From Desulfurococcales archaeon (GTDB lineage Archaea; Thermoproteota; Thermoprotei_A; Sulfolobales; Desulfurococcaceae): 64,000 nt of DNA. The stretch is taken from positions 320,001 to 384,000 of the forward strand of contig JALVYU010000026.1 in assembly GCA_027022365.1 (NCBI GenBank), in the 5' to 3' direction. The notes under the pieces were generated by a model. That model was not told where the DNA came from, made no database searches, and saw only the letters and a program-made list of their open reading frames with translations. This document shows, piece by piece, positions 1 through 64,000 of the stretch; positions within the stretch are counted from its first letter, which is position 1; each line of letters begins with the position of its first letter. The position numbers and the translations under genes were made by a program.

Positions 1-450
1 AATCCTGAGGTCGTCACGTACTTTGTATTGATGAAATAATGGGATAAGCGTGGCCGGATCCGTAGCTGATATTATTGCACCGTATAGGAAACCAGCTATG
101 AATGGAAGATGGAAAACATAGGAGAAAAACAGTCCTGCAAGCACTGCAGTAATGATTAATCCAAGCGTATCAAGAGTGCCTATCGTCGGTAAATGTTTTT
201 TTAGAATATACCATTTTAGATTATGTCCTTCCGTAAACAGTATTATTACTAGGCCGAAAACTCTTACGTAATCAAATAACTTCCTGGCGAGATCAGTGTT
301 TACAACATTTAGGACAGGCCCGAATAGAAGACCTAATATTATGAAAACGAAGATATATGAGAGTTTCGCCTTACGACTTATTAGATATGAAGTTACACCG
401 AGGAGGAGCACCAGAGCGAGTGTAAACACCAGCTCATCGATATCAGCCAT
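1..450 (-). CDS. nhaP: CPA1/NhaP-type Na+/H+ antiporter, N-terminal 150 aa (continues off the left edge)
   Basis: Manual translation from ATG at 450: MADIDELVFTLALVLL...VFGLVIILFTEGHNL...GAIISATDPATLIPLF. Contains the NhaP TDP motif and is hydrophobic. Not in the ORF track. Confidence 0.85.
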   Translation of the reverse strand, partial: MADIDELVFTLALVLLLGVTSYLISRKAKLSYIFVFIILGLLFGPVLNVVNTDLARKLFDYVRVFGLVIILFTEGHNLKWYILKKHLPTIGTLDTLGLIITAVLAGLFFSYVFHLPFIAGFLYGAIISATDPATLIPLFHQYKVRDDLRI

Positions 451-633
451 TGCTATCGTCTCCGTCGTTTTATTCTGTCACTAACTACATAGTCGATTAT
501 CATCCACTCTTTCTGTCCGTTATTTAAGATATTACAAGTTTATTTTAAAATAATCGGCTTATTTGTTGTATTTCGATATCCAAAAATTGATACAATTATT
601 TATACAATATTATAAGGAAAAATACTAGTTATC

Positions 634-1749
634 TTAGTAAAATACATATTTAGGACTTATATTTATACCGAGTTCTTCCAGTTTCGTATAGAGCATGCTT
701 AGAGCTTCCCAGTCGGAGCGCAACTGCTTAGGTGGGTGTTTGAAGAAGGGAGCGGATGCCCAGTAGGGTGATCCGTGTATTCCTCTTTCTTTGAGGGCTT
801 TGGCTATTCTGATTACGTCTGCAAGCACCGCTGCCGCCATGGATTTATCATCAACGACTAGCTTGACATCAATTGTTAGCCTTGCTCCTCCATAACTTAT
901 TGCTTCGAGATACATGTAGGCTATCTTGGTATTTCCCAGAAACTCGACATAGCCGCTGGGCCCAGCATAGATATACTTCTTTATCGCGTCCGGGTCAGGT
1001 TGAGTTGATGCTACCGCCATTGTCTTACTTATTTTCTTAGAGGTTAGGCGTGATGGATCCAGCATGTTTAGGAAATCCGTGTTTCCACCTACGTTTAACT
1101 GGTAGCTCTTTACTAGTTTGCACCCTCTCATGGATAGTAGTGATGCAATGGCTCTATGTAGAATGGTTGCACCTAACTGTCCCTTGATGTCATCGCCGAG
1201 CACTAGTGTTTTGTTATCCTTAAAGATGGACACGTATTTTTTGTCGCTGGCGATAAATTCTGGTATGCAATTAATGAAGGAAACACCAGCCTTTGCAGCG
1301 GCTTTGGCGTAGAATCTAGTGGCTTCGCTACTGCCTACGGGCAATAGATTTACTAGGACATCAACATTATTCTCCTCTAGCTCCTTTACAATTTCGTCAG
1401 CAGTTGGTTCAGGTTGTGATGATGGCTTAAACACATTGACCATATGTGGGGCGACTCCATCAAGTATTTTACCCATTCTTACAATAACGTTCTTACACCT
1501 TAGCTCGTCTGGATCAACGAGTTTCGGCACAACATTCGGGTATTCATAGATAGCTTGATTAAGCGGCTTTCCTACCTTGTTTTCCGATATATCTATTGCA
1601 TATACGACGTTAATATCATCAATTCGCATTCCGTCGATTACTGTGTGCATTACGCCAGTGTACTCGTTTGATTTTCTATAGTATTCTATTGATTGTATGA
1701 GCATTGAGGCTATATTACCTACTCCAATGATTCCGACGTTTACAGTCAT
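634..1749 (-). CDS. ino1: myo-inositol-1-phosphate synthase
   Basis: GIIGVGNIAS Rossmann motif, GDDIKGQLGAT, QLNVGGNTDFLN, SKKISKT. Confidence 0.92.
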   Translation of the reverse strand: MTVNVGIIGVGNIASMLIQSIEYYRKSNEYTGVMHTVIDGMRIDDINVVYAIDISENKVGKPLNQAIYEYPNVVPKLVDPDELRCKNVIVRMGKILDGVAPHMVNVFKPSSQPEPTADEIVKELEENNVDVLVNLLPVGSSEATRFYAKAAAKAGVSFINCIPEFIASDKKYVSIFKDNKTLVLGDDIKGQLGATILHRAIASLLSMRGCKLVKSYQLNVGGNTDFLNMLDPSRLTSKKISKTMAVASTQPDPDAIKKYIYAGPSGYVEFLGNTKIAYMYLEAISYGGARLTIDVKLVVDDKSMAAAVLADVIRIAKALKERGIHGSPYWASAPFFKHPPKQLRSDWEALSMLYTKLEELGINISPKYVFY

Positions 1750-1824
1750 CTTTTATCTCCATTAATATTTATGGTTAAAAATATAGGTTAAAAACTATAA
1801 AACCTTTATGAAGAGAACTAATGT

Positions 1825-2166
1825 GTGACCACAATGAGCGATAATACTCCAAAACCGTTCAAAAGACTTGTCAAGAAGCTAACTATTGAAAACCTATGGC
1901 TTTATGTGCTGAAATACATGATCACTAAAAATGAGCCGGTTAAGGCATATGAGGTTGTACGTTATATTAGGAATACACTTCCATATAAGCCAGCAACAGT
2001 TACTGTTTACACTGTTATATACCGTCTGTCATATGAAGGTTTAATAGAACAAATAAAGAGGGGCGGTGAGACGCTATATAGGATAAGCGATAAGGGAAGA
2101 AGTGCTTTTACGAATGCTATAAATTTCATAAGGTATATCCTAGATCTACTTGGGAAAGACGTTTAG
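1825..2166 (+). CDS. PadR-family winged-helix regulator, divergent from ino1
   Basis: ENLWLYVL...AYEV...TVYTVIYRLSYEGLI...YRISDKGR wHTH pattern. Confidence 0.75.
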   Translation: MTTMSDNTPKPFKRLVKKLTIENLWLYVLKYMITKNEPVKAYEVVRYIRNTLPYKPATVTVYTVIYRLSYEGLIEQIKRGGETLYRISDKGRSAFTNAINFIRYILDLLGKDV

Positions 2167-2752
2167 CTACACCAAACTATACCGTTTTCTTAGAGAAAAA
2201 TGGGGCGCAAAGTCATTGAAGCTGAAAATATTTGGTGGAAAAAATAAGGAGAAGGAAGAACTACCCGAAGACATACGAGCGCTCATTAAACAATATGCTG
2301 AAAGGCATCATATTAATTATCTCCAAGCATTAAAGGAACTCATCCAAAAAGGGCTGAGATATTCTGAGCTTGAAAGACAATACGGCAAAGACGTTGATAG
2401 CAGGGAATTATGGGATAAAAGATTCTATTACCTAAAGATAGAGTCCGGCTACCTATACTATAGGCTTAGATTAAAGGAAGTAATCGATGAATTGAAGACA
2501 CTTGCGATAAGATTCGCGGGAGTACTGGGGAGTCTTGAAACATGCTATAAACAATGTATGAGCTCTGAGGCTCTTGAGGTAGAACTGAAGAAATTAGCTG
2601 ATTTAAAAGAATTTATTCGCTACTATCTTGAAACATACGTTATAACGGTCAATAAAGAACTCGAAGAGAAAAAATATGCAGATGATAAAGAGATAATAAA
2701 ATTCGTCGAAAAAACACTAGAGAAATACAAGAGATATTTTATGAAGGAGTAA
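2150..2752 (+). CDS. hypothetical protein (helical; true start may lie downstream)
   Basis: 200-aa ORF with host-like composition. Confidence 0.6.
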   Translation: MGKTFSYTKLYRFLREKWGAKSLKLKIFGGKNKEKEELPEDIRALIKQYAERHHINYLQALKELIQKGLRYSELERQYGKDVDSRELWDKRFYYLKIESGYLYYRLRLKEVIDELKTLAIRFAGVLGSLETCYKQCMSSEALEVELKKLADLKEFIRYYLETYVITVNKELEEKKYADDKEIIKFVEKTLEKYKRYFMKE

Positions 2753-2870
2753 TCCAGTTAAACTAGACAAAGTATGCCTAGTTCATTATGATTAAGAATA
2801 CCTATTTTTATTAGAGAATTTAGACAGACTAATAAGTGGCATCAACAATTCTTTAATGAGGTGGAAGTGA

Positions 2871-3266
2871 ATGTTATCAATGCTGTCATTTTACGCACTA
2901 GGGGTAAACACGACGGGAAACACGACTTCGGCCGCGCTACCTGATTTCATATACTCAGCGTTATCGAACCCTAATGTCGCAATAGCAATTATTATCGAGA
3001 TTGCAATGGGGATAGCGCTAGGCTACGTTATGGCTAAAATGGCGAAATACATCGTCGCATTTATCGCGATTTTAATAATCGGCGCCGTGCTGAACATATG
3101 GAGTCTGGGAGGAAGCATACAGGACTTCCTGACAAAACTAGGAATGACCGCTGCCGAACTTAAGAACGTCATACTCGGGTTCTTGGGAACACTAGGCCTG
3201 CTGATGGTAGGGCCTGTAACGCTGGGGTTCTTAATAGGCATAGTAATCGGATTAATGAAGAAGTAG
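2871..3266 (+). CDS. small membrane protein
   Basis: About three hydrophobic helices; GAGGTGG SD upstream. Confidence 0.7.
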   Translation: MLSMLSFYALGVNTTGNTTSAALPDFIYSALSNPNVAIAIIIEIAMGIALGYVMAKMAKYIVAFIAILIIGAVLNIWSLGGSIQDFLTKLGMTAAELKNVILGFLGTLGLLMVGPVTLGFLIGIVIGLMKK

Positions 3267-3356
3267 TTCGCAATATAGTTTTGCTACTTTTTCTACATAA
3301 CAGCTATATTAGCTATTTTATCTTAGAAAGACATTTCTAATACTGGGTGGTCTGAG

Positions 3357-3806
3357 ATGATTAATAAAGAGAAGTTTGAATTCCTTGATCATCCAGCTGA
3401 TGTTTATATAAAAGCATATGGTGCAAGTCTACCGGAACTCTATGAAAACGCGGGGCTAGCATTGTTTGAGACTATGACTGATACTACCCTAGTAGAGCCG
3501 TTGAAAAAGTTTAGTATAGAGGCTGAGGGCTTCGATCTCGAGAACTTGCTATATAGATGGTTAGAGGAGTTGCTCTACGTATATTATAGCCATAATGTGA
3601 TGTGTAGCCGAGTAATAGTAGAAAGGATCGAGATTACAAGGCGGGAGGACTGCTTCATGTACACTATTAAGGGAGCATGTTATGGAGAAGAATTTGATCC
3701 GAGAAAACATGAAGCGCGCGTTGAAGTTAAAGCAGTAACATATCATTTAATGAAAATAATTAAGGACGAAGAGGGGTGGAAAGCCTATTTCGTTCTTGAT
3801 ATATGA
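3357..3806 (+). CDS. archease (RtcB tRNA-ligase cofactor)
   Basis: FEFLDHPADV...EVKAVTYH...FVLDI signature. Confidence 0.93.
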   Translation: MINKEKFEFLDHPADVYIKAYGASLPELYENAGLALFETMTDTTLVEPLKKFSIEAEGFDLENLLYRWLEELLYVYYSHNVMCSRVIVERIEITRREDCFMYTIKGACYGEEFDPRKHEARVEVKAVTYHLMKIIKDEEGWKAYFVLDI

Positions 3807-4405
3807 TTATCTATCGAGCTTAAAAACTCGGCTATTTTAACAGAGCATCTTTCACAATAATACATTGTCTTATAATCAACCTCAAAGACAGAGTTGCTGA
3901 AGCTCATAACACATTTAGGATTATTACAGTGCCCGAGACCTAGTAAATGCCCTAATTCATGAAGAATTTCTTTCGTCACGCGCTCGACGTAGAGATCATA
4001 CCTTTTGCCAGCATATTCACTAGCAGAATAAAATATCGGATCAAGCCTTTGAGCGGATACAAAAGCTATGCCTCTAGATGGAGAGGCCTCCCCAAACACG
4101 AAGTTAAGGCCTTCATCATAAGCATCTATGTATCCGACACCAATAACGAAAACACAGCCATCCCTAAGATCCCGAAATATCTCCGCGAGATAATCGAGTA
4201 TACACGGCCCAACATACTGTCTCCTAGACCAATCAAAACAAGACATCGGAAGCTTCAGGACCTCAGGCCATACCTCCACATCAATATACGGCGAAATACT
4301 GCTCAGGACCCCATATACATTCCTACGCCAATCCTCAATAAAATCAAAGACAAAACATCTAGTCAGCGGCACAATCAGTACCCTACTCCTCATTCCAGCC
4401 ATCAC
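3785..4405 (-). CDS. amzA: archaemetzincin (Zn metalloprotease)
   Basis: HELGHLLGLGHCNNPKCVMSFSNS...YCERC. Confidence 0.92.
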   Translation of the reverse strand: MMAGMRSRVLIVPLTRCFVFDFIEDWRRNVYGVLSSISPYIDVEVWPEVLKLPMSCFDWSRRQYVGPCILDYLAEIFRDLRDGCVFVIGVGYIDAYDEGLNFVFGEASPSRGIAFVSAQRLDPIFYSASEYAGKRYDLYVERVTKEILHELGHLLGLGHCNNPKCVMSFSNSVFEVDYKTMYYCERCSVKIAEFLSSIDNHISRTK

Positions 4406-4522
4406 TTCACATACCTATGTGTAGAATAGTGCCGCCGCGGGGATTTGAACCCCGGACAACCCGGTCTTCAGCTTCGCCGGATCACCCGTGCCAGGAGCCA
4501 ATATTTTCTTTTATGGCTACTG

Positions 4523-4537
4523 CTTATATATTTTATC
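4523..4537 (-). promoter_or_regulatory. BRE/TATA-like element (GATAAAA-TATATAAG) inside the intervening sequence
   Basis: TATATAAG ends 24 nt upstream of the first G of the 3'-half complementary leader (4499), which is canonical archaeal spacing. Confidence 0.55.
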
Positions 4538-5083
4538 CACTTTGACACCTGTGCTACCCCATAGATTGCTAGCTTGTACGCCTTATCTGATTTCCGTATA
4601 TGTGAATTAATACCGTAATTTTGCACAAGTATAGATTTTACCTGATAAAGCAAAGCTACGCTTTTGCTTGTGATCTCTATGGTTGGGTACTCTTCTACAT
4701 CAGGCTTCCTAGTATAGAATATTGTTCAGTCAGTATCAAATATCCCCCTAATTAACATATTAACATACTCGTTTTTTACCAATTCCCGCGGAATTGTTAT
4801 TATTGAGCTCTTCTTACCGGTCGGGAATCCTAGTTGTTTAAAGATGTTAAATAATTGTTTTGACTTGAATTCTATTCGGTAGGCTTTTGAACGGTATTTT
4901 ATTTTTGGTCTCTTGCCAATAATTTTTTCTATAAGTCTTGATATATGGAGCGTGTATTCGTAATCTCCTTCAGCTATCGAGAAGAAGTATTTACAGTTTT
5001 TACTATGATATAGTGATCCATCTCCAATCATTATTCCATAGAATTCCATAAACTCCTTAGTGTTAATTATGCTAGCCGTATTA

Positions 5084-5098
5084 GAAAAAAGAGAAGAA
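5084..5098 (-). terminator. U-rich terminator-like tract downstream of the tRNA 5' half and its complementary trailer
   Basis: TTCTTCTCTTTTTTC on the minus strand, about 20-35 nt after the trailer. Confidence 0.45.
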
Positions 5099-5314
5099 CA
5101 AGTATTAGAGGCAGAAAGGCTCCTGGCACGGGCGTCCACGGGCGCTCTCCCGGGCTGAGCTACGGCGGCATCGCTTACTAACATATTAATGTTACTGGTT
5201 TATTAGTTTTTATGGAGTGGTCAATTATTTGTACTCCTTTCAACATTTATTATGTATGGCTAGGAATGTCTACGTTAAAGCTATGGGGCTACCTTGTCTT
5301 GGGGGTGATCTTAT

Positions 5315-6022
5315 ATGATGGCTGTGATCCTTGCTGGTGGTTTCGGTAAAAGACTAAGACCTTATACGGAGGAAATACCTAAGCCTCTCGTTAGAGTAGC
5401 CGATAAGCCTATTCTGGAGCACCAAATAGAGTGGCTCAAACAGTATGGGTTCAACGAGTTTGTCCTACTAGTAGGCTACAGAAAAGAAAAGATAATCGAG
5501 CACATCGGTAGCGGCGGTAGATTGGGTGTTAAGGTAACCTATGTTGTGGAGGACGAGCCCCTAGGGACTGGGGGCGCGATAAAAAACGCTGAACACATAC
5601 TCTCCAAGGAGGATAAGTTCCTAGTGATAAATGGAGATATATTGACAAACCTCAACCCTCTAAAGCTATTCGAAAGACTAGAGAATGAGCCGAGACTTGT
5701 AGGTGTCATAGCAAGCATACCACTGCCAAGCCCATACGGAGTACTGGAGATCAAGGACGGAAAAGTCGTAGGCTTCGTCGAGAAACCCAGGCTCCAGGAC
5801 TACTGGATCAACGCAGGAGTATACGCCCTCAGACCAGAAGCGCTGAAATACTTCCCAGAACGCGGCGACCTAGAACGAACAGCGTTCCCAGCAATGGCTA
5901 GAGACGGCGTCCTAGGGGCAGTAAAATACACCGAGATATTTTGGAAGAGCATAGACACATACAAGGACCTCGAAGAAGCAACCAAGATAATAATCAAGAT
6001 GGGCGGTAAAATACAAGGATGA
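5315..6022 (+). CDS. NDP-sugar pyrophosphorylase / nucleotidyltransferase
   Basis: AVILAGGFGKRLRPYT...PKPL...EPLGTGGAI...NGD...EKP. Confidence 0.9.
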   Translation: MMAVILAGGFGKRLRPYTEEIPKPLVRVADKPILEHQIEWLKQYGFNEFVLLVGYRKEKIIEHIGSGGRLGVKVTYVVEDEPLGTGGAIKNAEHILSKEDKFLVINGDILTNLNPLKLFERLENEPRLVGVIASIPLPSPYGVLEIKDGKVVGFVEKPRLQDYWINAGVYALRPEALKYFPERGDLERTAFPAMARDGVLGAVKYTEIFWKSIDTYKDLEEATKIIIKMGGKIQG

Positions 6023-6026
6023 TTTT

Positions 6027-6086
6027 TCAGATTTTCCGGCTATCATCACCGCCCTTCTCGGGCTCAAGAGACCCTCTTATCATCAT
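6027..6086 (-). ncRNA. box C/D sRNA candidate with an internal hairpin
   Basis: ATGATGA-12nt-TTGA-GCCCGAGAAGGGC-GTGATGA-12nt-CTGA; TTTTTAGG about 25 nt upstream. Confidence 0.8.
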
Positions 6087-6150
6087 CAATGATAATACAT
6101 GGGTAAGTAAACCTAAAAACCCCGCCTATAATCCATAAAAACATGGATAC

Positions 6151-6229
6151 GCGGCGGTCGTCTAGCCTGGACTAGGACGCCGGCCCCCCAAGCCGGAGAT
6201 CCCGGGTTCAAATCCCGGCCGCCGCACCA
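6151..6229 (+). tRNA. tRNA-Gly(CCC), CCA encoded, C at position 33
   Basis: GCGGCGGTCGTCTAGCCTGGACTAGGACG CCGGC CCCCCAA GCCGG...GGTTCAAATCCC...GCCGCACCA. Confidence 0.93.
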
Positions 6230-6364
6230 CTTTTCATCAACAATTGTAGATCTTGTTAGAAAGATATGAAAACATTATCCATTGTTACACAATTTATATT
6301 CTATTCAATACATGGTTTCTTAAAAAGAGAACCTTATGAAGCATTGATGTATCACGTAGAATTA

Positions 6365-6453
6365 TGGCGCCGGGGGCGGGATTCGAACCCGCGCGGGCCC
6401 CGTGGCCCACTGGCTCTCAAGGCCAGCCCCTTAGGCCGCTCGGGCACCCCGGC
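6365..6453 (-). tRNA. tRNA-Ser(TGA), CCA encoded
   Basis: Anticodon arm CTGGC CTTGAGA GCCAG, long variable arm, G73. Confidence 0.95.
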
Positions 6454-6491
6454 GCCTGTTTATATGGATTTGTTCTCTGGGCTTATATTTG

Positions 6492-7088
6492 CTATTTTCG
6501 TCGGAATATTAGTATTGTGTAGCCTTTCCGGGAGATGTTCTTAACTACTTCTATGTCCTTTCTCGTGTTTAGCTTGCTGATATAGTAGTTTGCCCCTCTT
6601 GCTAAGACGAATTCTGCGTATCCTCCTTTCTTTAGGTGTTCTATGCTTCCAATAATTATTTCTTCGACAATTTCTTTACCAGCTGATATTGGTGGGTTGC
6701 TTATTATCATATCGAATATCATGCCCTTTACGGGCTCGTATACGTTGCCCTGGAGAACCCTGACTCGTTCCTCGACACCATTTAGCCTTACATTATATTT
6801 CGCTATTTTAACGGCGACAGGATTTATATCTACCATGTATATCTGCAACTTAGGATAGGCCTTAGCAAGACTTATTCCTATGACTCCGTACCCGCATCCA
6901 ATATCCAGTACTGTGCCCTCCTCAACGATTATGGCGTGTTCGAGCAACAGTTTTGTGCCTAGATCTACCTTGTTGCCTGAGAATAGGCTAGAATAAGTGA
7001 CAAATTCTAGTGTAACCCCCTTATAGACGAACGAAATAACCTGTTTCTTCCCCAGCCTATATTTGTTGGGCCTAAAATAATGTGTCAT
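6492..7088 (-). CDS. class I SAM-dependent methyltransferase (RsmC/MTS-like)
   Basis: VDLGTKLL, VLDIGCGYG, ISNPP. Confidence 0.88.
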   Translation of the reverse strand: MTHYFRPNKYRLGKKQVISFVYKGVTLEFVTYSSLFSGNKVDLGTKLLLEHAIIVEEGTVLDIGCGYGVIGISLAKAYPKLQIYMVDINPVAVKIAKYNVRLNGVEERVRVLQGNVYEPVKGMIFDMIISNPPISAGKEIVEEIIIGSIEHLKKGGYAEFVLARGANYYISKLNTRKDIEVVKNISRKGYTILIFRRK

Positions 7089-8147
7089 TTATTCTTCCTC
7101 CAGACAGGCGGATACACGCCCGTCTTCATGTAGACCCGTTTGGTCTTCACTACTATTCCTTTCTTCATCCTAGCAATTTCTTCTGCGCTTTTGAGAGCTT
7201 GACCTAGCGCGACAAGTTCTCCTTTGAGCGTGAGGATCGCCACGAGCTTTCCAGGCTGTACATCCTTGGTCAGTCTCACGATGCCTGGGACAGCGAGGTT
7301 GGCGCCATGGGCTATTGCGTCTACAGCCGTATCACGTATCATTATCTTTGGTATATGGACTATCGCTGTTTCCACGGGTAGCACCACTTTACGTAGATAT
7401 CTCTCATCCCCTTCATTCCTCCAGAGATACAATGCCTCGCTTACCTCCTGCATTCTAACAAGTGTCTCGTCTTCCCGGTAGGGCCCTGTTCTCGTTCTGC
7501 GGAGCTCCCTCATATGGGCCCCCACGCCCAGCAATAGGCCTAGATCATGGGCTAGTTTACGCATATATGTGCCAGCCTCACAAAGGACTCTCAACAAGAC
7601 ATATCTCTCATTATGCTCAAGTATTTCGAGCTCATAGATTGTTCTCTTACGTATAGTTCTCTTAACACTCGATCTGAGAGGCGGCTTCTGATATATTGTT
7701 CCTTTGAAATTCTCTAGTGCTTCAACAAGCTCCTTATCTCCGACATCGCCGTGAAGCTGAACCACCATTACATATTCTTTGACGGTATGTATTACATTAC
7801 CTATTACTTTAGTAGCATTAGCTAGGGCCACAGGTAGTACGCCGGTCACCTTGGGGTTTCCCCGCCCCAGCCCCTCAAGGCTAGGGCTCTAGGGTACCCC
7901 CGTGACCAGCGCGTTCTAGCCCGAACATTTTCTTAATCCAAGCTACTACCTCATGACTCGTAGGACCTGGTGGTTTATCGAGATTAATCACTCCATTCCT
8001 TATATGTTCCTCGATTTTCCTCTCGTACGGGAGGATACCGTAATCGGGCGATGTATCATCTTCTCTAAGCACTATCCATTCGTTCTTGAATCCAGCATGT
8101 GTTGTTATCTTGTCTATGAAGATAAGCCCTTTTTCAGCGAGACCCAT
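7085..8147 (-). CDS. cbf5: H/ACA pseudouridine synthase Cbf5, two exons (8147-7889 and 7857-7085), 343 aa spliced
   Basis: DKPPGPTSHEVV...GHGGTL|D|PKVTGVL restored by removing a 31-nt intron; C-terminal PUA domain. Confidence 0.95.
7858..7888 (-). other. 31-nt BHB/BHL pre-mRNA intron within the catalytic Asp codon of cbf5
   Basis: CTA G|AGCCCTAGCCTTGAGGGGCTGGGGCGGGGAA|AC CCC AAG; CCCU/GGGG helix and a 9-bp intron stem; removal restores the frame. Confidence 0.92.
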
Positions 8148-8309
8148 GCTTGTTCACCATCCCTGTAATGGTGACGATATTTACTATTATACTTGATTTT
8201 TCACAGAATTATTACTATTGTCTCAGATAATAACTATGTGATGTATTTGACTGGAAATAACAAAGTATTCTTGTGGCTATACAAGGAGAATTTAAGACAG
8301 GTAATGATT

Positions 8310-8612
8310 TTATACGGGGGAAAGCTTTGGCTTAACAATTTCTTTCATGAAGTCTGTGAGCCCTGTTGCTGCAATGGCCTTTAATACTTCTTCGTCCGAT
8401 GCTCCACGTCTGATATCGATTACCTTGTCTAGGGGCTCGATATGCTTGATGTTGACTCTTCTTCTTTTGACACCTGTTAGGCTCTTAGGCCCTGTTACTA
8501 GGACAAAATTATCATCTATTATATCGACTATTACGCATTTTCTTCCCGCTTCTCTCCCGGCAACCTTTACACATATTCGTCCGATCTCTATTGCAGGCAT
8601 ACATCTCACCAC
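8310..8612 (-). CDS. rpl14e: 50S ribosomal protein L14e (probable start MPAIEIGR)
   Basis: [23 protein letters not shown]. Confidence 0.95.
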
Positions 8613-8632
8613 TTAATCCTAACTAGCATTCC

Positions 8633-9178
8633 CTAATCTTTTCGCTTCCTCTTTAAAATTTTCTCTATAGCTGTCTTTACTATTTCGAATGTATTATCGA
8701 TCTCGAGGTTCTCCGTATTGATAATTATGTCAAATATGCTTAGATCATCGATATCTATGCCATAGTATTTTCTGAACCTTATTTTTTGCAGATATTCACG
8801 CATTACTGTCTCGTGGTATGCTTCCATAAGCGATTTACCATCCCTCAAGGCGATACGCTTAATCCTAGTTGCTAGTGGGGCCGTTATAAGTATCCTCACA
8901 TCAGCTATATCGGCAATTATCCAAGCAGTTAAATGTCCATCGATTACAATATTTCCTTTCAATGCCTCCAGATATGTCCTCCTATCTATCTCTATGTCTA
9001 TCGACGGATCATTAGTAGCAATCCTACTTAGCTCCTCTATACTGATTCCACGTTCCTCAGCCATTTTTCTAAAGATCATACCTGCAGAATAATATCGTAG
9101 ACCAAAATACTCGGCTATCTTCTTTGCCTGAGTGGTCTTGCCGCTACCCGGTGGTCCGCTTACAACGATCACAACCAA
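8633..9178 (-). CDS. cmk: cytidylate kinase
   Basis: SGPPGSGKTT P-loop; conserved position between L34e and L14e. Confidence 0.9.
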   Translation of the reverse strand: MVVIVVSGPPGSGKTTQAKKIAEYFGLRYYSAGMIFRKMAEERGISIEELSRIATNDPSIDIEIDRRTYLEALKGNIVIDGHLTAWIIADIADVRILITAPLATRIKRIALRDGKSLMEAYHETVMREYLQKIRFRKYYGIDIDDLSIFDIIINTENLEIDNTFEIVKTAIEKILKRKRKD

Positions 9179-9319
9179 TTGTCGACACCCTAGTATGGCA
9201 GCAACTAGGTTTCTATGATCAATAGGTCAAATAATAAATACTCGTTGGAGACGAGAAAAAGCACTTACCAAGAACAATATCTAAAGGAGCATATTCACTA
9301 CATGAATGATGTAATGTTA

Positions 9320-9595
9320 TCAGTGAATAGTAGCACGTACTGATTCGCGCAGGAGCCTTGAAAGACACTTAGGACATATGTAGCCTCCGTAAGGCCTTTC
9401 CGGCCTCTTCTCGGTCTTAGCTAGTTTCTTCAATACACTGGGGATCTCTCTTGGAACACCATTTAATGGCTTACCACAGATAGCACATCTGGCGGGCCTG
9501 GGCTTTCTTGGTTCATAGTGAATTTTTACTCTTCCACCCGGTGTTCTCACTATTACTTTCTTCCTACTCCTTGTCCTGTGGGCTGGTCTGGGCAT
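9320..9595 (-). CDS. rpl34e: 50S ribosomal protein L34e
   Basis: VRTPGG...CAICG...RPERPYGG..CPKC. Confidence 0.95.
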   Translation of the reverse strand: MPRPAHRTRSRKKVIVRTPGGRVKIHYEPRKPRPARCAICGKPLNGVPREIPSVLKKLAKTEKRPERPYGGYICPKCLSRLLRESVRATIH

Positions 9596-9660
9596 TATCG
9601 TTACACCCGTTCCAACTCTATATCAGAGTGTCTATATCCAAGTATTGGTAACTCTTAAAC

Positions 9661-10104
9661 TTAACGCGTCGTAGGATACACCGCCCTCATAATCAAATAA
9701 CTTGGAGCAAGATAACCGATCAGCGTGAGGAATAATACGTTAGTAACAAAATGATTTTCGGACAGCATGGATAAGAAGGGAAGGTATATAGGTATTTCCA
9801 CTATTTGTTCATGCGGAGGAATATAGATATTGAGTATATAAATACTGGCTGTGTAGGTGAACATGAATACGAGTATGTGGAGCATGAACATTAGGAAAAT
9901 CCTTTTCTTAGCCCTATCTATTAACGGTTTGTATTTCCTTATTTTTCGGAAGTCGGATTTTGTTCTCGGCTTTTCGGGCAGTTTTATCTCAGATAATATG
10001 TGTACAGCCCAGGAAAAGTAGCTGGTTCTGCTTATCAACTTCATTGTTAATGCGGCAAGAAGAGAAAAACCTACACCTGTCAGGAGGGCTATTGTTATTA
10101 ACAA
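9661..10104 (-). CDS. membrane protein, probably a divergent DUF106/EMC3-TMCO1 family member
   Basis: TM-basic loop-TM-TM layout; syntenic position after secY. Confidence 0.55.
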   Translation of the reverse strand: MLITIALLTGVGFSLLAALTMKLISRTSYFSWAVHILSEIKLPEKPRTKSDFRKIRKYKPLIDRAKKRIFLMFMLHILVFMFTYTASIYILNIYIPPHEQIVEIPIYLPFLSMLSENHFVTNVLFLTLIGYLAPSYLIMRAVYPTTR

Positions 10105-10110
10105 TTGTTA

Positions 10111-11553
10111 TTACTCACCTATTAGCCTCTTAAGTAGCGGGTACGCCTCTAGTGTTCTTTCATAAGCTATCATGGTGTAGTACTGCTGCACAATACCTAC
10201 GGCCAGTAATAGCCCTGTCCCAGTACCATAGGCGCCGAGCAATGAGCCAAGAGCAGCTATTCCCGCTACTATTAGGCTGCTAAGCACAGTCAACGGGAAT
10301 ATATAGCGGCTAAGTATTCTCTCCAGTATCTTCGGGTTACGCCTTATTCCTGGGATCTCCATGCCGCTCTTTATCAATTGCTCTGCCTGCGCCGAGGCGC
10401 TCAGTCCCGATATTTCCACCCACATTATTCCGAAGAGAGTTGCCAATCCCATCAGGGTTACCGTGTATACCATGGCTCTGATAGGATCTGATAGTGTCGC
10501 ATATAAGCTTCCGGGTGGTGATAGATAATATGCTAGTCCTCCTACTAGCCTGCCATTTTCGTACTTAGCAAGAAAGTCTGCTACTTCTGACGGTACTACT
10601 CCCTGCAGATACATTCTGGAGAGACTGGCAAACACAAGTACGTCCGAATAGAGTATGCCGACCAACAGTACGGGTATGTTAGTGACATAGAGAAACTTTA
10701 ATGGTACCTTAGATTTTACCGTACGTAGTCTCGGCGACGTCACTGGTATTTCCACTTTTATGCCCTGAAGATACACCAGCACCAGTATTATGAATACGGT
10801 CACTACAAGACCTACAAGATCTCTACCGCCCTGCCTAACAATTATCTGACTAATACTGCCTCCAGACATCAGGACTTGCACAGCATAGGGGATAAAGCCA
10901 ACTATTTGCCCACTAACAACGATTGGGCTGAGAAGATTCCAAAACACGTACTGCGCAACGCCCGCTAGAATAAAGAGCGAGACACCCGAGCCCAGCCCCC
11001 ACCCCTTCTGTATCATTTCATCCAATAGTATAACTATATATGTCGCGAAGAATAGCTGTAGACCAACAATAACTCTCTGCAACGCGGTCGCACTACAGTC
11101 GGCGATCGGATTGGGGCCCGAAAGAGCCCAGTACCTACAAGCTGACACATACATGGCTGCTTCAAAAGCAGCGAGTATCAGCGCGAACGACTTCTGTGCT
11201 GCCGTGAACTTCCTTCTATCTTCTGGATTGGACATGTCGAGGTTAATGAGCTTCGCTCCAACAAGGATCTGCATGATCAGTCCAGCAGTAACTATAGGAC
11301 CGATACCTAGCTCCATCAACGTTCCTCTACGTGACGCGAATATTATCGATACCAAGAGCAATTGCTGAACATTAGAAGCACCCGTGATCTGTATTCCATA
11401 TAAAGGAGTATTTGCCATTATAACGTAAACAACCAGGGCTATGGCAGTCCATAACAGCCTCTCATATAGGCCGGGTTTAGCCCTAGGCTTTTCAACTGTA
11501 GGTATATAGTACGCCATCTTCGCAAGCGCATCCAATACGCCCATCGAAACCAC
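10111..11553 (-). CDS. secY: preprotein translocase SecY
   Basis: GTLMELGIGPIVTAGLIMQIL, KGWGLGSGVSLFI, GTGTGLLLAV. Confidence 0.97.
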   Translation of the reverse strand: MVSMGVLDALAKMAYYIPTVEKPRAKPGLYERLLWTAIALVVYVIMANTPLYGIQITGASNVQQLLLVSIIFASRRGTLMELGIGPIVTAGLIMQILVGAKLINLDMSNPEDRRKFTAAQKSFALILAAFEAAMYVSACRYWALSGPNPIADCSATALQRVIVGLQLFFATYIVILLDEMIQKGWGLGSGVSLFILAGVAQYVFWNLLSPIVVSGQIVGFIPYAVQVLMSGGSISQIIVRQGGRDLVGLVVTVFIILVLVYLQGIKVEIPVTSPRLRTVKSKVPLKFLYVTNIPVLLVGILYSDVLVFASLSRMYLQGVVPSEVADFLAKYENGRLVGGLAYYLSPPGSLYATLSDPIRAMVYTVTLMGLATLFGIMWVEISGLSASAQAEQLIKSGMEIPGIRRNPKILERILSRYIFPLTVLSSLIVAGIAALGSLLGAYGTGTGLLLAVGIVQQYYTMIAYERTLEAYPLLKRLIGE

Positions 11554-11668
11554 GCTCGTGTTTCCGGATCATAGGGACATTATTTCTCTTGACCCTAAAA
11601 ATACATGGTAACCGGGATAAATACATTCCTAAATGTATTGAAAAGAATGCTTGGTAAATAAAACCAAG

Positions 11669-12130
11669 TTATTGTTCCTTGATGACAACTACTTCGCCGC
11701 CTGCTTCCTCTATTTTCTTCTTGGCCTTCTCGGTTATCGATCTAGTGATTATCTTTAACGGTAACGTAACTTTGCCTGATCCAAGGACCTTATTATATCC
11801 CATACTCGCAACATCTATCACTATCTTGTTATCTTCCCTGTATGCGAGGTTCTTTGACAATAGAAACTTGGCTAGCTCATCAAGTTCTCCCACATTAATA
11901 GCAACTATTTCCGGGACTAGTTCCGGTGGTCTTGTGAAGCCGTGTTTACCGTACCAGTTCCTCGCGTACTTTAGCACCCACATCCATTTATGCTTATGCA
12001 TCCCAACAGCGCCGAAGCCTCCTCTAGATCCACTTTTCCGGTGCTGGCCTATTCTTCCCCATCCCATTGTACGGGTTCTCCCCCGGAGCTTGCGGCTCTT
12101 CTTCCTTTTCCTAACAACCATGAATACCAC
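11669..12130 (-). CDS. rpl15: 50S ribosomal protein L15 (uL15)
   Basis: [25 protein letters not shown]. Confidence 0.95.
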
Positions 12131-12134
12131 CTCC

Positions 12135-12623
12135 TTAGAGCATTCTCTTTATGAGCTCATTTATTGCTTCGCCACGGTACCCTAGCTCGCCGCCATCATT
12201 GTAGTGGCGCTTAGTGCTTTTCTTAAATCCTCCTCTTGGTGGGTGAAGCCTAAACACTGGCTTGATGCCATCTAGCTTGTGTAGTTTGACTTTCCCGTCG
12301 AGTAGAGCCTTAGCTAGGCCGGATATTCCGCCATAGATGCCTAAGTTCTTGAGCCTTGTTTCTACATACTCGTCGGTCAATGGCTTATTACCTATTGTTC
12401 GTCCACGTTTTCTGAGCAGTTCTACTAATGTGTCGTAGTTTATTTCTCCCCATGTAACCCAATCCTTAACCTTCTGCAACATTCCCTCTAGTCCAGGTTG
12501 GTCGGCCGGATATATCACCATATGGAATTTCTTATGGAGCCTTAGTAGTTTCAAAGTATACTTAACATCGGGTGGAACGTCGACTCTACCTCTAATCCTT
12601 ATGATCGCGTAGAGTTTCACCAT
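12135..12623 (-). CDS. rpl30: 50S ribosomal protein L30 (uL30)
   Basis: AIIRIRG...KDWVTWGE...[10 protein letters not shown]. Confidence 0.95.
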
Positions 12624-12638
12624 TTCTCAACACCTTCA

Positions 12639-13289
12639 TTAAGCCTTCAACCAGTCAACGGGTGTTACGAACTTGTAGGTGTTACGTAGCGCCTCAACAA
12701 CTGCTTTAGCGAAGTTAAGCGTTGTTCTGGTTTCCCCGAGTGTTTCTGTCCACACATCTTTTATGCCAGCCATTCTGAGCACTGCTTTCGCAACATCTCC
12801 AGCGACTAGTCCTGTTCCTTTCGGCGCTGGTTTCAGTGTTACGACTACACTTCCACTTTTACCTCTTACCACGAAGGGTACACTGTGTGGTTCTCCACAA
12901 CGACACTCCCAGCTCCCACATCCTCTTCTCACAGGCGTTATGTTGAGCTTTGCGTTCCTCAACGCTTTTCTAAGCGCTACTAGGTATTGTCTGGCTTTTC
13001 CGGCACCTACGCCCACGAATCCGTCACCGTTTCCAATAACGACTACGACTCTGAACCTGCTTACTCTGCCTGCGTCGGTTACTTTCTGCACGATGCCTAC
13101 ATCGATTCTCTCGTATTTAAGATCGGGAAGCAGATAATCCACTATTTCGGGTTCGAGCAGTGGTAGGTTGTTGTCGAAGATATCCTTGAGACTGGTGATC
13201 TTACCTTCAACGACCATTTTACCTACTCTTGTCCTTGGTACCCAGGACTCGAGGGCTTCTCTATCTACTGCATTCATGGGCATGTTCAA
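12639..13289 (-). CDS. rps5: 30S ribosomal protein S5
   Basis: WVPRTRVG...[15 protein letters not shown]. Confidence 0.96.
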
Positions 13290-13897
13290 ACACCTCCTAG
13301 GCTAACACCATACTCGTTGAGAATCCTGGCCTTTACCTCATCAAAATGCGCGGGGAGCTGTAAGGGGTCAAACCCTCTCACAATATATTGGGAGAAGAAC
13401 CTGTTGTAAGCCTCAGGATCTGCCTCCTGGAGCTTCTTGGCCCAGGAGGCTATGTGCTCCCCGCGGATACGCTCTTCGGAGGGAGCAATGCCATCGCCCA
13501 TTGGGACTTCTAGACCTACGTCATTTGCCGCCTTAATGGCCGCGAACACCTTAGCCCCTCTAGTGGGGGCGTGTAGCCCGATATCGGGGACAGCATACTT
13601 TATTCCGGCTTTAAGTGCTCTTAGAGCCGCCAGCATCCCGGTTAAATACGCGGCCGGGGTATTTCCAAGTCCTCCTAGCCATCCATACTTTTTGGCAAGT
13701 TCGCGTGAGTGGGCTGTAGCGATTGTTACGTCTCCCTCAGGCTTTGCGATCACGACTTGAACTATTATGTGTTTGAGGGTTTTTCTGACTACGAAGCGTG
13801 GATGACCTGATAGTATCATTCTGTAGCGTTTATAGTAGTTGGTTTTACCTTCTCTTCTCCTTCTTCTGGGTACTTTGTATCGTGGGCCTCTAGCCAT
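13286..13897 (-). CDS. rpl18: 50S ribosomal protein L18 (uL18)
   Basis: [13 protein letters not shown]...NTPAAYLTG. Confidence 0.96.
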
Positions 13898-13904
13898 GAC
13901 TGGT

Positions 13905-14363
13905 TCACCTTACTTCTTTGAGAATACCTTTTTCTTTCATATAATGTTTGAGCGAAGCAAGGCTATGGAATGTTCCGCCTTTGGCTAGCATGTATAGTCT
14001 GCGATAAGTTCTACGATCAATAATACCATGGTCTCTTAGATATCTTAGATACCTCCTGATCTTTCTGATCTTGTGCATCCAAACCTCTTTCTTGTCCAGC
14101 CGTGCTGTTTTTACTCCCTTCCTCTTACCATAGCCTCTTCTACGCCCCTTCTTTCTCTGCTCGTGTCTCTTCCTCCATCTACCTCTGCTATTCTTATGTA
14201 CAGGCCTTACCTGAATAACACGGTCTTTGATCAGCTTTCTTATCTCCTGCCTCGTGATAACGTCGGCTACTTCATCGATGTAGTTTGGATCGATCCATAT
14301 CCTGGATTCTCCGACCCCCAATACTTCCGCTGCTAATCTCTTCTGTAGACTCAGATCTGTCAC
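13905..14363 (-). CDS. rpl19e: 50S ribosomal protein L19e
   Basis: [23 protein letters not shown]. Confidence 0.96.
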
Positions 14364-14782
14364 TGCTCCTCAACCTCCGACCTGCTGGTCGTTAGGGGTA
14401 TGGGATTAGCGACTTTAAATCCCTTATTGACAGCATATCTCATTATCTCGATCTTTTTCTTCAAACCAACAGTCCTACCAATATAGACTATATACTTATC
14501 CGGATCAAGTTGCTCGAGTTCTTTAACATTGTGTATTACTACAGGTATTTTTCCCGATGGATGCAGCCCTCTGACCAGCCTTGGCGACCTGTAGCCTACC
14601 TGTACTAGAGGCGGGTACCCCTTCTTTTTCAACCTCATCTTGTTATCAGTACCTTTAGGCTTACGCCATTTAGGCTCATTCTTGAATTTTGGTTTCTTCC
14701 ACCATAAATGCCTGTAGAAGTCGGGTTTCTTTGATTTGAGCTTCTTCCTTAACTCTAATAGTTTCTCTACATCATTGGTCAT
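14360..14782 (-). CDS. rpl32e: 50S ribosomal protein L32e
   Basis: WRKPKGTDNKMR...GYRSPRLVRGLHPSG. Confidence 0.96.
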   Translation of the reverse strand: MTNDVEKLLELRKKLKSKKPDFYRHLWWKKPKFKNEPKWRKPKGTDNKMRLKKKGYPPLVQVGYRSPRLVRGLHPSGKIPVVIHNVKELEQLDPDKYIVYIGRTVGLKKKIEIMRYAVNKGFKVANPIPLTTSRSEVEEQ

Positions 14783-15345
14783 TCTTCGTCACCCCAATCA
14801 TAAATGTATATCCCATCAGCGAAAACACGCCTGTCCTTATCCTTAACTTTAGTTGCGAGCTCGATATTAGCTGCAGTCTGGCCAACATGTTCGATATCAA
14901 TACCCTCAACGATCACATCTTCTCCTTTTACGGTAACCTTGACATCATCTCCTACTATCTTTGCTATTCTATCGGATCTCTCGCCCAGAAAGTTCTTTAT
15001 TCTAACTATTCTGTTGGAATTATCAACTTCAACAGTTATTGGGAAGTGCGAATATATTATTTTAAGCTTGTACTTATATCCTCGAGTAACACCTTTAATC
15101 AAGTTCTCGATATGAGAAGCTATTGTTCCTACTAATGCCTTCTTTTTCCTATTTGCAAAGAACGTCTCAACAATAACCTTGCTATCCTTTTTAGATATTT
15201 TCACTCCTTTTGCATGTGAGAAGTCTCTTTCAAGCCTACCCTTGGGCCCTTCTACAACTACTCGTAATCCGTCTATTGTGATATTTACATTTTCTGGAAT
15301 CTCCACTTCCTCGACTACATGGACTTCCTTAACCATACTGGTCAC
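14779..15345 (-). CDS. rpl6: 50S ribosomal protein L6
   Basis: GPKG...YSHFPI...NFLGER...DRRVFADGIY. Confidence 0.96.
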   Translation of the reverse strand: MTSMVKEVHVVEEVEIPENVNITIDGLRVVVEGPKGRLERDFSHAKGVKISKKDSKVIVETFFANRKKKALVGTIASHIENLIKGVTRGYKYKLKIIYSHFPITVEVDNSNRIVRIKNFLGERSDRIAKIVGDDVKVTVKGEDVIVEGIDIEHVGQTAANIELATKVKDKDRRVFADGIYIYDWGDEE

Positions 15346-15350
15346 CTCCC

Positions 15351-15761
15351 CTAGTAGACGAAGGCTAGCAGTACACCACCTGTTTTTTTCTCAATAGCTT
15401 CTTTATGGGACATTACACCATAGGGTGTTGATAATATGAGAAGGCCAATGTTATATGCTGGCAGGTATTCGCGGAGCCAGTGGGGCATCTTCTCTAGATC
15501 CCTGTATTTAACAGGGAACCTCGGCTTGATCACACCGACCTTGTTGATTCTCCCTAGTAGCTGTACCTTTATCTTGCCCCATCTACCATCATCAATGTAC
15601 TCGAATTCGCCGATGTATCCTCCTCTCTGCATAACCTTCAATACATTAATTATTAGTTTTGATGCAGGCCAGATCAGTACTTCGGACTTAGCCCTCATTT
15701 CGGCGTTCTGGATAGCAGCTAAAGCATTAGCGAGCGTGTCGAGCATGACCATTGTTCTCAC
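15351..15761 (-). CDS. rps8: 30S ribosomal protein S8
   Basis: DTLANAL...[14 protein letters not shown]...STPYGVMSH. Confidence 0.96.
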
Positions 15762-15763
15762 CC

Positions 15764-15928
15764 TCAGCTATACTTCTTAAATCCTAGAGCAGGAGCTATT
15801 TCGCGGAAACACTGTCTGCAGAGATATAAGCCGTAGGCCTGTATTACGGCATCTCGGGTACCGCATCTCTGGCACTTCCTTGATCCCTTTCCATACTTGT
15901 GGATTTTCGGCGCTCTATACTTGCCCAT
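15764..15928 (-). CDS. rps14: 30S ribosomal protein S14 (Zn-binding, 54 aa; not in the ORF track)
   Basis: Manual translation: [54 protein letters not shown]. Confidence 0.96.
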
Positions 15929-15947
15929 CCTAATCACCTAATCAGGC

Positions 15948-16517
15948 TTAAATTATTTCAACACCAAACTCCTTATTAAGATAAAGCATTGCTTCTTCAC
16001 GAGATACACGGTGCCTTCTAGGTATGTGTTTCTTCCTACATCTCTTTCTTCTAAGGATCCGGTAGCCGGGTCTCTCGAGAGTTATGGCTACGTCCATACC
16101 GAAGACTCCTATCTCAGGATCATATTTCACGCCAGGAATGGTTATGTGCTCCGTTATCCCGAAGCTTACATTACCGTGGTCATCGAAGCTGGAAGCCTTG
16201 ATCTTGTATCCTATGGCTTCGAATGCTTTTCGGAGGAATGCCACTGCTTTCTCGCCCCTAAGGGTGACTTTGGCAGCTATGTTTTCTCCCTTACGTATGC
16301 CGAAATCCTTGATTGTCCTCCTTGCCTTGCGAGGCACTGGTTTCTGTCCTGTAATTTCCTCTAGAACCTTCATCGCCTTTCCTAGTCTCTCTGTAGCTGC
16401 TCCTACGGATATGTTTACGGTAACCTTGGCTATTCTGGGCCTTATCATAGGATTACTGTTCCATCTCTCTAGGATCTCGTCTATGTTTGGCACGTAGTCT
16501 GTTATCGCCATTACCAT
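15948..16517 (-). CDS. rpl5: 50S ribosomal protein L5
   Basis: NPMIRPRIAKVTVNISVG...YDPEIGVFGMD. Confidence 0.96.
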   Translation of the reverse strand: MVMAITDYVPNIDEILERWNSNPMIRPRIAKVTVNISVGAATERLGKAMKVLEEITGQKPVPRKARRTIKDFGIRKGENIAAKVTLRGEKAVAFLRKAFEAIGYKIKASSFDDHGNVSFGITEHITIPGVKYDPEIGVFGMDVAITLERPGYRILRRKRCRKKHIPRRHRVSREEAMLYLNKEFGVEII

Positions 16518-17269
16518 ACACCCTCAGGTAGGCTGATCAATGGTTCTTCTTTACCAATTGGGAATATGTATGACAGACTTGTCTGGAATTTGTTTCCATG
16601 CTTGTCTTCAAGCGTAACGATGCTTCTATGTCTCCTGACACCTTTTCTTATCTCAACGACTCTACCCACTCTTCCAACGTTTCTACCACCGCTAATGATC
16701 GCTATTACTCCTTCCTCAAGAGGAATGTATCCCATTATCTCCTGCTTGGGTATTCCTAGCTTGAGCGCGCCTAGGGTAGAATAGATGTCTTCGACGGGAT
16801 TAGTGGGATCACTTACTCTGATCAGAACGTTCCTGCCATCATGTAGGTTTAACTGTATATGTCCGCCCTTAACCGTGGTCTTATTCTCTATTCTGCATAG
16901 TTTAAACGTTGCCTCTTCCTTCTCTATCTTGTGTAGACCCAGGACTTTGACCGGTACTGGTATGACCCTGTAGTATTCCTGTGTGTCAACTATCTCGATG
17001 ACATCCATTATACCTACTGGGAACTTGTAGTTCTTCCTAATCTTACCATCAACCCTGAAGTGTCCTTCAGCAATCAGTTTCCTAGCTTCACGCGCTGTTT
17101 TGGCGTATTTGAATATGTCTCTGACAATTATAAGTAATGGTAGTGAGAAATCTATTGGGTGCGGTCCTGGTGAAGGCTTTACGGCCCACTTATACTCCTT
17201 CCTTAATATGGGCCAAAATCTAGGTGCTGCTAAAGCCTTTAAATGTCTTTTTCCACCCATTCTAGCCAT
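16511..17269 (-). CDS. rps4e: 30S ribosomal protein S4e
   Basis: HLKALAAPRFW...PSPGPH...QLNLHDGRN. Confidence 0.96.
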   Translation of the reverse strand: MARMGGKRHLKALAAPRFWPILRKEYKWAVKPSPGPHPIDFSLPLLIIVRDIFKYAKTAREARKLIAEGHFRVDGKIRKNYKFPVGIMDVIEIVDTQEYYRVIPVPVKVLGLHKIEKEEATFKLCRIENKTTVKGGHIQLNLHDGRNVLIRVSDPTNPVEDIYSTLGALKLGIPKQEIMGYIPLEEGVIAIISGGRNVGRVGRVVEIRKGVRRHRSIVTLEDKHGNKFQTSLSYIFPIGKEEPLISLPEGVW

Positions 17270-17703
17270 TACTTCTCACCTTCTTTTTCTTTTGATTGTT
17301 CGGCTGATGTTTCTTCAACTTCTACTTGCTCTTTTAAAGACTTCTTTCGCTCGATTATCTCTTTTCTCCATTTATCACTTAGATCGAGTTTAATGATCAT
17401 TACTTTACTGGGATGTATTGGGTAGTAAACTGGTGTTTGATCAGCCTTTTTCATTTGAACCCCTTCAACATATATTCTGATCTTCCTCAGATCAACTCGG
17501 ACTACTTTGCCTTCATGGCCTTTCCAGTTACCACGCATTATCCTTACCACATCGCCCTTCCTTACCGGGAGCCTCCTTATACCATATTTTTCTCTTAGCT
17601 CGTGGCTAAGAGGTGCAGTCATTAGTTTGCGACGAATATGAAGCGGTGCATTGTAAAGTGCTTTCCTCTGCTTACTCGGTTTTGCGGAAGATGTGAGCAC
17701 CAT
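17269..17703 (-). CDS. rpl24: 50S ribosomal protein L24 (uL24)
   Basis: [15 protein letters not shown]...[11 protein letters not shown]...IHPSKV. Confidence 0.96.
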
Positions 17704-17715
17704 ATTTTTTCACCT

Positions 17716-18138
17716 CTAGATGATCATAGTCGCAATATTTGCTATCTGAGGCCACCTCTCCGCCGCCTCTCGCGCAATGGGGCCTCTTATCTCGCTGCCC
17801 TTAGGAGAGCCTTCAGGCGTCACTATGACTACAGCATTATCCTCGAAGGCTACCCATGTACCGTCAGGTCTTCTGAAGGGTCTTCTCTGGCGCACAATTA
17901 TAGCCTTAACTACCTGCTTACGCATCTCGGGCACGCCCTTCTTAACAGTGACAACAACTAGGTCTCCAACTCCCGCTGGTGGGATTCTCCTGAGCCTGCC
18001 CTTATAGCCCGGTACCCCGATGATCTTTACCTCTTTGGCTCCACTGTTGTCCGCCACCTTAACGTAGGAGCCTACCTGTAGCCCAGTATTGATCCTTCTA
18101 CGCGACTTGACCGGCCTGCCTTTTCTTCCCTTCGGCAT
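17716..18138 (-). CDS. rpl14: 50S ribosomal protein L14 (uL14)
   Basis: [10 protein letters not shown]...FEDNAVV...GPIAREAA. Confidence 0.96.
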
Positions 18139-18485
18139 TACTTACCACCTGCCCTCTTAACTACTCCTAGAACAACGAAGGAAACAGTTTTGGCTAGAGG
18201 TCTTGTCTCTCCAACGATAACTTCGTCTCCCTCCTTCGCGTTGATGCAGGGAGGATTGTGTGCATGTATCAGTGTGTGTCTTTTCTCGTATCGCTTGTAT
18301 TTCTTAACATAATGATAGTAATCGTGTCTTACCACAACTGTTTTCTGCATCTTGGCGCTAACAACTACTCCCCTGAATATCATGCCACGAACCTTAATAT
18401 GTCCATGCCATGGGCATTTCGGGTCATCGCATTCATTCTCGGGAGGCTCTATGCCTGGTATACCGATATTTCTTGCCTTAGTCAC
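18138..18485 (-). CDS. rps17: 30S ribosomal protein S17 (uS17)
   Basis: [10 protein letters not shown]...AHNPPC...ETRPLAKT. Confidence 0.96.
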
Positions 18486-18498
18486 TCTTCTTCCCCAC

Positions 18499-18777
18499 CT
18501 ACTTAATCATATTCTTTAACCTATCTTCCGGTCTAGCTAAAATCTGAGACCCCCTAATTATTACTTTCTCTCCCGTTGGGAGAGTTATTTCGAATACTCC
18601 CTTTTGTTTAAGTAAACGTATTATGTGTTTTTTAGATGTTTCTATCAATAGGGTCTTACGTGTTTCATCGATTATTCTTCCACTCAGGCCTACCAGATTA
18701 GGATCAGGATAGTCGAGAACAATTATTTTTAGACCGATTAGTTCGTGAAAATATATGTTCTTCCTTGTTATCTTCAT
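18499..18777 (-). CDS. rnp1: RNase P protein Rpp29/Pop4
   Basis: HELIGL...G.IIDET...RPEDR; canonical position. Confidence 0.9.
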   Translation of the reverse strand: MKITRKNIYFHELIGLKIIVLDYPDPNLVGLSGRIIDETRKTLLIETSKKHIIRLLKQKGVFEITLPTGEKVIIRGSQILARPEDRLKNMIK

Positions 18778-18793
18778 TTCTAAAAACTTCTAG

Positions 18794-18994
18794 TTACCTC
18801 TTGATCCCAAGTTCTTCTTCACGCATTATGGTTAGTATACGGGCGATATCCCTCCTAATATTCCTTATACGAGACGTATTGGTTAGTGTACCAACTTTTG
18901 ATTGAAGTCTCAGCTTTATCAGTTCTAGTCTGAGTTCATTAAGTCTACGTAGTCTTTCTTCAGGACTCATCCTCCTTATCTCGTCAGGCTTCAT
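18794..18994 (-). CDS. rpl29: 50S ribosomal protein L29
   Basis: EIRRMS...[13 protein letters not shown]. Confidence 0.95.
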
Positions 18995-19667
18995 TCACTT
19001 CTTCACCTCCCACACTGCTTTCCTCAGAGCCCTGAGGCTTTAATGTCTCGAGATCTTCTGGCTTTACATTCTTTATCTCAATATAGTCTGGAGGTCTAAC
19101 ATTTGGTTTGACTATAACAACCTCTATACCATATACACCGCGCTTTAGTAATGCCTTGCCTACAGCTCTATCAACCATGTACTCGACGACTTCACCCGCC
19201 TTATAGATCCTTCCGGCCTTCAGTTTCTCGTAGCGGGCTCTCTCGCTTCTAAGTTTACCACTGATTATTATCTCGGCGCCTACAGCACCTGCTTCCATTA
19301 CTCTTCTCAACATTGCAAGAGCTACTCTACGATAAGGTATCTCTTTCTCAAGGGCACGAACTATCCTGAAAGCGACGACACGTGCATTTAGATCTGGATC
19401 AGGTACTGATGATACGGTGATATCGGTATTTTCTAGCCCGAATCTTGTCTGGAATACTGTGGTTAGCTTTCGAATAACGCTGCCTCTCCTACCTATTATT
19501 CTTCCCGGGTACTCCGCGTATATCACTACCCTGTATCCAGTAGGGGTCTTATACAGTTCTACGCCCGCATAGCCAGCATCCTTGAAGTAATTAGCGAGGA
19601 ATTCATCCAGCATAACACGCTTCATGCTATAATCTATAAAATATGATTTTACACGTGGTCCTGTCAC
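18984..19667 (-). CDS. rps3: 30S ribosomal protein S3
   Basis: [11 protein letters not shown] motif, [16 protein letters not shown]. Confidence 0.96.
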
Positions 19668-20143
19668 TTCTTACCAACCTCCTTAACCACGACTTCAACA
19701 TGAGATGTTCTCTGATATTTAGGGGTGGCACGGCCGAAGGCTCTAGGCATGTATCTCTTAAGCGTTATACCCTTATGCGCCGCAATATGGACGATTACGA
19801 GGTTGTCCTTATTCAAGCCCTTGTTCTCCGCGTTTGCCTCAACATTGTCTAGAAGCTTTAAGAGATAACGTGCTGCCTTAACCGGGTATCTACCGATAGG
19901 CCACTTCCATTTATCAGCTAGTCCTCTTCTATGTGCTTGTTTACCCTTGTATCTCTTGAGGGGAACAGCTTCCTTTTTCTCAATTACTCGCTTGAGGAAC
20001 TCCTTAGCCTCGCTTAGCTTCATACCTCTTAGGACAGCGGTTACTTCTCTCATAACCTTTATAGAAACAGGTATGTCGAACTGCACGGCTTTGGCAATGT
20101 TCGACTCGTCCCTTACTTTGTAGGAGTAATGCCAAGTAGGCAT
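19664..20143 (-). CDS. rpl22: 50S ribosomal protein L22
   Basis: GRYPVKAA...PRAFGRATP. Confidence 0.96.
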   Translation of the reverse strand: MPTWHYSYKVRDESNIAKAVQFDIPVSIKVMREVTAVLRGMKLSEAKEFLKRVIEKKEAVPLKRYKGKQAHRRGLADKWKWPIGRYPVKAARYLLKLLDNVEANAENKGLNKDNLVIVHIAAHKGITLKRYMPRAFGRATPKYQRTSHVEVVVKEVGKK

Positions 20144-20156
20144 ACCTGTTCACCCC

Positions 20157-20597
20157 TTACTTGAGCGATACATACATACTGCTCCTCGTGGCCTTCAGAC
20201 CTGGTTCTCCATGTGCTACTCTCTTCGTTGTTGGGCTGAATTCTCCGAGATAATGCCCTATCATTTCCGGGATAATCCTTACAGGAATGAATTCCTTGCC
20301 GTTATATACGGCGATCGTTAAGCCCACCATTTCCGGGAGTATTATCATGTCCCTTACATGCGTCTTAATTATCGCTTTCTTCCCGGTAAGCTTCTTCGCC
20401 CGCACCTTCCTTATCTTAGCCAGCAATTTCACCTGCGCCTTAGTTAGTCCTCGTTTAAGACTACGCCTCTGTCTCGCGGGGAATAACTCTATCAGCTCAT
20501 CCAGCGGCATGTTCAGCAGTTCCTCGAGCGTCTTACCCCTGTATCTGAATTTCTTCCACTCTGGCGGTATCTCTATCTCTATCGCCAAATTATCCAC
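20157..20597 (-). CDS. rps19: 30S ribosomal protein S19 (uS19)
   Basis: [11 protein letters not shown]...[15 protein letters not shown]...GHYLGEF. Confidence 0.96.
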
Positions 20598-20642
20598 CTC
20601 TGGTAAGCATAGACATTGTATCTCGCTATTTATATTGTACTC

Positions 20643-22610
20643 TTAACCTCTAACATGGATAAGTTTATCCCGTATTTTAAGGTTTAGTTTCTTCCCCAAA
20701 AGCTTGGGCAGTTCTTCAGGTGAGCCAACACACACTACCTCGACGCCCCGCGATGATAGCTCAAAAGCTACATCCTCCCGGTGAAACGGGGGAACAAAAA
20801 CTATGATTCTTCTACCTATTTTGTTGGCTCGTTCGATAACTTCAACAGGATCTTTATAATCGACCGTCTGCTCTAGATCTGTAAACAAAACAATACTGTC
20901 ACCAGGCTTTGATACCTCTATCGCACGTTCAACAGCGAGCGCAATATTGGTATATCCTCTAAATCCTTCTAGGAAAACATGGTTTAGAAAACGGCTCATC
21001 AATGAAATGGGTGAGTAGCGTCCTACCTTGTATATCCTTATTCTATCAGAAAACAATATACAATATCTTAGTAGGGGGAAGACTGTGCCAAGTGATAACA
21101 ATGCCCAGATTGAATGTTTTAGCATAGATCCGCTTACATCGATTAATGCTGTGAGACGCTGTATTCTTTTCCTATCCTTTCTCGCGATAACGTAGTTGTA
21201 TCTTATATAATTGTAGAGTGTTTTTCTGACATTGAGTTTACCTGAATAGATTGACTCGATGTACTTCTTAGACTTTGTATCTCCTCTGACGATTTTCATT
21301 AATATTTTTCTGCTAAGTATAATCGCTCTCCTTAATACGTCATCGCTTATCTGTCTCTCTGTTCTTATCAAATCAAAAATCCTGTATCCGATATACTCTA
21401 TAGCATCCGAAGCCCTACTAGACAAGAACTTTATAATATTCCTTTTATCCTGTTTTAATAATGATTCATACAAAGGCATTAATTCGGATGATAGATTATG
21501 TGGTTCGATCTTATCTAGAAACATAAATGAATAGTCTATGTAGGCCGGATTACCCGTTATTAGATAATCCATATATGCAGCGAGCGCTTTTCCGAGAAAG
21601 GCCTTACTTTTTAACGAGCTATTCCTTATTTTTCCCGGACTACTGATCGATGACAACGTAAATAAATCGAGGCGAGCGAGAACCTCCTCAAGACCCGCAT
21701 TCCTGTATATTTTTGATGCGATCCTCATACGCTCATGTATGGGTAGTTTTTGAATATCCTTTGCGATCTTATCGGCGTCATCGTCCCTGATCTTCTTCCT
21801 TAGATATTCAAGGGTATAGGGACCAAGATAACTATCATGTGCTAATCTTGTTTTCTCAGCGATCTGACCGAGCTTCCTCCAAGAATTTGGCGAGGAAATT
21901 ATGCCTTCATTAATTCTTTTCCTAAGCTCGGCTCTTATCGTCTTATCTATTCGTACATTATGCCCGTAGTAGAGATCCGTAAATCTCAGTAGTTTTTCTA
22001 TGCTCATTCGAGAGAGCATATTCTGATCTATTATTTTTGACCAAAGTGCACTAGGAATTTCTTTCAGATACTTGAACAAGTCTTGTAGCTTTATTTCTCT
22101 TTTAAACATACCATCGAGTTTCTCGGAATAAATCGACTTATCGACTATTAGTCGTCCGTCCCTAGACCTTACTAGATATCCATGTTTTCTCAACCATATA
22201 TAATCAAGAATGTCCACTGAAGAACTATTCTTCCTAAAAATCCATGAAACTGTTGTCTTCCTCTTTCTAAAGAGTCTTTTCAGGATAGTCATTTCCCCAT
22301 CATATACTATCTTTTCTTCCACTCCATGATTTGTAGCTGGGTATTTCGATGATATCTTATTGTCCCCAAAAACCGAATTGTAGAGCTCGTCGAGTAAGTC
22401 GTTATATTCCTTTCTTGCACCAGTTAAAGCTTTAAGAGTTGTACATAGTTCTATAAATGCGATCTCTTTATCCACGGAAACAGACTCGGTTGATTTCCTA
22501 CTGATCAGATATTCATAGCATCTCTGAAGATTTTCCCGGATCCTGTTATCCAGCACGGATAAGTTTAAAGCATTCATTTTATCTGAGTAGCTCTTCGACA
22601 ACGTTCTCAT
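20643..22610 (-). CDS. vWA-domain protein (MoxR partner)
   Basis: C-terminal MIDAS LIDVSGSM...GYTNIALA...VLFTD. Confidence 0.85.
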   Translation of the reverse strand: MRTLSKSYSDKMNALNLSVLDNRIRENLQRCYEYLISRKSTESVSVDKEIAFIELCTTLKALTGARKEYNDLLDELYNSVFGDNKISSKYPATNHGVEEKIVYDGEMTILKRLFRKRKTTVSWIFRKNSSSVDILDYIWLRKHGYLVRSRDGRLIVDKSIYSEKLDGMFKREIKLQDLFKYLKEIPSALWSKIIDQNMLSRMSIEKLLRFTDLYYGHNVRIDKTIRAELRKRINEGIISSPNSWRKLGQIAEKTRLAHDSYLGPYTLEYLRKKIRDDDADKIAKDIQKLPIHERMRIASKIYRNAGLEEVLARLDLFTLSSISSPGKIRNSSLKSKAFLGKALAAYMDYLITGNPAYIDYSFMFLDKIEPHNLSSELMPLYESLLKQDKRNIIKFLSSRASDAIEYIGYRIFDLIRTERQISDDVLRRAIILSRKILMKIVRGDTKSKKYIESIYSGKLNVRKTLYNYIRYNYVIARKDRKRIQRLTALIDVSGSMLKHSIWALLSLGTVFPLLRYCILFSDRIRIYKVGRYSPISLMSRFLNHVFLEGFRGYTNIALAVERAIEVSKPGDSIVLFTDLEQTVDYKDPVEVIERANKIGRRIIVFVPPFHREDVAFELSSRGVEVVCVGSPEELPKLLGKKLNLKIRDKLIHVRG

Positions 22611-23520
22611 CCTCAGGATCTTTTAGCAACACTGATCTACCGGCTTCCAGAAGATCATGCTTGTCTGCTTTCATCTTATTCTTAGCCTTGGCGAGCATAG
22701 CGGTAATAGTTAGCCACGACACTAAATCAGCTGTTCCAGGTTTATAGACTGCTCTCCGTCGAAGCTCCTTAACTACTCTTATTGCCTTAGATATAAGTTC
22801 ATCTGTTATGTACCTTGCTAATCCGCCGAGCCTTAGCATTATAATGTTATACTCCTCCTCAGGGGTAGGATATCTAAACTCTATCCTGATGAGGCGCCTC
22901 ATGAACGCATCACTTAACTCGTTCTGAGCAATGTCTAAGGGGTTGCTCGTCATTATTATTTGGAAGCCGTCACCACGCTGATAATAGGTTTTCCGAAGCT
23001 CTGGTACAATTATGCGTCTCTTATCAATAATATCTAGTAATAGGTTTTGGAAGCCTTCATTGCTTCTCCTTATCTCATCTATGAGTACACCGGTGTCAAG
23101 TATAAGTGCGGCCAGTAATGGGCGTGGAATAAAGCTTTCCTCGTTGAACCCTTTGGCCATCGCTATTGCTGGGTGAAAATCCCCTATAACTCTATATTCA
23201 TCATAGCTCTCGCTACATGGGAGGACAAACGCAGATTTTCCAGCCCAGAGCGATAATATTGCTTCTCCGATCTCGGTCTTCCCGGTCCCCGGGGGTCCTT
23301 CATAGAGTACCGGCCTATTATTCATGAAAGCAGCAATCGTTAAGTAAACTATATACGGTTTTACGATCAGCTTATACGTTTCTCTTAGGTATTTTATTAT
23401 TAAATCTGGTGAACGTACTTTCGGTACTTTCTTGATCACTGGGTCATAAATCTCTTTAACCTTAACAATTATTGGATCTTCATCCACTTCTGACCCCAGA
23501 GAATTAGAGGCTTTAAGCAT
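22579..23520 (-). CDS. MoxR-family AAA+ ATPase
   Basis: LYEGPPGTGKT, VLIDEI, IMTSNP, LSDAFMRR. Confidence 0.9.
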   Translation of the reverse strand: MLKASNSLGSEVDEDPIIVKVKEIYDPVIKKVPKVRSPDLIIKYLRETYKLIVKPYIVYLTIAAFMNNRPVLYEGPPGTGKTEIGEAILSLWAGKSAFVLPCSESYDEYRVIGDFHPAIAMAKGFNEESFIPRPLLAALILDTGVLIDEIRRSNEGFQNLLLDIIDKRRIIVPELRKTYYQRGDGFQIIMTSNPLDIAQNELSDAFMRRLIRIEFRYPTPEEEYNIIMLRLGGLARYITDELISKAIRVVKELRRRAVYKPGTADLVSWLTITAMLAKAKNKMKADKHDLLEAGRSVLLKDPEDENVVEELLR

Positions 23521-23559
23521 CTATTATAGACAACGGATAATCAAATATGTGGTGAAATA

Positions 23560-23910
23560 ATGCTAGTTATAAAGAAATGCTTCACTATTGAGGGTAGCGA
23601 CACCGTATGGGTTGAGTTGGTGTGCAGCGATAAAGGTTTATCTATAAGGGTTATAGGGCGCGAACCACTATATCGTTCTCGACGCTTATCAAGAACTTTT
23701 GACAAATACATTAAAAGACTGGTGGGTTCTAGGGGTACTGCTTTAGAGGAGCGTGTATTGACCGGTAATCCTGTGATTGCTGGGTATAAGCGTTTGGAGG
23801 ATAAACTGTACATTATTCTTGAGATAAGCTCTACACGGCTATACGTACCGGTGGAGAAAGAGAAACTTGTTAGGCGATGTATTAAAATGTTATACAGCAG
23901 ACAGAGCTAG
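23560..23910 (+). CDS. hypothetical protein
   Basis: 116-aa ORF with GGTGA SD, on the strand opposite the cluster. Confidence 0.6.
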   Translation: MLVIKKCFTIEGSDTVWVELVCSDKGLSIRVIGREPLYRSRRLSRTFDKYIKRLVGSRGTALEERVLTGNPVIAGYKRLEDKLYIILEISSTRLYVPVEKEKLVRRCIKMLYSRQS

Positions 23911-23956
23911 TACATTGTGTTAAATTAAATAGTTTGATTATTCAGTAAAATACGTG

Positions 23957-24676
23957 TCAGCCTTTCCTTCTACCCGTTCTTCTTGCAGCGATATGTCCTA
24001 CCTTCCTACCTGGAGGCGTCTCTCTCGCAACTGTTGATGGTTTGCCTACGTGCTGGTGGCTACCACCACCGTGCGGATGGCTGACAGCATTCATTGCAAC
24101 TCCACGTACTTTGGGCCATTTGTGAGCTTTTGCCTTCCACTTGTAATACGAGTTGCCTGCTTTGAGGAGTGGTTTCTCTGTTCTTCCGCCGCCTGCTATT
24201 ACGCCTATTGTTGCCCTAGCAGTATTTGGTACCTCTATGATCTTGCCGCTGGGTAATTGGACATGTGTTTTGGCTCCAGCTCTTCCAACAATAAGTGCAT
24301 AAGCACCGGACGATCTGACAAATTTTCCGCCATCACCAGGCCTCTTCTCTATGTTGCATACCTGTGTTCCTTCTGGTATATTTCCTATAGGCAGTATGTT
24401 GCCGTTAGCTATCTTTGCATGCGGGCCTATCTCAATGATCTGGCCAACATATAGGCCTTCAACAGCAGGTGTTAGGAACTCTGCGCCGTTCTCTAGAACT
24501 ATTTTTGCGAGGGGGACCCATCTGCCAGGATCATGTATGAGATCTAGTACTTTACCCTTCATTGTCTTATCGGTTACGAGGGGTGGATATTTAGCAGGTC
24601 CCTTCTTTAGGTGCTTAGGGCTCCTGAAGGTCGGTGAACCGCGTCCCATGCGCTGAGGAAGTATACGCTTACCCAT
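23957..24676 (-). CDS. rpl2: 50S ribosomal protein L2
   Basis: HDPGR...WPKVRGVAMNAVSHPHGGG. Confidence 0.97.
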   Translation of the reverse strand: MGKRILPQRMGRGSPTFRSPKHLKKGPAKYPPLVTDKTMKGKVLDLIHDPGRWVPLAKIVLENGAEFLTPAVEGLYVGQIIEIGPHAKIANGNILPIGNIPEGTQVCNIEKRPGDGGKFVRSSGAYALIVGRAGAKTHVQLPSGKIIEVPNTARATIGVIAGGGRTEKPLLKAGNSYYKWKAKAHKWPKVRGVAMNAVSHPHGGGSHQHVGKPSTVARETPPGRKVGHIAARRTGRRKG

Positions 24677-24687
24677 ACATGTTCACC

Positions 24688-24963
24688 TCATATTAGGCCT
24701 AGCTGTGATGCGACCTCACTTGCCTTATACTCAGGGGTTAGTCTAACGTAAGCTTTTTTCTCGCCACGTGGCGTTATCAGTGTTCGCACCTTCTCTACTT
24801 TAACGCCAAATATTAGTTCTACGGCGCGCTTTATGTCGGGCTTGGTTGCTGTCCTATCTACTATGAATGTCAGTGTGTTTTCTTTATCTATGAGTGTTAA
24901 TGCCTTCTCGCTATGTACGGGCCTGATTATTATCTTGTATAATCTGGCTTCATCACTGGTCAT
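24688..24963 (-). CDS. rpl23: 50S ribosomal protein L23
   Basis: SEKA...NTLTFIVD...EKKAYVRL. Confidence 0.96.
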
Positions 24964-25775
24964 AGCAGTTTCACCTCATATTTAGTGGCTATGTCTTGGA
25001 GGGCTGATAAACTGTAAACGGTTAGTCTTCCTGGCTCACCGCCTGGAGCTAGATGGAGTATGCCGAGGTTGTTCGGAGTAGCTATATCCACGCCCGGGAA
25101 GTTCCTAACAGCACGTGCTAGTGGTACGTCATAGCTGGTTAGCACAAATAATATGCTTCTAGGCTCCACATATTTTCTTCCTCTCATCTTTCCTCTCCCA
25201 GTCCTGATCCTTATCCGCTCATAACTCCTCTCGATGTCCTGCCAAACACCAATTGTTTTCAAGAACACCCTTGCCTCTTTCGCTGTCTTGACGTCTTTCT
25301 CAACATCGTCATCAATGATTATTGGTAGCTTATCTCTCGAGAAAACATGTCCACGAGCCCTCACGATCTCGGGCACAGAGGTTGCAGCGATAGCCGAAGC
25401 TGTAGCCAAGGCTTTTTCTCTCTTATTTATCCTTTCATGGAGTTTCTCGTCCGGACGAGGCGGGAATGCTGCGTGGCCTCCCCTAGCAAATACTACGAAG
25501 GCTGCACGGCCATTGGGAAGTCTTGGGACTCTCGCAATACCTCTACCTACTCCGAAGCTTCTGGCTGTTGTTCTCCTACCAGCCATCGGGTCTCTGCCCT
25601 TGGGCTGGAGCATAGCGGTGAATGCGGATAGGTACGCTCTCCTTATAAGGTCTCTTCTTATCGGCAGGCTGAAGATTATGGGTAGATCGATGGTTCTCAC
25701 TGTTTTTCCGTCTATGCCTATAACTTCTCCCGTCTTAGACTCGAGCTTGTAGGGTACCAGGATCGACCAGGTCAT
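24960..25775 (-). CDS. rpl4: 50S ribosomal protein L4
   Basis: [23 protein letters not shown]...[10 protein letters not shown]. Confidence 0.96.
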
Positions 25776-25777
25776 GT

Positions 25778-26914
25778 TTATACACCTTGTTTGCTCTCGT
25801 GGCTAACGTAGATAATCTCCGGGGCTGCTTCAGGCTTCCACTCCGGAGGCCTTATCGGTTCACGGAGCACGAGTAGCCTCTTTCTAACGCCTATGACGCT
25901 TCCATGAAGCATGAGGTAGGGTCCGAAGACGAGCCCGTATCCAAGGAATCCTCCTTTAGGCGTGATCTCCCAGCCGTTCTTTCCTATCTTTATTATTCGT
26001 TTGTTGTACTCTGTTCTCCTATGGAATCCCATTTGTCCTGCCTGAGGTGTCTCACTCATTGTTCCGAATCCTGGGCTTCTAGAGCCTATTTTTCTGCTCC
26101 CTTTTCTATGCTTATGCCATCTGGGTAGTTCCTTGACGCCAAATCTCTTGACAACACCCTGGAATCCCTTACCCTTAGTTACACCTATGACGTCGATGAA
26201 TTGTCCTTCTCTAAACACATCCCATACAGCAACGTATTTGCCAAGGAGCCCCGCAGCATAATCTAGTTGTTCCTCGACACTTGTTCCACCGCCGATCTTT
26301 ATTTCGACTATCTCTGGCTTCTTCTTACCGATCCCCGAGAGTACTGGTATGGTGGACGCTATGACGCGGATCTCATCGGGGTCGCTGGCCTTGATCTTGG
26401 CTATTTTTTCTTCATGATACTTCACAACGAATTTGTAACCGCCATTCTCGGGTTTAACGAGTCCGGGATTAACTTTTCTAAGTCCGCGAAGATATTTACG
26501 GGTCAACTCCTCGGGGGTCATCTCGATGAATGGGTTGTCCTTGTAGATCTCATCTAGAAGCGTTGTTAATGATTCTGTCGGGTCTTTCCAGACCTCGCCT
26601 ATCGAGAGCAGCCCTGACATTGGGAATCGCTTATATGCTCTTATTCCGAGTACAAGCATTGGCGGTGCATCAAGTATTGTTACTGGTACGAATATCTCTT
26701 TGCCAGTAGTGTCTCTATTAGGCCTGTCATCGATGACCAGTATATGGGTCATTCCAGCCTTGTAAGCAGCATATCCTAATAATTTCGGCTTATCTAGAAC
26801 GATCTCAGGCCAACTCCTGACACGTGGCACTATCTTGCTTGCACGCTTACGTGGTCTTACCCCAAGGCTTCCATGTCTTGGCGCACTGTGTTTTCTATGG
26901 CCCATCGTCTTCAC
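25778..26914 (-). CDS. rpl3: 50S ribosomal protein L3
   Basis: [43 protein letters not shown]. Confidence 0.97.
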
Positions 26915-26959
26915 CTGCCATGCCGGACTATCTTACAATACTTAGGGTATTATAAAACC

Positions 26960-27799
26960 TCACTTCCGGATTAATAAATTAATCAGCCCTAGGGTTATTA
27001 TGAGTGCCTCTTCTGTTCTTATAGTTTTCACGTGTTGTCCCGGTACAGTATTCCATATGTATTTTATTCTGTCTTCTAGTTCCCAGCCTTCATTCTCAGC
27101 GATCTCATATAGTCCTCCATACGGAGAACCGAATAAGACAAGCAGTCTACTCTTATTGAACAAGGCTCTCCTTATATCTTCGGCTTTAGGGATAACGCCA
27201 TACTTACTTGTAGCAATTATACATGTGCTTGTGCCTTGTTTTCTCTCTATAATGTTCTTAAGTGAACGCTCAAAATCTATAGAAGGGCCTAAATAAACAT
27301 TGGGGTCATATTTATCAATATATTTACCAATAAGCCTATATGTGTCAATTATTCTAACTAATCCCAAGCCCTCACGTATATTCGATTCATTATCTATGAT
27401 CAGGACTTCTTTCTTTAATCCACAATCAGCTGTAAACTTATCATTTCTCCTACGAATTAAACAAACACGTATCTCGTTAGGCCTAGGTTTCATTGATACA
27501 TCATATATATTCAGTCTTAGAGGGGGGAGAGCTCCTACAAACTTTAGGTCTTTGTCGAGAGGCATTAGTTTTTTACGGAGGTATGGGGGGATAATTAAGT
27601 AGTTATGTATCTTCTTTATTAGAGATTTAATCTTCTTATCTATAGTTCGTGGAATAAAACTATCGTAATATATAATAATTTTCTTAGTCCCGAAGATCGA
27701 TGCATACCTGATTATTTGATAAATTTTTAATGTACGGAGTAAAAGACCGTGTTCTATAGAAACAACACTTGATGGCAGAGCTATTTCAAAAGAAAACAT
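26960..27799 (-). CDS. SPOUT RNA methyltransferase (DUF171 family)
   Basis: PPYLRKKL...GALPPL...LFGSPYGGL...NTVPGQ..TIRTEEA. Confidence 0.88.
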   Translation of the reverse strand: MFSFEIALPSSVVSIEHGLLLRTLKIYQIIRYASIFGTKKIIIYYDSFIPRTIDKKIKSLIKKIHNYLIIPPYLRKKLMPLDKDLKFVGALPPLRLNIYDVSMKPRPNEIRVCLIRRRNDKFTADCGLKKEVLIIDNESNIREGLGLVRIIDTYRLIGKYIDKYDPNVYLGPSIDFERSLKNIIERKQGTSTCIIATSKYGVIPKAEDIRRALFNKSRLLVLFGSPYGGLYEIAENEGWELEDRIKYIWNTVPGQHVKTIRTEEALIITLGLINLLIRK

Positions 27800-27909
27800 T
27801 ATTTCCTCCTTTGTTTGCCCGTCTTCTTCGACTTAGCTAGTTCCCTACTCATCCTTTCAGTGGTCTTTTCCTTGGTCATAAACAGACTTGTACGCTGTCT
27901 ACCACCCAT
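27799..27909 (-). CDS. 36-aa basic small protein (not in the ORF track)
   Basis: MGGRQRTSLFMTKEKTTERMSRELAKSKKTGKQRRK*; GAGGTGG SD; TTTATAAA box at about 27962-27970; TAATG stop/start overlap with the SPOUT gene. Confidence 0.7.
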   Translation of the reverse strand: MGGRQRTSLFMTKEKTTERMSRELAKSKKTGKQRRK

Positions 27910-27985
27910 ACCTTTCCACCTCTGCTTTAATGTAGTTCAATGGAGTTTTCTAGGAAGTCTCTTTATAAAATATTTCCTGCTGTGC

Positions 27986-28040
27986 TCAGATACGACCGCA
28001 GTCCCCATCTTTTTCTTCGGTAAAGCCCGCCTCACATCAT
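27986..28040 (-). ncRNA. box C/D sRNA candidate, both guides antisense to 16S rRNA
   Basis: ATGATGT-GAGGCGGGCTTTA-CCGA...AAGATGG-GGACTGCGGTCGTAT-CTGA; the guides pair with the recalled 16S segment AAGCCCGCC...UACGGCCGCA. Confidence 0.75.
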
Positions 28041-28047
28041 CGCCTTT

Positions 28048-29736
28048 CTACGAGGCCATCCCTTTATGTCTTAGTCCCTGAGGAGGCTTAATCTTTACTA
28101 TGATCGGTTTCCGGGCTTCCGTATTGACGACTAGTGCCTCGCCAACTCCTAGATATGAGAGCCTACGCGTTATCTTCTGTGGTATCCCCAACAGTTTACG
28201 TATCTGATCTTGATACTCCTGGTTAGGAGAGCCAAAAACTATGACTGTTTGAATGTTCTCATAGAGTTCCCTAGGTATGTCGCTGGGATTTTGTGTTGCA
28301 AGAATTATCGATACTTTTCTACTTCTCCCCTCTTTTATTAGTCGTTTAAGGCTTTCCAGGCGTGAAATTCTCCATGCCTCATCTATCGTGATAACATTAC
28401 CTATTAGCTCTGTGGTATTGTTTGATTTTATCTTGTCATTGTCAGTGTTTTCCTGGAGTAGTATGTTGGAACACATGCCTAGTATTAGTCCTGCGTAGGT
28501 GTTTTGGAACATTGTTCCGTGGCTTGATATGTTAAATAATATGCTTCTATTCCTCAATACTCTATACAACTCGCCATAGTTTGGATTACTGACCAATAGA
28601 TCAATAACGGGAGAAAGCTTCGATAAATGAGGATCCATCAAAATTTTTTCTGGCTCGGAAACCCCTACATTTTTGCTAATAAGCGTTAATATTTCAGCAA
28701 TGTTTTTCGTGTTGAGCCCCACTATGTTTTCAAGAACATCTCTAACAATTATTCCCCAATCAATCAGCTTAAGCCATTGTGGCTTCTTTAATATATTTAT
28801 AGGATATATATTCGGATTCACAATATCAATCATTTTTTCATCAATGTATCGAGCTAGATCACCTTTGAAATCCAAAGCCACTATTTTTAGTTCAAACAAT
28901 GATATCATATTCTCAATTATTGTTGCGAGAAGAGTTGTTTTTCCTTTCCCCGTGGGACCCAGTACAGCCATGTGCTTAAAAAGGCTCTTTATACTAATAC
29001 CAACCGGTAGATCGGAATCAATGTCATAGCCTAGCACAATCGTTTCCTCCGAATCCGGCAATACTGGTGCATGCCTTCTGATCGGTGTAAGAGCTTGAAG
29101 CCTACTATGTTCTAAAACTATTGAGCGTTTCTTGAAATCAGTAGTTATTCCTAAGTGATATGCTATCAGACTTCTTATTTCAGACGCACTTAGCGGCCGC
29201 AACTTTATTTTAAAATAATTGTTAAATACCGAAAAAACAAGTTCTTCCTGTTGTCTGATCCTTGCCATCGCATCAGCAAAATCGAAGGACTCAGCCCTTA
29301 GCTTAAACAATAACTGGATCCTAGCAACAGTATTAGAAGTTATTATCATCTTATATAGTTCCTCTAAGACTTTCAGCTGTGATAGTAGCCTTGCTCTGAG
29401 ATGAGGCTCTTCGAGTATGTCGAGTTTAGCTCTTATGTTCATCATTTCATTACTTATTCTCTTCATTAGCCTAACAAGGTCTTTTTCTCTCTTTAGAACA
29501 ATTATCTCAATTCCAGGAGGCAGACTTTCAAGCAGAGAAGCATAATTATCCATTAATTTTAATATTTCATACTCATTGAGCTCATTAAAACCATATTCTA
29601 CATTATCGGCAATCAAAAACCTCTGAACAACTATCTTTCCACCAGCCTTGGTTATTAAATAAGAATTATTGATCTCTACTTCTATGTTATCTCCTATCAA
29701 ATGCTTGATTAAATTATACACTGTCTTTTTCAACAT
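28048..29736 (-). CDS. cedB: HerA/VirB4-like ATPase, CedB candidate
   Basis: HMAVLGPTGKGKTT, LDFKGD, IDEAWR, KEGRS...LATQNP; directly downstream of cedA. Confidence 0.75.
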   Translation of the reverse strand: MLKKTVYNLIKHLIGDNIEVEINNSYLITKAGGKIVVQRFLIADNVEYGFNELNEYEILKLMDNYASLLESLPPGIEIIVLKREKDLVRLMKRISNEMMNIRAKLDILEEPHLRARLLSQLKVLEELYKMIITSNTVARIQLLFKLRAESFDFADAMARIRQQEELVFSVFNNYFKIKLRPLSASEIRSLIAYHLGITTDFKKRSIVLEHSRLQALTPIRRHAPVLPDSEETIVLGYDIDSDLPVGISIKSLFKHMAVLGPTGKGKTTLLATIIENMISLFELKIVALDFKGDLARYIDEKMIDIVNPNIYPINILKKPQWLKLIDWGIIVRDVLENIVGLNTKNIAEILTLISKNVGVSEPEKILMDPHLSKLSPVIDLLVSNPNYGELYRVLRNRSILFNISSHGTMFQNTYAGLILGMCSNILLQENTDNDKIKSNNTTELIGNVITIDEAWRISRLESLKRLIKEGRSRKVSIILATQNPSDIPRELYENIQTVIVFGSPNQEYQDQIRKLLGIPQKITRRLSYLGVGEALVVNTEARKPIIVKIKPPQGLRHKGMAS

Positions 29737-29863
29737 TATTTTTTAACCTCCGTATTATTAAATACATGAAAAGTACTAGTAAGAATAACATTAGCGATAT
29801 CCGATTCCGTGATATAACAAGCATAATGAATGACAGTATCAATAATATATGATCGATCCTCAT
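29714..29863 (-). CDS. 49-aa two-TM protein, CedA2 candidate (not in the ORF track)
   Basis: MRIDHILLILSFIMLVISRNRISLMLFLLVLFMYLIIRRLKNNVEKDSV*; fills the gap between cedA and the ATPase. Confidence 0.6.
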   Translation of the reverse strand: MRIDHILLILSFIMLVISRNRISLMLFLLVLFMYLIIRRLKNNVEKDSV

Positions 29864-29873
29864 CCTACACACC

Positions 29874-31259
29874 CTATACTCCCGTCACTATAAGTCTGGC
29901 AATTCTGGGCTCAGTTCCTCCAAGAAGTCTTGCAAGAGCGTATGAAGATGATAATAGAACTGCAACATATACCATAGGCCCTATGAATACTGCATATATA
30001 AATCGAGTAATAGGCGTAATGAGCATACTAGGCGACGAGATCTTTTCTTTGACTACATGGTTAATAAATGGATACTCAGTTACATCGGGGGGGCCCATAT
30101 ATATCCATTTGCTTGTACTGATACTCAAGCATGTATTCCCATGTAGTTTATATTTCTTGATAACGAATGTTATGTTATGCCATTGGTAACTATATGTTGT
30201 GAGCAATGTAGTGTTGATTCCTACAGTTATATTTGCGGAAATACTATTTGGATATACGACATAGAAGATTGAATCCTTATAACTAGTTATATTCATGACA
30301 AGACTAGAGCTATTATGATATGATACACTGATGCTTGAACCAGTTGGTAATTTTATAAAGACATACTCCGATACAATAACCACGTCAGGTAAGGATATGT
30401 GGACTGAGCAATACGTTTCATTTATCCATGTGTATTGACTCGAATTCATTAGAACTGTGTAGTTGTATGGACCATAAACAACGTTCCAATACACCGTACC
30501 ATTAGGTATGCCTTTATCGGCACCCACATATATTTCTCCGTTAGGCCCCGCCAAATACCTTGCCAAAAGCTCGCCTCCCTTACTATATATTTTTATTACA
30601 GCATATGGGATGGAGCGTCCAACTATGTCCTTAACGATAATCCTAGACGACAACAGGTTCAAACTATATTGTATCTGCTGAGATATTGACGGAGTAATGG
30701 TCTCTATAAATACTGGCATAAGGGGGGCGGCTATCGAAAATACTATGACCGTAGAGATTATCATAGCCCCTGCGGATCGCGAAAGACGAAACGGGATCGA
30801 GTGAAGAAGTAAACCTATAGCGATAAGAGCAGGAGCATATATTCTAAGGGCAGTTAAAAGAGTTGTTAATGTTATAAAGAATATCAGAAGATATGTTAGT
30901 GAGGAAATTAACGGCGAAATAATAGATGACGAGACAAATTTCAGGTTCATACTTACAAGTGCTGAACCTATAAGTCTTAGCGAGGCCATTGTTCCCGCAA
31001 TAGCCCCTATTTCTTTGGCGCTCCACAGATAGAAAGCGTTCCAATCAGCACCAATAATTCTAGAGATATATCTGATTACATATAATATCGCTGTATATGA
31101 GAAGATGAGTATTGCTGAAAAAATACTATCAATCATAAGCTGTGGCGCCCATTTCTTGAGGCCATAGAAAGGTATTGGCAACATGTATATCAAAACACCT
31201 AGATAGTATCCTAGTACTGACAAATAATACGCTATAACGATTACATCATTAATGATCAT
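29874..31259 (-). CDS. cedA: Ced DNA-import membrane protein CedA
   Basis: YYLGVLIYMLPIPFYGLKKWAP.LM.D; IPFRL.R.AGA; multi-TM with a large extracellular domain. Confidence 0.82.
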   Translation of the reverse strand: MIINDVIVIAYYLSVLGYYLGVLIYMLPIPFYGLKKWAPQLMIDSIFSAILIFSYTAILYVIRYISRIIGADWNAFYLWSAKEIGAIAGTMASLRLIGSALVSMNLKFVSSSIISPLISSLTYLLIFFITLTTLLTALRIYAPALIAIGLLLHSIPFRLSRSAGAMIISTVIVFSIAAPLMPVFIETITPSISQQIQYSLNLLSSRIIVKDIVGRSIPYAVIKIYSKGGELLARYLAGPNGEIYVGADKGIPNGTVYWNVVYGPYNYTVLMNSSQYTWINETYCSVHISLPDVVIVSEYVFIKLPTGSSISVSYHNSSSLVMNITSYKDSIFYVVYPNSISANITVGINTTLLTTYSYQWHNITFVIKKYKLHGNTCLSISTSKWIYMGPPDVTEYPFINHVVKEKISSPSMLITPITRFIYAVFIGPMVYVAVLLSSSYALARLLGGTEPRIARLIVTGV

Positions 31260-31317
31260 GATCCCACGCCCAAAATACGGACCCCACTAGGAAATTAGAA
31301 AAATTAGGCCAATCCAT

Positions 31318-31584
31318 TCATATAGTGGGCGGAGCTGGTAATGGCTGATAGAATGTATTCGCTATATATGCGATCAGCGCGAACACTGTTGTCCCCATCG
31401 CTAGCCAGAATGCCGCCCATACTGCATCTTCTATAAACCGTTCCCCGGTTCTCTTAATTCTCATAAATGGAATAGGTAATCCTCTTATAGCCCACCCGAT
31501 AACCCAAGTCAGGAAAAATATAACCCAAGCAACAATAGTCACGTTCACTATTATTCCCTGAATAAAACTAATAATATTGTTCAA
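31318..31584 (-). CDS. cedA1: Ced pilin-like protein CedA1 (probable TTG start at 31584)
   Basis: AWVIFFLTWVIGWAIRGLPIPFMRIKRTG..FIEDAVWAAFWLAMG; GGGTGG SD. Confidence 0.82.
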   Translation of the reverse strand: MNNIISFIQGIIVNVTIVAWVIFFLTWVIGWAIRGLPIPFMRIKRTGERFIEDAVWAAFWLAMGTTVFALIAYIANTFYQPLPAPPTI

Positions 31585-31663
31585 TACAACCACCCATAAG
31601 AGTCTAAGAATATATTGATAGGTGGGATAACCGAAACTATTAACGAACCTAGGACTGATAACA

Positions 31664-33643
31664 ATGAAGAAATTATGGCCCAAGACGACTAAGATATACT
31701 GGGATCCAGACTATAATATCCCGATAATAAAGCCTCTGCCCGGCCAAGAAGATTTATTCTTTATCCTGAGATTAACTGAGCCCGGTGATGCAAGACCAGC
31801 TTTTGACCAGGATTTAAAGAAGCTTCGAGCAGCAATAATTTATGAATTCAATGATTTACGGATCTATAATGTCTTGTTCAAAGACATGTTCATCCTTTTC
31901 AATAAGGTTCCGCATTGGGATCAGATGTGGGAGGTTGTTTCTTCCGGCAATGTTATGGGTCAATTATATTATGATCCCTTTAGGGATAAGTGGAGGTTTC
32001 GTTTAACATTTGCCGGCGCCTACATATTGTATAATCAAGGTATAGTCGATTTCATCAGAATTAATACCCGCATACCTCGCGGAAAAATCATCCGTTCAAC
32101 TCCCTCTACTACTTCAAAACAAGTAGTGATTGTCAATGATAGGGGAGAGGTTATAGGTATAGGAGAAAATACCGGCGAAGGAGTACAGGTAATTAAGATT
32201 TTTAAGAGGAGGAAACACCCTGTGGAAACAAGCGGGAAACCAGCGAATCTCGATACTGTTATAAAACATAATGAATATGCTCTGCAGTACTATGAAGACA
32301 GATCCGTCAAGCTACTTAGAAAACTGTATATGCTATATGGGGGCCCTGTAGTGGTTTCTTATTCGGGCGGAAAAGATAGCCTAATAGCGCTATATCTCAC
32401 ATTAAAAGCCCTTGGCGACGCAGAACTACTATTTAATGATACAGGACTAGAACTTCCTGATACGATAAAGAATGTAGAATATGTCTCCCAAAAATACGGC
32501 TTGAAGCTAACTGTAGCATCAGCTGGGAATATCTTCTGGAAAGCTGTAAAGGTATTTGGTCCTCCGGGCAAAGACTATCGCTGGTGCTGTAAGATAACCA
32601 AGCTAGTTCCACTAGCAAGAACCGCTAGGAAGAAATGGCCCCGGAAAGCACTAAACATAGTAGGTCAGCGTGCATTCGAATCAATTGATCGTGCAAAAAG
32701 TCCTATCATATGGAGAAACCGCTGGATACCGCATCTGATTAGTGCCACACCCATTCAGGAATGGAACCAGTTACTGGAGTGGTTATATATAAGGAAAAAC
32801 AATCTTCCATACAATCCCCTATATGATAAGGGATTCGAGAGGCTGGGATGCTTCTTATGTCCATCAAGCACGTTAGCGGAGTTCAAAGAGGTAGAGAAAA
32901 CCTATCCTGAACTATGGAATAAATGGATCGAAGAGCTGGAATATTGGAGAGAAAAACTACAACAACCAAAAGAATGGATAACTCTGGGGCTGTGGAGATG
33001 GTTATCACCAGCCGTCGCTAAGCAAAGACTTACCAAACATATACCCGGCTATGAAATAGATTGGAAAAAAGAATACGCTCTCAGATTAAAGTTCTCAGAA
33101 ATAGGGCTAGCCCCTTGTAGGGTAAATAAGAATGATATGGGGATCGAGATAGTCTTCGACAACAATATTCTACGGAAAAACATGGTTCAACAAATTATCT
33201 ATTCACTGAAGACAATTACGCCTAATGTGACAATGAAGAACAATGATGATCAACCGGTAATAAGTATCAATATGAATGATGTACATGCATTAATTTCGAA
33301 AAATACAATAGTTGTGAATAAAAAGCTTGAGAATAGTCTTGAAGAGTTAGCGGACATATTGAAGGCTATCTACAGGATATACGGGTGCACTAAATGTGGA
33401 AGCTGTATTCTATGGTGCCCTAGAAATAATATTATGCTTAGAAATCATGGAGCCATATTCGGTGATCAATGTGACAGGTGTAGAATCTGTATAGATGTTT
33501 GCCCTGTAGCGGAGGTACTCGTAGAAAGAGTTGTACTCCCATTAATAACAGGTGACCCGGCAATATGGAAGAGATCATCTAGAAGACACGGTGATGAATT
33601 AATAAAAGCCTTTAAGGAGTATGGCATAGTCGATGAAGTCTAG
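31664..33643 (+). CDS. PAPS-reductase-family (PP-loop) protein with PUA-like and C-terminal Fe-S ferredoxin domains
   Basis: VSYSGGKDS, RWCCK, ERLGCFLCP, CTKCGSCILWCP / CDRCRICIDVCP. Confidence 0.85.
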   Translation: MKKLWPKTTKIYWDPDYNIPIIKPLPGQEDLFFILRLTEPGDARPAFDQDLKKLRAAIIYEFNDLRIYNVLFKDMFILFNKVPHWDQMWEVVSSGNVMGQLYYDPFRDKWRFRLTFAGAYILYNQGIVDFIRINTRIPRGKIIRSTPSTTSKQVVIVNDRGEVIGIGENTGEGVQVIKIFKRRKHPVETSGKPANLDTVIKHNEYALQYYEDRSVKLLRKLYMLYGGPVVVSYSGGKDSLIALYLTLKALGDAELLFNDTGLELPDTIKNVEYVSQKYGLKLTVASAGNIFWKAVKVFGPPGKDYRWCCKITKLVPLARTARKKWPRKALNIVGQRAFESIDRAKSPIIWRNRWIPHLISATPIQEWNQLLEWLYIRKNNLPYNPLYDKGFERLGCFLCPSSTLAEFKEVEKTYPELWNKWIEELEYWREKLQQPKEWITLGLWRWLSPAVAKQRLTKHIPGYEIDWKKEYALRLKFSEIGLAPCRVNKNDMGIEIVFDNNILRKNMVQQIIYSLKTITPNVTMKNNDDQPVISINMNDVHALISKNTIVVNKKLENSLEELADILKAIYRIYGCTKCGSCILWCPRNNIMLRNHGAIFGDQCDRCRICIDVCPVAEVLVERVVLPLITGDPAIWKRSSRRHGDELIKAFKEYGIVDEV

Positions 33644-33664
33644 GCATATGCGACTATCCAAGCA

Positions 33665-36490
33665 TTATTTCTTTTCTAGAAACTTCTTGATCTTTAGATA
33701 ATTCTTCTCACTCTCGTATATCAATTTATATATTTCATCTTCACTTGACGCTCTCCTCAAGATCTTAATGGCCTCGGTGACACCCACACCCGGGGAAGCT
33801 AGTAGTATAAGAGCTATTCTTCCATAATATGTTAGGAGAAGAGCTCGTTTCTTTAGATCATCAATAATTTTTCTCTCATCCCGTCTGAGACGGCGCCCTT
33901 TCTTCCATTTCTCTAAGCTCCTTAGAGTTTTATCGTCCAAGATCTTTAGGGGAGCTAATGTTCTAAGACCGCATCGAGGGCAACTGAATGTTTCATTGTT
34001 GTTGACTAGGTCTTTAACTCTGCCGTCTATTGTGTACCCACAATTAATACATATCAGTTTTATTTTTCGCGAAAGAATCCTATCCTTATAGGCGTTATAA
34101 TCCACTATTCCAACGTTTTCGGCCAATATAGGAACATGTTTTACAACTTTCTTCAACACGCTATCATCAATTGACTGTCTAATTATCTTCGTGACACTTA
34201 TCTGTCCTTCTTCGATCTTTCTAGCGATAACTATTAATCCTCTAAGGTCGAAATCTTTAGTTAAAACCTCATTTAATGCTTCATCCCCAATTATAGTCTC
34301 TCCAAGCCTATCAAGCAAATTCCGCGTGATCTTGTCCGCTGCAGGATCGATTGCACCAAATCTTTGTCCTACCTGATAGATCCTCCAATAATAATAGGAT
34401 GTTTTTCTAACTATTGATCTTATGTCTTCAGAAACTAAATGATATAGACTGGCTATCAGCTCATATATTAGATCATAAACTCTAGTATCAAGAGGAATAT
34501 TACGCGATTGAAAAACGATATAGTATGGAGTTGAATAAGCGTTTATTTTGTATATCGGATAGCGAAGCTTTATATGAAATCTAAGTATTTCTTTAAGAAG
34601 ATTATTTATTCGTGTACCTCCTGTTAAATATACTACAATGAGGCCTTTACTCCGGATATACTCGACTATTACTCTCTTATCACTAAACATTTCATCAAGA
34701 TCACTAGTAAGTTCTTTCACAGCGTTTTGTACATGTTCAGGGTAACCACGAGTTTTACTAGTTGCGATCATCCTAATGATCGCACCAACGTATCTTGCCA
34801 CACCATACTCTACAGGAATATTTTCGCCTTCCCAATGAGGAATAATCGGTGGTGCTTCAGCGTCAAGTCTCTCTACATACAATTTATGCGAGTCCTTATC
34901 GTACTCCACAACTTTCCAGAGCTTTCCTCCGAGAACAATGGGATCGCCAGGGTTAATGTTTATTAGAACATATTCTTCATTCAAAACACCTACTTTATTA
35001 CCAGTTGAAACTTCTACTACAGGTATATCACGTGTTTCAGGAATCATACTTGTTTTGTATATGTATAGTCTGGTTTTTCTCGTGGGATATATACGTGAAT
35101 CACGTATGTATATAATCCTAGAATATTCCAAGTACTCAATTACCTTCTCGAACTCAGTATAATCTAGGCTGTTGAAAAGTGGATAACCAATTATTAGTTC
35201 ATATAATTCTGATAATCTGATACCATTAGACTTAATTAGTGATAGAACCGATATGACATAAGCTAGAATATCAAGAGGTTTGTAAGTAATATTTTCTCGC
35301 TCAAGAATGTTTTTCTCAGCTCTTTTAATAAGAGTATATGATTCAAGGATCTCTAATGGATTATCGAGCGGAATAATACATCCTTTGCCAACACCGTAGA
35401 GCTTATGCCCACTTCTACCAATCCTCTGTACAAGTCTAATTGTCTGTCTTGGTGACATATATTGTATGACATAGTTGACTAAACCTATATCGATCCCCAA
35501 TTCCATACTTGATGTTGCAACTAAAGCATCTAGATTTCCATAACGAAATTCATCTTCTATTTGGAGCCTGTGTTTCCGTGATAAACTGCCGTGGTGTACG
35601 CCGATCCTAATATCTAATCCAAGAATATTTGATATTTTGTCAAGTATATATGATAATTTTTCAGATAATGAACGGGTATTGACAAATATTAAGACGTGAC
35701 GATATTTCTTTATCAGTCCTAATATAATGGCTATTCTAGCTGATAATTGTTTATCATATGTAATTTTGCTTATTTTTTCACATAACTCATCACACTTTGG
35801 TACATACAAATCCATATCAAGTCGTCTTAACCTTTTTTCTCTTATAACCCATGTTTTTACCGGTATCATATTACCCTCGAGCAATTGTCGAGCATCGTTT
35901 TCTCTCACAAGTGTTGCCGTTAATCCTATTTTTATAATATCATTGCTTACTACTCCTAGTTTTTGAAGAAAGTAAATTAATGATAAAAGCAAAACTCCCC
36001 TTTTACTCTCCATTAGATCCCTTAATTCGTCAATAATTATGTAGCGCAGATTTCTCAAATGCTTTCTAAGAGTTTCATTTAGAACTATATATGTAAATGT
36101 CTCGGGTGTCGTAATAAGTACATGGGGTGGCGTTCTTGCTATCTTTTTTCTCATACTATATGGTGTATCCCCATGCCTAAGTTCAACATTTACACCGAAA
36201 CACTTACCCAGCCTCTTTAATCTTAAAGTAATATCTCTGTTAAGAGCTCGTAGTGGCGTGATGTATATGGCTGATATCGGATTCCTTTTACTAACCATGA
36301 TATCATAGAAGACAGGTATCATTGCCGCCTCGGTTTTTCCGGAACCTGTTGGGGCAACTATTATGGTTGAGATTTTATTGTTGTATATCGTGTTGAAAGC
36401 TTTTTTCTGTAAATACGTTAATTCATTGTATCCGATAGCTTCTAAACACTTGTTGATGTCTCGCATTTCGTTAGTTCCCATTTTCATCAT
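33665..36490 (-). CDS. lhr: Lhr-like SF2 helicase (true start probably 36466-36490, not 36667)
   Basis: APTGSGKT, TPLRALNRD, HGDT, ITTPE, HHGSLS, MELGIDIG, QRIGRSGH, C-terminal Zn finger. Confidence 0.88.
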   Translation of the reverse strand: MMKMGTNEMRDINKCLEAIGYNELTYLQKKAFNTIYNNKISTIIVAPTGSGKTEAAMIPVFYDIMVSKRNPISAIYITPLRALNRDITLRLKRLGKCFGVNVELRHGDTPYSMRKKIARTPPHVLITTPETFTYIVLNETLRKHLRNLRYIIIDELRDLMESKRGVLLLSLIYFLQKLGVVSNDIIKIGLTATLVRENDARQLLEGNMIPVKTWVIREKRLRRLDMDLYVPKCDELCEKISKITYDKQLSARIAIILGLIKKYRHVLIFVNTRSLSEKLSYILDKISNILGLDIRIGVHHGSLSRKHRLQIEDEFRYGNLDALVATSSMELGIDIGLVNYVIQYMSPRQTIRLVQRIGRSGHKLYGVGKGCIIPLDNPLEILESYTLIKRAEKNILERENITYKPLDILAYVISVLSLIKSNGIRLSELYELIIGYPLFNSLDYTEFEKVIEYLEYSRIIYIRDSRIYPTRKTRLYIYKTSMIPETRDIPVVEVSTGNKVGVLNEEYVLININPGDPIVLGGKLWKVVEYDKDSHKLYVERLDAEAPPIIPHWEGENIPVEYGVARYVGAIIRMIATSKTRGYPEHVQNAVKELTSDLDEMFSDKRVIVEYIRSKGLIVVYLTGGTRINNLLKEILRFHIKLRYPIYKINAYSTPYYIVFQSRNIPLDTRVYDLIYELIASLYHLVSEDIRSIVRKTSYYYWRIYQVGQRFGAIDPAADKITRNLLDRLGETIIGDEALNEVLTKDFDLRGLIVIARKIEEGQISVTKIIRQSIDDSVLKKVVKHVPILAENVGIVDYNAYKDRILSRKIKLICINCGYTIDGRVKDLVNNNETFSCPRCGLRTLAPLKILDDKTLRSLEKWKKGRRLRRDERKIIDDLKKRALLLTYYGRIALILLASPGVGVTEAIKILRRASSEDEIYKLIYESEKNYLKIKKFLEKK

Positions 36491-36547
36491 CGATGATTTT
36501 ATCCCCTTATATATAGACTTTGGAAATATATTATTGGGGAATATCTT

Positions 36548-38323
36548 GTGACTAGCTACAAATACAAAGTACCCACAAAGATTATTTTGTTTATTTTGTC
36601 GAATATTTTGGCTATTCTGTTTTATTCTGAAGCAACTGTATACGTATATAATGTTAAGATTTCTCATATCGTTATTCTCGTAATAGCTATAATATTACAG
36701 CTTGTTATGCTTTATTTAAGTAGTAACTCATTTATGATTTCAATATTATATGTTGTTTTTTCATTATATATTGCTACACCATTATCAATTTATTTCATTA
36801 CCGGATTATTACTACCTTTGCTCATAGCACTGTTTCTAAACAAGGAATTATTTAGGAAGGATAGTCTACTTATCACTATATATAATTTATCTAGAAAAAC
36901 TTATTCTAAGAGGTCTATAAGTCTGATACTGCATTCATTGGCAAGATATTTTGCATGTCTAACCATTATGTTGACTGTTATGTACTTCTTCTTAGAATTA
37001 GTGGCAATACCTTCCACAATTCGTTCTATTTACATCGTATTCCTCCCAATTTCAATTGCAACAGGCTTTATACTAATAACTTTATGGGAGATCGAGCCTT
37101 TAATTGCAAGCATGATAGCTGCATTTTCGATATATTCCCTCGGAGTATTTCCTGGCGTGATCATTGGTTATAATGCTGCTTTTACAGAAAAGGAAAAGAT
37201 CGTGGAAGGCATATATTTTGGAGATGTAGTTGCAACACTGGAATACGGTTATCCATCAAAACAGTATTTTGATACTTTCCCCCACGACAGTAAAATGCGA
37301 AAAACATGGTATTGGAGAAAATCTAACGAGAGGCTAATTATAGATATTGCCAATCTTCCCAATCAGCACCTTGTAATAGTTGGCGCGTCTGGGATGGGAA
37401 AATCATTTCTAGCTAAGCATATTGTCAGACAAATGATCAAAAAGTATAATTATAAGGCTATTGTTGTCGACTTTCACAATGAATACAACGATCTAATTGA
37501 TCTTGAAGATATACTGTATATTGATGCTAAAAACGTTTCTATAAACCCGTTTACATTAACTCGACTAAGTCCACGGGAACAAGCGCACTATATTTCACAA
37601 TTGATTTCATCAATATTTAACCTCGGGAATATACAGCAAATAACATTGGAAAATATAATAATTAAGGCATATGAGCATAAAGGAATATATGAGGATAAAC
37701 CGGAGACCTGGCACAATAAACCGCCTACCTCTAGAGATATTATTAATACCGCACTCGCGTTATCAGACGAATTCGATACTAAACGAGTTCTACCATATCT
37801 TAAAACTTTGGACAGTATATTAACACAAACAACAGAGTTAAATATAGAAAAAATCGTCCAGCACTCAGCGATCATCAACTTATCGGAACTACCAAGCGAG
37901 TTTATGCGAATAATTTATGTTTATACATTATTACAAAATATTCTCGACTACCTCTACACTAAAAGAGTTAATAAAAGAATTGTTATAGTTATCGATGAAG
38001 CTCATAGGATATTTTCAAGAAAATTCGCCCGGACAATAATATCAAGATATCTAATGGAATCGAGAAAATATGGTATCTCAATCATTATAATTACACAACA
38101 ACCAACAGATCTAATCTCTCATATATTTCAAAACACTGTGGTAAAGGCTTCATTCCGTATAAACGAACCAAAAAACTTAGAATACATGGCTAAGATTATA
38201 TGTGAGGTCGAAGACCAAGCAAAAGTCAAGACAATAAAATACGCATTACGTAACGTCGATAAGGGGGAATATGTTATAAAAATAGAAACAATGAATAAGA
38301 TATACCTTGTTAGGATCAGATAA
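36548..38323 (+). CDS. HerA-like ATPase with an N-terminal multi-TM region (start uncertain)
   Basis: HLVIVGASGMGKS, VDFHNEY, IDEAHR, ESRKYG...TQQP. Confidence 0.82.
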   Translation: MTSYKYKVPTKIILFILSNILAILFYSEATVYVYNVKISHIVILVIAIILQLVMLYLSSNSFMISILYVVFSLYIATPLSIYFITGLLLPLLIALFLNKELFRKDSLLITIYNLSRKTYSKRSISLILHSLARYFACLTIMLTVMYFFLELVAIPSTIRSIYIVFLPISIATGFILITLWEIEPLIASMIAAFSIYSLGVFPGVIIGYNAAFTEKEKIVEGIYFGDVVATLEYGYPSKQYFDTFPHDSKMRKTWYWRKSNERLIIDIANLPNQHLVIVGASGMGKSFLAKHIVRQMIKKYNYKAIVVDFHNEYNDLIDLEDILYIDAKNVSINPFTLTRLSPREQAHYISQLISSIFNLGNIQQITLENIIIKAYEHKGIYEDKPETWHNKPPTSRDIINTALALSDEFDTKRVLPYLKTLDSILTQTTELNIEKIVQHSAIINLSELPSEFMRIIYVYTLLQNILDYLYTKRVNKRIVIVIDEAHRIFSRKFARTIISRYLMESRKYGISIIIITQQPTDLISHIFQNTVVKASFRINEPKNLEYMAKIICEVEDQAKVKTIKYALRNVDKGEYVIKIETMNKIYLVRIR

Positions 38324-38409
38324 GAATCAAAGTTAACATTTTTAGTTATCTATCGAAATACTAAAGTAATACCACGAATTCGTCGAAAATATTATCAGGG
38401 TGATATCTT

Positions 38410-38667
38410 ATGCTCACTGAAGAATTTGATCAAGACATTACTACCGAGGAATTCTTCAGTATCGAGGCAAAATCGGTTCCAATAGCTTTGCTATCAGAAT
38501 TTATCAATAAAACAAGATTATGGATAACAGCTCTTTCCGGAAATATCTCAGAGAAAGAATTCCTTGAAATTTATCATAAGCTCGAGGAGAAGAGAAAGAA
38601 AATACGTGAACAACGCAAAGAGATTAAAAAGAGTAAGAAATCCAAATCAGTGAAATCAAAAAGCTAA
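38410..38667 (+). CDS. rpo13: RNA polymerase subunit Rpo13-like protein
   Basis: Acidic N-terminus, core FINKTRLWITALSGNISEKEF resembling the recalled Sulfolobus Rpo13 core (T.IW..LL.G.IS), Lys-rich tail. Confidence 0.6.
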   Translation: MLTEEFDQDITTEEFFSIEAKSVPIALLSEFINKTRLWITALSGNISEKEFLEIYHKLEEKRKKIREQRKEIKKSKKSKSVKSKS

Positions 38668-38685
38668 CATTACTATCATTATTTA

Positions 38686-39066
38686 TTAGAATATCTGCCT
38701 CTCTACTTCTATTTCACTGAACCCTATCTCCTCAAGGCATTTTTTCAATAAGTCAAGGTCGAATCTGCGATCAAATATTATTTCTGCATTCTTACCATTG
38801 TTTTTCTCAAGCTTAATTTTATGTACAACAACCCTACCAAGAATAGCATCACGGGAATCCTTAGGTATGAACAAGTATTCCTCGAACTTTTTCCTGGCCA
38901 TATTATAGAATTCATCGAAGTTAGCAATGATCCTCATGGCCTCAGATAGATCCCTTGTTTCTCCATGATGAGATAGTATACACTCCAGTAACTCCATAGT
39001 CTTCTTATCGGATAGTTTAACATGAGGACTTCGGGCTAGATCAATTATAATCTTTATTCGGCCCAC
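38686..39066 (-). CDS. hypothetical protein
   Basis: 126-aa ORF with GGTGA SD, divergent from PCNA. Confidence 0.7.
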   Translation of the reverse strand: MGRIKIIIDLARSPHVKLSDKKTMELLECILSHHGETRDLSEAMRIIANFDEFYNMARKKFEEYLFIPKDSRDAILGRVVVHKIKLEKNNGKNAEIIFDRRFDLDLLKKCLEEIGFSEIEVERQIF

Positions 39067-39131
39067 GAGACTATCACCAAATATAATTACATACTCCTAC
39101 ACACATATATTTTAGAAGGAGGTGATGAGTA

Positions 39132-39890
39132 CTGTTCAGAGCTGTTTATCCAACAGCAAGTAAGTTCAAGTACATTGCTCAGACACTGGCAAAAATCACG
39201 GATGAGATCCCATTTTACGCTACCCCGGACTCGCTAGAAGCGAGAATACTTAGCCCGGATAAGACTACATTAGCTATACTCAAGATACCATCAATAGCGT
39301 TTGAAGAGTATGAGTGTGACGAAGAAAGATTTTTTGTAATCGGCGCTGATGAGTTCAATAAGATCATGCGTAGAGGAACAAGAAACGATGCCGCCGTCTT
39401 CGAGCTATTAGAGGATAAGAACATATTCAGGATAGTATTCCGAAACAAAAAGACCGGTGTTGAAAGAACATTCGAGATTGAAACCAAGCCTAGAGCACAA
39501 GAAAAAGTCCCTGAACCAGAGCTAGAGCTAGGAGTAACTCTTAGAATGCTAACCGATGATTACAAAAACATAATCAGGGACCTAAAGATCGTTGGGGAGG
39601 ATGCTACATTCACCTACAAAGACGGAAAACTATTGATACACTCCATGACGCAACAGAAAGAATATCGTGGAGAATTCGAACAAGACAATCCATTACTCTA
39701 TATATCAGCTACTGTTGATTCAGCCCGTGCAAAGTATAGTGTTGGTCTACTCGAATCTACACTAAAACCGACACAGGCATCAAAAACCGTAACAATATCA
39801 TTCGATACAGACAAGCCTATAAAGATTGTATTCGAGCTACCGGAAGGCGGAAGTATAGTTTATTGGATTGTCCCGAGAATAGAGGCCTAA
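39132..39890 (+). CDS. pcn: PCNA sliding clamp (252 aa, apparent CTG start)
   Basis: Extends ORF 39366..39890 upstream: (M)FRAVYPTASKFKYIAQTLAKITDEIPFYAT...LSPDKTTL...; C-terminus YWIVPR; in-frame TGA at 39126; SD GGAGGTGA at 39118-39125. Confidence 0.88.
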   Translation: MFRAVYPTASKFKYIAQTLAKITDEIPFYATPDSLEARILSPDKTTLAILKIPSIAFEEYECDEERFFVIGADEFNKIMRRGTRNDAAVFELLEDKNIFRIVFRNKKTGVERTFEIETKPRAQEKVPEPELELGVTLRMLTDDYKNIIRDLKIVGEDATFTYKDGKLLIHSMTQQKEYRGEFEQDNPLLYISATVDSARAKYSVGLLESTLKPTQASKTVTISFDTDKPIKIVFELPEGGSIVYWIVPRIEA

Positions 39891-40127
39891 TCACCCTCTT
39901 TCAAGCTTGGATAACAAATCCATCAAGACCTTTTGCGCCTCGCTTCTTTTTATCTTCTTCGACTTACTGATCGATAAGTCGAACTTCCATACAGGATTAG
40001 GACAAATGTTTCTACGTGGGCACACAAAGCAGCAGTGAGGACACACCATTAGTTCCTCATCCATCGTACATGTTCTCGTTGGCCTATGGAGACCGCAGAT
40101 ACTGCATTGTTCCCAGTAAATAGTCAT
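39891..40127 (-). CDS. small Cys-rich Zn-binding protein
   Basis: CSICG...C...CPHCCFVCP...C; GGGGA SD. Confidence 0.7.
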   Translation of the reverse strand: MTIYWEQCSICGLHRPTRTCTMDEELMVCPHCCFVCPRRNICPNPVWKFDLSISKSKKIKRSEAQKVLMDLLSKLERG

Positions 40128-40178
40128 TTCGTAATCCCCGTGTAATTATAATATGTCGAACACTAATAATTACCTAAT

Positions 40179-40263
40179 GCCGTACCGATGAGGCACAGGA
40201 TCCGCGGCGGGGCACAACGTCCTAGCCGCCCCGCATGGGTAGACTGTGCTGAGGGATGCAGGC
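40179..40263 (+). ncRNA. GC-rich structured ncRNA candidate with K-turn (C/D-like) ends
   Basis: CCGATGA-GGCACAG...CTGTGCTGA-GG with an inner GCGGGGC/GCCCCGC stem; TTATAATA about 26 nt upstream. Confidence 0.6.
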
Positions 40264-40269
40264 CCTTAT

Positions 40270-41043
40270 CTACACTACGCCTATGTTGTTCATGGTAAGT
40301 AATTGTTTAAACCTTAATGCATCATCATACATGTAGATATTATTGAACAACACATATACTTCATTTGTTTGGAAAGTTTTTATTTTCTCTAATAGTTTAT
40401 AGAGATCTTCATCCGTATACTTATATCGATAATTGGTTTCTCTAGATCCTATACCATGTAGCCTGATATAGACCATATCATCGTACCAAACCGGCTCACG
40501 CCTGAATATGTCAACTATATGGATTACCCCGTGTTTCACCAGGATCCTTCTTAATTCATCATCGTGTTTTGCCCATTCCCCACGGGGCTCCCAACCCAGC
40601 AACACCTGATCAGCTATGTTTTTTGCAGCATCGAAAAAGCGGTCCACTTGTATAAGCATTTCATGATTAAAGGGCATAGACGGAGGTGTTTGTAATACTA
40701 TTATTCTGGATTTGAGCACTTTCGCGATCTCAACACATTTTTCCAGCGCATCAAGATTCTCCTTTGTAGGTTTTAAGAAACCATACTTATCAATATCGCC
40801 GGGGGGTTTATGCTTCAGTTTCTTCCATGTAGGCGAGCGCTTAGGATGAGTTATCACCTGCCAGGCTTTCATTGTGAACTCGAAATCAGTAGGCGCTTCT
40901 TTTCTTATTTTCTCGGCCCAGACAATAGATGGTAGATTGTAGAATGTGTTTTGGAGCTCTACTAGCTTAAAGTCATTATAGTATTTCTTTCTAGCTTTGG
41001 GAAAACCACAACATCCAACTTTAACTATCAATTTGCTTTTCAA
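40270..41043 (-). CDS. DUF72 family protein
   Basis: KVGCCGF, ELQNTFY, KAWQVITH, LQTPPS, WEPRG, YIRLHG, FNN. Confidence 0.9.
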   Translation of the reverse strand: MKSKLIVKVGCCGFPKARKKYYNDFKLVELQNTFYNLPSIVWAEKIRKEAPTDFEFTMKAWQVITHPKRSPTWKKLKHKPPGDIDKYGFLKPTKENLDALEKCVEIAKVLKSRIIVLQTPPSMPFNHEMLIQVDRFFDAAKNIADQVLLGWEPRGEWAKHDDELRRILVKHGVIHIVDIFRREPVWYDDMVYIRLHGIGSRETNYRYKYTDEDLYKLLEKIKTFQTNEVYVLFNNIYMYDDALRFKQLLTMNNIGVV

Positions 41044-41049
41044 TACTTG

Positions 41050-41475
41050 TTACTCCCTCTTTAACTCGAGGGCTTTTACACTTTTGATAGGCTCCAACTT
41101 CATCAATATTCGCTCTATTTCCTCAGGAGTGCTTATCAATGCTTTTGATAAGTCCACAACCATATAGCATTCACCGATCTCACCGCGACGAATGACCAAG
41201 CATCTTGTAGCAATAATATCGATTCCATGGTCGGCGAGCTCCTTGGCAATTTCAGCTAAAACGCCGGGCCTGTCCTCGATCTCAATAGTCATCTCCACAA
41301 GCCTAGCCCGCTCTGGAACAGGAGATAACACTATTTCTTTCTTTTCTCGATCCGCTATAAGAAGAATATTCATGCCCTCATGAATATCTAGTGCTTCCCT
41401 AATAGTCAATGGAATTGTTATTCTACCTTTAGAATCAACCCTTACCAGTTCTTTTATCTTAACCAATCTCTCCAC
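41050..41475 (-). CDS. AbrB/MazE + ACT domain regulator
   Basis: VRVDSKGRITIP..IRE; EDRPGVLAEI. Confidence 0.88.
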   Translation of the reverse strand: MERLVKIKELVRVDSKGRITIPLTIREALDIHEGMNILLIADREKKEIVLSPVPERARLVEMTIEIEDRPGVLAEIAKELADHGIDIIATRCLVIRRGEIGECYMVVDLSKALISTPEEIERILMKLEPIKSVKALELKRE

Positions 41476-41552
41476 CTCGACCAGTCACGTAGAATAATTA
41501 TTTTTGAGAATAATATTGATTATCCCACGAAAATCCCATCTACTTAGATACG

Positions 41553-42383
41553 CTATAATGGGTATTCTATGTATGACATAACCTGTATGTCAAAGCGTCT
41601 CAGAAGCCTGTTCTTCCAAGCATTACCAAGCGCTAACAGAACGACGATCTTGCTTATTTTTGCCCTAGAACGAATAACCATGTCAAGGACTGCGCTCAGA
41701 GTTTTACCAGTATATACTACATCAGCGAGTACTAGGACGTTATCTCTTCTACTTAGCAAGTCACGATCAATATATAATGACTCGGTTTCTCTCGGAGTAC
41801 GGACAACTATTGCGCTATAATATTGGAAGCCCGGATAAGGCCTCCGTTTAACTAATACTATTGGGCAATTCAGCTCTAACCCCAGCATTGTTGCCAGCGG
41901 TAACACAGAGAATGATGTCGCAACTATTTTATCGATCTTATTACCTGCAAGCTCTATCATTAAAAGTATTGTCAGTAGACGTATGATGTAGGGGTCTTTG
42001 AGCACTCTTGACAAATCTATAATACTGCTTTTTTCGCGCTCAACAAGTTCATGTAGTAATGAGTTTATATCGACCGAAAGTGATAGCGAAGCAAGTATTT
42101 TCAGTGCTTGTTCAAAACTTGGTATAATACTTCCTCTAACATATCTACATAGGACCGATTCAGGTATGCCTGTTAGTTCTGACAAAACCCTATATGAGAA
42201 GTTAGGCTTCAATAATCTCAGCATTTCATTAGCCATAAGCCTTGCCTTCACTCTATTGTACTTTGGCTTACTGTATATCATTGCTAGTTTTCTACTGATA
42301 GTCTCGATTTCATCCTCCGATGGTTTCCTAATAACTAATTTCTTCTTCAGCGTCATATAAAACCACCATTTCATTTTTGACAT
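41553..42383 (-). CDS. HTH + phosphoribosyltransferase-domain regulator
   Basis: SYRVLSELTGIPESVLCRYVRG..PS; VLVLADVVYTGKT. Confidence 0.82.
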   Translation of the reverse strand: MSKMKWWFYMTLKKKLVIRKPSEDEIETISRKLAMIYSKPKYNRVKARLMANEMLRLLKPNFSYRVLSELTGIPESVLCRYVRGSIIPSFEQALKILASLSLSVDINSLLHELVEREKSSIIDLSRVLKDPYIIRLLTILLMIELAGNKIDKIVATSFSVLPLATMLGLELNCPIVLVKRRPYPGFQYYSAIVVRTPRETESLYIDRDLLSRRDNVLVLADVVYTGKTLSAVLDMVIRSRAKISKIVVLLALGNAWKNRLLRRFDIQVMSYIEYPL

Positions 42384-42449
42384 AAGCGTATCAACAATAT
42401 AGACTTTTAAACAGATATTATAAGATTACTCGTATATAAAATATAAACT

Positions 42450-42512
42450 GGGGGATGAGCACGGTCTTAAGTACCGACGTATATGGATGAGGAAAAACCC
42501 ACGCGGTGACCC
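42450..42512 (+). ncRNA. box C/D sRNA candidate (possible tRNA-Leu guide)
   Basis: GGGATGA-GCACGGTCTTAAGTA-CCGA...TGGATGA-GGAAAAACCCACGCG-GTGA; terminal GGG/CCC; TTATAAGA about 25 nt upstream. Confidence 0.72.
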
Positions 42513-42938
42513 TTGTTGCGATCAATTGATACGATCATTGAAGTCCTTAGCTTGTCTGCTAATAAAATCAATGAAATCATCGAGAAAGCCGTTACAAAAT
42601 CTGAAGAGCTAGGTGAACCCTATACACTCATATGTAGAAAATGTAATAACAGAGAGTTCTGCCTGTTATTGAAAATAACTCCTGTACCCGAAGAGTATTT
42701 AATTGATGTATTGGGATGCATAGTATATTTATCGAGAAACGAGAAAATCACTTCTGATATTGAGATAATAATAAGATTCTCAAAAATAATTAGAACATAC
42801 AATGAAAGAATAGCATTTTATATCCCACCAGAATTATCTGGAAAAGCTGTAAAAATATTATGCAGAGATCATAGTCTCGATGAAAAGATAACTATCAAAG
42901 CTTTGCCGTACGAAGAAGGAATAATTTATGACGAGTGA
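42513..42938 (+). CDS. hypothetical protein
   Basis: 141-aa ORF overlapping the start of xpb. Confidence 0.55.
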   Translation: MLRSIDTIIEVLSLSANKINEIIEKAVTKSEELGEPYTLICRKCNNREFCLLLKITPVPEEYLIDVLGCIVYLSRNEKITSDIEIIIRFSKIIRTYNERIAFYIPPELSGKAVKILCRDHSLDEKITIKALPYEEGIIYDE

Positions 42939-44601
42939 TCGCGTCTTGCCCATAATGTTAAGGCCTAATAGATGGCTGGATGATCAGGAGTTCAGGGAGC
43001 TCACAAGAATCTCCGACTATATCGGATACGAGAAGCAATCTGGACCAGTATTTAGGCTGAATATTAGAAAAGCTCTTCTCAATGGTTATTCATTTAATGA
43101 TCTAGTCAATTTATTTGACGAAATCGGAATCAATATATCTCCAGAGGAACTTGACTCCATAAGAAAGGAGTACAGTAAATTTTCGATTTCCATAACATGG
43201 AATAGCCTTAGAGGAAAAATAGTGCTTGACATCCCCTGGGAAACATATCGTTTGATCAAAGATAGACTTAGAGATCTAAATCCACGCTTCAGAGCAAAAG
43301 ACAAAACCTCCATTAAATACGAGATCTTGCCCTGGAGACTAAATGAATTAATTATATTGGCCGGAGCATATTCGATACCCCTAAACGATCGTTCCGGGAT
43401 ATTGAAACCCAAAAAATTACCACAAACAATCAATCTTAAAGATGTTGAATTACGCCCATACCAGTCGGAGGCTCTCAATAAATGGATAGAAAACAAACGC
43501 CAAGGAATAATAGTCCTGCCTACAGGATCCGGGAAAACTCTCATAGGCATTGCAGCAATAGCCAAGTCGCAGAGAAGAACGCTCATAATAACTTATACAA
43601 AGGAACAAATGTTTCAATGGAAGGAACAAATATTCAAATATACTGATGCAAAGCCCGGACTAGTAGGCCTTTATTACTCCGAGGAGAAAAGAATATCACC
43701 TATAACAATAACGACTTATCAGAGCGGCTATCGCAATATCAACATTTTGTCTCCTTATTTTGACCTCCTAATAATCGATGAAGTACATCATCTTCCCGCT
43801 GAGAAGTTCAAATATATAGCAATACACTCTCTAGCCCCGTACAGGATGGGGTTATCAGCCACAGCTATTAGGGAGGACGGCAAACACGAGGAATTATTCC
43901 CACTACTCGGCGGTATAATCTATCACAGATCAGCAGCAGAACTAGCCTCTCAAGGATATCTAGCACGATATAAGATAGTGACCATAAAGGTTAAGCTATC
44001 CCCAAAAGAAAAGAAAGAATACAATGCATATCGTGAAACCTATCGTAGGTTCGCAAAGGGTAGAAAATTCCAAGAAGTATTAAACCTAGCGTTGAAAGGT
44101 GTTCCAGACGCCAGAAAAGCGTTGTCATTTCACAAGAAAATGCATGATATAATAGCATTTTCACATTCGAAGCTAAAGAAAGTAGTTGAAATAGTTGATA
44201 GGGAAATAAAGAAGAAGAACAAGATCATCATCTTTACACAATATGTCAAACAAGCTGAAGAACTAGGGAAAATGCTGGAAAAATACGGAGCACTAGTATT
44301 GACAGGAGAAACACCTACTGATAAAAGAAAGAAAATACTCGAATACTTTCGCAGTTCTCCAAGTGGAATACTAATAGTGACGACTGTAGGAGACGAAGGA
44401 CTCGATATACCGGACGCCAATATTGGTATTATTGTATCAGGTACAGGATCAAAGAGGCAATTTATACAGAGACTAGGGAGAATACTAAGGCCGGGGAAGA
44501 ACAAAGAGGCTATTCTATATGAGATTATAGTTTCGGGTACCCATGAGGAATACCAGGCTAAAAGGCGCAAGAAAACAGTGCTTGATGACTTCGATTTATG
44601 A
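42928..44601 (+). CDS. xpb: XPB/Ssl2-type DNA helicase
   Basis: LRPYQ, LPTGSGKT, DEVHH, LSAT, DEGLDIPDA, QRLGRILR. Confidence 0.9.
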   Translation: MTSDRVLPIMLRPNRWLDDQEFRELTRISDYIGYEKQSGPVFRLNIRKALLNGYSFNDLVNLFDEIGINISPEELDSIRKEYSKFSISITWNSLRGKIVLDIPWETYRLIKDRLRDLNPRFRAKDKTSIKYEILPWRLNELIILAGAYSIPLNDRSGILKPKKLPQTINLKDVELRPYQSEALNKWIENKRQGIIVLPTGSGKTLIGIAAIAKSQRRTLIITYTKEQMFQWKEQIFKYTDAKPGLVGLYYSEEKRISPITITTYQSGYRNINILSPYFDLLIIDEVHHLPAEKFKYIAIHSLAPYRMGLSATAIREDGKHEELFPLLGGIIYHRSAAELASQGYLARYKIVTIKVKLSPKEKKEYNAYRETYRRFAKGRKFQEVLNLALKGVPDARKALSFHKKMHDIIAFSHSKLKKVVEIVDREIKKKNKIIIFTQYVKQAEELGKMLEKYGALVLTGETPTDKRKKILEYFRSSPSGILIVTTVGDEGLDIPDANIGIIVSGTGSKRQFIQRLGRILRPGKNKEAILYEIIVSGTHEEYQAKRRKKTVLDDFDL

Positions 44602-45330
44602 TTTCCGGTGAACTAATTGAAGCACGGTAAGCAGTACTATAACTAACAGCTCAGCTAAATAATTCTCATGAACATATACATCAACAATAGTAACATCATC
44701 TCTTCTAACAATCACCGCAGGTAAAGATTCCTTACCGCTAACATAGACTGCTACGGGAATTATTTCACCATAGTCTTTCATAGCCTCAGTAATAGCTACC
44801 ACATATTTCTCATCTAGGAAGCCTATTCGCGTCATAAATCCGGATGCGTTTAACTTTTCTAAGCCCGTTATCACGAGAAGTTCGTGATCGCTTTGCCTCA
44901 TATTTATCCTATAAAACACTATTTTAATCTTGTTAAATGTCTTGCAAGCTTGGATTTCGGTATCTACTCTTCTATACACATTTTCAAATAGCATGATCAG
45001 CTTAGATAACTCGTCCACACGTATAAATCCGACTTCTCCCCACGTATCTCTAAGTATGTTAAAACAATAACCAATATTATCACATATTTGTTGTAACCCG
45101 TGGTTCTCTATAATTTCAGGCGTTTCACGCAGGATTATCGCAAGAGGAGGAACTATCATCCATATAGGAGTAGTTGTACCAAGTCTATGTGCAACAACAT
45201 ATGTTGGTTCAAGCATTACGCCGAGCTCTTCTACAATGGTCTCCCCCAGAACATCTGTTACCGATTTATAGAATTCCAAAGCGTTATTAAACGTGGGAAA
45301 TATCAGTGTTGATCCCGCCGGTATTCGCAT
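44596..45330 (-). CDS. hypothetical protein
   Basis: 244-aa ORF. Confidence 0.65.
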   Translation of the reverse strand: MRIPAGSTLIFPTFNNALEFYKSVTDVLGETIVEELGVMLEPTYVVAHRLGTTTPIWMIVPPLAIILRETPEIIENHGLQQICDNIGYCFNILRDTWGEVGFIRVDELSKLIMLFENVYRRVDTEIQACKTFNKIKIVFYRINMRQSDHELLVITGLEKLNASGFMTRIGFLDEKYVVAITEAMKDYGEIIPVAVYVSGKESLPAVIVRRDDVTIVDVYVHENYLAELLVIVLLTVLQLVHRKS

Positions 45331-45402
45331 AAGACTATCCCAGTATTCAGAGCAATTTTATAATACATTTTAATCGTTATCTGTGTTAAGGGTGCTGCTA
45401 GT

Positions 45403-45738
45403 ATGAGTGAAGAAGAACACGAGAAGACCAAAGTGATAAAAATATTTGAAGGCCAAGCAAAGATCGGAGAGATTATACAGGGACTACAAAACATTATGTT
45501 GCGGCCTGAAGATCTATCAAGCCCCGTTTCGTTCCAGATGGCTATATCACGAATAATGGATGCCCTCATGAAAAGCGTTGAGGAAGGACCCAAAAAGAGA
45601 TATGTAGCTGAAATAAGATTCACTGATAGTCTTGGAAATCCTGTTGTAATAGCTGTTGACCTAGGCGAGACTTTACCACCATTTTCAAAACGCGAGATTA
45701 AAGCTCGCATCTTGATAGAGTTGTTTGAACAGGATTAA
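45403..45738 (+). CDS. hypothetical protein
   Basis: 111-aa ORF with GGGTG SD. Confidence 0.7.
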   Translation: MSEEEHEKTKVIKIFEGQAKIGEIIQGLQNIMLRPEDLSSPVSFQMAISRIMDALMKSVEEGPKKRYVAEIRFTDSLGNPVVIAVDLGETLPPFSKREIKARILIELFEQD

Positions 45739-45764
45739 CACTTTCAGTATTCAAATAGCTATAT

Positions 45765-45818
45765 ATGATGAACATTGTAAGGGCTGACATTAAGGATGAG
45801 GAGTAACCAGGCTACTGA
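45765..45818 (+). ncRNA. box C/D sRNA candidate, predicted to target tRNA-Val(UAC)
   Basis: ATGATGA-ACATTGTAAGGG-CTGA...AGGATGA-GGAGTAACCAGGCTA-CTGA. Confidence 0.82.
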
Positions 45819-46101
45819 TAAGATTAGTAGACTACTGAAGAAACGTGAGTTGCTGGCGTTTTACATTCTATGTAAGGATGGTGAAAGAGAATACAACATC
45901 GGTGAAGCGTTAGACATTATCATGAACGAACTTATTCTTTCTAGAAAAGTGGCTTGGAACGTGCTGAGGAGACTTATAAGGCTAGGGCTTTTAAGAAGAA
46001 TAAGCAATGCTTATGTGAAATGTATAGGTTTTGAAAGCTATTTTGATGCTTTACTGCGTAGTTATAGGGAAGGACGTGTTCGCCGGATAGGAGCTGTGTA
46101 G
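45796..46101 (+). CDS. small winged-helix-like protein (start uncertain, overlaps the sRNA)
   Basis: YNIGEALDII...SRKVAWNVLRRLIRLGLL. Confidence 0.55.
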   Translation: MRSNQATDKISRLLKKRELLAFYILCKDGEREYNIGEALDIIMNELILSRKVAWNVLRRLIRLGLLRRISNAYVKCIGFESYFDALLRSYREGRVRRIGAV

Positions 46102-46152
46102 CGAAAGCGCTAGAAAAACACTATTGTTTTATTTTTTGTTATCTTGACCTCG

Positions 46153-46458
46153 TTACTCTTTTACCTTAAGCTTTATCTCGATGGTGCTTACTCTGGTCTC
46201 GCGGCCGCTGGGGTTGGTCACTGTCTGGCTGCCGATCTTTATCTCTTCGATGTCTACCTTACCGGGTAGGAACCTGTTCCTAACGATCTCTACGGTGTCG
46301 ACAGCCTTGCTGATCGCTCTTCCTCTAGCCTTAACGACTATCTCTTTTACGCCCTGGTGTATTAGGGTTAGGACTGCGATTACGTAGTTCATTACGGGCT
46401 TCTTACCAACTAGTACGGTGTTGCTTGCATGAGGTGTTGCCTCTGCCATGATGCCCAC
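46153..46458 (-). CDS. albA: chromatin protein Alba 1
   Basis: [12 protein letters not shown]...[12 protein letters not shown]...VSTIEI. Confidence 0.96.
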
Positions 46459-46546
46459 CTATTGACAACGCTTGTTTTAGTCTAGACCCTATGAATCCTA
46501 GGGTTTCTATATAAACTTTACTCCTATACTTAGGAATAACATATGA

Positions 46547-49500
46547 GTGTTATTGTCCCCCTTCCTTTTAATCCAAAGCACTATAACGATATCGTTTCTA
46601 GGGATGATTATGCAGAGAAAAACAATTTTAGATCCTATTTACTCCCATGCATGCCCATCTTGTGGAGGAGATGCAGAGGCTAGTTCACTAGAGAAAGTAG
46701 GGATTTGTACAAGGTGTTTCGCCGGAAGTAATAAATACACGCTTTCGGCTCTTTCATCACATCATGATCTCTTAGAAGAGATAGAGTATTTTGCTAAGTT
46801 TTTCCAAGAGGTCAATAATGGTTTTAAACCATGGGGCGCCCAGCGAGCATGGGCTAAAAGATTACTCAACAAGGAGAATACAGTAATAATAGCCCCTACT
46901 GGCATGGGTAAGACAACTTTACTTATAACATACGCTTTATACGCTAGTAAGGAGTACAAGCATAAGATCCTATATCTTGCACCGACAAAAGCATTGGCGA
47001 AACAAATATACGAAAAACTGGCAAATAGCGGAATTAATAGCATTAAGATCATATTCTATGATTCATCATTATCTAAAAAGAAAAGAGAAAAAATCCTTGA
47101 AGCTGTGAAAAACGGGCAGTACGATATACTTGTTGTAACTAATCATTTCTTATCAAGATACGACGATCTTGTTCGGGAAAGCAATCCCGACATAATTATG
47201 ATCGACGATGTTGACTCGCTAATGCGTAGTGCAAAAAGCATAGTAAAACTACTCCATCTACTGGGTTATGATGATGAAATTATCGAACTAATTAAGAAAA
47301 AACATGCTATATTCTGGAGACTTGTTGTACTAAGATCTTTGAACAAAGAAGAAGAATCTAAGGAACTAATAAAGAAGCTCTTAGAGATCGAGATAAGGAT
47401 AGATGATAAGTTATCAAAAGTTAAGAGAAAACAAGTTATTATATCATCAGCAACCGGTAGAATGCGTGGCGGCTATGCCTCGATACTTAGAGATCTTTTA
47501 CGTACCGATATTTCAGGCGTAACAATATACGGTAGAAATGTAACCGATTCTTATTATCTCTTCAAAGACGAGAAAGAGTTAAACAATGCCCTTATCAGTG
47601 TAATCAAAAAATTAGGCCGCGGATGCCTAATTCTAATAAGCCCAAGGCATCCGTTTAAAGAAGTTTTCAAAAATGTTGCCGAACACTTAAAGAAGGAGGG
47701 CCTTGGTCTAAAGATAGCCGAAGCGACACCATATAACATTAAAAAGTTCATTGAAGGCAAGATCGACATCATAATAGGGAGCTCTAGCTACTACGGTATG
47801 AGTGTCAGAGGTATAGACGCGCCTGAACACATTAGATACATCATATTTCTAGGAACACCCGCATTTACAATAGATCTCGAGGGATTTCTTGCAAATATAA
47901 CATTACTCTCCAGAGCGGCGCTGCTGTTGTCTGAAGAAAAAGGTGATGGGTCCTATAGAACTATAAGTGCAAACCTAAGAAATACTATGTTTAAGCTTAG
48001 TCTAGGTGAAAGAAGATTATTATCATATTTGATGAAAGGCAAAATCACAGTTGAAGATATTAGTAATGAAAAACTAGTCAAGCTATACAGCGAGATTAAT
48101 TCCTACTACAAACAGATTATAAGCGATCTAAAAGAATTGCTTAAAAATAAAAGAGTATTGAACATGGGGTCAATAACTCTCTTTTACGACAAGAAAACAG
48201 GAACATATAAAGCAATTATTCCTGATGTTATGACCTATATTCAGGCAAGTGGAAGAACAAGCAGACTATTAAGGGGAAAAATGACTCATGGGCTCTCAAT
48301 AATATTTGAAAACATAACGTTTTCTAACGTAATAAAATCGCTGGAGAAAAGACTCAATGCATATAATGAGGAATTAGTCTTTAAGGAACTTGATCAAGTT
48401 GATCTGGATCTTGAGATAAAAGAAATAATCAATAGTAGGACTCAAAAGAAAGAAGTCAATATGCTTAGTTATAAGAATATATTACTTATAGTAGAGTCGC
48501 CGACGAAAGCAAGAACTATTGCGAGGTTCTTCGGTAAACCAACTAGAAGAAAAATAGGCAGTGTTAGTGTATTTGAGATACCATTCATATCAGATAATAC
48601 TGTCATACATATGAACGTAATAGCAACGCGTGGCCATATATATGATCTAACAACAGAACCAATAGGTGCATACGGGATAATTTTCAATAATAATAAGATA
48701 ATGCCCAAATACGAAACAATAAAACGCTGTAGGATTTGCGGCCATCAATTCACATACGGGGATAAATGCCCGAGATGCGGTAGCTCAGCTTTTTATGATT
48801 CAATCGAAATAGTCAGTGTTTTGAGAAAGCTATCATCAGAAGCGGACGAAATATACATAGCCACAGACCCTGACATAGAGGGAGAAAAAATTGCTTATGA
48901 CGTGTATTTAACTGTTAGACCCTTTGTAAGTGAGGAAAACATATGGAGAATAGAGCTCCATGAAATAACGTTATCGGAGCTAAAGAAAGCATTCGGTAAA
49001 AAGAGGAGAATTAATAAAAAGCTCGTGGAGGCCGAGATATATAGGCGCATACTTGATAGACTCATAGGCTTTAGCTTGAGCCAGAAGCTATGGATTAAGT
49101 ACGGCAAGAATTGGTTGGGAGCTGGAAGAGTTCAAACACCTGTTCTAGGATGGGTTATTGAACAGTACAATAAATGGAAGCTGAACAAATGTAAGCTGAT
49201 CATACTTGAACTACCCAACGGTCTTAAAGTAAGGTTTCATCTTGGGAAAGATGATTATAGGAGAATAGTAGATAGGATTAAGAAGGAAGGCGTTGAGCTC
49301 AGACTCTTAGAAATTAATGAAAAAACGTTCAATCCACAACCACCGTACACTACCGACATGCTTTTAGAGGATGCGTCTAGATTAGGGATACCATCGAGAC
49401 TCGCTATGAAGATTGCACAAGAATTGTTCGAATCGGGCTTGATAACCTATCATAGAACCGATTACACATATGTATCCTCGACAGGAATATCAATAGCTAG

Positions 49501-50269
49501 GCAATATATTAAAAAACACGGATTTGAAGGTTTATTCAGGCCTAGCCACTGGGGCGATAAAGGAGCGCATGAGGCAATACGGCCGACTCATCCTCTCGAT
49601 GTCGACGAGCTCATAAAAGCTATTTCGGAGGGATTAATTAATCCGTCAATACCCCTAACTGGTCTACACTACAAGCTCTATGGTATGATCTTCAACAGAT
49701 TCATTGCTAGTCAGATGAAACCCTACAAGGCAAAAGTAGCCAAGATCTCAGTATATGTAGCGGATCTAGAATTGGCCGAACTAGAAGTGATCCTAGAAAT
49801 AGTGGATCATGGATTCGACGTTATCAGAAAAACCACGACGTATCCATCGATACAAGACATAGTAGGCAAGAAGCTTATGCCCGTAAGTATAAAAGTTGTG
49901 GACTCGTCTCTAGAGAAGCTTCATAGCGAGGGCTCGATCATCAAGCTGATGAAGTCAAAGGGGCTTGGAAGACCTAGTACTTATGCGTCAATAATCTCAA
50001 GCATAGTCAGACATGGATACGTAATTAGGTCGAAGAGGAGGGGGTATCTTATACCGACGAAAACAGGTATAGAAGTATACGATTACCTCACCAAGAACTA
50101 TGCAGAACTAGTTTCGGAATCAACTACTAAGAAGATGGAGGAAACAATCGATATGATAGCTTCAGGTAAGGCGAGTGTGGAAACAGCTATATTACTAGTG
50201 CTAGACAAGATAACATCATATAAGCTACCAATAACTGTTAGTTCACAACCCAGTAGCGTAGAAGTATAA
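46547..50269 (+). CDS. rgy: reverse gyrase (true start probably about 46609)
   Basis: CPSCGG..CTRC, APTGMGKT, DDVD, QASGRTSR, VESPTKA, ATDPDIEGE, AGRVQTP, ITYHRTD, GLGRPSTY. Confidence 0.96.
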   Translation: MLLSPFLLIQSTITISFLGMIMQRKTILDPIYSHACPSCGGDAEASSLEKVGICTRCFAGSNKYTLSALSSHHDLLEEIEYFAKFFQEVNNGFKPWGAQRAWAKRLLNKENTVIIAPTGMGKTTLLITYALYASKEYKHKILYLAPTKALAKQIYEKLANSGINSIKIIFYDSSLSKKKREKILEAVKNGQYDILVVTNHFLSRYDDLVRESNPDIIMIDDVDSLMRSAKSIVKLLHLLGYDDEIIELIKKKHAIFWRLVVLRSLNKEEESKELIKKLLEIEIRIDDKLSKVKRKQVIISSATGRMRGGYASILRDLLRTDISGVTIYGRNVTDSYYLFKDEKELNNALISVIKKLGRGCLILISPRHPFKEVFKNVAEHLKKEGLGLKIAEATPYNIKKFIEGKIDIIIGSSSYYGMSVRGIDAPEHIRYIIFLGTPAFTIDLEGFLANITLLSRAALLLSEEKGDGSYRTISANLRNTMFKLSLGERRLLSYLMKGKITVEDISNEKLVKLYSEINSYYKQIISDLKELLKNKRVLNMGSITLFYDKKTGTYKAIIPDVMTYIQASGRTSRLLRGKMTHGLSIIFENITFSNVIKSLEKRLNAYNEELVFKELDQVDLDLEIKEIINSRTQKKEVNMLSYKNILLIVESPTKARTIARFFGKPTRRKIGSVSVFEIPFISDNTVIHMNVIATRGHIYDLTTEPIGAYGIIFNNNKIMPKYETIKRCRICGHQFTYGDKCPRCGSSAFYDSIEIVSVLRKLSSEADEIYIATDPDIEGEKIAYDVYLTVRPFVSEENIWRIELHEITLSELKKAFGKKRRINKKLVEAEIYRRILDRLIGFSLSQKLWIKYGKNWLGAGRVQTPVLGWVIEQYNKWKLNKCKLIILELPNGLKVRFHLGKDDYRRIVDRIKKEGVELRLLEINEKTFNPQPPYTTDMLLEDASRLGIPSRLAMKIAQELFESGLITYHRTDYTYVSSTGISIARQYIKKHGFEGLFRPSHWGDKGAHEAIRPTHPLDVDELIKAISEGLINPSIPLTGLHYKLYGMIFNRFIASQMKPYKAKVAKISVYVADLELAELEVILEIVDHGFDVIRKTTTYPSIQDIVGKKLMPVSIKVVDSSLEKLHSEGSIIKLMKSKGLGRPSTYASIISSIVRHGYVIRSKRRGYLIPTKTGIEVYDYLTKNYAELVSESTTKKMEETIDMIASGKASVETAILLVLDKITSYKLPITVSSQPSSVEV

Positions 50270-50290
50270 CGTTGAGAACTAAGGTATACC

Positions 50291-50596
50291 CTAGTATTTT
50301 CTTCGGACTCTAATGGCTATATACGATCTTCTTCTGCCTCTAAATCTCTCACTACCTATTTCAACGTTTACTAGCTCGATACTATCACCGAGCTTATCTT
50401 TGAGTATTCTGTAAACATCCACAGCTTTGCTAATGAAGTCCCCCCTACCCTTGATTATTATCTCGTCTATACCTTCATTGAAGCTGACAATAGCGTCGAA
50501 AATATAGTCATCAATGTGTTTTTTACCTATATCAATTATCTTTGTCTGAGGCGATAACACTTCGTTGCACCACCACATATTCTTCGTACACGCCAC
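50291..50596 (-). CDS. Alba 2 paralog
   Basis: IDIGKK...IKGRGDFISKAVDV...EIGSE...SYIAI. Confidence 0.85.
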   Translation of the reverse strand: MACTKNMWWCNEVLSPQTKIIDIGKKHIDDYIFDAIVSFNEGIDEIIIKGRGDFISKAVDVYRILKDKLGDSIELVNVEIGSERFRGRRRSYIAIRVRRKY

Positions 50597-50655
50597 TATC
50601 CTAATCGAAAATACATGAAAGGGATTATTTAAGGTCTACTATAACACTGAGAGAA

Positions 50656-50714
50656 TCAGCCGGGATTCGCTATTATTTCATCCCGTTAAGGTCTTTGGAT
50701 AGGGCGTTCATCAT
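50656..50714 (-). ncRNA. box C/D sRNA candidate; box C overlaps the upstream stop codon
   Basis: ATGATGA-17nt-CTTA-AC-GGGATGA-18nt-CTGA. Confidence 0.7.
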
Positions 50715-51352
50715 CCTATACTCATGTATTTTCCAAATGCTTTAATTAAACGTCCGGATATATCCGCTAGATAAGATGCTATAACTGGTGCATCACCACA
50801 TGTTACATACAAGGAGCGGGGGATTAGCAATAGGTCTAGCTTATCTATATTATTTCCGTAATCTGGTATAATCCGGATAACGGATCTTTTTCTCTTATTA
50901 TTGTATAGGCACACAACTAGATCGTTATCCAGCCGCGAAGCCGAGAGAATATTGTTTCCGCTGCGAATTTTCCGTTGAAGCGCTATGGATTCACACACAT
51001 TATGTTTAACCCTCATATATACTTCAGCACATATTGTTTCAAGCCTATTGGATAGTTCAATCAGGATGCTTTTAGTCACGGAAACAAGATGCTCCAGACC
51101 CCTCAATAAAACACATTTACTTGCCCTCAATATGTATGGCTCAATAATATCTGTTCTAAACCCCTGCTTTTCTAATAAATACCTAACATAGGATATTGAA
51201 TATTGTCTTTTGACCTCGATCCTAATACTAAAGCATAACTGGGCGCCCGACCTCTCTATCGCTACCTGCGGCTCAGACGGGGATAACTTCTTCATTTTAT
51301 CAGACCTCGTATCCTCTTCATCGCCTTGTTCTGTATGAAATAAAATATACAT
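50711..51352 (-). CDS. hypothetical protein
   Basis: 213-aa ORF; start probably downstream (MKKLSP). Confidence 0.55.
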   Translation of the reverse strand: MYILFHTEQGDEEDTRSDKMKKLSPSEPQVAIERSGAQLCFSIRIEVKRQYSISYVRYLLEKQGFRTDIIEPYILRASKCVLLRGLEHLVSVTKSILIELSNRLETICAEVYMRVKHNVCESIALQRKIRSGNNILSASRLDNDLVVCLYNNKRKRSVIRIIPDYGNNIDKLDLLLIPRSLYVTCGDAPVIASYLADISGRLIKAFGKYMSIG

Positions 51353-51361
51353 GGAAAAATA

Positions 51362-51416
51362 TCAGTAACACGGACCTTCTTCATCTAACTAGTATCCGGC
51401 AGTGGCTTATCATCAT
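51362..51416 (-). ncRNA. box C/D sRNA candidate (D guide antisense to 23S AACACGG(A/G)CC)
   Basis: ATGATGA-TAAGCCACTGCCGGATA-CTAG-TTAGATGA-AGAAGGTCCGTGTTA-CTGA. Confidence 0.78.
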
Positions 51417-51535
51417 CCAATACAAGCTGATAATTATAGAGCTACTTTATTCTATCGTTCGGCAAGCATTGATATTTATAAGCAGGATACAATTATTGGA
51501 TAACGTAGCCGAAAATACAAGACACGTGATCAGCT

Positions 51536-52267
51536 ATGATGTCGCAACCATCCCAAAAAACCAGTTTATTGATAGGTCAGATCAGCATACTTATAATCTC
51601 ACTGGTTACTGCCTTCATGCCTCAGTATTCGATGTACATTTTCCTAGGTTATTTCATTATAATAATGATAGTAATGTTTAGAAGCTCGAGAAAAATGAGC
51701 AAAATACCTCCAAAAAACGAGCTTGGCGCACCTCTTTTTAAAGAGAATGGCGCTATCAAGATCGCTATGAATGACGAGCTATTAACACAGGAGCTCAAGA
51801 AACAAGCAATGGGGTCTATGAGTTTATTAATGCTTACATTTATGGTATTCATACTGTTTCCGCTCTATAGGCAATACGCGTTTATACCGATACACGACGC
51901 TTTATCTTCGGCTATCGGAAACACTATTGTTGTAAACTTTCTTGATTACTATATAATGTACCAGGTTATATTCGGTATTCTAACATTATCGCGGTTTTTA
52001 ATGCAGAATAAACTGGGGCAGATGAACTTAATGATTCCACAGAAATTCCATTTATACCGTATCGGAATCGTTGCCAATGACAGAATGTTCATACCGCTAA
52101 CAAGCGATTTATGCTTCATCTTTGATCGTAAGAGACACTTCGTAGAGCTTCACAGCATTAAAAACAAGGGCTTTAGAATAAGACTTTACACAGACGCTAT
52201 TAGCGAGTTAGTAGAAAAACTGAAAAGCCTAAAGGTGTCCCAATGTGTCGAGGAAGCAAAGATATAA
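51536..52267 (+). CDS. conserved crenarchaeal membrane protein (DUF2208-like)
   Basis: Several TM helices followed by a soluble C-terminal domain. Confidence 0.6.
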   Translation: MMSQPSQKTSLLIGQISILIISLVTAFMPQYSMYIFLGYFIIIMIVMFRSSRKMSKIPPKNELGAPLFKENGAIKIAMNDELLTQELKKQAMGSMSLLMLTFMVFILFPLYRQYAFIPIHDALSSAIGNTIVVNFLDYYIMYQVIFGILTLSRFLMQNKLGQMNLMIPQKFHLYRIGIVANDRMFIPLTSDLCFIFDRKRHFVELHSIKNKGFRIRLYTDAISELVEKLKSLKVSQCVEEAKI

Positions 52268-52490
52268 ATGTATAATGTGTGGCCGAATATTCCCCGAGGG
52301 CCAAGGCATAGTAATTACATATGGAAAAACAATACTGTCGTTCCATAGCAATAGATGCGCCTCGAAATTCTTTAGACTGCTCCTGGAACGTGTACCTCCA
52401 GAAGAACTTGAAAAATACATTAAGAGGCTTATCGAGGAACAAGAAGATAGGCTTAGATCGCTTGAGGAGATTAAAAAGAAGAAAATATAA
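52245..52490 (+). CDS. L24e/TRASH-like Zn-binding small protein
   Basis: KCIMCGRIFPEGQGI...FHSNRC. Confidence 0.7.
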   Translation: MSRKQRYKCIMCGRIFPEGQGIVITYGKTILSFHSNRCASKFFRLLLERVPPEELEKYIKRLIEEQEDRLRSLEEIKKKKI

Positions 52491-52555
52491 TAGGTCTGCT
52501 CGCGGTAATGTCATCATCCCTTACGGTCCATGGGGGGCAAGTGTCTTCATCCCTA
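52491..52555 (-). ncRNA. box C/D sRNA candidate, both guides antisense to 16S helix 18
   Basis: GGGATGA-AGACACTTGCCCCCCATGGA-CCGT...ATGATGA-CATTACCGCGAG-CAGA; terminal TAGG/CCTA. Confidence 0.78.
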
Positions 52556-52583
52556 GGGCCAAGATTATTTGGCTAAAGCATTA

Positions 52584-52820
52584 TCAACTATTGTTTTGAT
52601 TCCCCTTTGAAAATCTTCTCCTTATTTCATCCACCACTTCTCTACTTAGACCAATTTTTCTCGCCATTTCTAAAGCCTTTTCAAGAGCTTCATCATCACT
52701 GATCGCATTGACATTGAATAATATATTTGTCTCCTTCAAACGAACTCTATACCTAGGCTGCCCCAGGAAAACATATCTTTCCAGTATTTCTAGATCCTTC
52801 TTGTCAATCAAACCTGACAC
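52584..52820 (-). CDS. hypothetical protein
   Basis: 78-aa ORF. Confidence 0.65.
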   Translation of the reverse strand: MSGLIDKKDLEILERYVFLGQPRYRVRLKETNILFNVNAISDDEALEKALEMARKIGLSREVVDEIRRRFSKGNQNNS

Positions 52821-52845
52821 CCCAAAATCTTAATCGATAAAATCT

Positions 52846-52901
52846 TCGGTTAAACCCTGCCCTCATCATCAAACATCAGTGATCGAGGGCTTCCACATCT
52901 G
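52846..52901 (-). ncRNA. box C/D sRNA candidate embedded in the 3' end of the HIT gene
   Basis: Degenerate C box (CAGATGT)-GGAAGCCCTCGATCA-CTGA...ATGATGA-GGGCAGGGTTTAA-CCGA. Confidence 0.55.
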
Positions 52902-53401
52902 TTTTCAATATCTTTCCACTTAGATTTTAATATGTGATATCCCTCGTTTAGGGCCATAGGTAGAGTTTTTGTAGAACCTATAATAGCGATGAAATTAGCG
53001 TCGCCAACCCATCTGGGTACTACATGGAAGTGAATATGCCCTGGAACACCAGCACCAGCTGCTCTTCCTATATTGACTCCTATATTGAACCCATCAGGGT
53101 TAAATGCCTTCTTAAGAACTTCGACAGAGCGTCTAATGAGCGTACACATTTCAAGATATTCTTCCTCTGTTAGATCAGATAGTTCTCCGACATGCCTATA
53201 TGGTACTATGAGTAGGTGCCCCGTATTATATGGGTAAGCATTCATAACAACATATGATTTCCTCCCCCGATATATGATCAATGACTGGTCATCACTGTAT
53301 TTAGGTAGTTCGCAGAAGACGCATTTCTTCTCGGAATCTATTTTTCGTATGTACTCGTATCTCCAGGGGTTCCAAAGTAGTTTAAACAATTTATCACCCA
53401 T
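52850..53401 (-). CDS. HIT-family hydrolase
   Basis: LWNPWR..YI, CVFC, NAYPYNTGH, HIHFHVVPRW. Confidence 0.92.
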   Translation of the reverse strand: MGDKLFKLLWNPWRYEYIRKIDSEKKCVFCELPKYSDDQSLIIYRGRKSYVVMNAYPYNTGHLLIVPYRHVGELSDLTEEEYLEMCTLIRRSVEVLKKAFNPDGFNIGVNIGRAAGAGVPGHIHFHVVPRWVGDANFIAIIGSTKTLPMALNEGYHILKSKWKDIENRCGSPRSLMFDDEGRV

Positions 53402-53459
53402 TACTCACTTAATTATGCTCTCGATATTGCTTTCCTTTTATTGAGAAATATACGCCAGC

Positions 53460-53561
53460 TACTTATAGAAGTTATGGAAATATATAACATAATTCATACC
53501 TATTTACGGATACAACGTTTTTATACATGGCGAACTTAGTAAACTACTTACTTATAGAAGT
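53460..53561. repeat. 13-bp direct repeat TACTTATAGAAGT (53460-53472, 53549-53561), quasi-palindromic
   Basis: Two exact copies in the HIT/ABC divergent intergenic region. Confidence 0.6.
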
Positions 53562-53619
53562 GAAAACAAGGGTGAAAACATTTGTGGAAGAGTCACGAAA
53601 CATGTAAATTATGTAAACA

Positions 53620-55341
53620 ATGACTAATCGAGGTACACTAATTATGGCCGAAACTACTGATCTTCTGAAAGAATCATTTAATATCATGAAGATACTGTCA
53701 ATTGATTCCTTGCTTTCTGTAGTAATATTTCTCTTTGCATCTATCCTGACATATGTTAATGCAAATTTAATGAAATCATTTATCGACTCGTTAATTGGCC
53801 CAAGTAATTTTAACGCGGTTCTTTATAAAGGATTTGGATTATTAGCAGTTGTCTTGATAAGTTATGTTTTAAGTTTTATAGGCGAATACATATTAAGACG
53901 GATTGGTGTCAAAGCTTTTATGGTGTTTTCAAATAAAATGCTAAGCACACTATATAGTGCTAAATACATTCATCTAAAAAGCGGGGATATTTTGACGAGA
54001 TTTATATCAGATCTTTATGAACTTTCAAGCAATCTTGCCGGTGTTATTCCTGCATTACTTATTCAATTATCAAGACTGGGAGTTATGATATATACGTTAT
54101 ATGTTCTCTCTCCAAGGCTTCTCTTATTAGCGATAGGTCTTACTTTTCCAAGCTATATAATCTATAAGATTTCCGTGAAAAGAATAGTTAGGTATTCGAG
54201 CCTAGAGAGATCATATTTATCGAAACTTGTTAATACGTTGAAGAATGTTATTGATAATCTTTTGTTCATTAAGAGATTCAATATTTATGAGTACTTTAGA
54301 GAGAAATTTTCACGCTCATTAAGCGAATGGTCTAGATATCTTATGAGATACATGCTATATACAATCTTCTTTAATAAGTCCTATTTTTACCTAAATTCGA
54401 TCATTAGAATAATTGTCTTAATAATTGGCGGATGGTTAGTATTGAATGGGTACTTCACAGTCGGCACACTTATCGCCTTTACATCAGTACTACCCGAGTT
54501 CTACGAGCCAATCATAAATCTAGCAAATATGCTTACCGGTTTATCTGGTTTGATACCGTATTTGGACAGGTATTATGAGATACTTAACCTGGACAAGGAA
54601 GACCTGTATAAGGGGATCAAACTACAGAAAGTGAATAGAATAGAATTTTCCAGTGTTAGCCTTAGTATTGGGGATAAGAAAATACTCGATAACATATCAT
54701 TTGTTCTGAGTAAGAGAGAATGGATAGGTATAGTCGGTCCAATAGGTTCGGGAAAAACAAGCTTAGCATTAACACTAATAAGATTATATGAGCCGACTAG
54801 TGGAGTCGTCAGAATAAATGGTTTAGATTATAAAGAGTATTCATTGTTCTCCCTTAGAGAAAAAATATTATATATTTCCTCAAAAGAGCCCATCATACAT
54901 GGCTCCCTGAGGGAGAATATATCGTTAGACAAAGAATATGGTAGCGATAAATTAAGGCGCATAATCAATATTGTTGGAATAGATTTTGCGGATCTAGAAG
55001 ACATAATAGATCCAGAAAAATTATCTGAAGGACAAAAACAGAAAATAGCACTAGCCAGAGCATTAATTCGTGATCCCGACGTACTAATACTAGATGAAGC
55101 TACAAATAGCCTCGATCCACAGAATGAATCCCTTATTTTACAGAATATTAGGAAATACCTAGAAGACTCAATAATTATAATTATCTCTCATAGGTTCTCG
55201 TCTCTAAAGAATGTGGATACAATATACGTGCTCCATAACGGGAGATTTATTGCTCGTGGAAAACACGAAGAATTACTGAAAAAATGTCAGCTCTACTCAG
55301 AGCTAATGAAAGAGTATTCGATGTTCCATGTAATGAGTTAA
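53620..55341 (+). CDS. ABC exporter, fused TMD+NBD (MdlB-like)
   Basis: About six TM helices, GPIGSGKT, LSEGQKQK, LILDEAT, IISH. Confidence 0.9.
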   Translation: MTNRGTLIMAETTDLLKESFNIMKILSIDSLLSVVIFLFASILTYVNANLMKSFIDSLIGPSNFNAVLYKGFGLLAVVLISYVLSFIGEYILRRIGVKAFMVFSNKMLSTLYSAKYIHLKSGDILTRFISDLYELSSNLAGVIPALLIQLSRLGVMIYTLYVLSPRLLLLAIGLTFPSYIIYKISVKRIVRYSSLERSYLSKLVNTLKNVIDNLLFIKRFNIYEYFREKFSRSLSEWSRYLMRYMLYTIFFNKSYFYLNSIIRIIVLIIGGWLVLNGYFTVGTLIAFTSVLPEFYEPIINLANMLTGLSGLIPYLDRYYEILNLDKEDLYKGIKLQKVNRIEFSSVSLSIGDKKILDNISFVLSKREWIGIVGPIGSGKTSLALTLIRLYEPTSGVVRINGLDYKEYSLFSLREKILYISSKEPIIHGSLRENISLDKEYGSDKLRRIINIVGIDFADLEDIIDPEKLSEGQKQKIALARALIRDPDVLILDEATNSLDPQNESLILQNIRKYLEDSIIIIISHRFSSLKNVDTIYVLHNGRFIARGKHEELLKKCQLYSELMKEYSMFHVMS

Positions 55342-55631
55342 ATCATAAACATGATTGAGTAGTAAAGAATCAATCCTTTAAAATCTATCTTGGGCGACAA
55401 AATTAAAAAGAACATACTGCGTTCCTCAAAAATATCTGTTATAAGATGTGCTTGGCGTCCTCCATGCATGTAATGAAATATGCTTAGGTAAAGCGTTGAA
55501 ACTATTAATGATTGATATTATGTATGATGTAAAAGATATTAATGAGAGTCTATCTGCTTTATCATCCTGGACTTTAGTCTCAAAAAAACGTAGCTTAGTT
55601 AATGGTGTCACATTTATGTGGGTGAATCCGG

Positions 55632-56432
55632 ATGTTTAATGAATACTTGGTTATGGCTAAGATATTTACCGCCTTATTGTTTCTGATCTGGTTCGGTATA
55701 CTCGATTATAGAACTAGAGATATACCCGACAAGTATATCTGGGTATGGGGCGGCATAAGCATATTTTTCTTTGTAGCGTCCATGATCTTATATAGGAATA
55801 TCCTTAGTTGGTTTATCATCTATACATTGTTATCTTTAATGATAGGGCCGGGGTTATTCGGTCTTCTTTCATATTTTGAGCTTATGGGCTGGGCCGATTT
55901 CTTCGCTGTACTTTGGATTACGCTAATGTTTCCCGTACCAGACATATATTTAGTAAATCTCGTGAATGTGCCATCGTTTTTCCGTTTCCCCCCGATAATA
56001 CCTATTATATTATATTCAAGCCTATCAATCGCATTGATCGCGCTAATTAGGGGATTATACTCGCTTGTAAGATATAGGAAAATGGTACCTCCAAACGCAT
56101 CGTTCCGGGATAAGGTAGCTCTACTCTTTACTGGGAGAGTTGTATCAGTGAAAAAATATCTTGAAATGAAGCACTATTACCCATTAACTATACCCAGGGT
56201 TGAGGATGGAAAAATAGTCTTCAGTATTCGGCGGAGCTTCGATATTTATGAAGAGTACGAGGATTATCAAAGAGAGCTGAAGGAACTCCTAGACAACGGC
56301 CTAATCAAACCTGAGGATAAGATATGGGTTACATATGGTATTCCATTTATCATACCGCTACTACTAGGCTTTGTAATTACAATACTAGTTGGCGACACCC
56401 CGCTTCTTTACTTATTAATGATTATTCGATGA
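55632..56432 (+). CDS. prepilin/preflagellin peptidase (A24, PibD/FlaK-like)
   Basis: LDYRTRDIPD, MGWAD, IWVTYGIPFIIPL. Confidence 0.85.
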   Translation: MFNEYLVMAKIFTALLFLIWFGILDYRTRDIPDKYIWVWGGISIFFFVASMILYRNILSWFIIYTLLSLMIGPGLFGLLSYFELMGWADFFAVLWITLMFPVPDIYLVNLVNVPSFFRFPPIIPIILYSSLSIALIALIRGLYSLVRYRKMVPPNASFRDKVALLFTGRVVSVKKYLEMKHYYPLTIPRVEDGKIVFSIRRSFDIYEEYEDYQRELKELLDNGLIKPEDKIWVTYGIPFIIPLLLGFVITILVGDTPLLYLLMIIR

Positions 56433-56481
56433 TTACTAAAACATTATAGTATTGAGTTAGAGCTAATCAACGATATTGTCT

Positions 56482-57435
56482 TTACTCTTCGGGATCACGT
56501 ATTCCTTCATCAACAATAACAAACACTGCTTCGCCCTCAGGCAAATGCGGAGCATCAACTATTTTGGCAATTCTTCTATTACCCTTAGCCTTCCTTAGCT
56601 GTACTCTTACACCAGGCGTGTGTGCTAGGACGTGGCCTCCTACAGCTTGTGTTGGATCACCATAGAATACATCGGGCCTAGCCATGACCTGATTCGTAAC
56701 TACCACTGCAATATTATATGCTTCCGCCAGTCTTACCAATTGGTGCAGGTGCTTGTTGAGCTTCTGCTGCCTGACTGCAAGGTTCTCTCTGCCTGGATAC
56801 TCGGCTCTGAAGTGGCTTGTCACGGAATCAATTATAACCAGCTTTACATTTTCTTTAGGCACTAGAGTGAATAGCTCGTCAACTATCGCCATCTGGTGAT
56901 CACTATTATATGCTCTCTGATATAGTATGTTCTCCATTACCTCATCCGGATCTAGACCTAGACCCCTAGCCATCGCCTCAATACGCTCCCAACGGAATGT
57001 ACCTTCCGTGTCAATGTATACTGCTTTACCCTTGAGACCGCCACGCTCTGGTGGAAGCTGTACGTTTACACTAAGCTGATGACATATTTGTGTCTTACCT
57101 GTCCCGTATTCTCCAAAGAATTCTGTGATCGTTTTAGTCTCAATACCTCCGCCTAGTAGATCGTCTAAGTTCTTGCTTCCCGTGGTTATCTTCCGGACGC
57201 TCAGCCTTTCCATTTTTACTTCCTTGGCTGTCTTAAACCTAATGCCCAAGGCTTTTCTGGCAGCAGCAATTATTTTCTCGGCTGTTGTTACAGGTATTCC
57301 TGCTCTAGCACTAATCTCTTCGGCTCGCGACACTGCTATAGCCCATAGAGTGACGTATCCTGCTTCTTCAAGTTTCTTAGCTATTGTTGCGCCTACTCCA
57401 GGCAGGTCTTTTATCGTCTTAATCTGTTCACTCAT
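56482..57435 (-). CDS. radA: DNA recombinase RadA
   Basis: [36 protein letters not shown]; no intein. Confidence 0.97.
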
Positions 57436-57597
57436 CTTAACACCAACCCAATACTAACATTTTTAAAAAGACCTTTATAAGTCATCATAATACTTTCGCC
57501 CTACTATTTACGACACAACGCTAATAAAATCATTCACCTAAATAGACAATACAATAAAATATCTGTCTATACCCCTATCAAAACCAGGTGTAAAATA

Positions 57598-58032
57598 TTG
57601 ATAACTGTTTCCGTTCAACTAACAAGCATTAATGCTGAACGCCTAGCCGAGGCACTACCACAAAAAATACAATTTAACATCAACCTAGCCCTACCCTCAA
57701 ACCCTCCATATCATCAAGACTCAAAGTTCATCATACCATTCACGTTCACACTCTCATCAATGCCTCCAGTAGTACAGATCATTCTCAAAGGAAACGCTAT
57801 CGTCATCAGTGATAATAAGGAAGAACTAGAAAACCTTGAAAAAGATCTTAAAAAGAAGAATGTTCCACCAATGATAGTTCAGGCCGTATTCACTGCAATG
57901 ATAACGGAATCCATAATTATTAGCCGCTCGCTAGGAACACCTCCACCTATCCCGGGATTACCTCCCATTCCCGGACAACAAGGCAGAGATAGTAAGAAAA
58001 GTCAAGATTTTAGCCCAGGAACCGTGATATAA
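57598..58032 (+). CDS. conserved hypothetical protein, divergent from radA
   Basis: 144-aa ORF with AGGTG SD and a Pro-rich tail. Confidence 0.7.
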   Translation: MITVSVQLTSINAERLAEALPQKIQFNINLALPSNPPYHQDSKFIIPFTFTLSSMPPVVQIILKGNAIVISDNKEELENLEKDLKKKNVPPMIVQAVFTAMITESIIISRSLGTPPPIPGLPPIPGQQGRDSKKSQDFSPGTVI

Positions 58033-58061
58033 TAAGCCCACGTGTATGGGGGTAGAAAGCA

Positions 58062-59906
58062 TTGAAGCTACTGCTAATACACGCCAAAAAATTCAGCTAT
58101 AGTGTCACGGAAAAAGCCATCAATAACCCCGAGGAGCTTGATGAAAAGAACAGGGCTAGAGATCTCGAGAACACGTTGGTCGTGTTCACTTCGGTCGAGA
58201 AAGACGATGACGAGAATGTGGTTAGTAGAGCCGCTGAGGAAATCATTGAGATCGCCAAGAAGATAAAACCATCTTCAATAGTCATATACCCGTATGCTCA
58301 TCTCTCAGCAGAACTAGCCGATCCATTAACAGCGCAGAAAATACTAGCACAACTATATGAGAAGTTATCGGAGAAGGCAGAAATACAAGTATATAAGGCG
58401 CCATTCGGATGGTATAAAGCCTTCACAATAGAATGTTATGGCCACCCATTAAGCGAGCTCTCTAAAACAATAAAGAAGACCAAGGGCGGCGAAATAGTAC
58501 GTAGAGAGATCAAAAAGGAATTCTATATTGTTGCTCCAGACGGAGAAGTATTTAAACCTGAAGAATTCGATTACTCGGAATACCCCGACCTAAAGATACT
58601 GGTCGATAAGGAAGTATTCGGAAAAGTGCTCGAGGGCGGCGAGAACATAGTCAATAAGTACTGTAGGAAGTTCGGATTCGAGTGGGAGCCCATGAGTGAC
58701 CATGGCCATATGCGATACGGCCCCCACGCGACAACTATTATGGAGGCACTATTCCAGTATTCCTGGCAAGTCGCTAGGAGCCTCGGAATACCGGTGTTTA
58801 AAGTCATAGGTACAAACATATTCGATCTCTCCGAGAAACCCGTCCTAGAACACGCGCTATTATTCGGTGATAGACTATACGAGCTCGAAGTAGAGGGCAA
58901 AAAATATGTTATGAGATATGCTGCGTGCCACCAGCAATTCGCGATGCTGAGAGACTGGATCATAAGCTATAAGAATCTGCCATTCGGAATGTTCGAGGTC
59001 GCGGACAGTTACAGATTAGAACAAAGAGGAGAATTAAACCTATGCTTTAGGCTAAGAAAATTCTATATGCCAGACCTACATATTCTCACTAGAGATCTAG
59101 AACAGGCAATAGAGGCCTCAAAAACTGTTCAGAAAAAAATTCTTGAAGAAGTATCTAAAGTAGGGCGCAGATACGTTGCACTATATAATGTAACACGTGA
59201 TTTCTTCGAGAAATACAGGGAGGTACTAGTAGACTTCATAAAGAGAGACAACTACCCAGCACTCGTCGCAGTCATACCTTCTGGAATATACTATTGGGTC
59301 CTAAACGTGGAGTACCACATTATAGATAATCTGAAAAGACCTAGAGAAATAGCGACCTTCCAGATAGATATTGGTAACGGGAAGAGATTCAACATAACAT
59401 ACACTGATGAAAACGGTGAAAAGAAATACCCAGTCATAATACATACCGCGATCCTTGGGGGAATAGAGAGATACATATATATGGTATTGGATACCGCGGC
59501 CCAGATACAACTCAACGGAAAAACACCATACATTCCCACATGGCTATCACCGATCCAAGTTAGGATAATACCGATCAAGAAAGAATACCTTGACTATGCG
59601 AAATCTATAGCTGAAAAACTACTCGCTAAAGGAATACGTGTCGACATAGACGACAGAGAGGAGAGCCTAGGCAAAAGAATACGTGATGCCGGAAGGGAAT
59701 GGATACCATATATCGTTGTCATCGGTGAGAGAGAAATAAAGAGCAATACTATCAACGTGAGGTTTAGAAAGACAAATGACCAGAAAATAATGAGCGTCGA
59801 TGAACTCGTAAAAACGATTGATAAGGAGATAAAAGATTATCCAAGAATACCGCAAACATTACCGGTAATGATCAGCCAAAGACCCATTCCTAGCTATCAA
59901 GCTTAA
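58062..59906 (+). CDS. thrS: threonyl-tRNA synthetase with archaeal N-terminal editing domain
   Basis: LLLIHA..YPYAHLS..APFGWYK..GHPLSELS; YAACHQQF; HTAILGGIER. Confidence 0.96.
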   Translation: MKLLLIHAKKFSYSVTEKAINNPEELDEKNRARDLENTLVVFTSVEKDDDENVVSRAAEEIIEIAKKIKPSSIVIYPYAHLSAELADPLTAQKILAQLYEKLSEKAEIQVYKAPFGWYKAFTIECYGHPLSELSKTIKKTKGGEIVRREIKKEFYIVAPDGEVFKPEEFDYSEYPDLKILVDKEVFGKVLEGGENIVNKYCRKFGFEWEPMSDHGHMRYGPHATTIMEALFQYSWQVARSLGIPVFKVIGTNIFDLSEKPVLEHALLFGDRLYELEVEGKKYVMRYAACHQQFAMLRDWIISYKNLPFGMFEVADSYRLEQRGELNLCFRLRKFYMPDLHILTRDLEQAIEASKTVQKKILEEVSKVGRRYVALYNVTRDFFEKYREVLVDFIKRDNYPALVAVIPSGIYYWVLNVEYHIIDNLKRPREIATFQIDIGNGKRFNITYTDENGEKKYPVIIHTAILGGIERYIYMVLDTAAQIQLNGKTPYIPTWLSPIQVRIIPIKKEYLDYAKSIAEKLLAKGIRVDIDDREESLGKRIRDAGREWIPYIVVIGEREIKSNTINVRFRKTNDQKIMSVDELVKTIDKEIKDYPRIPQTLPVMISQRPIPSYQA

Positions 59907-59960
59907 TTTTCTCTGAACAATATTTTTCAGCCCCACTATCCGCGAACGGTGTAACGTCTT

Positions 59961-60572
59961 ATGGTGGAGAAGAAATTCCTCGGACGACACATTATGATCA
60001 AGGGCGAGTATATCGATGATCTCCTATCCGGCAGGAAAAAAGCAACCATCCGAAAAGGTATCGTTATTCCTAAATACAAAGAAATGATCGTACATGGTGG
60101 AGGAAGGCCTGTAGCAAAGATAAGAATTAACAAAGTATATTACAAAAAGCTCAAAGAACTCAATGACAACGATGCCGTAAAAGATGGGTTCAATAACAAG
60201 GCTGAGCTTATAAAAGCTCTAGAAACAGTATACCCGGGAATTAAACCCGATGACTGGGTAACAATAATAGAGTTTGACGTCATACAACGACTAGACAACA
60301 TAAAGTCCGAAGAACCCTATATGGGACTCACCCCGGGGGATCTAGCTAGAATAGCCCTACGATACCTGCAGGACGAACTCACGGAAAAAGATAGGGAAAT
60401 ACTGCTAGATCTAACGAGGACAAACAGTATAAGAGCCGCAGCCTTGAGACTATTCAATTCACTAGAAAAAAGGTATATCGTAAGAAAAACGTTAAAGAAG
60501 GTATTACGAAAACTTCTAGAAAGAGGTATAATCAAAAACACAGAAAAGAAAAGCAATAGGCGAACAATATGA
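59961..60572 (+). CDS. ASCH-domain protein with a C-terminal HTH
   Basis: LLSGRKKATIR...DAVKDGF...WVTIIEF. Confidence 0.85.
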   Translation: MVEKKFLGRHIMIKGEYIDDLLSGRKKATIRKGIVIPKYKEMIVHGGGRPVAKIRINKVYYKKLKELNDNDAVKDGFNNKAELIKALETVYPGIKPDDWVTIIEFDVIQRLDNIKSEEPYMGLTPGDLARIALRYLQDELTEKDREILLDLTRTNSIRAAALRLFNSLEKRYIVRKTLKKVLRKLLERGIIKNTEKKSNRRTI

Positions 60573-60721
60573 CCTACTGGATACTAAAATGCCGCTCATG
60601 CGGAAAGGAATGGAAGCTCAACGTCAGCTACCCGCTCAAAAAGGAATTCACAAAGCTTTATCACTATTGTCCATTCTGTAAAAAGAACACATTCCACGAT
60701 ATAATAGAGTACGTAGAGTAG
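60569..60721 (+). CDS. 50-aa Zn-ribbon protein (not in the ORF track)
   Basis: MTYWILKCRSCGKEWKLNVSYPLKKEFTKLYHYCPFCKKNTFHDIIEYVE*; ATGA overlap with the ASCH gene. Confidence 0.78.
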   Translation: MTYWILKCRSCGKEWKLNVSYPLKKEFTKLYHYCPFCKKNTFHDIIEYVE

Positions 60722-60734
60722 GAAGAACCTCGAA

Positions 60735-60790
60735 ATGATGAATCCACGGGAATGACCCAAGCAGGGGATGAGAACACCTGTCTCAGCTGA
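60735..60790 (+). ncRNA. box C/D sRNA candidate (D guide antisense to 23S UGAGACAGGU)
   Basis: ATGATGA-ATCCACGGGAATGAC-CCAA...GGGATGA-GAACACCTGTCTCAG-CTGA. Confidence 0.78.
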
Positions 60791-61091
60791 TCTTAAATAA
60801 TTATTTCAATCAATAAATAGAGGAATTAATACCGTAGATACGAGTAATATAGTATAGTGGTATAAATGCCCAAAGTAGGTATTTGGTCAAAATCACTAGT
60901 AAAAAGTACAAACAATAAATAGTAGAGAAATAAAGATCTTGAGAGTGTTAAATAATAATATTACGGTTCTAATTGTGCAAATCTAACTGATTTCCTTACG
61001 GAAATACTTTGGTCTTTTGGGATAGACAGATATTTTTGTGCAGTAGAACAATATAGTTATGACAATATAATCCGACGAACGGTGATCTAGT

Positions 61092-62378
61092 TTGAATACT
61101 TTGCAGATACCGCGGAGAGCATTGTTTTTTCTAGTTTTATCATTTATCTTACTATTTATGATCTCGGCGATGAGGATTACTGCGGGAATGTTACTTGATA
61201 GCCCTTTATTAAATATTGAGGGGTTTCACGCACTTATAGATACTGTGATCTCGTTCTTTATTGTTTTCACAATATTTATTGTAAGGTCATCCATTTCTCA
61301 GAGGTTTCCCTACGGACTATATAAGCTAGAAGACCTAGTAGCCATCCTATTGAGTATGATCATCTTATTTACGCTTTTCACAAGCATTGATGAAATATTT
61401 TATAAGCCATCAACACCTAATCTCACTGTACTTCTAGTCCAAGCATCAACAATACCTTTACTAGTTTTGTCTGTCTTATCCAAATACAAATCTGCCTATA
61501 TCCTGCACTCTCCATCCCTGAAGGCAGATGCCGCACACATGTTCGTTGATGTAATTGAAACATCCTCCGTTACATTTGGGCTACTGTTGTTCATGATCAC
61601 GCGTTACGGGTTCATCTACACATTATCATTAATTATTGCTCTTATAGGTCTATTACTGGCCGCATACGAGGCAGCGCATGACTCTATCCTAGCAATCCTA
61701 GATCTGCCGAAAGATAAGAAGTTTTTAGAAGAATTAAAAAATTATATACGAGAACTGATCAGGGGTAAAGCAGAGCTGATTGATCTGAAGGCAAGATGGG
61801 CAGGTCCTATTGTTTTTGTCGAGATGCTCCTACGTTCACACCCCCTAAATACGCTTGAATCCATTGGGCGTTTGACTAGATGTATAGAAGAAAATATTCG
61901 TAAGAGATTTGAGGATGTAAAATACATTATTGTAACAGTCAAGCCAACTATTAGGAGTCGTCTAAAAGTTGCGGTACCAGTAGAAGATGCAGGCCCAAAC
62001 CCATCGTTATCTGACCATTTTGGCAAGGCACACTATTTCCTCATAGTTGAAGTAAATAATGAGCAGATAATCAGCAAACAAATTATTAGCAAGAACACAA
62101 TACTCGGCCACCCACCAGGGAAAGCAACTAAAGTTAATGTTCCACAGAGTCTCTTGAGAGGAGCCGAAATCGCCGAGAATCTTCATAATATGGGTGTAAC
62201 CGATGTAATTGTGAAGAATATTGGTGAAATAGCATATTCCCTCTTATTGCGCCATAAGATAGTTGTTTGGAAAGGTCGTGACGGTAATGCCATAGATAAT
62301 ATAAAGTATCTTATTAGAGGCTATCTAGAAGTCCTAGATCAACCAACACATGAGGCTAGCTGGAAGAAGAACTTATAA
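61092..62378 (+). CDS. cation diffusion facilitator fused to a NifB/NifX-like domain
   Basis: EGFHALID, FPYGLYKLE, SLKADAAH..D; C-terminal HFGKAHYF...GV..VI..IG. Confidence 0.85.
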   Translation: MNTLQIPRRALFFLVLSFILLFMISAMRITAGMLLDSPLLNIEGFHALIDTVISFFIVFTIFIVRSSISQRFPYGLYKLEDLVAILLSMIILFTLFTSIDEIFYKPSTPNLTVLLVQASTIPLLVLSVLSKYKSAYILHSPSLKADAAHMFVDVIETSSVTFGLLLFMITRYGFIYTLSLIIALIGLLLAAYEAAHDSILAILDLPKDKKFLEELKNYIRELIRGKAELIDLKARWAGPIVFVEMLLRSHPLNTLESIGRLTRCIEENIRKRFEDVKYIIVTVKPTIRSRLKVAVPVEDAGPNPSLSDHFGKAHYFLIVEVNNEQIISKQIISKNTILGHPPGKATKVNVPQSLLRGAEIAENLHNMGVTDVIVKNIGEIAYSLLLRHKIVVWKGRDGNAIDNIKYLIRGYLEVLDQPTHEASWKKNL

Positions 62379-62379
62379 T

Positions 62380-63684
62380 TTAATCAATCCAGTCGCCCGT
62401 CTCGATCTTTGTTGGTATATATGTGTCAGCTAGGAATTTTAGTCCCTTACTAGCCATGGCTTCAATCTCCAGCTTGGCCAGTTTTGAGAAGAATATACTG
62501 ATTTCTTTGATCCACTCGGGCGTTCTAAACCATGGATAGCCTGATACTCCGAGTTTCTTCTGACGGATATACTTCTTGATCTCTGGATTGCTTATGAGTT
62601 TATCTGCTACATCGTAGCCTACCAACTCAACTGCTCTCTCAACGTCTTTTTTCTTGGCCTTGATGATATAGTTTCTTCTTTCCTTTTCTGAGAGATACGC
62701 TTTCTTCCTAGGCTTTGATATAGCATCCTTGATTTCTTTTCCAAAAATCGATGTAAGTTTGTTTATGTTCTTGGCGGCTTCTTCTTCGCCGAAGATATCA
62801 GTCATTGATACACCTATAAATTTCGCATCGGGAGTAGCTAGTCTCTCGCTCTCATATGATAATGTTATCGAGCCTATTTTGAACACACTATATATATACC
62901 ATCCATAAGGATCCGCGTCTGTAAGTATGTATATTGGTAGTTTCAATTCCTCGCTTAGCCTTCTAACAAATCTACGTGTTGCTCTGTCAGGCTGACCAGC
63001 ACTCGTTATAAGTATCGCCTTATACTTTTTCCAAAAACCATATCTGTGCAACTGTTGGAATACGGCATCCTTCTCGACGACGAGAACAAATTCGGCGTCA
63101 ATATCCTTGAATTCTATTAGGTCCGGTGTAGGCTCTATAGCATAGGCGCCATGCCCCATCTTGCTTAGATCAATAACATCATCGCCGCTCTTAATGATTA
63201 AATTACCTACAACCTTTCCTTTTTCCTTGCTCAAGATCAGCATCTCCTCTCTTAGTACGCCAAGAAATACCTCGATATCCCTTATCACAGCATCTGATTC
63301 TCTCTGTTCATCCCAAGTGTTCTCATGATGCATTTTACCCGATATGTCGCGATAGCTTATCGTGTGTTTTCCTCTGTAATAGAGATCACGTATGGTCGGG
63401 TATTCGTCGTTAACAAGAGCCTCATAAATTATTGACGCCATTAACAGTGTCTGCATGAATTTCCTTGCTTCATTGACGTCGAGGAGACTACGTCTTTTCA
63501 TCTCTGGGCCTAGAAGGAGAAGCTTCTTCTTCATATCATATATTGTGTTACTTAGAACCCTCTTAGGCATTATCAATACAGGTTTTTTACCCTCAAGTAT
63601 TCTTTTAGCTATTGATGCAAACTTTTTCCTTAATATCTCAAGGCTCCTCTGTCTCGCGTACTTGTCAACCGATGATATTGCCAT
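62380..63684 (-). CDS. top6A: DNA topoisomerase VI subunit A
   Basis: TIRDLYY, VVEKDAVF, GQPDRATR, TDADPYG, KLEIEA. Confidence 0.96.
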   Translation of the reverse strand: MAISSVDKYARQRSLEILRKKFASIAKRILEGKKPVLIMPKRVLSNTIYDMKKKLLLLGPEMKRRSLLDVNEARKFMQTLLMASIIYEALVNDEYPTIRDLYYRGKHTISYRDISGKMHHENTWDEQRESDAVIRDIEVFLGVLREEMLILSKEKGKVVGNLIIKSGDDVIDLSKMGHGAYAIEPTPDLIEFKDIDAEFVLVVEKDAVFQQLHRYGFWKKYKAILITSAGQPDRATRRFVRRLSEELKLPIYILTDADPYGWYIYSVFKIGSITLSYESERLATPDAKFIGVSMTDIFGEEEAAKNINKLTSIFGKEIKDAISKPRKKAYLSEKERRNYIIKAKKKDVERAVELVGYDVADKLISNPEIKKYIRQKKLGVSGYPWFRTPEWIKEISIFFSKLAKLEIEAMASKGLKFLADTYIPTKIETGDWID

Positions 63685-63697
63685 CTCAGCTCACCCG

Positions 63698-64000
63698 TTA
63701 TACACCTATTTCAACACTCCTAACAACCTTGTACACTTCATCTTTAGGAAGACCTGTTCGAAGTGATACTATTTCAACTAATTTTTCTTCAAGAAGCTTT
63801 GCTTTCCCACCCTGTCCGTCACCAAGGATTATGGTGAGAGCCCTCACTATTTCTGGAACATATTTTGCTAGGCTTACAACTCTCTTTTTCTTCTCCTCCT
63901 CCTTAATCTTCTTGGACAAGTATACCCTTAGTCTTCGTGCAACTTCTTGTATTGCAAGCTTTATCTCGTTCCTGATCTCCTTGACATCCGCAATACTTTC
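63698..64000 (-). CDS. top6B: DNA topoisomerase VI subunit B, C-terminal part (continues off the right edge)
   Basis: ESIADVKEIRNEIKLAIQEVARRLRVYL...KYVPEI; directly upstream of top6A. Confidence 0.9.
   Translation of the reverse strand, partial: ESIADVKEIRNEIKLAIQEVARRLRVYLSKKIKEEEKKKRVVSLAKYVPEIVRALTIILGDGQGGKAKLLEEKLVEIVSLRTGLPKDEVYKVVRSVEIGV

What the first reader, a model, noticed from the sequence alone, without database searches (positions are those of the whole stretch)
4430..5169. tRNA-Phe(GAA) interrupted by a 666-nt BHB intron encoding a LAGLIDADG homing endonuclease
Seen: the two exons join into a perfect tRNA-Phe. The junction at non-canonical position 30/31 forms a textbook hBHBh' (CGCC/GGCG helix, bulges CG|U and AA|G) extended by a roughly 20-bp stem. 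The loop of that stem is an ORF with two LAGLIDADG motifs (YGIMIGDG, RGIFDTD*). Known: archaeal tRNA introns are usually under about 200 nt and non-coding, while endonuclease-encoding BHB introns are characteristic of crenarchaeal rRNA genes (e.g. I-DmoI). Inference: this is a mobile homing intron that has colonised a tRNA gene, with a predicted target spanning the intron-less exon junction GGGAGAGCGCCCG^GCTGAAGACCGGG. That would offer a direct mechanism for gaining tRNA introns at non-canonical positions. Standard tRNA finders are likely to miss it.
Basis: partly seen in the sequence, partly recalled or inferred. Interest (0 to 1): 0.92.

Follow-up and report, generated by a model that had tools for sequence, protein, structure and literature searches.

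The report
Endonuclease-coding intron in archaeal tRNA-Phe
The only phenylalanine tRNA gene of this hydrothermal-vent archaeon is split by a 666-base intron carrying a recently broken homing endonuclease gene, a selfish mobile intron I found described only for archaeal ribosomal RNA genes, and it suggests how odd tRNA introns can arise.

Summary
On the minus strand, window 5169-4430 is a tRNA-Phe(GAA) gene. It is split at position 30/31 by a 666-nt bulge-helix-bulge (BHB) intron. It is the only tRNA-Phe gene in a 99.97%-complete assembly. The intron encodes a two-motif LAGLIDADG endonuclease, supported by Pfam hits above cut-off and, for an intact relative, a model resembling I-Tsp061I and I-DmoI.

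In this window the ORF is broken by one TGA. Contigs of three other sequencing runs read GGA there, and two relatives carry intact ORFs. dN/dS is 0.08-0.15.

The same intron sits at the same site in several lineages:
- four of six genomes of the genus
- another genus of the family
- another family of the class
- Candidatus Culexmicrobium

A congener has the syntenic locus with the intron precisely absent. Twelve relatives carry 21-84-nt introns at the same site with the same BHB core, and one is clearly a remnant of the long form.

The nearest protein relatives are free-standing genes that abut tRNA genes. Some lie beside a tRNA-Phe with a short 30/31 intron.

Eight full-text searches found no report of an endonuclease gene in an archaeal tRNA intron. 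Splicing, cleavage and mobility are inferred, not shown.

The parts
5139..5169 (-). tRNA-Phe(GAA) exon 1: positions 1-30, 31 nt including one extra D-loop base
   Evidence: Read directly. ARAGORN -i. Matches the intron-less tRNA-Phe of congener G001 at 31 of 31 bases.
4473..5138 (-). 666-nt BHB intron at tRNA position 30/31
   Evidence: ARAGORN -i reports i(33,666). Boundaries come from the exon matches. The same site is occupied in 22 other alleles.
4430..4472 (-). tRNA-Phe exon 2: positions 31-73 (the discriminator A; 43 nt)
   Evidence: Matches G001 at 43 of 43 bases.
5141..5144 (-). Central BHB helix, 5' strand (CGCC, tRNA positions 25-28)
   Evidence: Pairs 4 of 4 with GGCG at 4475-4478. 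The helix is kept in 23 of 23 intron-bearing alleles, with G-U variants in CGTC and GGTG.
4475..4478 (-). Central BHB helix, 3' strand (GGCG, within the intron)
5138..5140 (-). Bulge 1 (CG|U) holding the 5' splice site
4472..4474 (-). Bulge 2 (AA|G) holding the 3' splice site
5118..5137 (-). 5' strand of the long inner stem. It also encodes the conserved N-terminal peptide (V/M)DARARS.
   Evidence: Read directly. The stem is present in the minimum-energy fold. Compensatory changes occur in G002, G043 and Culexmicrobium (C-G to U-A; GGAC/GAUCC to GAAAA/UUUUC).
4479..4499 (-). 3' strand of the long inner stem. It also encodes the conserved C-terminus LLARVIRR.
4468..5139 (-). Endonuclease reading frame. 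It is open from the splice-junction codon G|TG (5139-5137) to the stop TGA at 4470-4468, which is U33-G34-A35 of the tRNA. It is interrupted once at 4728-4726.
   Evidence: Pfam LAGLIDADG_3, LAGLIDADG_2 and LAGLIDADG_WhiA hits.
5017..5040 (-). First LAGLIDADG motif (YGIMIGDG)
4726..4749 (-). Second LAGLIDADG motif (RGIFDTD). The codon for its final Gly is mutated to the stop TGA (4728-4726).
   Evidence: Gly is found here in G005, G182 and database homologues. Plus-strand 4728 reads A>C (giving GGA) in contigs of runs X6, X10 and X11; TGA is kept in X2 and in metagenome locus L068.
5197..5210 (-). Conserved A/T-rich box (AAAACTAATAAACC) 28-41 nt upstream of the tRNA, probably the promoter TATA element
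   Evidence: The same 14-mer lies at the same distance in G000, G005, G182, G003 and metagenome loci L069 and L070. The function is inferred.

Best explanation
This is the organism's single, essential tRNA-Phe(GAA) gene, interrupted at position 30/31 by a protein-coding BHB intron.

Proposed mechanism:
1. The precursor is cut at the two 3-nt bulges by the two-subunit (crenarchaeal-type) splicing endonuclease.
2. RtcB joins the exons into a normal tRNA-Phe.
3. The intron belongs to a family of mobile introns whose LAGLIDADG endonuclease is expected to cut intron-less tRNA-Phe genes at the exon junction. Repair from the occupied allele would then copy the intron in (homing).

The copy in this window was recently inactivated by a Gly-to-stop change in the second LAGLIDADG motif. 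It is at the 'degenerating' stage of the homing-endonuclease life cycle.

Shown here:
- the gene structure
- the BHB
- the protein family
- the uniqueness of the gene
- the presence/absence pattern among relatives
- purifying selection on the ORF

Inferred, not shown:
- splicing
- DNA cleavage
- homing
For: Structure:
- The exons join into a tRNA-Phe identical to the uninterrupted gene of a congener.
- The BHB is kept in 23 of 23 intron-bearing alleles.

Essentiality:
- It is the only tRNA-Phe among 46 tRNAs called by ARAGORN -i.
- No other match turned up by blastn-short or by an anticodon-arm pattern.
- The assembly is 99.97% complete.

Splicing machinery in the genome:
- two EndA-domain genes, scoring 104.5 and 40.6 bits
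- RtcB

Protein family:
- Pfam hits lie above cut-off.
- The AlphaFold model of the intact allele has pLDDT 89.5 and pTM 0.89.
- Foldseek matches include I-Tsp061I (TM 0.74/0.73), I-DmoI (0.67/0.74) and intein endonucleases.
- A profile search matches 2dch at 4.2e-8 and I-DmoI at about 3e-4.

Mobility signature:
- Long introns sit at the identical site in G000, G005, G002 and G003 (one genus), G182 (another genus), G043 (another family), G029 (another family; pieces at two contig ends) and Candidatus Culexmicrobium (another class in NCBI taxonomy).
- The intron is precisely absent from the syntenic locus of congener G001 and of G023.
- All ORF states occur. Intact: G005, G182, L069. One stop: G000/L068, and G003/L070, which on inspection also carry a shifted stretch. 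Many stops or frameshifts: G002, Culexmicrobium, L072. Internally deleted: G043.
- dN/dS is 0.08-0.15 across ten pairwise comparisons, apart from the near-identical pair G000/L068.
- Contigs with intron-less exon-exon joints occur in three of the four runs laid (X2, X10, X11), but they have other flanks, so they come from other organisms.

Not a misassembly:
- The whole 1001-nt stretch lies in single contigs of X2, X6 and X11.
Against: - No RNA data exist. No listed sequencing run is RNA, so splicing is not observed.
- The outer BHB helix has only 2 bp.
- The central helix uses C25, which is also part of the D-stem.
- The unconstrained minimum-energy fold does not draw the BHB.
- Endonuclease activity and its target are untested.
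- The copy in this window cannot make a full protein.
- The intron is no less diverged than the flanking genes, so recent horizontal transfer within the genus is not demonstrated. Vertical descent with repeated loss could explain the pattern within the family.
- The protein could be kept for a role other than homing.
Confidence: 0.85

Rival explanations
1. The endonuclease gene did not arrive with the intron. In this reading a short, non-coding BHB intron already sat at 30/31 of tRNA-Phe. A free-standing, tRNA-Phe-associated endonuclease gene next to it (a 'collaborative homing' arrangement) later moved into the intron's loop and created the composite mobile intron. This concerns the origin and is compatible with later homing.
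For: - Short 30/31 introns are common: 12 of the 32 relatives whose tRNA-Phe allele could be read.
- Related free-standing genes (32-37% identity) lie 49-82 nt upstream of a tRNA-Phe carrying a short 30/31 intron in L153, L154, L084 and L086. L153 and L154 come from another family of the phylum.
- This pathway is described for phage group I introns (PMC6083498, passages read).
Against: - In the tree, the intron-borne clade is not nested within the tRNA-Phe-adjacent clade, and basal branches are weakly supported (SH-aLRT 81-86).
- At least one short intron (G027, 43 nt) keeps 13 bp of the long intron's own stem, which points to deletion of the ORF rather than an ancestral short form.
- Only 4 of the 9 tRNA-Phe-adjacent loci inspected have the intron at 30/31.
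Confidence: 0.35
2. The intron-encoded protein is domesticated. In this reading it is kept for a host or intron function, such as RNA binding or a maturase-like or regulatory role, and no longer acts as a homing endonuclease.
For: - Strong purifying selection holds over saturated synonymous distances (dN/dS 0.08-0.15, dS 1.5-2.2).
- One otherwise intact allele (L069) has GGE in place of GDG in the first motif.
- LAGLIDADG maturases and WhiA appear among the structural matches.
Against: - BHB splicing needs no maturase (established knowledge of archaeal splicing).
- The protein is dispensable. It is stopped, frameshifted or deleted in 8 of the 11 long introns, and the intron is absent in 15 of the 32 relatives whose allele could be read.
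- The acidic residue at the end of both motifs is kept in the other intact alleles.
Confidence: 0.1
3. The locus is a dead tRNA gene disrupted by an insertion, and the working tRNA-Phe lies in an unassembled part of the genome.
For: The genome is a 44-contig assembly, and tRNAs are often missed in such assemblies (warning).
Against: - Both exons are 100% identical to functional-looking orthologues.
- The BHB is intact here and in all 22 other alleles.
- The same split gene was the only close tRNA-Phe match listed for G005, which is 99% complete.
- No second tRNA-Phe was found, and the assembly is 99.97% complete.
Confidence: 0.03
4. The feature is an assembly chimera or a self-splicing group I intron rather than a BHB intron.
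For: Bacterial tRNA genes do host group I introns with endonuclease genes (PMC3984707, abstract seen in the listing). Group I introns exist in archaeal rRNA genes (PMC6125680, passages read).
Against: - No group I intron match appeared in an Rfam scan of window 3500-7000 at E up to 1.
- Nearly the whole intron is ORF plus one stem, leaving no room for a ribozyme core.
- The stretch is whole in contigs of three other runs and in the assemblies of several genomes.
Confidence: 0.01

Closest known systems
Endonuclease-coding BHB introns of crenarchaeal rRNA genes (I-DmoI, I-Tsp061I and relatives)
   Same: - Both have a BHB splice motif closed by a long stem, with a two-motif monomeric LAGLIDADG enzyme in the loop.
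- Both occur patchily.
- The fold matches I-Tsp061I and I-DmoI.
- This genome also has such an intron in its 16S rRNA gene.
   Different: - The host gene is a tRNA, not an rRNA.
- Protein identity to the rRNA-intron enzymes found here is only 27-44%.
- The ORF fills the whole intron. Its first in-frame start codon spans the 5' splice junction and its stop lies in the anticodon loop of exon 2.
Short non-canonical BHB introns of crenarchaeal tRNA genes
   Same: - The position class is the same (30/31).
- The same splicing enzymes are implied.
- Short introns with an identical BHB core occupy the same site of tRNA-Phe in 12 relatives.
   Different: - Archaeal tRNA introns are described as short, under 100 nt (PMC4033280, passage read).
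- The mechanism of their spread is described as unknown (PMC4090602, passage read).
- This one is 666 nt and encodes a homing endonuclease.
Group I introns with homing endonuclease genes in bacterial tRNA genes
   Same: A tRNA gene serves as the homing site for an endonuclease-bearing intron (PMC3984707, abstract seen in the listing).
   Different: - Those introns are self-splicing ribozymes, while this one depends on a protein endonuclease and a ligase.
- No group I match was found here.
- My example I-Ssp6803I in a cyanobacterial tRNA-fMet intron is recalled, not checked.
Collaborative homing (free-standing F-CphI with the psbA group I intron of cyanophage S-PM2)
   Same: Relatives of this enzyme lie as free-standing genes just upstream of a tRNA-Phe that carries a short ORF-less intron at 30/31 (L153, L154, L084, L086). 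That matches the arrangement described for F-CphI, in which the intron protects its own gene and the neighbouring endonuclease mobilises it (PMC6083498, passages read).
   Different: - This involves a BHB intron in a tRNA gene of archaea, rather than a group I intron in a phage protein gene.
- The cleavage sites are untested.
Split tRNA-Lys(CUU) genes joined at 30/31 in Staphylothermus and Nanoarchaeum
   Same: The junction position is the same (30/31), with a BHB plus a long pairing between the flanks. Those authors suggested that a mobile element created such breaks (PMC3218864, passages read).
   Different: - Here the two halves remain contiguous and belong to tRNA-Phe.
- The link is only an analogy. 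A long mobile intron could be a step on the way to a split gene.

Membership tests
Archaeal BHB (splicing-endonuclease-dependent) intron | A 4-bp helix flanked by two 3-nt bulges on opposite strands, each holding a splice site | tested here: met
   CGCC/GGCG pairs 4 of 4, with bulges CG|U and AA|G. The motif is kept in 23 of 23 alleles. The outer helix has only 2 bp, so this is a relaxed form.
Archaeal BHB (splicing-endonuclease-dependent) intron | Removal of the intron yields a canonical mature RNA | tested here: met
   ARAGORN -i builds a tRNA-Phe cloverleaf. The exons equal the intron-less orthologue.
Archaeal BHB (splicing-endonuclease-dependent) intron | The host encodes a splicing endonuclease of broad specificity and an RtcB ligase | tested here: met
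   Two PF01974 genes score over the cut-off, and RtcB is present. That the two form a heterotetramer is inferred from their number, not shown.
Archaeal BHB (splicing-endonuclease-dependent) intron | Cleavage and ligation observed in RNA | not testable with these tools
   No RNA run holds the stretch.
LAGLIDADG homing endonuclease (monomeric, two-motif) | A family profile match and two LAGLIDADG motifs about 100 residues apart | tested here: met
   PF14528 at 3.4e-10, PF03161 at 5.7e-9 and PF14527 at 2.5e-6, all over their cut-offs. The motifs lie at residues 14-21 and 111-118 of the intact allele.
LAGLIDADG homing endonuclease (monomeric, two-motif) | Two alpha-beta-beta-alpha-beta-beta-alpha halves, as in I-DmoI | tested here: met
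   The model has pLDDT 89.5 and this order of elements. Foldseek probability is 1.00 to I-Tsp061I, I-DmoI, PI-PfuI and I-AniI.
LAGLIDADG homing endonuclease (monomeric, two-motif) | An acidic residue at the end of each motif, and a complete ORF | tested here: inconclusive
   The intact alleles G005 and G182 have GDG and DTDG. The window's copy stops at the Gly codon of motif 2, so it is a pseudogene. L069 has GGE in motif 1.
LAGLIDADG homing endonuclease (monomeric, two-motif) | Site-specific double-strand cleavage of the intron-less allele | not testable with these tools
   This needs enzyme assays.
Mobile (homing) intron | Presence/absence polymorphism at an orthologous site among close relatives | tested here: met
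   Congener G001 and G023 have both flanks syntenic with the intron precisely absent. Four of the six genomes of the genus are occupied, and G004's allele was not found.
Mobile (homing) intron | The same element at the same site in distant hosts, with ORF decay states | tested here: met
   Culexmicrobium (61% protein identity), G043 and G182. Intact, stopped, frameshifted and deleted ORFs all occur.
Mobile (homing) intron | Transfer shown by phylogenetic conflict or by experiment | tested here: inconclusive
   Intron divergence versus flank divergence does not separate transfer from descent plus decay.
Group I intron | A ribozyme core recognisable by a covariance model | tested here: not met
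   No group I match in an Rfam scan at E up to 1.

The most novel reading that the evidence does not exclude
Homing endonucleases may be a general, so far unrecognised source of non-canonical archaeal tRNA introns. The evidence does not exclude the following chain:
1. A large LAGLIDADG clade is specialised on tRNA genes.
2. Most of its members sit as free-standing genes whose 3' end abuts one particular tRNA (Arg-CCT, Thr-GGT or Phe-GAA).
3. Some pair with a short protective BHB intron in that tRNA, as in collaborative homing.
4. One lineage moved into the intron and now homes between tRNA-Phe genes across classes.
5. Decay of its ORF leaves the short 30/31 introns seen in many relatives.

In addition, the intron is one ORF from splice site to splice site:
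- The start codon straddles the 5' splice junction. It reads GUG in the precursor and AUG once the excised intron is circularised.
- The stop is U33-G34-A35 of the anticodon loop.
- The enzyme would therefore be made either from the unspliced precursor or from a stop-less circular RNA.
Probability: 0.35. Interest if true: 0.92.

Novelty: new variant of a known kind. Interest (0 to 1): 0.85.

Why it matters
How archaeal tRNA genes gain introns at non-canonical positions is an open question.
- A 2014 review calls the mechanism of intron transposition 'still unknown' (PMC4090602).
- A 2026 preprint on Asgard tRNA introns tested several routes and concludes that how they arrive 'remains open' (10.64898/2026.10.13.758758, abstract and passages).

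This locus gives a concrete and testable route, an endonuclease-driven BHB intron in a tRNA gene. Natural intact, broken, deleted, remnant and empty alleles are all available for experiments.

It also has practical consequences:
- Genome annotation that misses such genes will report tRNA-Phe as absent and will call a 'hypothetical protein' that runs across a tRNA exon. Several database proteins begin with the translated exon.
- The enzymes are thermostable meganuclease candidates with a predictable target.

Tried and rejected
- Expression: no RNA holder was listed. The runs are kept as contigs only, so starts, ends and splicing could not be read.
- Structure prediction by energy alone: the minimum-energy fold keeps the acceptor stem, the T arm and the long stem, but pairs the junction differently. 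I therefore rely on direct reading and on conservation across 23 alleles.
- Single-sequence search of solved structures was weak (best hit 7qsu, 6.3e-5). The profile search and the fold search were needed.
- Viral vector: a scan of viral contigs found only 11 distant relatives at 26-36% identity and none of the intron type.
- Names: none of the members read in 5 protein clusters carries a name.
- Translation starting upstream of the tRNA: in-frame start codons just upstream exist in G000, G005, G182 and Culexmicrobium. They are absent in G002, G003, G043, L069, L070 and L072, so I rejected this as a conserved feature.
- Horizontal transfer within the genus: G002 has flanks 82-92% identical but an intron about 70% identical. 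Neutral decay of a dead ORF explains this as well, so it is not decisive.
- Tree: I used the quick method only, on 79 of 91 loci. Ten loci were dropped for stops or short matches (L070, L016, L072, L087, L086, L102, L118, L119, L123, L033), and L024 and L026 gave no match. Basal support is weak.
- ARAGORN -i mislabels several intron-bearing tRNAs. L078 was called 'Arg' and G007, G018, G020, G027 and G034 were also mis-called. I re-read these by eye.
- Metagenome loci: the 75 examined are the best of 521 and were found through two conserved motifs. They are not an unbiased sample of the family.
- Literature: eight full-text searches and passages of twelve papers gave no report of an endonuclease gene in an archaeal tRNA BHB intron. 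Subscription papers and supplementary tables, such as the intron lists of tRNAscan-SE 2.0, could not be seen and may hold one.
Full report
**What is there**

Read on the minus strand, window 5169-5139 and 4472-4430 are the two halves of a tRNA-Phe(GAA) gene. They are separated by 666 nt (5138-4473).
- Exon 1 has 31 nt and ends with the fourth base of the anticodon stem, so the break is at tRNA position 30/31.
- Default ARAGORN and the Rfam tRNA model do not find it.
- The exons match the uninterrupted tRNA-Phe of a genome of the same genus at 31 of 31 and 43 of 43 bases, or 44 of 44 with the next base included.

**The splice motif**

- Exon positions 25-28 (CGCC, window 5144-5141) pair 4 of 4 with GGCG at the intron's 3' end (4478-4475).
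- On each side is a 3-nt bulge holding a splice site: CG|U and AA|G.
- Inside lies a stem of about 20 bp (5137-5118 with 4499-4479).
- Outside, only two pairs can form.
- The unconstrained minimum-energy fold (-205.5 kcal/mol; z = -6.9 against 20 shuffles) keeps the long stem, the acceptor stem and the T arm, but draws the junction differently. The motif therefore rests on direct reading and on conservation, not on energy.
- Across all 23 intron-bearing tRNA-Phe alleles I collected, the central helix pairs 4 of 4, both bulges have 3 nt and the inner helix has at least 3 pairs.
- The stem shows compensatory changes: C-G to U-A in G002, G043 and Culexmicrobium, and a wholly different but still paired stem base in Culexmicrobium.

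**The gene is needed and can be spliced**

- It is the only tRNA-Phe among the 46 tRNAs that ARAGORN -i finds in the 44-contig, 99.97%-complete assembly.
- A blastn-short search with the congener's tRNA-Phe found no second copy. An anticodon-arm pattern search gave a single hit, in an A/T-rich stretch that does not look like a tRNA.
- The genome encodes two proteins with the splicing-endonuclease catalytic domain, at 104.5 and 40.6 bits, both over the cut-off. It also encodes RtcB.
- Two such paralogues are what the broad-specificity crenarchaeal enzyme consists of. That they assemble so here is inferred.

**The protein**

The frame read through the single TGA (as X) hits three Pfam families, all above their cut-offs:
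- LAGLIDADG_3, E = 3.4e-10
- LAGLIDADG_2, E = 5.7e-9
- LAGLIDADG_WhiA, E = 2.5e-6

The TGA (4728-4726) replaces the Gly codon that ends the second motif. Evidence on this codon:
- G005, G182 and the database homologues have Gly here.
- Contigs of three other sequencing runs (X6, X10, X11) read the base that gives GGA.
- X2 and metagenome locus L068 keep TGA.

The break is therefore a strain-level nonsense change, not the normal state.

The intact 203-residue allele of G005 gives a confident model (pLDDT 89.5, pTM 0.89) with two alpha-beta-beta-alpha-beta-beta-alpha halves.
- Foldseek places it with monomeric LAGLIDADG enzymes: the TliVMA intein endonuclease, I-AniI, I-Tsp061I (TM 0.74/0.73), PI-PfuI and I-DmoI (0.67/0.74).
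- A family profile reaches I-Tsp061I at 4.2e-8 and I-DmoI at about 3e-4.
- Between G000, G005, G182 and L069, dN/dS is 0.08-0.15 with dS up to about 2, so the protein has been under selection for a long time.

**Distribution**

Among 41 genomes (this one plus 40 relatives), read further:
- 5 have a long intron at 30/31. These are G000, G005, G002 and G003, plus G029, where the two ends lie at contig ends.
- 12 have a short intron of 21-84 nt at exactly the same site.
- 15 have no intron there. G024 has a 15-nt intron at the canonical site instead.
- In 9 the allele was not resolved.

Wider searches:
- A protein search of 351 genomes of the class found close copies (52-100% identity) in six: G000, G005, G002, G003, G182 (another genus; intact ORF, 74%) and G043 (another family; 527-nt intron with the middle of the ORF deleted). 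All six are in tRNA-Phe at the same site.
- The remaining hits in that search had 26-44% identity. They had open frames of 600-2300 residues, which I took to be inteins, or they lay in 16S/23S rRNA introns.
- Candidatus Culexmicrobium cathedralense has the same intron (637 nt, 61% protein identity, frameshifted) in a tRNA-Phe whose exons differ. NCBI taxonomy places it in a different class.
- Four further copies came from metagenome contigs.
- Six database proteins (P0004-P0006, P0008-P0010) end with the peptide encoded by the stem, P0004 and P0008 begin with the translated exon 1, and none is named.

**Empty and remnant alleles**

- In congener G001 both flanks align to the window (80% and 70% identity) and the intron is precisely absent. 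The same holds for G023.
- The 43-nt intron of G027 keeps 21 nt of the long intron's 5' end and 17 nt of its 3' end, including 13 pairs of its stem. It looks like a long intron that lost its ORF.
- G018 and G020 resemble the long form more weakly. The other short introns share only the positions that the BHB fixes.
- The series of lengths (670, 666, 662, 654, 651, 637, 633, 527, 84 ... 21, 0) and of ORF states fits the invade, decay, lose cycle of homing endonuclease genes.
- Contigs that join the exons directly occur in three of the four runs laid, but with other flanks. They show that intron-less targets co-occur in these habitats. They do not show that this strain is polymorphic.

**How the ORF is set in the intron**

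- In 9 of 11 long introns the first motif is in frame with the codon that straddles the 5' splice site. This codon reads G|UG in the precursor and A|UG if the excised intron is circularised.
- The stretch between that codon and the first motif is 60, 66, 81, 84, 96 or 99 nt in six lineages. All of these are multiples of three. There are no stops in frame, against 0-2 and 1-7 stops in the other two frames.
- G182 (654 nt) and L069 (651 nt) have no stop anywhere in the intron.
- The stop codon is the TGA formed by U33-G34-A35 in exon 2.
- The last residues (LLARVIRRS) are encoded by the 3' strand of the stem, and the first (V/M-D-A-R-A-R) by its 5' strand.
- Excised archaeal introns are circularised, and ORF-bearing rRNA introns form stable circles (PMC3326292, passages).

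Whether the enzyme is made from the precursor or from a circle is open. I give this as a hypothesis.

**Nearest relatives**

- A metagenome scan seeded with the two most conserved motifs found 521 relatives. Of the best 80, five are the tRNA-Phe intron.
- In the other 75 (31-43% identity) the gene is free-standing and its 3' end abuts a tRNA gene. This holds in 50 of the 67 loci with room (31 of 67 without intron-tolerant calling), against 2 of 73 on the upstream side.
- Rfam adds four more such loci.
- In a quick maximum-likelihood tree of 79 rows, subclades follow the neighbouring tRNA. The Arg-CCT clade has 14 of 15 rows (SH-aLRT 99), and there are Thr-GGT groups and a tRNA-Phe-adjacent group.
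- The intron-borne clade branches beside them and apart from the two 16S-intron enzymes and the four intein rows. The one 23S-intron row (L043, a long branch) falls in the same unresolved node. Basal support is weak.
- In L153 and L154 (another family of the phylum) and in L084 and L086, the free-standing gene lies 49-82 nt upstream of a tRNA-Phe that carries a short 30/31 BHB intron.
- That arrangement is the one named collaborative homing in cyanophages (PMC6083498).

**Novelty and limits**

Eight full-text searches and the passages read describe endonuclease genes in archaeal rRNA introns and in bacterial group I tRNA introns (PMC4496867, PMC2738675, PMC3984707, PMC6125680). They describe archaeal tRNA introns as short (PMC4033280). 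None reports an endonuclease gene in an archaeal tRNA intron. Subscription papers and supplements were not visible. No RNA, enzyme or homing data exist for this locus.

Noticed in passing
Metagenome loci L073-L147 (for example L128:1201-1861, L118:1201-1875, L099:1201-1882): A large clade of free-standing LAGLIDADG genes was found: 521 hits, of which the best 75 non-intron loci were examined.
- The 3' end abuts a tRNA gene in 50 of the 67 loci with room downstream, against 2 of 73 on the upstream side.
- Tree subclades follow the neighbouring tRNA (Arg-CCT, Thr-GGT, Phe-GAA).
- The stop codon often lies inside the tRNA's 5' end.
I found no description of this association in the searches made.
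   Followed up: partly
L153 (G623:C9:817532-821104), L154 (G593:C7:44727-48314), L084, L086: A free-standing relative of the endonuclease lies 49-82 nt upstream of a tRNA-Phe carrying a short BHB intron at 30/31, an arrangement like collaborative homing. L153 also has a degenerate copy of the first ~29 bases of tRNA-Phe just upstream of the endonuclease gene.
   Followed up: partly
G000:C7:505-1038 (L014:505-1038), outside the window: The same genome carries a second LAGLIDADG ORF (27-28% identity) inside an intron of its 16S rRNA gene. The 16S 3'-end motif lies at L014:1907-1916, while the Rfam match ends at 1846, so there may be a further small insertion near the 3' end.
   Followed up: partly
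Whole assembly G000 (contigs C26 and C31): 40 of the 46 tRNA genes found by ARAGORN -i lie on the 627-kb contig C26 (43.2% G+C). None lies on the 494-kb contig C31 (46.8% G+C). The uneven spread is unexplained. tRNAs with unusual introns may be missed, or the bin may be mixed.
   Followed up: no
window 6025-6090 (-): A C/D-box sRNA-like sequence matches Rfam sR20 at 25.6 bits and E = 0.02, below the gathering score. It lies between a nucleotidyltransferase-like ORF and tRNA-Gly(CCC).
   Followed up: no
window 3785-4405 (-): The 206-residue ORF next to the tRNA contains an HELGHLLGLGH stretch, which by eye looks like a zinc-metalloprotease motif. It was not searched against any library.
   Followed up: no
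window 5197-5210 (-): A 14-nt A/T-rich box lies 28-41 nt upstream of tRNA-Phe. It is identical in G000, G005, G182, G003, L069 and L070, and is probably the promoter element of the tRNA gene.
   Followed up: partly
Protein P0014 (database homologue, 36% identity): By eye, its predicted C-terminus appears to read through the antisense strand of a tRNA T arm. That fits the loci where the neighbouring tRNA is on the opposite strand (for example L080, L081, L107, L124, L133, L134).
   Followed up: no

Follow-up and report, generated by a model that had tools for sequence, protein, structure and literature searches.

A tRNA-Phe gene on the minus strand of the window (the whole stretch of DNA analysed, 64,000 nt) is divided into two parts by a long intervening sequence with complementary GC-rich ends. 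This raises the question whether the two parts are transcribed as one precursor and spliced in cis, or as two separate half-transcripts joined in trans. The latter was suggested by the first-pass annotation, which saw a terminator behind the 5′ half and a promoter in front of the 3′ half, and considered that the locus may already make two transcripts, being caught in transition from a mobile intron, its endonuclease in decay, to a split tRNA.

The locus is one tRNA-Phe(GAA) gene (5169–4430, minus strand), broken by a mobile BHB intron of 666 nt. ARAGORN with introns allowed reports tRNA-Phe(gaa) with a 666-nt intron; default tRNA finders miss the gene. Exon 1 (5139–5169, 31 nt) covers tRNA positions 1–30, as given by ARAGORN and by the intronless orthologs, and exon 2 (4430–4472) covers positions 31–73, as given by ARAGORN and by the match to exon 2 of genome G001, with the anticodon GAA at 4469–4467. 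The two exons are directly contiguous in intronless orthologs, including that of G001, which belongs to the same genus and has the same downstream gene; ARAGORN identifies the uninterrupted G001 gene as tRNA-Phe, and both its exons are base-for-base identical to those of the present genome (G000). The BRE/TATA-like promoter of the gene, TAAAAACTAATAAACC (5197–5212, minus strand), scores 10.2 bits with a matrix derived from the regions upstream of 35 other tRNAs in this genome (training range 5.0–16.1 bits, median 11.6), the tRNA-Phe gene itself being held out; the homologous site scores 10.2–13.5 bits in five relatives. Metagenome contigs skipping exactly 666 nt (4472 to 5139; X2, X10, and X11) were considered as intronless alleles of this locus and rejected: they fit the window only in the 31- and 44-nt exon parts and not in the flanks, and are therefore intronless tRNA-Phe genes from other organisms. 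Hydrothermal-vent metagenomes are the only known source of the present organism.

The intron (4473–5138, minus strand) lies between tRNA positions 30 and 31. Its splice points are fixed by the intronless orthologs, independently of the BHB, and the BHB geometry gives the same ends. The 5′ strand of the hBHBh′ motif (5138–5146) consists of the outer nucleotides A5146 and G5145, the central helix C5144–C5141, and the bulge C5140 G5139 / T5138; the 3′ strand (4470–4478) consists of GGCG (4478–4475), the bulge A4474 A4473 / G4472, and the outer nucleotides C4471 and T4470. Here, C5144–C5141 pair with G4475–G4478, and A5146/G5145 with T4470/C4471, yielding a 4-bp helix and, one on each strand, two 3-nt bulges that contain the splice sites (CG/T and AA/G). 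Among 28 distinct introns at the 30/31 site (best BLAST matches rather than a random sample), the central-helix partner GGCG is invariant (28 of 28), and the 3′ bulge is AA/G in 26 cases and AG/G in two. The h′ helix is formed by 15 different sequence pairs with, on average, 3.75 of the four positions paired; the flanking helix is preserved at this site through compensatory change.

Adjacent to the BHB, the 5′ arm (5118–5137; GGA followed by a 17-nt arm) pairs with the 3′ arm (4479–4499). The duplex comprises 17 bp between 5134–5118 and 4499–4483, including one G-U, and, past one bulged A, a further 3 bp between 5137–5135 and 4481–4479. A complementary flank of 15 nt had been proposed; the flank is present, and its length is corrected to these 17 plus 3 bp. 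The arms of G002 and G029 show compensatory changes, and those of G003 a G-U change. Taken as a GC-rich trailer and leader of two hypothetical half-transcripts, the arms would be able to build the BHB, with a calculated dimer ddG of about −21 kcal/mol at 90 °C. A long basal helix is also found in 40–84-nt introns at the same site. In the minimum-energy fold, the helix is extended by pairing between a T-rich tract that follows the 5′ arm and an A-rich tract that precedes the 3′ arm; this extension was rejected, since L054 and G156 have C-rich tracts, for which such pairing is impossible. The enzymes for removal of such an intron are encoded in the genome, with two matches to the splicing endonuclease family PF01974 (tRNA_int_endo; 104.5 and 40.6 bits) and two to the RtcB ligase family PF01139. 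At E ≤ 1, the intron gave no match to any Rfam family, group I models included; weak tRNA-like hits over exon 2 are the only Rfam matches at the locus.

The entire intron is filled with a LAGLIDADG homing-endonuclease (HEG) frame (4468–5139, minus strand), which matches Pfam LAGLIDADG_3 with 40.1 bits (cut-off 22.5) and LAGLIDADG_2 with 36.5 bits (cut-off 25). The candidate starts are a GTG that straddles the 5′ splice site, formed by the last base of exon 1 and the first two bases of the intron, and an internal ATG at 5049. In a circularized intron, joining of its end to its start would generate an in-frame AUG. The stop is TGA 4470–4468, that is, U33-G34-A35 in the anticodon loop. Given these positions of the junction GTG and the stop, the full frame would exist only in a continuous, unspliced precursor. 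In four of six DNA lineages, the leader is open and the junction GTG is in frame with it, the leaders being 21–34 codons long and different in both length and sequence; the chance of an in-frame open leader is 1 in 3 for the frame times 0.12–0.33 for the open leader. Four metagenome gene calls also read through the arm, and all seven proteins of at least 64% identity that retain the C-terminus end in the translated 3′ arm. A search of the 5′ leader for a separate HEG promoter gave no matrix hit in the top eight, in G000 and G005.

LAGLIDADG enzymes of this type have two motifs, each closing with an acidic residue and then glycine. Here, motif 1 (GIMIGDG) is complete, and in the second motif (GIFDTD, then stop) a premature TGA (4726–4728, minus strand) replaces the glycine codon; both motifs close properly in G005 and in proteins P0002–P0005. 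The glycine codon GGA is present in the sister genome G005 and in three of four metagenome runs: at position 4728 of the window (plus strand), contigs of X6, X10, and X11, not of X2, have C rather than A. The GGA-to-TGA change is predicted to have just inactivated the enzyme in this strain. Four full-length metagenomic relatives of the HEG show 66–68% identity, and the family is seen in tRNA-Phe only (five of five archaeal loci). The only other LAGLIDADG match in the genome is distant (C7:505–1035, 26% identity); hence, the intron is not a repeat family in this genome.

The relatives form a full decay series. The HEG is intact in G005; its frame is open, without the ATG, in G156; it is frameshifted in G002 and G003; an internal deletion in L054 leaves 527 nt; and the G029 intron is reduced to about 155 nt, with the reading frame lost. 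The next stage is represented by hairpins of 21–84 nt (22 of the 28 distinct introns at the 30/31 site). The two size classes are connected by the introns of G119 and G171 (40 and 43 nt), in which the long intron's arm sequence is retained. The series ends with the intronless allele of G001, from the same genus and with the same neighbors. Intron-bearing families number three within the order. The Pfam matches, covariation, and relatives therefore bear out the first-pass annotation as regards a mobile intron whose HEG is decaying, with long GC-rich complementary arms and a BHB.

The two signals on which the proposal of separate transcripts was based are located exactly where they had been placed: the pyrimidine tract TTCTTCTCTTTTTTC at 5098–5084 and the BRE/TATA-like motif GATAAAATATATAAG at 4537–4523 (both on the minus strand), the latter 24 nt before G4499 and within the HEG C-terminal coding region. 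The pyrimidine tract contains a T6 run (5090–5085), the only run of at least four T in the 666-nt intron, and codes C-S-S-L-F-S in the HEG frame. Long open frames (903,540 nt) have 21 sense-strand runs of at least six T versus 305 runs of at least six A, a ratio of 0.07, with approximately 0.20 expected from base composition. Such T-runs, rarer than expected, are thus avoided, and terminators are a plausible role for them. In six of seven lineages, pyrimidines make up at least 70% of the 15 nt that follow the 5′ arm, as they do in 49% of 37 tRNA 3′ flanks but in 10% of random 15-mers; hence, the context resembles a tRNA trailer. However, the run varies between near-identical strains, being T5 in X10 and shortened by a 4-nt deletion to T4 in X11 and G005; runs of at least four T are absent from the first 60 intron nt of G156, L054, and G029 (for the last, within a sequence of 78 nt). 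In X6, the T-run is found together with the intact HEG codon. The tract lies in the leader that is open and in frame with the HEG in four of six DNA lineages and, therefore, is probably translated. The T6 run is probably a side product of AT-rich coding sequence (L-F-S).

The TATA-like site scores 8.6 bits, and nine of the 35 training sites score lower. Dinucleotide-shuffled introns have, on average, 1.12 sites of at least 8.6 bits each; a site ending 16–26 nt before the 3′ arm was obtained in 31 of 2000 shuffles, this placement window having been picked after seeing the site. The homologous site in seven lineages scores 8.6, 8.6, 8.0, 9.7, 7.0, 6.4, and <4 bits; a promoter-like site about 20 nt before the 3′ arm is present in six of the seven (6.4–9.7 bits), among them G029 with its mini-intron devoid of the reading frame, whereas G002 has lost it. 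True tRNA-Phe promoters in six of these lineages score 10.2–13.5 bits, all above the TATA-like site. The site codes W-I-K-Y-I-S-S-S-H-K-R-K, for which distant LAGLIDADG relatives (34–38% identity) have the homologous sequence W-L/Y-K-x-I-G-S/F-S-N; W-I-K-Y-I-S is a motif conserved in them. Since the motif falls within a conserved protein motif, protein constraint would explain its conservation, and it is probably a side product of AT-rich coding sequence (I-K-Y-I). A second promoter-like match, AAAAGAAAATATTGGC (4497–4512, minus strand), which codes K-R-K-Y-W and scores 9.4 bits here and in G005, was rejected as unconserved (3.7–4.7 bits in G002, G003, and G156). Both signals, the T6 run and the TATA-like site, are real motifs, probably better explained as ordinary coding sequence, and exceed chance only modestly.

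If there were two primary transcripts, the 5′ half would end at the T-run, the 3′ half would start near 4500 from the internal site, and the halves, annealed via the 17+3-bp duplex, would be trans-spliced, the locus standing halfway from a mobile intron to an adjacent split tRNA. The reality of the motifs and of their geometry, the placement of a site of this score, reproduced in 31 of 2000 shuffles, the constant distance of the promoter-like site in six of seven lineages, the pyrimidine-rich context, and the calculated stability of the dimer at 90 °C are consistent with this, and the avoidance of T6 on sense strands suggests that this run could stop part of transcription. There is also a precedent: the "intron" of the Aeropyrum pernix tRNA-Asp gene hides two transcription units; in addition, Nanoarchaeum and Staphylothermus have the joint of their split tRNA-Lys(CUU) at 30/31 (PMC3218864). 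Still, the comparative results lean against two transcripts. The T-run is shortened or absent in close relatives, coexists with an intact HEG codon, and is located in a leader kept in frame; the TATA-like motif tracks a conserved protein motif, is weaker than six genuine tRNA-Phe promoters, is lost in one lineage, and has a score for which composition alone predicts about one site per intron; the start and stop codons of the HEG need an unbroken precursor; and the long basal helix is shared with 40–84-nt introns, for which splicing in cis is much the likelier mode. We estimate the probability of one precursor, spliced in cis, at about 0.7, and regard separate half-transcripts as quite unlikely. 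The same low expectation applies to an intermediate between a HEG intron and an Aeropyrum-type split tRNA-Asp, in which the conserved BRE/TATA-like element would fire and the strain-specific T6 would stop part of the upstream transcription.

The internal promoter-like site might instead serve the downstream archaemetzincin-like gene (Peptidase_M54; 3785–4402, minus strand; Pfam, 101.8 bits), restoring its expression after the 666-nt insertion cut it off from the tRNA promoter. The ATG of this gene (4402) is 27 nt after the tRNA end, so that the two genes are probably co-transcribed; no T-run and no promoter-like hit were found between 4496 and 4402, and the nearest promoter-like sites upstream on this strand are those at 4512–4497 and 4535–4520. 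The order of tRNA-Phe and archaemetzincin genes is the same in G005 and in the intronless G001, the latter suggesting that co-transcription is likely ancestral. While all this is compatible with an archaemetzincin promoter, G156, G029, and L054 have the site just as well, although their downstream neighborhood is different, and it faces the identical explanation by coding constraint; we consider this role unlikely. One could also suppose that another copy supplies tRNA-Phe, the interrupted gene being no more than a dead relic. ARAGORN recovered only 37–39 tRNA genes in this genome, an incomplete set, and a second, heavily interrupted tRNA-Phe gene is therefore possible. However, ARAGORN and BLAST found one copy of the gene and no second one, both its exons match the G001 tRNA-Phe throughout, the BHB and the arms are intact, with compensatory changes, and the arrangement is kept in six other lineages, making a relic very improbable.

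According to the preferred reading with one precursor, the tRNA-Phe gene would be transcribed from the promoter at 5212–5197 into the archaemetzincin gene. The GC-rich arms would zip the 666-nt intron shut, exposing the canonical hBHBh′ motif; the two splicing-endonuclease paralogs would cut both bulges, and RtcB would join the exons. Translation of the HEG would start at the junction GTG or at ATG 5049. The intron would spread at the DNA level, the two-motif LAGLIDADG enzyme cleaving tRNA-Phe genes that lack it and repair of the break inserting a copy. Indirect evidence for such gain comes from the intronless G001 allele, with the same neighbors in the same genus, and from the presence of the intron in three families of the order. 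The GGA-to-TGA change would then be an early step in the usual cycle of invasion, decay, and loss.

Archaeal rRNA genes harbor HEG-bearing BHB introns, e.g., those of I-DmoI, I-PorI, and I-ApeI. As the HEGs of rRNA BHB introns are described (PMC4496867, PMC6125680), these introns resemble ours in several respects: the tRNA splicing endonuclease cuts at a BHB core, the basal helix is long, the intron is filled by a LAGLIDADG frame, its presence is polymorphic, and the HEG decays; they differ in the host, which is 16S/23S rRNA there and a tRNA, at 30/31, here, and in that the start and stop codons of our HEG cross or pass the splice sites. For tRNA BHB introns, lengths of 11–129 nt were given across the archaeal genomes sequenced as of 2011 (PMC3218864), and mobility has been proposed without an enzyme (PMC10714607). 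In Crenarchaeota, transposition has been proposed for short tRNA introns (Fujishima et al., 2010, as cited in PMC10714607 and PMC4033280); these share with ours the non-canonical position and the BHB, whereas ours carries an enzyme that could move it. Bacterial tRNA group I introns with HEGs (PMC3984707) are likewise mobile and located in the anticodon arm, but are self-splicing ribozymes, whereas our intron matched no group I model at the threshold used. In a full-text literature search covering few subscription journals, no report of a HEG in an archaeal tRNA BHB intron was found; nor did a literature search find a paper, mentioned in the first-pass annotation, on a HEG remnant between adjacent split halves.

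Among split tRNAs, adjacent tRNA-Asp halves have been described in A. pernix and Thermosphaera aggregans (Chan et al., 2011, PMC3218864); the word "homing" does not occur in that text. Similarly to our locus, the A. pernix gene, which comes from the same broad archaeal group, has a long intervening sequence, GC-rich complementary flanks, and a promoter-like site near its 3′ end, 20–25 nt before the end of the 121-nt "intron" (PMC3218864). The A. pernix promoter scores above 63% of tRNA promoters, and ours above nine of 35; two transcripts are backed there by Northern and RT-PCR, whereas our interval is spanned by a reading frame; and the joint is the canonical 37/38 there, in contrast to 30/31 here. 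N. equitans and Staphylothermus have a split tRNA-Lys(CUU) that is similar to our gene in its 30/31 joint and canonical hBHBh′, but the halves are kilobases apart, have their own promoters, and form a different tRNA (PMC3218864). As the known split tRNA-Lys genes are joined at the same 30/31 position, the idea of a split deserves a test at the RNA level, even though the signals are weak. If it were true, the 3′ half and the archaemetzincin mRNA could arise without reading through the intron, and HEG introns would be the common source from which, in this order, the short introns at 30/31 derive and, likewise, the tRNAs split at that position.

The origin and movement of archaeal tRNA introns, and their tie to split tRNAs, are a long-standing open question. 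In practical terms, tRNA-Phe would be reported missing from genomes of this kind by default tRNA finders. The locus and its relatives place a HEG inside a tRNA BHB intron, with all stages from an intact element to a 21-nt hairpin and an intronless gene at one site, and offer a concrete, testable route for the gain and shrinkage of non-canonical tRNA introns.

The tRNA-Phe gene lies on the minus strand and consists of a 31-nt exon 1 (5169–5139) and a 43-nt exon 2 (4472–4430), separated by an intron at 5138–4473; the joined exons form a 74-nt tRNA with the anticodon GAA at 4469–4467. The intron limits are placed between tRNA positions 30 and 31 because the same 31 and 43 nt are contiguous in G001, a genome of this genus, and in several further genera. 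ARAGORN misses the gene at default settings, reports tRNA-Phe(gaa) and an intron of 666 nt once introns are allowed, and identifies the intronless G001 gene as tRNA-Phe.

The intron is a canonical bulge–helix–bulge (BHB) intron: in the central helix C5144–C5141 are paired with G4478–G4475, and the splice sites (slash) lie inside two 3-nt bulges, CG/T and AA/G. The 15-nt complementary flank of the first-pass annotation is present, its length being understated; the GC-rich arm comprises 17 bp (5134–5118 with 4499–4483) and, beyond a bulged A, another 3 bp. For comparison, all tRNA-Phe introns at 30/31 were taken from the fetched loci, which are best BLAST matches and not a random sample. This set holds 28 distinct intron sequences (22 of 21–84 nt, six of 527–670 nt) and six loci that lack the intron; within it, GGCG is unchanged in 28/28 introns, while the helix next to the central one is formed by 15 different pairs of sequences, in which 3.75 out of 4 positions are paired on average. 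The arms show compensatory changes in G002 (same genus) and G029 (another family), and a G-U change in G003 (same genus). No Rfam family, including group I introns, matches the intron at E ≤ 1. The genome, G000, encodes two splicing-endonuclease paralogs and RtcB. Full-length RtcB matches occur at C26:388867–390171 and C29:2021–3283, one on a 3.3-kb contig; either the second copy is genuine, or a contig of a different organism is included.

Within the intron lies a homing endonuclease gene, which has decayed to different extents among the lineages. Its frame (ATG 5049 to TGA 4470–4468) scores 40.1 bits against LAGLIDADG_3 and 36.5 bits against LAGLIDADG_2, and aligns weakly with intein endonuclease domains in PDB. 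It is interrupted by a single in-frame TGA (4728–4726) in place of the glycine ending the second motif. The sister genome G005 (96% identity over 1001 nt) has GGA at this codon and an intact frame of 193–203 aa; at window position 4728, contigs from three metagenome runs have C for A (X6, X11, and X10, the latter on a shallow contig and close to its end), and the contig from run X2 agrees with the window, being near-identical and possibly the source of this DNA. Judged from these comparisons, the change from glycine to TGA is very recent. In relatives, the intron of G156 (another genus) has 654 nt and an open frame with the ATG replaced; those of G002 and G003 have stops and frameshifts; that of L054, a locus of a Thermoprotei MAG, has 527 nt and an internal deletion. 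In G029 the two intron ends lie at the termini of different contigs with a 17-nt overlap, implying an intron of about 155 nt that has lost the frame; the tRNA halves are in loci L021 (C36, first 200 nt) and L007 (C41, first 100 nt), and the 3′-terminal ~70 nt of the intron, the TATA-like motif included, are kept. In two hairpin introns at 30/31, of 40 nt (L035 in G119) and 43 nt (L045 in G171), the arm sequence of the long intron is preserved; they are either deletion remnants of the long intron or a hairpin type once entered by the endonuclease gene. The mobile intron with a decaying endonuclease described in the first-pass annotation is borne out.

The 3′ region of the long intron is found in 7 of 325 genomes of the order, and the archaeal loci found in species-representative genomes are all in tRNA-Phe (5/5). 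The protein family is small: of 48 candidates, 14 reach E ≤ 1e-5, and none of these has a name. Identity is at least 64% for eight of them; seven of the eight keep the C-terminus, ending in the translated 3′ arm, and in four the N-terminus runs through the translated 5′ arm. Another LAGLIDADG-like frame, distant from the tRNA-Phe intron enzyme (26% identity, E 2e-8), is seen near a contig start of the same genome (C7:505–1035).

It had been proposed that the locus is a nascent trans-spliced split tRNA already making two transcripts. Against this, a GTG in frame with the endonuclease (5139–5137, minus strand) is made of the last exon-1 base and the first two intron bases, and the stop TGA at 4470–4468 is U33-G34-A35 of the anticodon loop in exon 2; therefore, the full frame is present only in the unbroken precursor. 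Translation could start at this junction GTG. Excised archaeal BHB introns can be circularised; if this one is, its last A and first TG would make an in-frame AUG; in G156, whose intron length is a multiple of three, the frame from the circular AUG has no stop.

The proposed promoter of the 3′ half, the TATA-like string GATAAAATATATAAG, is indeed at 4537–4523, 24 nt before G4499. With a 16-column matrix trained on the regions upstream of 35 tRNA genes of this genome, tRNA-Phe held out, the internal site at 4535–4520 reaches 8.6, exceeding 9 of the 35 training sites, and the tRNA-Phe promoter (5212–5197) reaches 10.2. Four sites in the intron score at least 8, and shuffled introns contain 1.12 such sites each on average, although one is placed 16–26 nt before the arm in only 31 of 2000 shuffles. 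Homologous sites score 9.7 in L054, 8.6 in G005, 8.0 in G003, 7.0 in G156, 6.4 in G029, and below 4 in G002, weaker than the lineage's own tRNA-Phe promoter (10.2–13.5) in every lineage tested. The motif encodes W-I-K-Y-I-S-S-S-H-K-R-K, and relatives at 34–38% identity have W-L-K-T-I-G-S-S-N, W-Y-K-K-I-G-F-S-N, and similar in the same place; hence, protein constraint and AT-rich codons account for the motif and its conservation. Its retention in G029 without a frame is the one observation favouring a DNA-level role, a single case across a contig break. An archaemetzincin-like gene (Peptidase_M54) begins 27 nt after the tRNA, with no T-run or promoter-like site in the gap, and the same gene order is seen in the intronless G001. 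Co-transcription with the tRNA is the simplest reading; the internal site, if active at all, may serve this gene.

The proposed terminator, the T6 run of TTCTTCTCTTTTTTC (5098–5084), is likewise found where it was placed. It is the sole run of at least four T in the intron; sense-strand runs of at least six T are rare in the genome (21 vs. 305 such A runs, ratio 0.07 vs. ~0.20 predicted from base composition); and in 6/7 lineages pyrimidines make up at least 70% of the 15 nt that follow the 5′ arm, as they do in 49% of 37 tRNA 3′ flanks, against 10% of random 15-mers. However, the run is shorter in close strains (T5 in X10, T4 by a 4-nt deletion in X11 and G005), no run of at least four T occurs in the first 60 intron nt of G156, L054, and the available part of G029, and in X6 T6 occurs together with the intact GGA codon. 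The tract encodes C-S-S-L-F-S in the endonuclease frame, and the leader containing it is open and in frame in four of six DNA lineages (G000, G003, G156, L054), the frame being kept although these leaders vary in sequence and length (21 to 34 codons); by chance, the right frame is expected in one of three cases, and an open leader with a probability of 0.12–0.33. For the two hypothetical halves (5169–5085 and 4500–4430), dimer formation would have a calculated ddG of −21 kcal/mol at 90 °C, but the same helix closes introns of 40–84 nt at 30/31, which are far more likely cis-spliced; dimer stability is a matter of feasibility, not evidence for a split tRNA. At the level of sequence, the comparison leans against two transcripts already being made.

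The neighbourhood contains tRNA-Gly(CCC) (6151–6229, plus strand), tRNA-Ser(TGA) (6365–6453, minus strand), and a C/D-box sRNA-like sequence (6025–6090, minus strand) with box C, D′, C′, and D-like motifs, matching Rfam sR20 at 25.6 bits, under the gathering score of 44. All but a few detected tRNA genes of the genome are on C26; none is found by ARAGORN, with or without intron search, on C31 (494 kb) or C30 (93 kb). A tRNA-Met on C1 (5.4 kb, ~4350–4457) follows a bacterial-type TTGACA ... TATACT promoter, not an archaeal BRE/TATA, and this contig probably represents bacterial contamination in the bin.

Adjacent halves can be transcribed separately: as described by Chan et al. (2011; PMC3218864), a 121-nt "intron" of A. 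pernix tRNA-Asp conceals a promoter and two adjacent transcripts, split tRNA-Lys(CUU) is joined at 30/31, and archaeal tRNA introns in genomes sequenced by 2011 span 11–129 nt. The word "homing" has no occurrences in that text, nor in a review from 2014 on the diversity of tRNA genes (PMC4033280). Other sources describe LAGLIDADG genes in rRNA BHB introns (PMC4496867, PMC6125680) and, in a 2023 meeting report, tRNA introns as transposing elements, the enzyme being unnamed (PMC10714607). A search of the full-text literature, mostly outside subscription journals, found no description of an archaeal tRNA BHB intron carrying a homing endonuclease. The more interesting result here, rather than the split tRNA, is a tRNA gene with a BHB intron that bears an endonuclease, its stages of decay forming a full series at one site.
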